Virus record (IMG/VR): IMGVR_UViG_3300010149_000159
Coordinates: 1 to 25,242 of that record
Length of the DNA: 25,242 nt
From: a virus
Taxonomy: Duplodnaviria; Caudoviricetes
Strand: one strand, 5' to 3'
The position numbers were made by a program, and so were the translations under genes. Position 1 is the first letter of the stretch. Each line of letters begins with the position of its first letter. Below, piece after piece: positions 1-25,242 of this stretch. Below the pieces are notes generated by a model. That model saw only the letters and a list, made by a program, of their open reading frames with translations, had not been told where the DNA came from and searched no databases.

Positions 1-830
1 CGGTTTATATCAAAGGCCCAATCTTTTAGTGGCCTATCCAGCTTATTATTTCTTTCCTGTGCAGCGTCTAAAATGAATGTTTCAACATCAGATTTTTTAG
101 CGCAATTAATTAGGTTAGAAATATCTTTAGGAAAACAAGTTCCACCAAAACCAAAATTCCCATTACAAGGAACCTTTGTATGGCTGGATGTTATTCTATC
201 ATCTATTAAAATACCATTTAAGGCTTCATTCCATCCGATGTGTTTTCCTTCAGCGATTTTGTAAAGCTCATTGAACAAGCTTACTTTGGTTGCTAAAACA
301 CTGTTTCGAGCTAACTTTATAAATTCAGATGTATTTGATTGAGTTAGAAAAACATTATCACTTTTAATTGCATTAGCTTCTTTAGCATTTGTAAGCGCAG
401 CTTTAATTGACGAATAAATTTCTAAATTGGTGTTATCAATTCCCAATACCCATGTATCTGTTTCGATAAAATCTACAGAAGCATTTGCTTCAGTTAGAAA
501 TTCAGGAAAATGATTTACGCCTAATTCCTTGCAAAAGCCAACTGGAGTTGTGGAGCGTATAAATGTTTTAGCTTTTTCTTCAGTTGAAAAATCAGCGATA
601 GCTTGTGAGATAAAATCTGTATGGCAATCACCCTCTTTATTCATTGGAGTTGGCAAACAAATAAATATTAAATCACAAGACCTAATATCATCCATTGTGC
701 AATTATGAGGATGCGATTTGTAATCTACACGATCATAGATAAAAACAGAATTTTTCTTGCAGGACAAGCCAGACGTAGCGTTTCCAACAAAACCATTTCC
801 CACTATTCCTAGCTTCAGTGCATTTCCCAT
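1..830 (-). CDS. ugd: UDP-glucose/GDP-mannose 6-dehydrogenase family protein (3' end runs off the window; missing from the ORF track)
   Basis: Manual translation from ATG at 830: MGNALKLGIVGNGFVGNA (Rossmann GxGxVG), FICLPTP, IRSTTPVG, FPEFLTE, EFIKLARN, and catalytic GFGGTCFPKD. The frame stays open to position 3. Confidence 0.92.
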   Translation of the reverse strand, partial: MGNALKLGIVGNGFVGNATSGLSCKKNSVFIYDRVDYKSHPHNCTMDDIRSCDLIFICLPTPMNKEGDCHTDFISQAIADFSTEEKAKTFIRSTTPVGFCKELGVNHFPEFLTEANASVDFIETDTWVLGIDNTNLEIYSSIKAALTNAKEANAIKSDNVFLTQSNTSEFIKLARNSVLATKVSLFNELYKIAEGKHIGWNEALNGILIDDRITSSHTKVPCNGNFGFGGTCFPKDISNLINCAKKSDVETFILDAAQERNNKLDRPLKDWAFDIN

Positions 831-837
831 TGTTTGG

Positions 838-874
838 ACTTTAATTTGGAGGAGCAAAATGTAAACAAAAAAAA
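838..874 (-). promoter_or_regulatory. Repeated sigma70-like promoter, copy 1 (TTTACA-16-TAAAGT), ATG 7 nt after the -10
   Basis: Minus strand reads TTTTTTTTGTTTACA ttttgctcctccaaat TAAAGT ccaaaca ATG. Same upstream element as four other copies. Confidence 0.65.
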
Positions 875-896
875 GGAGGGGCATTTCTGCCCCTCC
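867..896 (-). terminator. Intrinsic terminator after the DUF932-like gene
   Basis: GGAGGGGCA-GAAA-TGCCCCTCC followed by T8 on the minus strand. Confidence 0.9.
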
Positions 897-911
897 CGAG
901 GAGGTGGGTTT

Positions 912-1898
912 TTAGTTGGATACCAGCATGGCATCCTCCCAGTATTTGTTTCCAATGGCTAGGAGTTCTTCGCCATGATCCTTTTGGATATTTTTAAAAA
1001 AGCGAGATTTGTTTTGGCTCCCAGAACCGAATTCGGAACTTTCAAATTGCTTGCGGGTATTTTCCAAACCGCCAGCAGATTCATGAGTATAATAATCGGT
1101 TAAGCCGTTGAAACAATCAGCCATAGTTTCACCAGAGTTGCCTTTACCTTCTCGGTAGAGTTCGGTCATTCTGTTCATCACATTTACAGTTCGGCTTGAT
1201 ACCTTTTTATCAGCTTTATTTTCAAGCAAATGGCCGAGGTACATCCGTTGTGCATTATGTGATTGGCATTTAATTTGGCCCATGTGTTCAAGTGCCATTT
1301 GAAACTCAGCAGTTACGCCGATGTGTGCTTCAATCGCGTCAGTTAAATCCATCAGATTAGCATTGCGAGTGTGCTTTAATTTTACCTTGAAGTCAGATTT
1401 TTCTGCCATCGCAGCGTTGAAAGTGTTTTCGCAAACAACGCAGGTGATTCCTGTTTTTCCGATAACACCGAGTGTACCGCCATGCCCCCAACCGATATTT
1501 AGAAATGGATCATGTTCACGACCAGCAGCATTAAAAGAATCAGCAATTTTTACTGAAACAAATCCTAATGAACGATCAGCTACAGTTCCAATAGATTGAA
1601 TTACATGATGAGTTCCTTTTAAGGCTTCATCCAGCATATCCCAAATTTGTTCATTGCTGAATGGTTGGTATTTTTTAGAAACAGGTTTGCCAATCGGCAA
1701 ATTATCATCAGCAGCACTGATTTGGTAGCTGTCGGTTTCAATTACTGTTTCATCAGGAGCAGTATAAGTGAGCCGATTAAAATTTAGGTCATACATGATG
1801 CCTGAATTTTCTTTGGTTACAGTATCTACTACGTTTGTCAGGCCGTGCCATGCTTGGTTTAAGCCTGTTTGGATGTCGCGTTCTTGGATATTATGCAT
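912..1898 (-). CDS. DUF932 / phage-plasmid TIGR03299-like protein
   Basis: 328 aa with AWHGL near the N-terminus, VSKKYQPFSN, VVCENT, KHT and a DCFNGLTDYYTH segment, matching the family pattern as I recall it. Confidence 0.8.
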   Translation of the reverse strand: MHNIQERDIQTGLNQAWHGLTNVVDTVTKENSGIMYDLNFNRLTYTAPDETVIETDSYQISAADDNLPIGKPVSKKYQPFSNEQIWDMLDEALKGTHHVIQSIGTVADRSLGFVSVKIADSFNAAGREHDPFLNIGWGHGGTLGVIGKTGITCVVCENTFNAAMAEKSDFKVKLKHTRNANLMDLTDAIEAHIGVTAEFQMALEHMGQIKCQSHNAQRMYLGHLLENKADKKVSSRTVNVMNRMTELYREGKGNSGETMADCFNGLTDYYTHESAGGLENTRKQFESSEFGSGSQNKSRFFKNIQKDHGEELLAIGNKYWEDAMLVSN

Positions 1899-1906
1899 TG
1901 TATTAG

Positions 1907-1939
1907 TTAGTTAGTGTTTTTATTGATGCCGTTAAGCAT
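1907..1939 (-). other. Conserved 5' leader starting ATGCTTAACGGCA; here a 10-codon uORF (MLNGINKNTN*)
   Basis: The 13-mer is identical at 1927-1939, 2244-2256 and 3450-3462. This copy stops at TAA 1907-1909, 8 nt before the ATG at 1898. Confidence 0.6.
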
Positions 1940-1945
1940 GAGATT

Positions 1946-1986
1946 AATTTAAAATAAGTTCTTACTCTGTAAACAAAAAAGATAGA
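1946..1986 (-). promoter_or_regulatory. Repeated sigma70-like promoter, copy 2 (TTTACA-16-TAAATT)
   Basis: The 19-mer TCTATCTTTTTTGTTTACA is identical at 1968-1986, 2286-2304 and 3492-3510. The -10-like hexamer is at 1946-1951, 6 nt before the conserved leader. Confidence 0.8.
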
Positions 1987-1987
1987 T

Positions 1988-2010
1988 AAAAAGGGGAGGT
2001 TTCCCTCCCC
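1988..2010 (-). terminator. Intrinsic terminator
   Basis: GGGGAGG-GAAA-CCTCCCC followed by TTTTT on the minus strand. Confidence 0.88.
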
Positions 2011-2019
2011 CGATTTTAT

Positions 2020-2256
2020 TTAGGCATTTGCTTTATGGTTATTGAAAACAAATACCAACATTTTAACACGATTCCTTTTATTTTTTAGAACGTGTTTAGT
2101 TGCTTTAATATTTTCATAGTAAGGAATTAAGCCAGCCTCAAATTTATCAACAACTTTTTGCATTTCAGAAATTTGAAATAATAGGCTGTCGATTTCTTTT
2201 TTGTATTGTTCAGGTGTCATTTCGTTTTTTAGTTCAGTGTTAGTGCCGTTAAGCAT
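2020..2256 (-). CDS. Small hypothetical coiled-coil protein (true start may be the ATG at 2220, MTPEQ)
   Basis: 78 aa ORF flanked by its own promoter and terminator. The first 12 codons coincide with the conserved leader. Confidence 0.75.
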   Translation of the reverse strand: MLNGTNTELKNEMTPEQYKKEIDSLLFQISEMQKVVDKFEAGLIPYYENIKATKHVLKNKRNRVKMLVFVFNNHKANA

Positions 2257-2262
2257 AATAGG

Positions 2263-2304
2263 AATATAATCACAAACCGTTAGCGTGTAAACAAAAAAGA
2301 TAGA
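2263..2304 (-). promoter_or_regulatory. Repeated sigma70-like promoter, copy 3 (TTTACA-17-TATATT)
   Basis: -35 at 2286-2291, -10 at 2263-2268, 6 nt to ATGCTTAACGGCA. Confidence 0.85.
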
Positions 2305-2309
2305 TTTTT

Positions 2310-2699
2310 TTAAGAAGAATATTTTTCCTCTTCAAGTTCAGTTTGCTTTATGCAGAATTCTCTTTGTTCCTCTTTTGAAAGCCAAAAGAATAATCGTGTA
2401 TGCGTTTCCTTTAATTCATCTACAAGCAATTCCATCTCTGGAGAATAATTATCATGAACAAGCATATCATCTACTATTTTGCTCCTTTTACTTTCTAATT
2501 CAATGAAGCTTGGCTGATCTAAAACCTCATGGATTTTTTTATTAACAGCATTGATTAGTGATTTATCAACAGCGTGTCTTTTACCAGTTCCCATTTTTGT
2601 GAAAAATATTTCTACCTCTTCAAAGATTTTTTCTCTTAAAAGCCTGTCAGATTTTTCTTGTAGCTTTTCTCTGTATATTGTTTGTTTTTTCATCTTCAT
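2310..2699 (-). CDS. Hypothetical protein
   Basis: 129 aa charged, helical-looking ORF, co-oriented with its neighbours and filling the gap. Confidence 0.75.
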   Translation of the reverse strand: MKMKKQTIYREKLQEKSDRLLREKIFEEVEIFFTKMGTGKRHAVDKSLINAVNKKIHEVLDQPSFIELESKRSKIVDDMLVHDNYSPEMELLVDELKETHTRLFFWLSKEEQREFCIKQTELEEEKYSS

Positions 2700-2719
2700 T
2701 AGTTAGGTTAGTTTTTTGG

Positions 2720-2737
2720 GGGGAGGTTTCCCTCCCC
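2720..2737. repeat. Hairpin identical to the terminator stem at 1993-2010 but lacking a minus-strand U-tract
   Basis: ggggaggtttccctcccc occurs at both sites. Here the minus strand continues CCAAAAAAC. Confidence 0.85.
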
Positions 2738-2751
2738 GCAGTTTTTATCAG

Positions 2752-3123
2752 TTAGAGTTTTAGGCGGCGTTCGCGTGTTGCTTCCTTGTTTTGCACTTCT
2801 TCAAACGTAGCGTGATAAGTATCAGGGAACGGATGGCTTTGCATATGCTTGTCGTACTCCTTCCAAAGCTCGTCATCAATGTGATCGCGGAGGTTGTGTA
2901 TAGCGGAGACCTGAGAACTGAGGCTGTATTCCCTTGGCTCGTAGGAATCTTCAGGTGTGCAGTTTGAAATATCCTTTTGAAGTTTTTCTATTTCAACGCA
3001 AATGTCTTGTTGGAGGCGATGCGGCATATTTTTATTTTCTTCTTTCAACAAGCTGTTTAAAAGTGAATCGCTCATCGCTTGACGTAGCCAGTTAAGTTGT
3101 TCGTATGTGATTTCTATTTTCAT
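2752..3123 (-). CDS. Hypothetical protein
   Basis: 123 aa ORF preceded by the CTAACACTGAAC leader motif. Confidence 0.75.
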   Translation of the reverse strand: MKIEITYEQLNWLRQAMSDSLLNSLLKEENKNMPHRLQQDICVEIEKLQKDISNCTPEDSYEPREYSLSSQVSAIHNLRDHIDDELWKEYDKHMQSHPFPDTYHATFEEVQNKEATRERRLKL

Positions 3124-3162
3124 TTTAGTTTTTAGGTTCAGTGTTAGTTTTTTAATTATTTA

Positions 3163-3462
3163 TTAGGCGATATAAAATTCTTCTGGAAGAAGGAATTCGG
3201 TGACACTGATTTCAATGTTTTTGAAACCCTTTTTGGAGAACAGTTCCATCGCATCTTGGCGAACAATTTCTTCGTTCTCCCCTTTGGCTACGAATTGACC
3301 CTCTAGCCCATCTGCCTTGTATACAATCTCGAAGGTTGCAGCTTTAGGATTAAGGAAAGTTGTTCCGTTATTCTGTATTGTGCTTGAGTTGTAAGTGAAT
3401 ATTTCGTTGGTTGCGGTCATTGTCAGTTTTTTTTGTTCAGTGTTATTAGTGCCGTTAAGCAT
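3163..3462 (-). CDS. Hypothetical protein (true start may be the ATG at 3420, MTATNE)
   Basis: 99 aa ORF directly behind promoter copy 4. The N-terminal MLNGTN coincides with the conserved leader. Confidence 0.75.
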   Translation of the reverse strand: MLNGTNNTEQKKLTMTATNEIFTYNSSTIQNNGTTFLNPKAATFEIVYKADGLEGQFVAKGENEEIVRQDAMELFSKKGFKNIEISVTEFLLPEEFYIA

Positions 3463-3468
3463 AGATAG

Positions 3469-3510
3469 AATCTATACCTTATCGGCTAGGCTGTAAACAA
3501 AAAAGATAGA
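3469..3510 (-). promoter_or_regulatory. Repeated sigma70-like promoter, copy 4 (TTTACA-17-TAGATT)
   Basis: -35 at 3492-3497, -10 at 3469-3474, 6 nt to ATGCTTAACGGCA. Confidence 0.85.
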
Positions 3511-3528
3511 AAAAATGAAAAAAAAATT

Positions 3529-3557
3529 TTGACAGATTTGGAGTCTGAATTTAGATT
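3529..3557 (+). promoter_or_regulatory. Sigma70-like promoter TTGACA-17-TAGATT with upstream A-tracts
   Basis: Perfect TTGACA at 3529-3534, 17 nt spacer, TAGATT at 3552-3557, and A-rich UP-like sequence at 3498-3526. Confidence 0.85.
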
Positions 3558-3563
3558 CTAACC

Positions 3564-3630
3564 ACATCTTGGGTTAGATGTTAGTTATTAGTTATCAGTG
3601 TTAGGGGGGAGCGAGAAATCGCTCCCCTTT
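3564..3630 (+). ncRNA. Putative trans-acting small RNA (~70 nt) antisense to early-gene leaders
   Basis: Lies between the promoter and a terminator, with no plausible coding ORF. 5' hairpin ACATCT-TGGGTT-AGATGT (3564-3581). The unstructured core TAGTTATTAGTTATCAGTGTTAG (3582-3604) is complementary to six minus-strand leaders. Confidence 0.75.
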
Positions 3631-3636
3631 AGTTTT
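3606..3636 (+). terminator. Intrinsic terminator of the putative sRNA
   Basis: GGGGAGCGA-GAAA-TCGCTCCCC followed by TTTAGTTTT on the plus strand. There is no U-tract on the minus side. Confidence 0.85.
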
Positions 3637-3750
3637 CAAAAGGGCATATAAACATATTCGGGAAAAAAGAAAACGCCTTACAGGCGATTCTCAGGGCAAG
3701 CAATTTCAGTGTTTTTTCATGTTTTCACTGATTTAAAGAAAATTGTATAC

Positions 3751-3987
3751 TCATGGGAATTTATAGTGCTGAATTGGGTAAAATCCTCTAGGTGTATTGA
3801 TTTTAAATTTACGAGTTTCCAATTTATCATCTGCTGATAATTCCCTGCAAATTCTTCCTGCATGAGAATATGATACATCTTTTATTTTTGCTAAATCTCT
3901 AACTGTGAACCAGCCTTCTGGGACTTTCTCCGATTCATTAATAGATAAAAGTTTTTCTGCTATTTCTCTTGCTGTTTTTTTATCCAT
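3751..3987 (-). CDS. Small (winged) helix-turn-helix protein
   Basis: Start reassigned to the ATG at 3987, which overlaps the upstream stop (TAATG). FTVRDLAKIKDVSYSHAGRICREL is HTH-like. Confidence 0.65.
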   Translation of the reverse strand: MDKKTAREIAEKLLSINESEKVPEGWFTVRDLAKIKDVSYSHAGRICRELSADDKLETRKFKINTPRGFYPIQHYKFP

Positions 3988-4748
3988 TAAAATTCCTCCA
4001 TTCCTGTTGGCAGCAGCCATTTAGTTCCACATTTTCTAGCTATCCAAACATTTACAGATTCGCCCTTATAAACTCCAAATGCAAAAGCATTTTCCCAACC
4101 AGCAGTTGCTAATCTATTTTTTGCATAATCCATTTTAGAAAAATCTGCCATGCAACCTGCTGAATATCCGTGGCTTCCTCCTTGCCTTTTTCCTGTTTGA
4201 ATTTCTACTCTATGAAGATGCCCCATTATCACACTTCCACCCATAGCAGCATAATGTGTAGCGTGTTCTTTTACTGCGTTTGCATTTGCTGAATAGCCAT
4301 GTAGGAAAATTAGATTTCCATTTGCTTCTGAATGCAAACCTGTTTCTGCATGATATGGAATTAGTTTTGTTTTTAATTTTTTGCAGTATGTTTTAATTCT
4401 ATCTATGCAATTATCAGCAGCTAATCTCATCATCCCATTAGAATGACTTCCTGCAATTCTCCAAAGCCTATCTTCATGATTGCCTAATAAATAAACATCA
4501 GGTTCAAACTCTGTAAGAAATTGAAATCCATAAAAGAAATCTTCAGATAAATCATCAGCAGCAGCACTATCATCTGATGATATGCCAGAACGTAAACCTG
4601 CGAAATCGAAACAATCACCTAGATGAATCTTGAGATCAGGTTTCCATTGATCGCAAAATTTTATTAATGCTCTTAAAGATTTTTTACAACCTAAAGCACC
4701 ATGATTATCACCTACAGCAACAAATTTTTTCCATCCTGAATTAGCCAT
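3987..4748 (-). CDS. Calcineurin-like metallophosphoesterase
   Basis: All five motifs present: GDNHG, HLGDCFD, LGNHEDR, FLHG, GHLHR. Likely start is the ATG at 4748 (MANSGW); the ORF track extends it to 4784. Confidence 0.9.
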   Translation of the reverse strand: MANSGWKKFVAVGDNHGALGCKKSLRALIKFCDQWKPDLKIHLGDCFDFAGLRSGISSDDSAAADDLSEDFFYGFQFLTEFEPDVYLLGNHEDRLWRIAGSHSNGMMRLAADNCIDRIKTYCKKLKTKLIPYHAETGLHSEANGNLIFLHGYSANANAVKEHATHYAAMGGSVIMGHLHRVEIQTGKRQGGSHGYSAGCMADFSKMDYAKNRLATAGWENAFAFGVYKGESVNVWIARKCGTKWLLPTGMEEF

Positions 4749-4845
4749 TAAATACCATTCTCCAAAGAATGATATTAATAGCAATGATTACAGATAGAAA
4801 AGCTATGGGAACTAACGAAAAGAAAAAATAGATTAGATATTTCAT
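4741..4845 (-). CDS. 34 aa single-pass membrane peptide (not in ORF track)
   Basis: Manual translation MKYLIYFFFSLVPIAFLSVIIAINIILWRMVFNG*. It fills the gap and overlaps the next start. Confidence 0.55.
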   Translation of the reverse strand: MKYLIYFFFSLVPIAFLSVIIAINIILWRMVFNG

Positions 4846-4849
4846 GTTT

Positions 4850-5077
4850 TTAATTTTTAGGTAATGGCCCTGCTATCCAGCCTTCAGGCAAATGAACTTT
4901 ATTTTTGGATTTAATCCACTGACCATCTTTGCTGACATAAACTGTTCCTTTTACATCTGGCCCCAACCTAACTAAATCTGCTTGCGTATCTACAAAAACC
5001 ACCCTAGTCGTTCCGCAAGCTGTCCCTAACATGATCATCCCACCTACGCTTAATATCTTTAGGAGTATCTGCATCAC
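4850..5077 (-). CDS. Small lipoprotein, o-spanin (Rz1)-like candidate
   Basis: Hydrophobic N-region with lipobox-like LGTAC. Overlaps an upstream small ORF in another frame and sits next to holin-like genes. Confidence 0.6.
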   Translation of the reverse strand: MMQILLKILSVGGMIMLGTACGTTRVVFVDTQADLVRLGPDVKGTVYVSKDGQWIKSKNKVHLPEGWIAGPLPKN

Positions 5078-5153
5078 TCGCTACTTTATCTCTTTGGATT
5101 AATTTTGTTAAATGTTCAAGCAGAGCCTTAAAAAAGCTGACCAGAATTTGCAT
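5004..5153 (-). CDS. 49 aa protein overlapping the lipoprotein gene, i-spanin-like position (not in ORF track)
   Basis: Manual translation MQILVSFFKALLEHLTKLIQRDKVASDADTPKDIKRRWDDHVRDSLRND*. It starts 1 nt after the holin-like stop. Confidence 0.55.
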   Translation of the reverse strand: MQILVSFFKALLEHLTKLIQRDKVASDADTPKDIKRRWDDHVRDSLRND

Positions 5154-5154
5154 C

Positions 5155-5388
5155 CTAATCCTCTGCTTTTATTACTTCCTTTTTGATAGAACTTCTTCCA
5201 TAGGTATAGCCAACAGAAGTTAAAGCCATTCCAATAATAGCTGCAATTTTATCATAGAAATTAGTTCCATTATCAGGGTCAATCCATCCTCCAATAATGG
5301 CGATAGTAAGAATGCTTGATATGACAGCAAATGTAAATTCGCTTGTCAGAAATCCTTTAGTCAGTGCTTTCGTCTTTTTCTCGCTCAT
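5155..5388 (-). CDS. Holin-like protein, two transmembrane segments
   Basis: 77 aa: GFLTSEF, then two hydrophobic helices and a charged C-tail. Confidence 0.65.
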   Translation of the reverse strand: MSEKKTKALTKGFLTSEFTFAVISSILTIAIIGGWIDPDNGTNFYDKIAAIIGMALTSVGYTYGRSSIKKEVIKAED

Positions 5389-5527
5389 AATCTTGTTCTA
5401 ATATTTCGTAGTATTTCTTAAAGAATTCATTTCTTGCCTGAACCATAGCATACTGAACTATTAATATACAGGTAAAAACGACTCCAAATATAAGACCTAT
5501 AGCAAAGCTTAAAACATCTAAATTCAT
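5357..5527 (-). CDS. 56 aa membrane protein with N-terminal TM helix (not in ORF track)
   Basis: Manual translation MNLDVLSFAIGLIFGVVFTCILIVQYAMVQARNEFFKKYYEILEQDYEREKDESTD*. ATGA overlap with the upstream stop. Confidence 0.6.
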   Translation of the reverse strand: MNLDVLSFAIGLIFGVVFTCILIVQYAMVQARNEFFKKYYEILEQDYEREKDESTD

Positions 5528-5736
5528 TCTTCCAATAGTTTATCTATTTTTTCTTCAATCCGGTCTAGTCGAGTTATTAAATTAGATGTTTGCTCTTCTT
5601 GTCTAGCTAATTTTATCTCTGTATGAGTTAATCTTCTAGCTAAATCATCTATAGTAGATTGAATTCTTCTGAAAAAGAAACCACCAACTGCTACAGCTAT
5701 TCCAAAAAAAGCTGATAAAAAACTATTTAAATCCAT
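5524..5736 (-). CDS. Small membrane-anchored coiled-coil protein (holin/XhlA-like architecture)
   Basis: N-terminal TM helix followed by heptad repeats ending RLDRIEEKIDKLL. Confidence 0.65.
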   Translation of the reverse strand: MDLNSFLSAFFGIAVAVGGFFFRRIQSTIDDLARRLTHTEIKLARQEEQTSNLITRLDRIEEKIDKLLEE

Positions 5737-5753
5737 ATCAATCGCCCTTTACT

Positions 5754-6425
5754 TTACACAGGTTGTCCCAACTCTAAATATTTAGAATATTTTTTAATTT
5801 CTTTATGATTAAATAAATTTTCCACCAAATTCAAGCTGAGTGTCTTTTCCTTTAAATAAAATTTGAAACCCTTATTTCCAGAAGCATTTATTTTTGCTAA
5901 TGAATTTTGATTAGGTTTGTAGCCTAAATACTTATCCATAAAAATAATAGCATTTTCTTCGCTGAACTCCGAGACATAATTCACTGAAGAAATCCATTCA
6001 GGAATAATCCATAAGCCTGATTCATTTCCATCAAGAATAAATTTGAAGTAATCGTTTAATGTCATGTTTGCTAAATCAAAATGTTCTCCAAATGGATTCT
6101 TCGAAGTTTCTCTTAAAACTCTATGCCCCCAAAAAAACAAAGAGCAAATCAAATCAACAGGATGCCGCAGAAACATAAAACTAAAAAAGTTTCTTTCATT
6201 GTAATATTCTAAAATAGATTTTGAAATCCATAGATGTTGCTGATGAACAAAAATTTTTTCTGATTTTGAATTTGCTATAGATTTTAAATTATCTTCTGAG
6301 TAAAAAGGCATCCCAACGTGTTGAAAAAATTGAAAACCTGAATGCCTTAAATCTTTTCTAACAGTATCCATTATGAATGTTCCACCTGTTTTTCCGTAAT
6401 GACAGAATAAAACTTTATTTTTCAT
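5754..6425 (-). CDS. Sulfotransferase family 2-like protein
   Basis: FCHYGKTGGT resembles the 5'-PSB motif HxPKTGGT, and FLRHPVDLICS resembles the 3'-PB motif RxPxxRxxS. Both are degenerate. Confidence 0.7.
   Translation of the reverse strand: MKNKVLFCHYGKTGGTFIMDTVRKDLRHSGFQFFQHVGMPFYSEDNLKSIANSKSEKIFVHQQHLWISKSILEYYNERNFFSFMFLRHPVDLICSLFFWGHRVLRETSKNPFGEHFDLANMTLNDYFKFILDGNESGLWIIPEWISSVNYVSEFSEENAIIFMDKYLGYKPNQNSLAKINASGNKGFKFYLKEKTLSLNLVENLFNHKEIKKYSKYLELGQPV
5763..5770 (-). promoter_or_regulatory. TGGGACAA motif (putative late promoter element) upstream of the membrane/lysis cluster
   Basis: TGGGACAA-N6-TAAAGT, 26 nt before the ATG at 5736. One of four copies seen. Confidence 0.45.
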
Positions 6426-7488
6426 AAGTAATTTTTTCTACAAAGTCACATATATCTAATCTACCATGTTGACTGCACCAATCTAATACTAATTGAGAAT
6501 GTTCTCTGTATTTTCTCTGAAGCCCATCGTTTGCATTTTCAAATAAATCTTCAGTAAGATGAACGTGCCAACTTCTAACAGAAGTTATATCACAATCAGG
6601 AAATCTCCAAAAACCAATATTGTGAGACTGAGAAAAGAAATCTGTTTTAAATTTGCTAACTAATTTATACATACATTCTTGCTCATAAAAATTAGAGCCT
6701 TCTAAATAGATTTCTCTCCAATAATCTGGTACTTCAATTTTGTTAGACCATAGATAACCTGCGTTAAAGATTCCAAAATCTCTAGCAGTATCTAATTTTG
6801 GCCCAGCATGATAATGAGGAGAAAGAGTTAAATCTCCTGTATTGCTTCCATTCAAATTTGAAACGCAAAGAATATCAGCATCTAAAAATAGGCTATCACC
6901 GCATTCATCTATTGCCCATTTCCAAACATCCATTTTCAGAAGAATACAATCTCTTCTATGGTAAGTATTTCTTATATCTACATCTGAACATAATTCATCT
7001 GCTTTTTTAAGGTCAGATTGGTTTGCTTCTGTTCTAAAATTAATATCTTTAAAATCAAATTGTTTTAGATATTTTTTCGATTCATCATCGCAAATTATGA
7101 AAACAGGTTCTGAATGAAATACTCTTAACGAATATAAAAGAATAGCTGCTTCACGCATACATTCTTTTGTAACGATAACAGAGAATGATTTTATTGGTTT
7201 AGATTTTTTCTTTAAATTTCCAAGATAGATTACAGAAGGAGAGAAACCTTTATACTCAAATGAGTTTGCAACTTTTAATGCGGTATCAATACCATCAATA
7301 AGATCAAAACCAATCCATTCTTGGTTTCTATCTTTCGCCCAGAAACCTGCTTGCTTAACAGATTCAGATTCACCAATAAAAATAAATCCTTTGCCTTGCG
7401 GATCAAGTGCAGGGAATTTTTTATCTAAAGAGTCGTAAGTGTTAGGCAAATTGCCAAGAGAAACTACAAATAAATCTCTATTTTTCAT
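6415..7488 (-). CDS. GT-A fold glycosyltransferase (GT8/nucleotide-diphospho-sugar transferase-like) with N-terminal extension
   Basis: SLRVFH, LLKMD, FLDADIL (DxD), FNAGYLW, EQ, HNIGFW and WHVH motifs in GT-A order. Confidence 0.8.
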   Translation of the reverse strand: MKNRDLFVVSLGNLPNTYDSLDKKFPALDPQGKGFIFIGESESVKQAGFWAKDRNQEWIGFDLIDGIDTALKVANSFEYKGFSPSVIYLGNLKKKSKPIKSFSVIVTKECMREAAILLYSLRVFHSEPVFIICDDESKKYLKQFDFKDINFRTEANQSDLKKADELCSDVDIRNTYHRRDCILLKMDVWKWAIDECGDSLFLDADILCVSNLNGSNTGDLTLSPHYHAGPKLDTARDFGIFNAGYLWSNKIEVPDYWREIYLEGSNFYEQECMYKLVSKFKTDFFSQSHNIGFWRFPDCDITSVRSWHVHLTEDLFENANDGLQRKYREHSQLVLDWCSQHGRLDICDFVEKITYEK

Positions 7489-9373
7489 AAGCTGCGCCCC
7501 AGAAACTATTATTCTGAACAGCTTGTTTCAAGCTCTTACGCTCATGCCTTTTCCCTGCCCTGCCTTTTCTAATTCCTGATAGATGCAGGTTAACAAATTT
7601 AGGTAATTCAGTTATTGTGCTGAATTTGCACACGACAGTATCGCCAACAATATTAAAGCCAACCAGACAGGGATCACTCGCAGCGTGGCCCACAACTTTG
7701 ATTGATTTTTCTTCACAACTATGGACGTACTCCTTACATAACTTCGTTTCAAATTCATACTCAGTTATATTTTCTATAGTTAAAATATCATTGAATCTAA
7801 CTTCTGGAGATTCATCACAATAAACTGCAACGTATGTGTCAGGGTCAGGGTCTACGCTTTTAACTATTGCGCTCTTGTCGTTGTCGATTGTGAACGTGGT
7901 GCCATCTTGCGAGACAGATATATTTGTCCCGCCTTGAATATCCGCAACATTTGCATCAATAGTAATTTCAGCAGTGCCGCCAGTTAGGGTGATTCCTTCT
8001 CCTTCAAGTAGATCGAAATTATTTCCAACCGCTGCAATGGAATTGATACTTTGCATTACATCGTCGCTAATATCGAAATTCACCCAGTAAGGATAGGACG
8101 CCACCGTGTACGACGTTGAAATCCCGTTACCTCCTTTGAATGCAAGTTGATCTCCGCACCGAAAATTAAAAGTGTTAGTGTCTGTTTCAACCTCCGTAGT
8201 TAATACTTCAAGCTGAAGTTGAGTTTTTATTGCGCCGAACCCGAGTGCCGAAAGCTTCATTCCATCCGCAGCAATGAATTGATAATTTTCTTCACCAACC
8301 CCCGAAGCTGTCTCGGTGCTGACAGATGTTCCAACGATAACCCCGTTGCCCGTTTTTTGGAGATCAATTGGCCTTCCCGTTTTAATTCTTGCAACACCTG
8401 TTGGCGATTCTGTTACGCAATCATTTGAAAATCTTAGAGAGGAAGGAGAAGTTACTGTTACTGATCCATCGCCAACATTGGGGCCACCATTAGAAACAGA
8501 AACAACTCCGCTGCCGTCATCTGTAACGCTGCCATTATTAAATTTAATCGTAGTAACATTGTTTACGGTAGGAGTTCCATCCTGCTCCTTAACAGTTAAA
8601 GCTCCACCACCATAATCTGTATTTGTAATTGTGACAGAATCAGCAGAAGCATCAGTTGTTAAACTGATACCTGTGCCAGCAACTAAAGTAAGAGTATCCT
8701 TGCTTTGATCTGCTTCAACATCAGTCTGACCAGCTACAGCAATAATACCAAAGTTTTGACCACTACCTCCATCAACAAAAGAAAGCACCCTGCTGCCGTC
8801 TGTTTGAATCACCTGACCAGATGTCCCATCCTCATGTGGTAAAGTCCACACAAGGCCATTGTCAGCGTCTAAAGAGCTACTGCCAGAAAGGTTGGAGGCA
8901 CTAGGAGTTTTAAATCCAATATGATAAGGTGTATCAGAATCCCAAACAAATAATTTTAGAATTACTAATAAATCATCTGGAGTATCTCCTACAAAATTTT
9001 GTGGATGAAATTGAAATCCTCTATCTCTCCACTGTCTTAACCTAGAGAATTCTCTAAATCTTATATCATTTCCATTTAATTCTAAATCATTAGAAAGGGT
9101 AGGTTCAGTGTCATATATTAGATCAGTCTGTAAATCTAATTTAAAATTAACAGCAGAAGGGTCAGTAAAATCTATTTGAAAATTATTCTGAGCAGGAGAA
9201 CCTGTATTAAGATTAAACATTGATCTGAAAACAATATTTTCAATGAAATCTCTAACACGAATTGCTTCTGAACTATCTAATAAAGTAGGAGTTGTATGAG
9301 GCAAAAAACCTCCTGCAAACCTGTAAATCTCATTACGTTGAGAAGCTATTCCTGTTGTATTTTTAATAGGCAT
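7478..9373 (-). CDS. Tail fibre / receptor-binding-type virion protein
   Basis: 631 aa, G/S/T/D-rich beta repeats (LPHEDGTSGQVIQTDGS, LTLVAGTGISLT, IQGGTNISVS), C-terminal YCDESPEVRF domain, downstream of the tape measure gene. Confidence 0.8.
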   Translation of the reverse strand: MPIKNTTGIASQRNEIYRFAGGFLPHTTPTLLDSSEAIRVRDFIENIVFRSMFNLNTGSPAQNNFQIDFTDPSAVNFKLDLQTDLIYDTEPTLSNDLELNGNDIRFREFSRLRQWRDRGFQFHPQNFVGDTPDDLLVILKLFVWDSDTPYHIGFKTPSASNLSGSSSLDADNGLVWTLPHEDGTSGQVIQTDGSRVLSFVDGGSGQNFGIIAVAGQTDVEADQSKDTLTLVAGTGISLTTDASADSVTITNTDYGGGALTVKEQDGTPTVNNVTTIKFNNGSVTDDGSGVVSVSNGGPNVGDGSVTVTSPSSLRFSNDCVTESPTGVARIKTGRPIDLQKTGNGVIVGTSVSTETASGVGEENYQFIAADGMKLSALGFGAIKTQLQLEVLTTEVETDTNTFNFRCGDQLAFKGGNGISTSYTVASYPYWVNFDISDDVMQSINSIAAVGNNFDLLEGEGITLTGGTAEITIDANVADIQGGTNISVSQDGTTFTIDNDKSAIVKSVDPDPDTYVAVYCDESPEVRFNDILTIENITEYEFETKLCKEYVHSCEEKSIKVVGHAASDPCLVGFNIVGDTVVCKFSTITELPKFVNLHLSGIRKGRAGKRHERKSLKQAVQNNSFWGAAYEK

Positions 9374-10014
9374 TATTCTGCTTTCGTAAGAAATCTTTGT
9401 TTTCTGTAAATATTACCTGCTCCATACGCTCTTGTGATTAATGAATCACGCACATTTATATATGTTTCTCCGCTGACTAATGCCTGATATGCAGAAATAG
9501 TTGGGGAAGATGTGCCATCTACATAATTTATTTTTTCGCCTCTACTATTTACAGAAACAAAATTAAAATCATCTGCAACAAATGGAAAATCTGTTTCAAT
9601 ATCTGTAGATTTTATAAAATAATTTGTAACTTTAAGTATTGCAGGAGTGGGGTATGAATCCCTATAAGATGAATTTGTATCATAGCTGTCATAATATCCT
9701 ATGAAAGAATATGATTCAGAAGTGTTATAGCTAAATGTGCTTGGAACAGTTCCATATTTTCTTGTCCATTCTACAAGACCATTCCCTATTGCATTAGGCT
9801 GTGTTTCTTCAAATAGAAATGCAGAAGTATAAGTTGCATCTGCTGTATCTAAAGCTAAAGGAGAAAAATAATCTCCATTTTGCACATAATCTCTTTCGAC
9901 TATATAGCCACTCGTATCTCCTAAACCCTGAAATGGATATTTGAATCTAGGAACAGAACTTATTTCTACAGCAGTCTGCCATCCTGTATTTGGTGCGTCA
10001 TCATTTCTTGGCAT
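9373..10014 (-). CDS. Putative tail tip / structural protein
   Basis: 213 aa, Y/S/T-rich, immediately after the tape measure gene and coupled to the fibre gene by a TAATG overlap. Confidence 0.6.
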   Translation of the reverse strand: MPRNDDAPNTGWQTAVEISSVPRFKYPFQGLGDTSGYIVERDYVQNGDYFSPLALDTADATYTSAFLFEETQPNAIGNGLVEWTRKYGTVPSTFSYNTSESYSFIGYYDSYDTNSSYRDSYPTPAILKVTNYFIKSTDIETDFPFVADDFNFVSVNSRGEKINYVDGTSSPTISAYQALVSGETYINVRDSLITRAYGAGNIYRKQRFLTKAE

Positions 10015-10022
10015 AATAAATC

Positions 10023-12353
10023 CTATTGATTAACAAATTTACCTTTTAAAGTTCTATCTATTGAGCGCAAACTCTTTTGCATATCTTTAAAAATAACTCC
10101 ATAAAAAGTGTTCATTTTTTTCAGCATTTCATTAGAAGATATTGTTGCAGTTGGCCTAGCAATAGCTGACGTAGGAACATGGCGAACTTGCAAACCCTGA
10201 ACAGGTTTTCCTATTTTGGTAGGAGATATTTTTACCGCAGGAACAGCTTCTGTTCCCATAATTCCTGCCATTTGATTCCTAAATTTTTCGTTATTTAATG
10301 CTATACCTTTTTTATACATTTCCAGTATTTTTAGATCAAACACTCTTTTCTGCTGCGTGTTTAATCTGCCTCTTAAAAATTTATGCGTTTCTTCATCTGG
10401 CCCACCAACAAGCTTTAACATATCGAAGAAAAATTCTTTTTGTTTATGCTTGCGTTTAAGAATCTCTCCCTTCGCTTCTTCTGACATTGTTGGAGTGCTT
10501 ACTCCTAATTCTTCTAAACTTTTAACTGTATTATCTAATTTTTCTTTTTGTTTCTTAAACCCATCTAAAAAGCCAAAAAATCCGTTTCCTTTCTTTCTAC
10601 CATCTTTTGTAAACGTATCATTATTTTTAGTAAAACCTAACTTCTCCATCATTTTTATATGTTCTGGATCAGTAGCTTCATTCATTGCTTTTTGGCTTGC
10701 ATTTAATATTGGTGATAATGAACTAGCAGCTTTTCGTAAACCAGAAGCAGCTTTGTCTCCAATAAGAGGAATATCTGCCATAACATTTGCAAGATCAAAC
10801 ATCATTTTTCTAATCATCTCTAAAAATGATTTTAAATCTCCTCTCATTGCCGCTAACGAAACGTTTGCAATTTCGTCAATAATTCCTTTAAGTGTATCAA
10901 ATGGTTCAAATAATAATCTTCCAAGAAAATTCATTTGATCTATATCTTCATTCATTTTCTTCAAAGGGTCTCTTGCAAGGTCTAAAAGACCTACTAACAC
11001 ATCAACGGTTTTAACTATTATCTGTGCTAATTTTGCTATATCTGTAAGTGCATTAACCATTGTTACTAAAACACTTTCTGATTTATCTGCATGACCTGTT
11101 GTGTCAGCTATTGCTTGCATTAAATGGCCTAACTCAACAGCAAGTTCTTCCAAAGCAGGAGCAACAGCTTTACCTAAACTTATCATGGCATTTCCTAATC
11201 TGCTCCAATCTAAATTTGCAAATGCTTTCCCTAATGTAATCAATGCAGGGCCAGCAGCACGAAGCGCATTAGCAAATGCCTCTCCTGCTCTTATCATTCC
11301 AGCACTCAACATTGCCATAAATTGTTGTTTAACAAAATCTAATGTTCCAGTCATCTTTTTGTATGCTGCATCTGTGGCTCCTGCTTTTTTTCCCATTTCA
11401 GCCATTTGCCCAGCTAAACCTTTACCTCCATCAGCAGCTAAAATTAAAGCCGCATTTCCAGCCTCAACACCTCTAAATAAATCAGACAGTCTTTTATTAT
11501 TTAGCTCGGCATCTTTAGCCATCATTTGTAATGCCTGATTTATATTTCCTCCTGCTTTAATAAAAGCAGGAAAAGATTTTCCAGAAATCCTTTCAAAATT
11601 ATCTGCTGCTTTAGAACCTGCTTTTCCTAAATCTGCGAATAATGCTTTTAATGCTGTACCTGTTTCTGCTGATTTATTTGGTCCCATTGCCTTTGTCATT
11701 TCTGCAAAAGCAGCAGCAACATCATCAAATTTAATCCCTAAAGACGCTGCAATAGGAGTAACTTTTCCTATATTTGCAGCAAGCTCTGGCATTGTTGTTA
11801 CACCATTTTTAATAGTTGTGAAAAGTGCATCAGAAACTTCTCCTGCTTTTTCTGCTGGAAGTTTATAACCATTTAAAACAGTAGTTAAAGCCCCTACAGC
11901 TTCTTCTGTTGTAGCAACACCTGCTTTTGCAGCCTTTGTAGCAGTAGCTAAAAAATCCATTACATTCTCTTTTGGAATTCCTGCTGATAATGCGTTGTAT
12001 AAAGAGGGAATCATTTCTTCTGGAAGAACTCCTAACTCTGCTGACAATTTCAAAACATCTTGCCGCATAGAATTGAATGCTTTTTTGCTTGTATCAGGTA
12101 AAAGAGTAAAAACTTCTGCCATTCCCTTTTCAAACACAGCAAATTCTTTTACAGATGCGGAGGCAAATTTTGCTGTGGCAGCTACAGCAACAGCTACAGC
12201 AGCAGCTAGAGCAGCAAACGCAGCAGTAGCAAGCCCAATAGCTGCGGCAATACCTTTTGCCCCTAACAATGCGCCTAATTTAGTTTTTTCTAATCCTTTC
12301 TTTAGGCCTTCTGAGTCCAGACCTAAAAAAGCTGTCATTGAAAATTTACTCAT
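10023..12353 (-). CDS. Tail tape measure protein (TP901-like core)
   Basis: 776 aa Ala/Gly-rich helical protein with FEKGMAEV, SLYNALSAG, GVTTMPELA and ETGTALKAL core motifs; follows the tube and chaperone genes. Confidence 0.93.
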   Translation of the reverse strand: MSKFSMTAFLGLDSEGLKKGLEKTKLGALLGAKGIAAAIGLATAAFAALAAAVAVAVAATAKFASASVKEFAVFEKGMAEVFTLLPDTSKKAFNSMRQDVLKLSAELGVLPEEMIPSLYNALSAGIPKENVMDFLATATKAAKAGVATTEEAVGALTTVLNGYKLPAEKAGEVSDALFTTIKNGVTTMPELAANIGKVTPIAASLGIKFDDVAAAFAEMTKAMGPNKSAETGTALKALFADLGKAGSKAADNFERISGKSFPAFIKAGGNINQALQMMAKDAELNNKRLSDLFRGVEAGNAALILAADGGKGLAGQMAEMGKKAGATDAAYKKMTGTLDFVKQQFMAMLSAGMIRAGEAFANALRAAGPALITLGKAFANLDWSRLGNAMISLGKAVAPALEELAVELGHLMQAIADTTGHADKSESVLVTMVNALTDIAKLAQIIVKTVDVLVGLLDLARDPLKKMNEDIDQMNFLGRLLFEPFDTLKGIIDEIANVSLAAMRGDLKSFLEMIRKMMFDLANVMADIPLIGDKAASGLRKAASSLSPILNASQKAMNEATDPEHIKMMEKLGFTKNNDTFTKDGRKKGNGFFGFLDGFKKQKEKLDNTVKSLEELGVSTPTMSEEAKGEILKRKHKQKEFFFDMLKLVGGPDEETHKFLRGRLNTQQKRVFDLKILEMYKKGIALNNEKFRNQMAGIMGTEAVPAVKISPTKIGKPVQGLQVRHVPTSAIARPTATISSNEMLKKMNTFYGVIFKDMQKSLRSIDRTLKGKFVNQ

Positions 12354-12951
12354 CTTTATTGCCTTCTAACTTGGACATTTCTTCCATGAATTCTGCTTTA
12401 ACTCTATCAGCATTTCTCTGCCAATTCAAAACTGCTCCCGCTTTTCTATGAGCAATATGTTTACTGTAAGTTAATGCTCTCTTTATAGGTAAATTCAAAA
12501 TTTGATCTTCACTCCAATTATATTCAGATGCTAAAAGATCAATAATTATCCCAACCCAATCTGAATTTTGAGATGTAGATTTAGAATCTGAATCAGAAAA
12601 ATTTAATTGATTCTCAAAAAACAGTCTAACATCAATAAGAAAAGCCTCCGCATTGTCCATGCGGAGACTTTCTTTAAAATTTTTATACGCTTGAGGATTT
12701 TTTTCTGTAAAATCTACAGATAGAACCCAACAAAAAGTATAAATGTCTTCTTCTGTTAATTCGCCTTTGTTAAGAAACGGATGCGAAATAGCATCTAGCA
12801 TTAAGTATTTTTTAATACTTAAAGGACAAAGCCAAATGCTGCCAACTTTTTCAGGTGCATCTAAAAATACTTCCTGAGAATCTTTTCTATCTTGCTCTTT
12901 AGCAGATTCGAGCTTTGGCTGATATTCAGCCCATAGCTCTTGTGCGTTCAT
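12346..12951 (-). CDS. Tail assembly chaperone (putative)
   Basis: Located between tail tube and tape measure genes. C-terminal LLASEYNWSEDQILNLPI resembles gpT-type segments. Confidence 0.65.
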   Translation of the reverse strand: MNAQELWAEYQPKLESAKEQDRKDSQEVFLDAPEKVGSIWLCPLSIKKYLMLDAISHPFLNKGELTEEDIYTFCWVLSVDFTEKNPQAYKNFKESLRMDNAEAFLIDVRLFFENQLNFSDSDSKSTSQNSDWVGIIIDLLASEYNWSEDQILNLPIKRALTYSKHIAHRKAGAVLNWQRNADRVKAEFMEEMSKLEGNKDE

Positions 12952-12958
12952 CTAACTA

Positions 12959-13312
12959 TTAATTAATTTTTTCGTATCCAGAAACAGAGCATTTAGCATA
13001 GTCTCCTTGTGTTTGAGCATCGCCAACTTCTGTTAAAACAAAAGTTAATTGATTTCGCCCAGCAGCTAATACCATTTCATGTCCGATCTGAGGATTAGCA
13101 GTAGATGAAGTTGCGTATTGGAGTGTTGCAGAAAATTCTACACGTTGCGGAACAGTAGTTGAACCTAGTGGTTCTCCATTTGCGTCATTAATATCTACAC
13201 GATTTCCCGCGTAGGTGAAGTTCATATCTTCTGCCACATAAGTAACAGAGTTAATAGTTACAGGAGATACTTCAATCCCGAAACTTTGTGTGCCATCTGA
13301 TGTAATAGCCAT
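12959..13312 (-). CDS. Major tail tube protein (putative, minimal)
   Basis: 117 aa acidic beta-rich protein upstream of the chaperone, with an AAGGA ribosome-binding site. Confidence 0.6.
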   Translation of the reverse strand: MAITSDGTQSFGIEVSPVTINSVTYVAEDMNFTYAGNRVDINDANGEPLGSTTVPQRVEFSATLQYATSSTANPQIGHEMVLAAGRNQLTFVLTEVGDAQTQGDYAKCSVSGYEKIN

Positions 13313-13352
13313 TTATTTTTCCTTTTGTTTAGTTCGTTATACTTTTAGTTAT

Positions 13353-13360
13353 TTGTCCCA
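13353..13360 (-). promoter_or_regulatory. TGGGACAA motif upstream of the tail tube gene
   Basis: Intergenic, 40 nt before the ATG at 13312. Confidence 0.5.
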
Positions 13361-13362
13361 TT

Positions 13363-14118
13363 TTAACTGGGCCACGCATCTTCTCTAATTGCTAAAATCA
13401 AAGAATACGAAAGAACACTTACATTAAAATCTCCATCAGTATCAAAAGATGTTTGATCTGGGCTAATATGATTTACTGTAAATAAATTTAATGCTGGCCC
13501 ATACTCATAAGATTGAACTCGAAACATATTTGCTCCGAGTTGATTAAATTCAAAATTATTTGTTAATAGCAGTTGAGTATCTGAGGTAACAGTTGCAACT
13601 GTATTGGTTTCTGTTCCTGCACTTGATACAAATTTTATTGTATCACCTACTGCTATTTCACTGGTGAATGCTGCACCTGAAGCTATACAATTATTTGTTG
13701 GGCTTGATGTTGCTGCTGTTACTGTGCCTGTCAGTTGAGGCGTTCCAGTTTGAGGAGTAGAATCAAAAATAGAGGAAGATAATGCTAAAGCTGTTCTGCA
13801 AGTAGCCCTTGCTTCTGCATGATTTGCTTGTTTTTGAGCATTATCAGTTATGATTGTTATGTTAAATGTGCCTGTGTAATTTTTGAAATCAAATGTGCTA
13901 GGAGAAGAACCTCCTCCTCTTGTGGCAGCTATTTCATTAGATGCTCCTAGCTCAAATTTGCATTCTACTCTTGGAGTAGTTAATTCAGATTCGCTTAAAG
14001 TTCTAACTACTGAAAAATCTGATAAATTATCCGCGAAAGCAGTTGTTATATTTGCAACAGCAGCTTTTTCTAACGCTGTTTCAAAATCAAAGCATTGCCA
14101 TAATTTAGAAGCAGCCAT
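13363..14118 (-). CDS. Tail terminator-like protein with inserted beta-rich domain (putative)
   Basis: Located between head closure and tail tube genes, with a central T/S-rich insert (LTGTVT...FTSEIAVGDTIK...VTSDTQL). Confidence 0.55.
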   Translation of the reverse strand: MAASKLWQCFDFETALEKAAVANITTAFADNLSDFSVVRTLSESELTTPRVECKFELGASNEIAATRGGGSSPSTFDFKNYTGTFNITIITDNAQKQANHAEARATCRTALALSSSIFDSTPQTGTPQLTGTVTAATSSPTNNCIASGAAFTSEIAVGDTIKFVSSAGTETNTVATVTSDTQLLLTNNFEFNQLGANMFRVQSYEYGPALNLFTVNHISPDQTSFDTDGDFNVSVLSYSLILAIREDAWPS

Positions 14119-14456
14119 TAGTCTGATGCGCTCCTATCAACACAATCTAATCTTAATGATGAATGAGATGGGTCTTTTTTGATTTCCATAACTTTATATT
14201 CATCAGTGCCTATGCTGAAAACCCAACCCTTTTCTGGGTAGGTAGAAAGGCCAACTAGATTAATAAAAAAAGTAGCATCAACTTCAACTTGCCTACCTGT
14301 ATCTGTTACAACAAAAGCTAGTGTGCTTCCTGTTCTTGTAGCAGAAAAAGTGGTTCCAGATTGGGCAGTAGGCAAAATGACAGTAAGAGTCTCGCCAAAA
14401 TCATTAATGGCGTGATTCATATCTAAAGAAAGCTGGCTATTTGTAATTGATGCCAT
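14118..14456 (-). CDS. Head-tail joining / head closure protein (gpFII-like, putative)
   Basis: 112 aa after the capsid gene; DFGETLTV and PEKGWVFSIGTDEYKVMEI fit the beta-barrel stopper pattern. Confidence 0.65.
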   Translation of the reverse strand: MASITNSQLSLDMNHAINDFGETLTVILPTAQSGTTFSATRTGSTLAFVVTDTGRQVEVDATFFINLVGLSTYPEKGWVFSIGTDEYKVMEIKKDPSHSSLRLDCVDRSASD

Positions 14457-14465
14457 TTTAAATAG

Positions 14466-14493
14466 GGGGAGTAGCCCAAATTGGCTACTCCCC
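14466..14493 (-). terminator. Strong hairpin (terminator/stabiliser) after the major capsid gene
   Basis: GGGGAGTAGCC-AATTTG-GGCTACTCCCC, 11 bp stem with a weak U-tract (CTATTT), consistent with partial read-through. Confidence 0.8.
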
Positions 14494-14509
14494 TTTGTTC
14501 TCCACCCAA

Positions 14510-15439
14510 CTAGGCTCCTGTGATTTTCTCTGCAGCAAGCGTGTTGCAGATTAACTCATCAGTCATCATCCGAACGCGAACCACATTAGCAGGGGGCTGC
14601 TCAGTGCGGAATGTTTCGGCGACGAATGCCCCACTTTGTCGGCCTGTATAAAACAAGGTGCGACCAATTCCATTATTGCTCAGAGGGCCACTTGCAACTG
14701 CACCGACATAAAAGTCGCTGTCAGACCAAATCTTAGTGCGTGAAGCAGATTGGCCCTTTTTAGCTGCATTGTAACGACTGTTACAAATAATGATTCCATC
14801 AACACCAAGAACTCTAGCAACTTGATCTTGGCCAAAGCTCAAAGCTCCGCTGCCGTTAATCAAAGAACGCATATCATCAGTTTGAACCATCTCTTGATAG
14901 AGACTAGATTCAATGATGAGTTGAATTCCCGTGAAAATTCCATTCGCGTTAAGACGCTGAACAGCATTATTCACATCGTTGATTGGTGTAGCACCAGAGG
15001 CATTGCTGAACGCAGCAGTAGCGGCTGTGCTGTTAAAAGAAGCACCACTAATTGCATTTGCAACACGAAGCTCATGACCAACCATAAGGTTGCGAGCGAT
15101 ATTGCGAGAAGCAGCAGCAACAATATCAAATTGCGCGTCAGACTCGATCTCAGCAATAGATAAATCATCTAAAGATTGCTCCACACCATACTCTTGGCAA
15201 GTATAAGTAGCAGATTCAATCTCAGATGAGGTGTTAGCAAAATTAGCACCAGCAGCACGGGGCTTGCTAATATCATTATCAAACTGATTTGCTTTCACCA
15301 CAACATATTCACCTGCTTTAGTGCCAGTAGCTAAAAGAGGAAGAATTTGAGAACCAACAAATTGTTGATCCTGCACTTCGTTTAAAGCTTCAGCAACTAC
15401 AGGCTGAAATGTAGCAGAACTAGAAATAAAATAACTCAT
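14510..15439 (-). CDS. Major capsid protein (HK97 fold, gpE-like)
   Basis: 309 aa after the scaffold and cement genes, with a strong AAGGAG RBS and a downstream hairpin. Confidence 0.85.
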   Translation of the reverse strand: MSYFISSSATFQPVVAEALNEVQDQQFVGSQILPLLATGTKAGEYVVVKANQFDNDISKPRAAGANFANTSSEIESATYTCQEYGVEQSLDDLSIAEIESDAQFDIVAAASRNIARNLMVGHELRVANAISGASFNSTAATAAFSNASGATPINDVNNAVQRLNANGIFTGIQLIIESSLYQEMVQTDDMRSLINGSGALSFGQDQVARVLGVDGIIICNSRYNAAKKGQSASRTKIWSDSDFYVGAVASGPLSNNGIGRTLFYTGRQSGAFVAETFRTEQPPANVVRVRMMTDELICNTLAAEKITGA

Positions 15440-15457
15440 TCTTTATATCTCCTTGTA

Positions 15458-15826
15458 TTAATAGTAAACAACAACTTCGATCACATCTCCATCAGCGGCA
15501 GATGCGGTCATTGCATATCCAATTTTATGATTAGAGGAATCAGTTCCAACTTTTCCACTTCCGTCAGTGTAAACAATCGCTCCAACAGCGATAGTGTCTC
15601 CACCAGCTAGAACTTCTACGCTTCCAGAGGCATTAAGCAGCTTTACAGCACCATAACCACTGGCAGCAATATCTTCCAATGTAACTCCACAAACAGCGTC
15701 AGTGTTATTATCACCTGCTACGCTAATTTGCCCATTACTATCCACCTTTACCAAGGAATATGCTGCGATTGCCACAGCAGTTGCTTGGAAAGTACGACTA
15801 CTATTATTAAATGTAGTATCTCCCAT
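15458..15826 (-). CDS. Capsid cement/decoration protein (DUF2190-like)
   Basis: 122 aa Ala/Gly/Val-rich with IAVGAIVYTDGSGK and IGYAMTASAADGDVIEV, directly upstream of the capsid gene. Confidence 0.8.
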   Translation of the reverse strand: MGDTTFNNSSRTFQATAVAIAAYSLVKVDSNGQISVAGDNNTDAVCGVTLEDIAASGYGAVKLLNASGSVEVLAGGDTIAVGAIVYTDGSGKVGTDSSNHKIGYAMTASAADGDVIEVVVYY

Positions 15827-15834
15827 TTTTTTTC

Positions 15835-17331
15835 CTATTGTTTAAGTCCAAACAGTTCTTTGTTTTCTTTCGCAACTTCAATATGAGCAGTAAAGCGATC
15901 ATTTTCAGGATTTTCGCTTAAATGCTTTTCAATCAGTTGCTTTTTTAACTCAGATTTGCTAATCGGTGCAGCATTATCACCTTCACCGATAGGCTCCTCA
16001 CCGCCAAAAATTGATTTCAAGGCACTGATAGTGCGCTCTAATTCAGCAATTTTCTTCTCTTGACCTTCAATCAATTCAAATTGAATGTTCATTTTTTCAG
16101 ATAAAGAAACTTCTTCTTCCGAGGGTTTTTCTTCCTCTTCTTCAGAATCCTCCTCTTCTTCTTCTTCAATCTCCTCAGAGTCAACCTCTTCGGCAACAGG
16201 TTCCTCAGTTTCAACTTCTTCCGCCACAGCTTTAACTTCCTCCACTACAGCTTCTTCAGTTTCTACTTCAGGTTCCAGAACAGCCTCTTCAGAGAATTCC
16301 TTGCTTTTCTTTACTTTTTTAGCAGGTTTTTCTTCAGCAACTTCTGGTTTTGCTTGTTGTTGATTTTCCTCTGCTTCACGCCTTTCTTTTTCGGCAGAAG
16401 CTGATTCGCTTAATTCCATATCTTTTTCTTTCATATTATATGTAGGTTTGTCCCAATTTTCGCTAAACAAAGAATTCGTAGCTGCTGGACTATCTACAAA
16501 ATCAGCACTAGAAATCTCAGTCGGAATGATTGTAGGTAGATCATAGAAAGCATTTTCAGGTTTGGAACTAAAGCCATTGAATTCCTCATCACCTTCTTCT
16601 GTTTCCCACAACAAATTACCTTCAAAAACTATAGAAATTCCAAAAGAATTAGGCATTTTTTCAGCTAAATCAAAAAGCCTATCATATTTTTCTGGCTCAT
16701 CTTCTTTCCAGCTATTAAATGCTTCAAATTTTTGAGCGCGAATTTTCTCACCATCACGATAAAATCCCTCAAATGCTCCTATTTCATTCAGTAAGCGGTC
16801 TTTAAAGGCGTCCCTGTGTGTTATGTAAGCAGGGATGATTTCATCGCTTAGAATGGAAGATGCAGTAGCTATAGAGCGATTTGTTACCATCATTCTATGC
16901 CCTTTTGCTTCCCCTGCTTCAATTATAACTATATCGCGTAAAACTCCGCTCTCACGATCTACATTTTGAATTGATGCTTCAAAAGTTAACCTATTTTTTC
17001 CTTCTGACATTTTTTTTGCCTCCTTATCTCTAATTCGTTTTGCCCATTTCTGCCCTGCATCTCCTCCCCATAACGCCCAAGCAATTCTGCCATTTGATGG
17101 ATAGCCTTTTTCTCCTCGGCGGAATCCTTCTGCACCCTTGCTTGCTTTTTCATGGCGAGAAAAGAAACTGTGCATTCTTTTTACGACAGAAAGGGATAAA
17201 TTTGATTTATTAGCTATTTGCCTTGCTCTTACAGCCCCAACACGAGTGCCACCTCTTCCATGCTCTTTTTTCCAAGCAATTCCACGCCTAGCCTCAGAAG
17301 CCATTGCGTCAGTTGGAACAAAAGGTGGCAT
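15835..17331 (-). CDS. Prohead protease/scaffold protein with extra basic N-terminal domain
   Basis: Central protease-like region (IIEAGEAKGH, YITH, FGISIVF, SADFVDSPAA) and Glu-rich coiled-coil C-terminus, between portal and capsid genes. Confidence 0.8.
   Translation of the reverse strand: MPPFVPTDAMASEARRGIAWKKEHGRGGTRVGAVRARQIANKSNLSLSVVKRMHSFFSRHEKASKGAEGFRRGEKGYPSNGRIAWALWGGDAGQKWAKRIRDKEAKKMSEGKNRLTFEASIQNVDRESGVLRDIVIIEAGEAKGHRMMVTNRSIATASSILSDEIIPAYITHRDAFKDRLLNEIGAFEGFYRDGEKIRAQKFEAFNSWKEDEPEKYDRLFDLAEKMPNSFGISIVFEGNLLWETEEGDEEFNGFSSKPENAFYDLPTIIPTEISSADFVDSPAATNSLFSENWDKPTYNMKEKDMELSESASAEKERREAEENQQQAKPEVAEEKPAKKVKKSKEFSEEAVLEPEVETEEAVVEEVKAVAEEVETEEPVAEEVDSEEIEEEEEEDSEEEEEKPSEEEVSLSEKMNIQFELIEGQEKKIAELERTISALKSIFGGEEPIGEGDNAAPISKSELKKQLIEKHLSENPENDRFTAHIEVAKENKELFGLKQ
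16435..16466 (-). promoter_or_regulatory. Intragenic TGGGACAA motif plus TATAAT at the protease/scaffold boundary
   Basis: TTTAGCGAAAATTGGGACAAACCTACATATAAT precedes in-frame ATGs at 16434 and 16419. Confidence 0.55.
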
Positions 17332-17495
17332 TAATCTGATTTTTTAGGGCTTTCAGGTTTTTGCTTTTCCTTTTTAACTGGTTTCATTGGGATAGCTTCA
17401 CCTTCGTTTTCTAATTGCTGTTGCTCAGAAGTGCTTAATTTAAGAAAATTAGCTTCTGTCTTTTGGTCTAAATATCTTTGTAATCTAGCTGTCAT
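17331..17495 (-). CDS. 54 aa hypothetical protein (not in ORF track)
   Basis: Manual translation MTARLQRYLDQKTEANFLKLSTSEQQQLENEGEAIPMKPVKKEKQKPESPKKSD*. It overlaps the portal stop and the protease start (TAATG). Confidence 0.65.
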   Translation of the reverse strand: MTARLQRYLDQKTEANFLKLSTSEQQQLENEGEAIPMKPVKKEKQKPESPKKSD

Positions 17496-18936
17496 TTTTA
17501 ATTTCTCCATTATCCATATCTAAAAGATCAAGGTAATTTGCGCTTTGGCTAACACTTCCTGAAGGATTAAATAATTCGCGCCAATCACTTATATCATATT
17601 TTTCAGCTAATTCTTTAGCTGTTACAATATTTTTAGCCTTTTGCTCTAAAACACTTGAAGCCGTACTCCCAAATTGTGAAGCAATATCATCTAAAGATTG
17701 CGCTCCCATAGATACATAAGTTGAATCTGCCCTAACTTGAGCAGCTTTATTTACCCAACGAAAAGCAGGTTTTTGCCACCTTACTCTTGTCACATCTACA
17801 TCCGCTGGGATGTTTATTTTTCCTTCAGAAATCCATAAGCCTAATTTCCATTTGTAAATTTTATTAAGAAAATATACTAAACGCCTTTGATTTTCTTCTA
17901 TTGCAGCTTGATATTGTAAAATCAAACCCTGTGAGGCACTGAATGAAGATTCTCCAATAGTTGACATTATCATCTCTACAGGAATTCCTACAGCAGCCCC
18001 AACTTTTCTGAGGTGATACATACAGAAATCAATTCCATCCACGTTAGGTCTGCCTGAACTTGAAATTGTCTGAATATCCTCATTCGGCTCTAAATAATGG
18101 AATTTGCCAGCTTCAAATCTTTCTAACCTACCAACTTCATCTTGCAAATTTTCTTCAAGCCTATTTGCTAATTCAAATTGGACACTATCATTTCGCTTAA
18201 TTACAGCAGATAAACTGGCTGAAACCTTTGCGGAAATCATTTCTATTGATTCATATTCTTTAATATCCTGCAATGAATTCACACAGGGAGCTAATTCTGG
18301 AACTCCTCTATATTGATTTGGCCTCATCCTCTTATAAAAGAGGCAAAAACTTTTAGCAGGAACTTGAGTGAAATTAGTTAATGCTCCATTGATCCTGTCT
18401 GCGATTTCATAAAAAACAGGTTGGCCTTTTTTCCCTACAATTACGCCATTTTTATTATTAGAAGCCTCAGAAGAAACATAGGTGCTGCTACTAATTCTAT
18501 CACCCTCAATAACCTGTAAATAACCACCTTTTGTAAAAACAACTCCAATATCGCCAAAGGTAAGAGTTGAATCTATGACCTCCTGTTGAAGCTCACAGAA
18601 ATCCATTTGCCTTGTTATTTCAGGATATTCGCTCCATTTATGCCATAAATCACTAATCTGCTTATCTAAATCCTCATTTCCAGTAGCAGGTTGAGGTAAA
18701 ATTCCAGAACCAACAACATCTGTTTTTCTTAGCCTAGAAATAGCTTTTACTACAGGATCATTTCGCTTGAAATTAAGCAATGTGCTAATAAGCCTTTCAC
18801 GATCATATCCTTGAATTTCTATCTCTTCGGACCGAATCGGCTCAAGACCCCTAATTTTTCTTGAGCGAGTATTTAAGATGGCATCATAGCCAAAGGCTAT
18901 TTGTAATGCTGTTTTAGCTCTTTGAAACAGATTCAT
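17485..18936 (-). CDS. Portal protein, lambda family
   Basis: 483 aa with VVGSGILPQ, LQVIEGDRI, RPNQYRGVPELAP and SSFSASQ motifs; preceded by a gpW-like gene. Confidence 0.93.
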   Translation of the reverse strand: MNLFQRAKTALQIAFGYDAILNTRSRKIRGLEPIRSEEIEIQGYDRERLISTLLNFKRNDPVVKAISRLRKTDVVGSGILPQPATGNEDLDKQISDLWHKWSEYPEITRQMDFCELQQEVIDSTLTFGDIGVVFTKGGYLQVIEGDRISSSTYVSSEASNNKNGVIVGKKGQPVFYEIADRINGALTNFTQVPAKSFCLFYKRMRPNQYRGVPELAPCVNSLQDIKEYESIEMISAKVSASLSAVIKRNDSVQFELANRLEENLQDEVGRLERFEAGKFHYLEPNEDIQTISSSGRPNVDGIDFCMYHLRKVGAAVGIPVEMIMSTIGESSFSASQGLILQYQAAIEENQRRLVYFLNKIYKWKLGLWISEGKINIPADVDVTRVRWQKPAFRWVNKAAQVRADSTYVSMGAQSLDDIASQFGSTASSVLEQKAKNIVTAKELAEKYDISDWRELFNPSGSVSQSANYLDLLDMDNGEIKNDS

Positions 18937-18937
18937 A

Positions 18938-19177
18938 TTAAGACCACTGTTGTAAATCTAACCTATTCGACCCTAAAGCTTTAGTTGAACTTGTCTGCAA
19001 ACAGATTAAGCGAGTTAATCTGTTGATTTCAGACCAAATCTCAGCACGATCCTCATAAGTGAACATTCTATCAGAAAGCTGATAGCTTTTCGTAGGGTTC
19101 GTGGTCAACGTCTGGTACGCTGTCACTAGATTATCTCGCAGAGTAGTTAAATCTGCTACTGATATATTTGCTGCCAT
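18938..19177 (-). CDS. gpW-like head-tail adaptor
   Basis: 79 aa helix-hairpin-helix pattern with KSYQLSDRMFTY, immediately upstream of a lambda-type portal. Confidence 0.7.
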   Translation of the reverse strand: MAANISVADLTTLRDNLVTAYQTLTTNPTKSYQLSDRMFTYEDRAEIWSEINRLTRLICLQTSSTKALGSNRLDLQQWS

Positions 19178-19191
19178 CTACCTATAGTATT

Positions 19192-19209
19192 TTGTCCCAC
19201 TTCGCTAAA
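19192..19209 (-). promoter_or_regulatory. TGGGACAA motif upstream of gpW/portal
   Basis: TTTAGCGAAGTGGGACAAAATACTATAGG sits just after a terminator and 14 nt before the ATG at 19177. It shares TTTAGCGAA with the 16448 copy. Confidence 0.6.
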
Positions 19210-19229
19210 AAAAGGGGCCGAAGCCCCTT
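19207..19229 (-). terminator. Intrinsic terminator of the inserted winged-helix cassette
   Basis: GGGGC-TTCG-GCCCC (cUUCGg loop) followed by T7 on the minus strand. Confidence 0.9.
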
Positions 19230-19243
19230 GGTTTTTAGATTTA

Positions 19244-19570
19244 TTAGTTTGAGTAACACAGATCAAGAATTAATTTTTCACCATTTTCGGTGAATCCGAT
19301 GCAATCGCCATCGGCCCAAACTAATCCTTTTTTAACCAAAGAACTTACACAGCCAGATAAGCTCTTGCGATTTTCAAAAGAATTGATGATTTCATTTAGG
19401 TCATCAGTATAAACAGGAGTATGGTCAACAGAACCATCCTTGAGAAGCTTGGGTTGTTTTCCATTAGGCTGATATTCATTTAAGGCGATTCCCTTTATGG
19501 TGATTTGTTCCATCTCGGTGAGGTCGGTTAGGTTTTGGATTTGGTTTGTCATGTCAGTGTTATTAATCAT
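19244..19570 (-). CDS. Winged-helix DNA-binding protein in a moron-like cassette (start uncertain: 19570, 19552 or 19513)
   Basis: SLSGCVSSLVKKGLVWADGDCIGFTENG is a typical recognition helix plus wing. The gene has its own promoter and terminator. Confidence 0.7.
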   Translation of the reverse strand: MINNTDMTNQIQNLTDLTEMEQITIKGIALNEYQPNGKQPKLLKDGSVDHTPVYTDDLNEIINSFENRKSLSGCVSSLVKKGLVWADGDCIGFTENGEKLILDLCYSN

Positions 19571-19576
19571 GAGTAG

Positions 19577-19612
19577 ATACTAACCACTCTCGCTTACCTG
19601 TAAACAAAAAAA
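19577..19612 (-). promoter_or_regulatory. Repeated sigma70-like promoter, copy 5 (TTTACA-16-TAGTAT)
   Basis: TTTTTTTGTTTACA at 19599-19612, -10 at 19577-19582, 6 nt to ATG; same geometry as copies 2-4. Confidence 0.8.
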
Positions 19613-19623
19613 GCTATTTTTTT

Positions 19624-20523
19624 TTACTTTTTTTCTAAATAATCCATGAGATTCGTTTCAGGTTTATATGCTAATACTTTCTTGGCTAATGAAATATCAG
19701 CTAAAGTATGCCTAGCTTCGCCAAATCTGATAGGAGTGTGCAAAATCTTGTCAGAAATCGTTTTTGCCACTTCAATAATCGGGTATGATTTACCATACCC
19801 AATATTAAAAACGGCTCCTCTGTAATCCTCGGGACAATTTTTTGCAGCAATATTGGCATTTATTACATCACTGACATGAGTAAAATCCCTTGTCTGTTTT
19901 CCATCACCTACAACAGTTAAATTTTCTCCTTCAGCTTTTTGCTTTAGAAAAAGCCCTATAACTGTAGCGTATTCGCCTCTCAAAGGCTGTCTATCTCCAT
20001 AAACATTAAAATACCTCAAAGAAACAGTAGGCAAACCTAATTGAGCATAAACTTTGCATAGATTCTCACTGGCTAATTTGCTTACAGAATATGGAGTTAA
20101 ACAATCTGACCTATTTGTTTCATGCAATGGCCCTGCTGTTTGTGTTTTTCCGTAAATTGACGAGGTAGAACTAAAAATAAAATTCTTAACAGAATATTTT
20201 TTAGATAATTCTAATAGATTATGCGTTCCTATATAGTTGGTTCTAGATGTTTTTAAAGGATCATGTAATGAAATCTGTATCCTAGACTGAGCAGCTAAAT
20301 GATATACATAATCAAATTTGTATTTTTCAAAAATAAGATTTAAATATTCTGAGCTACAAATATCAAAGCAAAGGTTTTCTGCCTTTCTATTCTCAAAGAA
20401 AATATGATTAGAAACCGCTGATTTATTATCTACACAAATAACCTTGTGACCTTCTGATATTAGGCGATCTACTAAATGGCTACCAATAAATCCTGCACCA
20501 CCTGTAACTAAAATATTGCTCAT
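19624..20523 (-). CDS. NAD-dependent nucleotide-sugar epimerase/dehydratase (extended SDR)
   Basis: VTGGAGFIGSH, YHLAA, SSTSSIYG, YSVSK (YxxxK), LRYFNVYG, GDGKQTRDFTHVSD. Confidence 0.95.
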   Translation of the reverse strand: MSNILVTGGAGFIGSHLVDRLISEGHKVICVDNKSAVSNHIFFENRKAENLCFDICSSEYLNLIFEKYKFDYVYHLAAQSRIQISLHDPLKTSRTNYIGTHNLLELSKKYSVKNFIFSSTSSIYGKTQTAGPLHETNRSDCLTPYSVSKLASENLCKVYAQLGLPTVSLRYFNVYGDRQPLRGEYATVIGLFLKQKAEGENLTVVGDGKQTRDFTHVSDVINANIAAKNCPEDYRGAVFNIGYGKSYPIIEVAKTISDKILHTPIRFGEARHTLADISLAKKVLAYKPETNLMDYLEKK

Positions 20524-21353
20524 TTTTTAACAGATTTAAATAGGAATCCTGTTATTTCTTCCATTGAATCAGCATAACCTTCTTTAATTAATTTTCTAAT
20601 AGTTGTGCCTGACCCTTTAATTGCAGCGTTAACTTGCTTTAAGCCTCTTACATGAGGGTTAAGCATATTTCTCGATGTGCTTCTTATTAAATAACCTTTT
20701 TTCTTTTCATCTTTTATTTCTACACCTCTAGTTAATCTTTGAAATTTTGCTCCAGTTGATTGCCAAGCAAGCCTTAATTGGGTTCTTTCGTGAAAATGAC
20801 CTACAGGCAATTTAAGCTTTAATGCTACCCCAAAAAATCCAGATTTACTTGAAGCAACTCTTCTTAAAGCTACTTTTTTCCTTTTATCTAATGCTTTTTC
20901 AGCTATAGCAAGCTGCCCTCTTTTCTGAGTAATATAGGCCCTATCATAATAATGCCAATAGCCATTAACTTTAATAGCTTTTAGGGCGTGTTTATAAGAT
21001 GGCGCAGGGATTCCTCTAGGCAATGGGCCTATTCCTTTAAAGCCCTGTTTAATTGGCCTCCATTTAAATTTTCTTTGGATATGTTTCTGACCCTGTTTAA
21101 TTGTTTTCTTAAATTGACCTTTAGGAGAAGTAACACCTATATTGTTTGCTATTCTGGCTAAAACCATTCCAGCCATGCCAGCCTTAACTTTATCCATTTT
21201 TTTAGGGCAATTTTTACCTTTCCAATTTTTCTGTAATGCTTGGATAGCCTTTTGAAAGCCATTTACCTCAACTCCAGCTACAGCTTTAGTTTTCCCACTC
21301 TGTGTGAAATGCTTAAATAACGCTTGTCTTACTAATAATAAGGGTATAGGCAT
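20520..21353 (-). CDS. Highly basic hypothetical protein (possible tail-completion/neck-type)
   Basis: 277 aa, K/R-rich, tightly packed between terminase and epimerase genes. The function is a guess from composition. Confidence 0.55.
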   Translation of the reverse strand: MPIPLLLVRQALFKHFTQSGKTKAVAGVEVNGFQKAIQALQKNWKGKNCPKKMDKVKAGMAGMVLARIANNIGVTSPKGQFKKTIKQGQKHIQRKFKWRPIKQGFKGIGPLPRGIPAPSYKHALKAIKVNGYWHYYDRAYITQKRGQLAIAEKALDKRKKVALRRVASSKSGFFGVALKLKLPVGHFHERTQLRLAWQSTGAKFQRLTRGVEIKDEKKKGYLIRSTSRNMLNPHVRGLKQVNAAIKGSGTTIRKLIKEGYADSMEEITGFLFKSVKK

Positions 21354-21356
21354 AAT

Positions 21357-23129
21357 TTAGTCCCAAATACTTGGTTCAGTTTCAGTTTTCTTTTTAGAAG
21401 CTTTTTTCACTTCTTTCTTTTTCCTTCTTATAAGCCCTGCACCTAAACCAAAAATATGAGCTAAACAAAGAATATAAGTTTCACAATCCCAAAAGTGATC
21501 CTGTTTGTGAGGTGCTACTACCCACTGTAGCTTACTTTGTCCCTTCCTGTTTACTTCTTCCCTGTAATCAGTTGAAAGGATTTGCTTTATATATTCAGAA
21601 TCTAAATTTTTATATAGAAACCAATCTAATGTTTGGCCTGACCTTTTTTTAAGCATTTCTTGCTGCCAAACTTCCTTATTAATGTTTATCAAATTGATTC
21701 TACGCTTACCTCTTCTTTGGTCATGATAGAAAGGATCAAGTTGCGAGATTTTATAAGAAGTGGTCATATTATCTATACCTTTTGCTCCAAACCAAAAGGG
21801 CATAGACGCATAGATTTCTTGGTACATTTCTTGAGTTCTATAACCTGTATCTACTATTCCTTGAGTGCATTTATATGCTTTTGCTAATTCATTTAATTCA
21901 TCAAAATTAAATGCGATTCCATTTTCTATTAAGTATGATTTTCCATCAGAATCAAACCCACGGATCACATAGAAATAATTAGCACGTTGAACATCAACTG
22001 AAATAAATCTAAATTCTCCCTTTAAATCTCCTTTTTCATAATCAGATTCTAATTCTTTAATTTTCTTAATATCTGAAGCTGTATTTTCAAATTCTCTGTA
22101 AGGTTCAGCAAGCCAACCATTATAGAAAGCCATTTCTGACTCTACGTTTTTTTTAGATTTAAGATATTCAATAGCTATTCTTCCAAAGGTAATCTGTGGA
22201 GAATAAAAGGAATTGAGATGATATGATCTGTTAGAAGATTCTGCTTTTGAATTGCCAGCAACCCATTCTCCTTTCCTGATAGAATGATATTTGTCTAAAT
22301 CATTTAATTCTGCCCCGCATTCTTCACATACATAAAAGGTGCTTGATTTTACTAAATCAAAATCAACACCTTCTTCAGTGACAGCATTTTCATCCCATTT
22401 AAGATTTAACTTATCTTCCTTATTAAACAGCCTATAAAAAAATTTGTTTTCGCAATGAGGGCAAGGAACATAAAAACGCCTTCTATCTCCATCTTGATAT
22501 TCAGACCAAATTCCTGACAATTCCTTTACAGGAGTAGATGATTGAAGAATTTTATAATTTCTTCTACCTTTAATTCGGTCTAAACATTCTTTTCGCGTAA
22601 ATTCATCTATAACATCAATCTCATCTAAAACTAAAACGGAAACAGGAAAAGACCTAACATTAGCTGATGATCCTGCTCCAACAAGATTCATTGTGCATTT
22701 TGTGAACTCTTGTTTTTGAATAGTAAATTTATCAGAATCAAAATTGCCTGTTTTATCTCTTGGAATATGATTTGAAATTATTTTTGATTCTTTGCAAAAA
22801 GGCATCCAACGATCATAGCTAAAACTTTTACATAATAATTGATTTGGGAAAACCCACAAAATAGGTTGTGGTTTCTGGTCAATTACATATCCAAGCATAA
22901 TATAGAAGCTTGTCGTTTTAGAAGTTTGCGATCCCCAGCAAAGAGAAATTTTATTGATACGAGGGTCACGCATATTTTCTAAAATTTCTTCTACATAGGG
23001 ATAATGTTCTGTGCTATATAAACCTGATTGCTCAGTTACTCTTTCGCTTAGGAAAACAGATTTTTCAGCCCATTCTTTTACAGAATTAGCTCCACTAGGA
23101 ATTAATAAGCTTCTAGCGTAATCAATCAT
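21357..23129 (-). CDS. terL: Terminase large subunit, lambda GpA family
   Basis: Walker A GSQTSKT, Walker B VLVLDEID, SSTP, GDRRRFYVPCPHC, CEEC, SYHLNSFYSP and nuclease-region SVDVQ, VDTGY and DHFWDC. Confidence 0.96.
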   Translation of the reverse strand: MIDYARSLLIPSGANSVKEWAEKSVFLSERVTEQSGLYSTEHYPYVEEILENMRDPRINKISLCWGSQTSKTTSFYIMLGYVIDQKPQPILWVFPNQLLCKSFSYDRWMPFCKESKIISNHIPRDKTGNFDSDKFTIQKQEFTKCTMNLVGAGSSANVRSFPVSVLVLDEIDVIDEFTRKECLDRIKGRRNYKILQSSTPVKELSGIWSEYQDGDRRRFYVPCPHCENKFFYRLFNKEDKLNLKWDENAVTEEGVDFDLVKSSTFYVCEECGAELNDLDKYHSIRKGEWVAGNSKAESSNRSYHLNSFYSPQITFGRIAIEYLKSKKNVESEMAFYNGWLAEPYREFENTASDIKKIKELESDYEKGDLKGEFRFISVDVQRANYFYVIRGFDSDGKSYLIENGIAFNFDELNELAKAYKCTQGIVDTGYRTQEMYQEIYASMPFWFGAKGIDNMTTSYKISQLDPFYHDQRRGKRRINLININKEVWQQEMLKKRSGQTLDWFLYKNLDSEYIKQILSTDYREEVNRKGQSKLQWVVAPHKQDHFWDCETYILCLAHIFGLGAGLIRRKKKEVKKASKKKTETEPSIWD

Positions 23130-24006
23130 CCTTTTTCTTCACTTCATCAAACCACTTTTTAAGAGTAGGTGATTTAACTTCTGAGATTTCCTTTAACTCC
23201 ATTCCAAATTCATTTTTTTGTTTCAATTTATTTTTATCGAAATCCTTTTTGAAAATCAATCTGGTATCAAATTTTCTCCAATTATCTCTTACTTTATGCT
23301 GCGGCCTTTTAAATTTTCTTTTTGTTTCTGTAACAAGAGGCCAAACACGCTCTAATGACCTCGACATTTTTATACGGCCATCACCTTTATAAAGAACATC
23401 GCTGTTGCCGCCCTTCATGGTCATTGTTCTCATTTTCTGAGTATAAAAAGCTCTGAATAAAGCTGTGCATTGTTTTTTAGCTAAAACTTGTAAGCATAAA
23501 TCTGTATCTTCATTATATCTACCTCTCCACCTTACATCTAAATCATTTTTAATAAGCATAAAAGAATAGACTCTTGAATTTAGAACAAATGGCTTATCCA
23601 TATTTCCTACACAAAAACATTCATAATCTAATCCTGTTATAGCTAAATTTTCATACCTATCAGAAAATTCTTCAACAGATAAAAAAGCAAATTTAGAATT
23701 GCAGGGAATTCTTTTGCCAAGATTCCACCTGCCTACACCGCGCATATTATCATCTAAAATCCAATGCTTTTCATGGCCATTTTTTATAGAATTTTCCCAG
23801 CACCAATTTCTTGCAGGTATAGAGCCTTTGCCTAAATTACTAAAAGGCAAAATTTCTAATCTTTCTTCTCCATATTTTTCAGCATATAAGATTTTTTCCT
23901 GTGGTTCTACCACTATCTTAAAATCTACTTTATCCCTTAAAAGAAAATTGGCTGTAAAACAGCAATCATGCCTACCTTTTGAAATCACATAGATGGGATA
24001 TTTCAT
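23122..24006 (-). CDS. TAGT/GREB1-like glycosyltransferase (putative DNA base glycosyltransferase)
   Basis: YPIYVISKGR, VVEPQE, PARNW, HWILDDN, WRGRYNEDTDL and MKGGN motifs. Confidence 0.8.
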   Translation of the reverse strand: MKYPIYVISKGRHDCCFTANFLLRDKVDFKIVVEPQEKILYAEKYGEERLEILPFSNLGKGSIPARNWCWENSIKNGHEKHWILDDNMRGVGRWNLGKRIPCNSKFAFLSVEEFSDRYENLAITGLDYECFCVGNMDKPFVLNSRVYSFMLIKNDLDVRWRGRYNEDTDLCLQVLAKKQCTALFRAFYTQKMRTMTMKGGNSDVLYKGDGRIKMSRSLERVWPLVTETKRKFKRPQHKVRDNWRKFDTRLIFKKDFDKNKLKQKNEFGMELKEISEVKSPTLKKWFDEVKKKDD

Positions 24007-24806
24007 TTTTCAATAAGTTTTGTAGTAAATTTAGACCATCTAATACTTACTTTAGGTTTTCCACTGTCTTTAATCTTTCCTAATTTTACAATCATTGGCC
24101 ATTTTCGCTTTAATTCATTAGCTGTAATTTTTTTATTCTGATTATTGCTATATTGAGTATCTGAATTCCCGCCCTTCAAGGTTCCTTGCACTGGCTTATT
24201 AAAAACAAAAGCATTAATAAGAGCAGTGCAGTACCCTCTGCTCAGAACTTGCAAAGAAAAATCTGTATCCTCAATAATATCTGGCCTCCAGTAACAGCTT
24301 GTTCCGTTGGTTACTAAAACGCAGCTATAAACCTGCTGGTTAAGTTGAAAAGGCTTATTTTGTGCAAAAGCTAAAAAAGCGTGTCTTAATCCTGCTATTC
24401 CAATATTTGTAAATTTCCCTGTAAAAGTTTCTACACAATCTATTGCTGCTAAAAAATCAGTTGTTTTAGATTTGCCCTTTGTAACTTTTCTAATTTCAGT
24501 AACATTGTCATCTATTTGCCAATGTTTATCTTCTCCTAAGGATTCGGAATATTTTTTGATCCAAGTTCTTCTAAATGCTACATCAAATCCTGTTATCTTA
24601 CTTTTTTCCTTAAATTCCTGTAGCTCCTTATCAGGCAGAGTTAGAATTTTTTCATCAGAAAATTGTTTAGCATATAAATTTGCTTCTGATTCTTCAGTAA
24701 CAATTTTAAAATCTATTCCTTCATTGGATAAGTTTTGCGCTGTGAAACAGCAATCATGCCTACCCCTGCTAGGAATATAGATAGTATGATTATTCTTCAC
24801 CTTCAT
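24003..24806 (-). CDS. Second TAGT/GREB1-like glycosyltransferase (paralog)
   Basis: IYIPSRGR, HWQIDDN, VYSCVL, EDTDFSLQVL and LKGGN; collinear with the downstream paralog. Confidence 0.78.
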   Translation of the reverse strand: MKVKNNHTIYIPSRGRHDCCFTAQNLSNEGIDFKIVTEESEANLYAKQFSDEKILTLPDKELQEFKEKSKITGFDVAFRRTWIKKYSESLGEDKHWQIDDNVTEIRKVTKGKSKTTDFLAAIDCVETFTGKFTNIGIAGLRHAFLAFAQNKPFQLNQQVYSCVLVTNGTSCYWRPDIIEDTDFSLQVLSRGYCTALINAFVFNKPVQGTLKGGNSDTQYSNNQNKKITANELKRKWPMIVKLGKIKDSGKPKVSIRWSKFTTKLIEK

Positions 24807-25242
24807 CCTCGTAACGTAAAGAAGAGCGATCTTCCCTGTCTTTATAAGGCCACCAAGTTGTCCAAGCGTTTTCTCTTACTCTGCATTTCAAATCATATTT
24901 ATCATTAAATTCTTTGCGAGCTTCTTCTGTTTCAAAATTAATACTCATTCTAAAAGTATCTTTTGATTCAAAATCAGGCATTCCAGCCCAGTGATCTGCT
25001 TCGTCTTTATCAGCGATTTCATCAGAATCTCTTGTAACCATTAATAGATTAGAAAGCATTAATTCATCAAAACCTGTTCCTAAAAGTCCGTCTATATCAT
25101 TATCATTAATTTCCTTTAGCAGATTTGTTAGGCTTCTGTCATCAACTTCAGCCAAGCGACCTACCTCATTGTCAGCAGCTAATATTTTCTTTGCCTGTAT
25201 AGAATCATGAGCAATCGGAATAGTGACAGTAGGAATTTCTTC
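24790..25242 (-). CDS. ParB-like N-terminal domain protein, C-terminal part (5' end outside the window)
   Basis: The frame is open to the window edge. EIPTVTI...AKKILAADNEVGRLAEVDDRSLTNLL matches the end of phage ParB/Srx-like domains, followed by WAGMPDF. Confidence 0.7.
   Translation of the reverse strand, partial: EEIPTVTIPIAHDSIQAKKILAADNEVGRLAEVDDRSLTNLLKEINDNDIDGLLGTGFDELMLSNLLMVTRDSDEIADKDEADHWAGMPDFESKDTFRMSINFETEEARKEFNDKYDLKCRVRENAWTTWWPYKDREDRSSLRYEDEGEE

What the first reader, a model, noticed from the sequence alone, without database searches (positions are those of the whole stretch)
3529..3636. Candidate phage-encoded multi-target sRNA antisense to the translation-initiation regions of six early genes
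Seen: the only evident plus-strand unit, made of TTGACA-17-TAGATT, predicted +1 at 3564, a 6 bp 5' hairpin, the core UAGUUAUUAGUUAUCAGUGUUAG (3582-3604) and a GAAA-loop terminator. The core recurs on the plus strand, so it is complementary to minus-strand mRNAs, right at gene starts. TCAGTGTTAG is at 2234-2243 (13 nt before ATG 2220) and 3138-3147 (14 nt before ATG 3123). TCAGTGTTA is at 3437-3445 (16 nt before ATG 3420, with GTTATTAGT at 3442-3450) and at 19554-19562. TATTAGTTAgTtAGTGTT is at 1901-1918 (2 nt before ATG 1898), and ATTAGTTA at 2698-2705 overlaps ATG 2699. All six genes lie downstream of the repeated promoter and lack an SD. Known: hairpin-seed-terminator is the classic architecture of base-pairing sRNAs. 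Inferred: one RNA shuts off a dispersed early regulon, and each cassette joins the regulon by carrying the target tag. I do not recognise it as a described family.
Basis: partly seen in the sequence, partly recalled or inferred. Interest (0 to 1): 0.92.

Follow-up and report, generated by a model that had tools for sequence, protein, structure and literature searches.

The report
Phage RNA mirroring early-gene starts
An uncultured marine phage carries a short non-coding unit whose middle is the mirror image of a tag at the start of most of its promoter-proximal early genes, so it likely makes a small RNA that would damp those genes together, although no transcript has been seen.

Summary
All coordinates are confirmed. 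The plus-strand promoter resembles the phage's own early promoters and is the only such promoter on the non-coding strand. The core pairs best with early starts: the six named genes rank 1, 2, 5, 8, 9 and 12 of 58 starts. A close relative keeps a syntenic unit with both hairpins and the same loop, but half the seed has changed. Corrections: three targets probably start at an AUG at +1, putting the tag in codons 3-9, and lack of an SD is not distinctive. Against: GC-rich relatives lack the unit here, target-seed covariation is untested, and no transcript was seen. Similar units occur in three other phage groups, with weak own-genome specificity. No Rfam match. This scan noted the same kind of RNA before on other DNA (34 unchecked notes). 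Verdict: probably a c4-like, multi-target antisense RNA; a new variant of a known kind.

The parts
3529..3563 (+). Predicted sigma70-type promoter: TTGACA-17-TAGATT plus a discriminator (CTAACC) of the phage's own early-promoter type; lacks the spacer motif shared by the 8 early promoters
   Evidence: (top score 23.9 of 756 sites, best non-family site 13.1; the -35 matrix was softened with TTGACA, which favours this site)
3564..3581 (+). 5' hairpin (6 bp) with loop UGGGUU at 3570-3575; the loop is kept in the L113 orthologue and is a possible second seed
3582..3604 (+). Single-stranded U/G-rich core with seed UCAGUGUUAG, complementary to the early-start tag
3606..3636 (+). Intrinsic-terminator-like hairpin, GAAA loop and T-rich tail on the plus strand only
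3437..3450 (-). Tag in cassette 3163-3462: codons 6-9 from the +1 ATG 3462, or 16 nt before ATG 3420
   Evidence: rank 8 of 58
3138..3147 (-). Tag in the non-coding leader of ORF 2752-3123
   Evidence: rank 1 of 58
2698..2711 (-). Weaker core match over ATG 2699, plus a 9-nt match to the hairpin loop just upstream
   Evidence: (rank 12)
2234..2243 (-). Tag in cassette 2020-2256: codons 5-8 from the +1 ATG 2256, or 13 nt before ATG 2220
   Evidence: rank 2
1901..1918 (-). Imperfect match in the leader of the DUF932 gene (912-1898)
   Evidence: rank 5
19554..19562 (-). Tag in the isolated early cassette 19244-19570, codons 3-6 from the +1 ATG
   Evidence: rank 9
3462..3497 (-). Repeated early promoter, back-to-back with the RNA promoter; ATG at predicted +1 (3462)
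2256..2291 (-). Repeated early promoter; ATG at predicted +1 (2256)
1939..1973 (-). Repeated early promoter; the +1 ATG opens a 10-codon uORF that stops 8 nt before the DUF932 start
19570..19604 (-). Repeated early promoter; ATG at predicted +1 (19570)

Best explanation
The unit likely encodes a ~70-nt trans-acting antisense RNA that would pair, through its single-stranded core, with a tag placed within about 30 nt of the start codon of most of this phage's promoter-proximal early genes, and so likely lowers their translation together. Shown in the sequence: promoter-like, hairpin and terminator-like elements in one orientation, the tag at early starts, and a structure-preserving orthologue. 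Inferred: transcription by host polymerase from the start of infection; build-up of a stable RNA that acts as a delayed brake; blocking of initiation both on leadered starts (3123, 1898, 2699) and in codons 1-9 of probably leaderless mRNAs (2256, 3462, 19570), possibly followed by decay or polar termination; and first contact by the UGGGUU loop.
For: Promoter: scores above all 8 training promoters and is the only family-type site on the non-coding strand. Terminator: loop and tail polarity point to the plus strand. Targets: the top 10 of 58 starts are all early-region genes. Out of sample, 5 promoter-proximal genes give a mean of -13.6 kcal/mol, reached by 5 of 300 core shuffles and 0 of 300 target shuffles. 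The core fits its own genome best (z -2.5, against -1.2 to +1.2 in 7 others); AACACTGA lies at 6 of 57 starts here and at none in 5 other genomes. L113 has alignable flanks, the same loop, both stems kept through paired insertions or deletions and substitutions (read by eye), and no opposite-strand ORF. The same architecture recurs at syntenic sites in other phage groups. Pairing within the first five codons can repress translation (PMC9486967, passages).
Against: No transcript or functional data. In L113 only TCAGT of the seed is kept, and its core does not beat shuffles on this phage's starts (39 of 300); its own targets are not on the contig. GC-rich relatives with the same cassette design show no such unit at the syntenic site or elsewhere in the DNA scanned. 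Over all 11 unseen early genes the signal is not significant (39 of 300), x22768 has no site, and non-start sites with equal helices exist (e.g. -18.6 and -17.8). Three targets (2256, 3462, x26470) are near-copies of one another. One estuary contig has a 1-nt deletion in the 3437 tag while an RNA-bearing contig of the same run is unchanged (they may come from different phages). In the other phage groups own-genome specificity is weak (z -0.1 to -2.1, often bettered by another genome). Duplexes are short (9-11 contiguous bp).
Confidence: 0.6

Rival explanations
1. The RNA is real but is a generic anti-leader RNA aimed mainly at other mRNAs, namely those of competing related phages (superinfection exclusion) or of the host, which share A/C-rich non-SD start regions.
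For: Look-alike RNAs of other phages often fit foreign genomes as well as their own. The conserved loop matches the AACCC words in leaders of GC-rich relatives (4 of 7 A/C-rich leaders listed). Its promoter is of the same class as the early promoters, so it would be made while early genes are needed.
Against: This core is specific to its own genome, and the exact 9-mer is about 30-fold enriched there.
Confidence: 0.13
2. The unit is a leftover or insulator: the reverse strand of a hairpin-plus-leader module, or a convergent promoter-terminator pair that shields the early promoter from read-through; the tag repeats only reflect recombination among cassettes.
For: 9 of 22 strong detector hits in other phages were exactly this, the reverse strand of real gene starts. 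The module at 2698-2747 looks similar. Related strains show cassette deletions joined at the tag and at the promoter repeats. GC-rich relatives manage without the unit.
Against: The only opposite-strand ORF (31 codons from 3568) shrinks to 4 codons in L113. The promoter has a proper -10 and discriminator, which the false hits lack. Both stems and the loop are kept in the diverged orthologue.
Confidence: 0.13
3. The RNA pairs with the same sites but acts by another route: premature transcription termination as for P4 CI RNA, or stabilising or activating the mRNAs.
For: Most tags lie in the first 2-30 nt of predicted primary transcripts. CI RNA works by termination (PMC4825925, passage).
Against: Two strong sites (3123, x23007) are at internal starts far from any promoter but still at the start codon. 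The targets are predicted to be mostly unstructured, leaving little to relieve (small gap between duplex and net energy).
Confidence: 0.09
4. The tag is a DNA operator for a phage protein, present in the early cassettes and, inverted, in this unit.
For: A non-palindromic 9-10-mer repeated shortly downstream of several promoters.
Against: It tracks start codons rather than promoters (3123, x23007). It is strand-biased, 10 to 1 for AACACTGA. A separate motif in the promoter spacers is the better operator candidate.
Confidence: 0.05

Closest known systems
c4 antisense RNA of phages P1/P7 (Rfam C4, RF01695)
   Same: Phage-encoded RNA that pairs with a phage mRNA around the ribosome-binding site and blocks translation, with seeds in exposed regions (PMC12197685, passage).
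   Different: c4 controls the ant antirepressor mRNA in an immunity region. Here about ten dispersed early starts carry the tag, several on probably leaderless mRNAs. There is no Rfam match, and no integrase, repressor or antirepressor annotation among 55 proteins scanned.
CI RNA of phage-plasmid P4
   Same: Small phage RNA pairing with more than one complementary site to shut down lytic genes (PMC4825925, passage).
   Different: CI is processed from the transcript it controls and causes termination at seqA/seqC. This unit has its own promoter and terminator on the opposite strand.
Multi-target phage sRNAs PreS (lambda) and VpdS (VP882)
   Same: Short promoter-to-terminator RNAs with a shared seed and many targets (10.1101/2024.10.31.621285 and PMC12197685, passages).
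   Different: Those are Hfq-dependent, act largely on host RNAs and promote lysis. Here the best predicted targets are the phage's own early starts; the chaperone and host targets are unknown.

Membership tests
c4 antisense RNA (Rfam RF01695) | Matches the Rfam covariance model | tested here: not met
   No gathering-level hit in the window; C4 is not among the 10 weak hits up to E 10 on 3450-3750
c4 antisense RNA (Rfam RF01695) | Targets an antirepressor mRNA in an immunity region of a temperate phage | tested here: inconclusive
   No antirepressor, repressor or integrase family among 34+21 proteins; most targets have no family; about 3.7 kb of a 38.5-kb contig were not seen
P4 CI RNA | Processed from the leader of the operon it controls, with target sites flanking it on the same strand | tested here: not met
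   Stand-alone unit on the strand opposite its targets, which lie 0.1-16 kb away
Trans-encoded base-pairing sRNA | Own promoter and intrinsic terminator around a short non-coding sequence | tested here: met
   Predicted from sequence; only an 8-codon same-strand ORF
Trans-encoded base-pairing sRNA | Short, accessible seed complementary to several mRNAs near their start codons | tested here: met
Trans-encoded base-pairing sRNA | Seed and targets covary among relatives | tested here: inconclusive
   The L113 seed differs but its targets are not on the contig; two strains have an unchanged RNA
Trans-encoded base-pairing sRNA | Expressed as a discrete RNA and regulates targets by pairing | not testable with these tools
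   Needs RNA from infected cells and reporter assays

The most novel reading that the evidence does not exclude
This is one member of an undescribed, widespread class of ~70-85-nt phage 'anti-leader' RNAs (5' hairpin with a UGG(G)UU loop, U/G-rich seed, terminator) in phages of SD-poor hosts. They act as protein-free master repressors: mobile early cassettes join the regulon by carrying a short tag at the start codon, including on leaderless mRNAs, giving an RNA-only early-gene timer or immunity system.
Probability: 0.35. Interest if true: 0.88.

Novelty: new variant of a known kind. Interest (0 to 1): 0.66.

Why it matters
The phage antisense regulators in the papers I read control one mRNA or operon (c4, CI, OOP) or mostly host RNAs (PreS). 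One RNA addressing about ten dispersed, exchangeable early cassettes through a shared tag would be a protein-free way to switch off an early programme. It would also show sRNA control of leaderless phage mRNAs. Seed and tag are short and defined, so the idea can be tested directly with reporters.

Tried and rejected
Sequencing runs: 24 holders listed, no RNA holder listed.

DNA pattern scans of viral contigs for the unit, the promoter-plus-ATG repeat and a loop-core pattern found only this phage; the other 21 of 22 loop-core hits were chance. A scan with the L113 methyltransferase-like protein found no relative. Two GTDB scans found no prophage relative, and cultured phages are only about 25-27% identical in terminase.

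Rfam gave no gathering-level hit in the window or in 11 loci.

Unconstrained RNAduplex on long windows gave loose, uninformative duplexes, so I used a contiguous-helix score (stacking values recalled, Turner 2004) and a duplex-plus-opening score. MAFFT misaligned the diverged RNAs, so the pair count on two sequences and RNAalifold on six (no compensatory pair) neither show nor exclude covariation. Identity of the RNA in two strains is not informative, because neighbouring coding DNA differs at only about 8 of 450 sites.

The 31-codon minus-strand ORF from 3568 and the 8-codon plus-strand ORF from 3578 were rejected as not conserved or too short. A homologue search to fix the start of ORF 19570 returned only itself.

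Detector hits dropped from the 22 strong ones: 9 were reverse strands of gene starts, L095 lies over an open frame, and L196 has no -10. Look-ups of earlier findings by place, by sequence and by a second word set were blank.

Full report
Setting. The window is a fragment of an uncultured tailed phage with a GpA-type terminase, lambda-type portal, tape measure protein and glycosyltransferases. All 24 listed sequencing runs are marine, seawater or estuary DNA. A 32-kb record of the same phage (G001) overlaps it with 2 differences in 4,593 nt and adds 9.5 kb of early and replication genes. The host is unknown. One cluster of the neighbouring phosphoesterase (about 70% identical) has a member labelled Verrucomicrobia subdivision 3, another cluster has one labelled Rhizobiaceae, and GTDB scans found no relative. 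Some Verrucomicrobia are SD-scarce (PMC10783764, passages). This is a weak lead only.

Observation. All quoted motifs are in place, and the fold is as described. TAACACTGA occurs 9 times on the coding strand of 34.8 kb, against 0.23-0.29 expected. One is the unit, six are at gene starts, and two (15707, G001 26529) are not.

Is it a transcription unit? A pattern found 9 phage promoters; 8 were used for training, leaving out the one at 865. With the -35 matrix softened towards TTGACA, which favours the test site, 3529 scored 23.9, top of 756 sites. The best non-family site scored 13.1. Its discriminator equals that of promoter G001 25095. It lacks a spacer motif that I defined on, and that fits, all 8 early promoters, so it could escape their regulation (inference). 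The GNRA loop and T tail are on the plus strand only.

Leaderless targets. Seven of the 8 promoters have ATG exactly at the predicted +1, and 6 of these 7 are in frame with the main ORF. At G001 22768 and 24503 it is the only nearby ATG. GC-rich relatives show the same design. So at 2256, 3462 and 19570 the tag probably lies in codons 3-9; the downstream ATGs may also be used. SD-like words are missing at 3 of 3 leadered targets and at 31 of 40 other starts.

Target test. Early genes were defined by position downstream of the repeated promoters. Contiguous-helix means: six window genes -14.9 kcal/mol (3 of 300 dinucleotide core shuffles as good); 11 unseen early genes -10.4 (39 of 300, not significant); their 5 promoter-proximal members -13.6 (5 of 300); 40 other starts -8.2 (264 of 300). 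The proximal subset was chosen by position but after the per-gene scores could be seen in the same call, so that p value is generous. Shuffling the targets instead gave 0 of 300. With accessibility included, the top 10 of 58 starts are all early-region genes; x22768 and 4 of 6 distal early genes gave no duplex. Three targets are near-copies of each other, and non-start sites with equal helices exist. The hairpin loop region gives a weaker second signal: 5 of 500 dinucleotide and 49 of 500 mononucleotide shuffles, and AAYCYAA at 5 of 11 proximal versus 2 of 40 other starts (motif defined after seeing the data).

Relatives. Contigs from two runs carry the RNA unchanged, which is uninformative. 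They also show cassette deletions joined at the tag (3138 to 3439) and at promoter repeats, so recombination spreads and shuffles these modules. L113 (99% identical phosphoesterase, different inserted gene) has alignable flanks and, back-to-back with its first early promoter, a unit of the same plan. It has a TTGCGT-16-TATTCT promoter, a 9-bp hairpin with the same UGGGUU loop, a related core and a different terminator. The opposite-strand ORF is not kept. Only TCAGT of the seed survives, and the L113 core does not beat shuffles on this phage's starts (39 of 300); its contig ends at the first early start. GC-rich relatives (57% terminase identity; G002, G003, G005, and L119-L123, L127 at the syntenic site) show no such unit in the DNA scanned, so it is not essential to the design.

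A wider class. Scanning 250 partly redundant loci (3.0 Mb) gave 88 rows, 22 of them with a strong terminator and a TTGAC/TTGCG/TTGCA -35. Nine are the reverse strand of real gene starts, 2 more were set aside, and 11 remain, including this one. Two of the 11 (L105, L208) have 102- and 83-codon opposite-strand ORFs; the L105 ORF is not kept in its syntenic relatives. The unit is present in 5 of 5 loci that hold the DNA upstream of one conserved gene, and in 13 of 13 loci with a second gene at 69% identity or more (about five distinct versions). Individually they fold into a 5' hairpin, a U/G-rich core and a terminator (L208 lacks the hairpin). 11 of 12 contain UGG(G)UU, and several match start codons of their own genome perfectly over 10-13 nt. 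Own-genome specificity is clear only for this phage (z -2.5). For the other six it is -0.1 to -2.1, on 40 and 12 shuffles, and the G048 value is inflated by a self-overlapping ORF. Alignment-based covariation could not be shown.

Mechanism. Most likely (0.6), the host polymerase makes a stable ~70-nt RNA that accumulates and pairs over or just after start codons of early cassettes, blocking initiation; pairing within five codons can repress (PMC9486967, passages). Transcription, stability and repression are all inferred. No lysogeny module was seen in 55 proteins, so a timer in lytic growth is as plausible as immunity. Rivals: foreign targets (0.13), leftover or insulator (0.13), termination or activation (0.09), DNA operator (0.05).

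Known systems and novelty. It works like c4 of P1/P7 (PMC12197685, passages) and less like P4 CI (PMC4825925, passages) or PreS (10.1101/2024.10.31.621285, passages), but it fails their membership tests and has no Rfam match. In PMC2864571 I saw only the table entry for c4, and in PMC10690425 passages but not the supplements. Nine literature searches (listings and abstract openings) showed no description of a phage RNA addressing many of its own early starts; the library lacks most subscription papers. This scan holds 34 unchecked notes of the same kind in other genomes, 8 of which were shown. They are not evidence and I did not test them. Class: new variant of a known kind; interest 0.66.

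Noticed in passing
G001 23434-23445 (L011 5435-5446): An 11-nt copy of the seed lies on the sense strand at the stop codon of ORF 23007-23444, just before a terminator, and is complementary to that gene's own start tag. It is predicted to pair in the folded mRNA. It could be a 3'-end-derived second RNA or a 5'-3' clamp.
   Followed up: partly
spacers of promoters at 19604, 3497, 2291, 1973 and G001 22733, 24468, 25095, 26435: A shared motif in the first 7 nt of the spacer; GC-rich relatives have a near-palindrome there. Candidate operator or activator site, absent from the RNA promoter.
   Followed up: partly
window 1907-1939 (-): The +1 ATG opens a 10-codon uORF ending 8 nt before the DUF932 start, possibly coupling translation.
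   Followed up: no
window 3717-3760 (-); L113 866-1600: The end of the small ORF 3717-3878 matches the 3' end of a 244-aa methyltransferase-like gene (label from my reading of the sequence) present in L113, so it looks like a remnant of a lost gene.
   Followed up: partly
window 830-865 (-): The UDP-glucose dehydrogenase gene also starts at a promoter +1 ATG and has a 7-nt seed match in codons 4-6 (rank 15 of 58).
   Followed up: partly
window 1967-3449: Related strains delete or swap early cassettes at the promoter, terminator and tag repeats: a recombining cassette array.
   Followed up: partly
L063 1171 (-), L071 1162 (-), L105 1748 (-): A second conserved ~105-nt promoter-to-terminator unit, not U/G-rich, convergent with the anti-leader-like unit in that phage group.
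   Followed up: no
window 19244-19570: An isolated early cassette between the epimerase and head-tail genes; weak similarity to a MotA-like regulator family (E 0.0056). Relatives carry different cassettes at this spot.
   Followed up: no
L013-L018: Larger phages with related DUF932 genes also have many promoters with ATG at or near +1; L015 has a U/G-rich triple repeat before a strong terminator.
   Followed up: no
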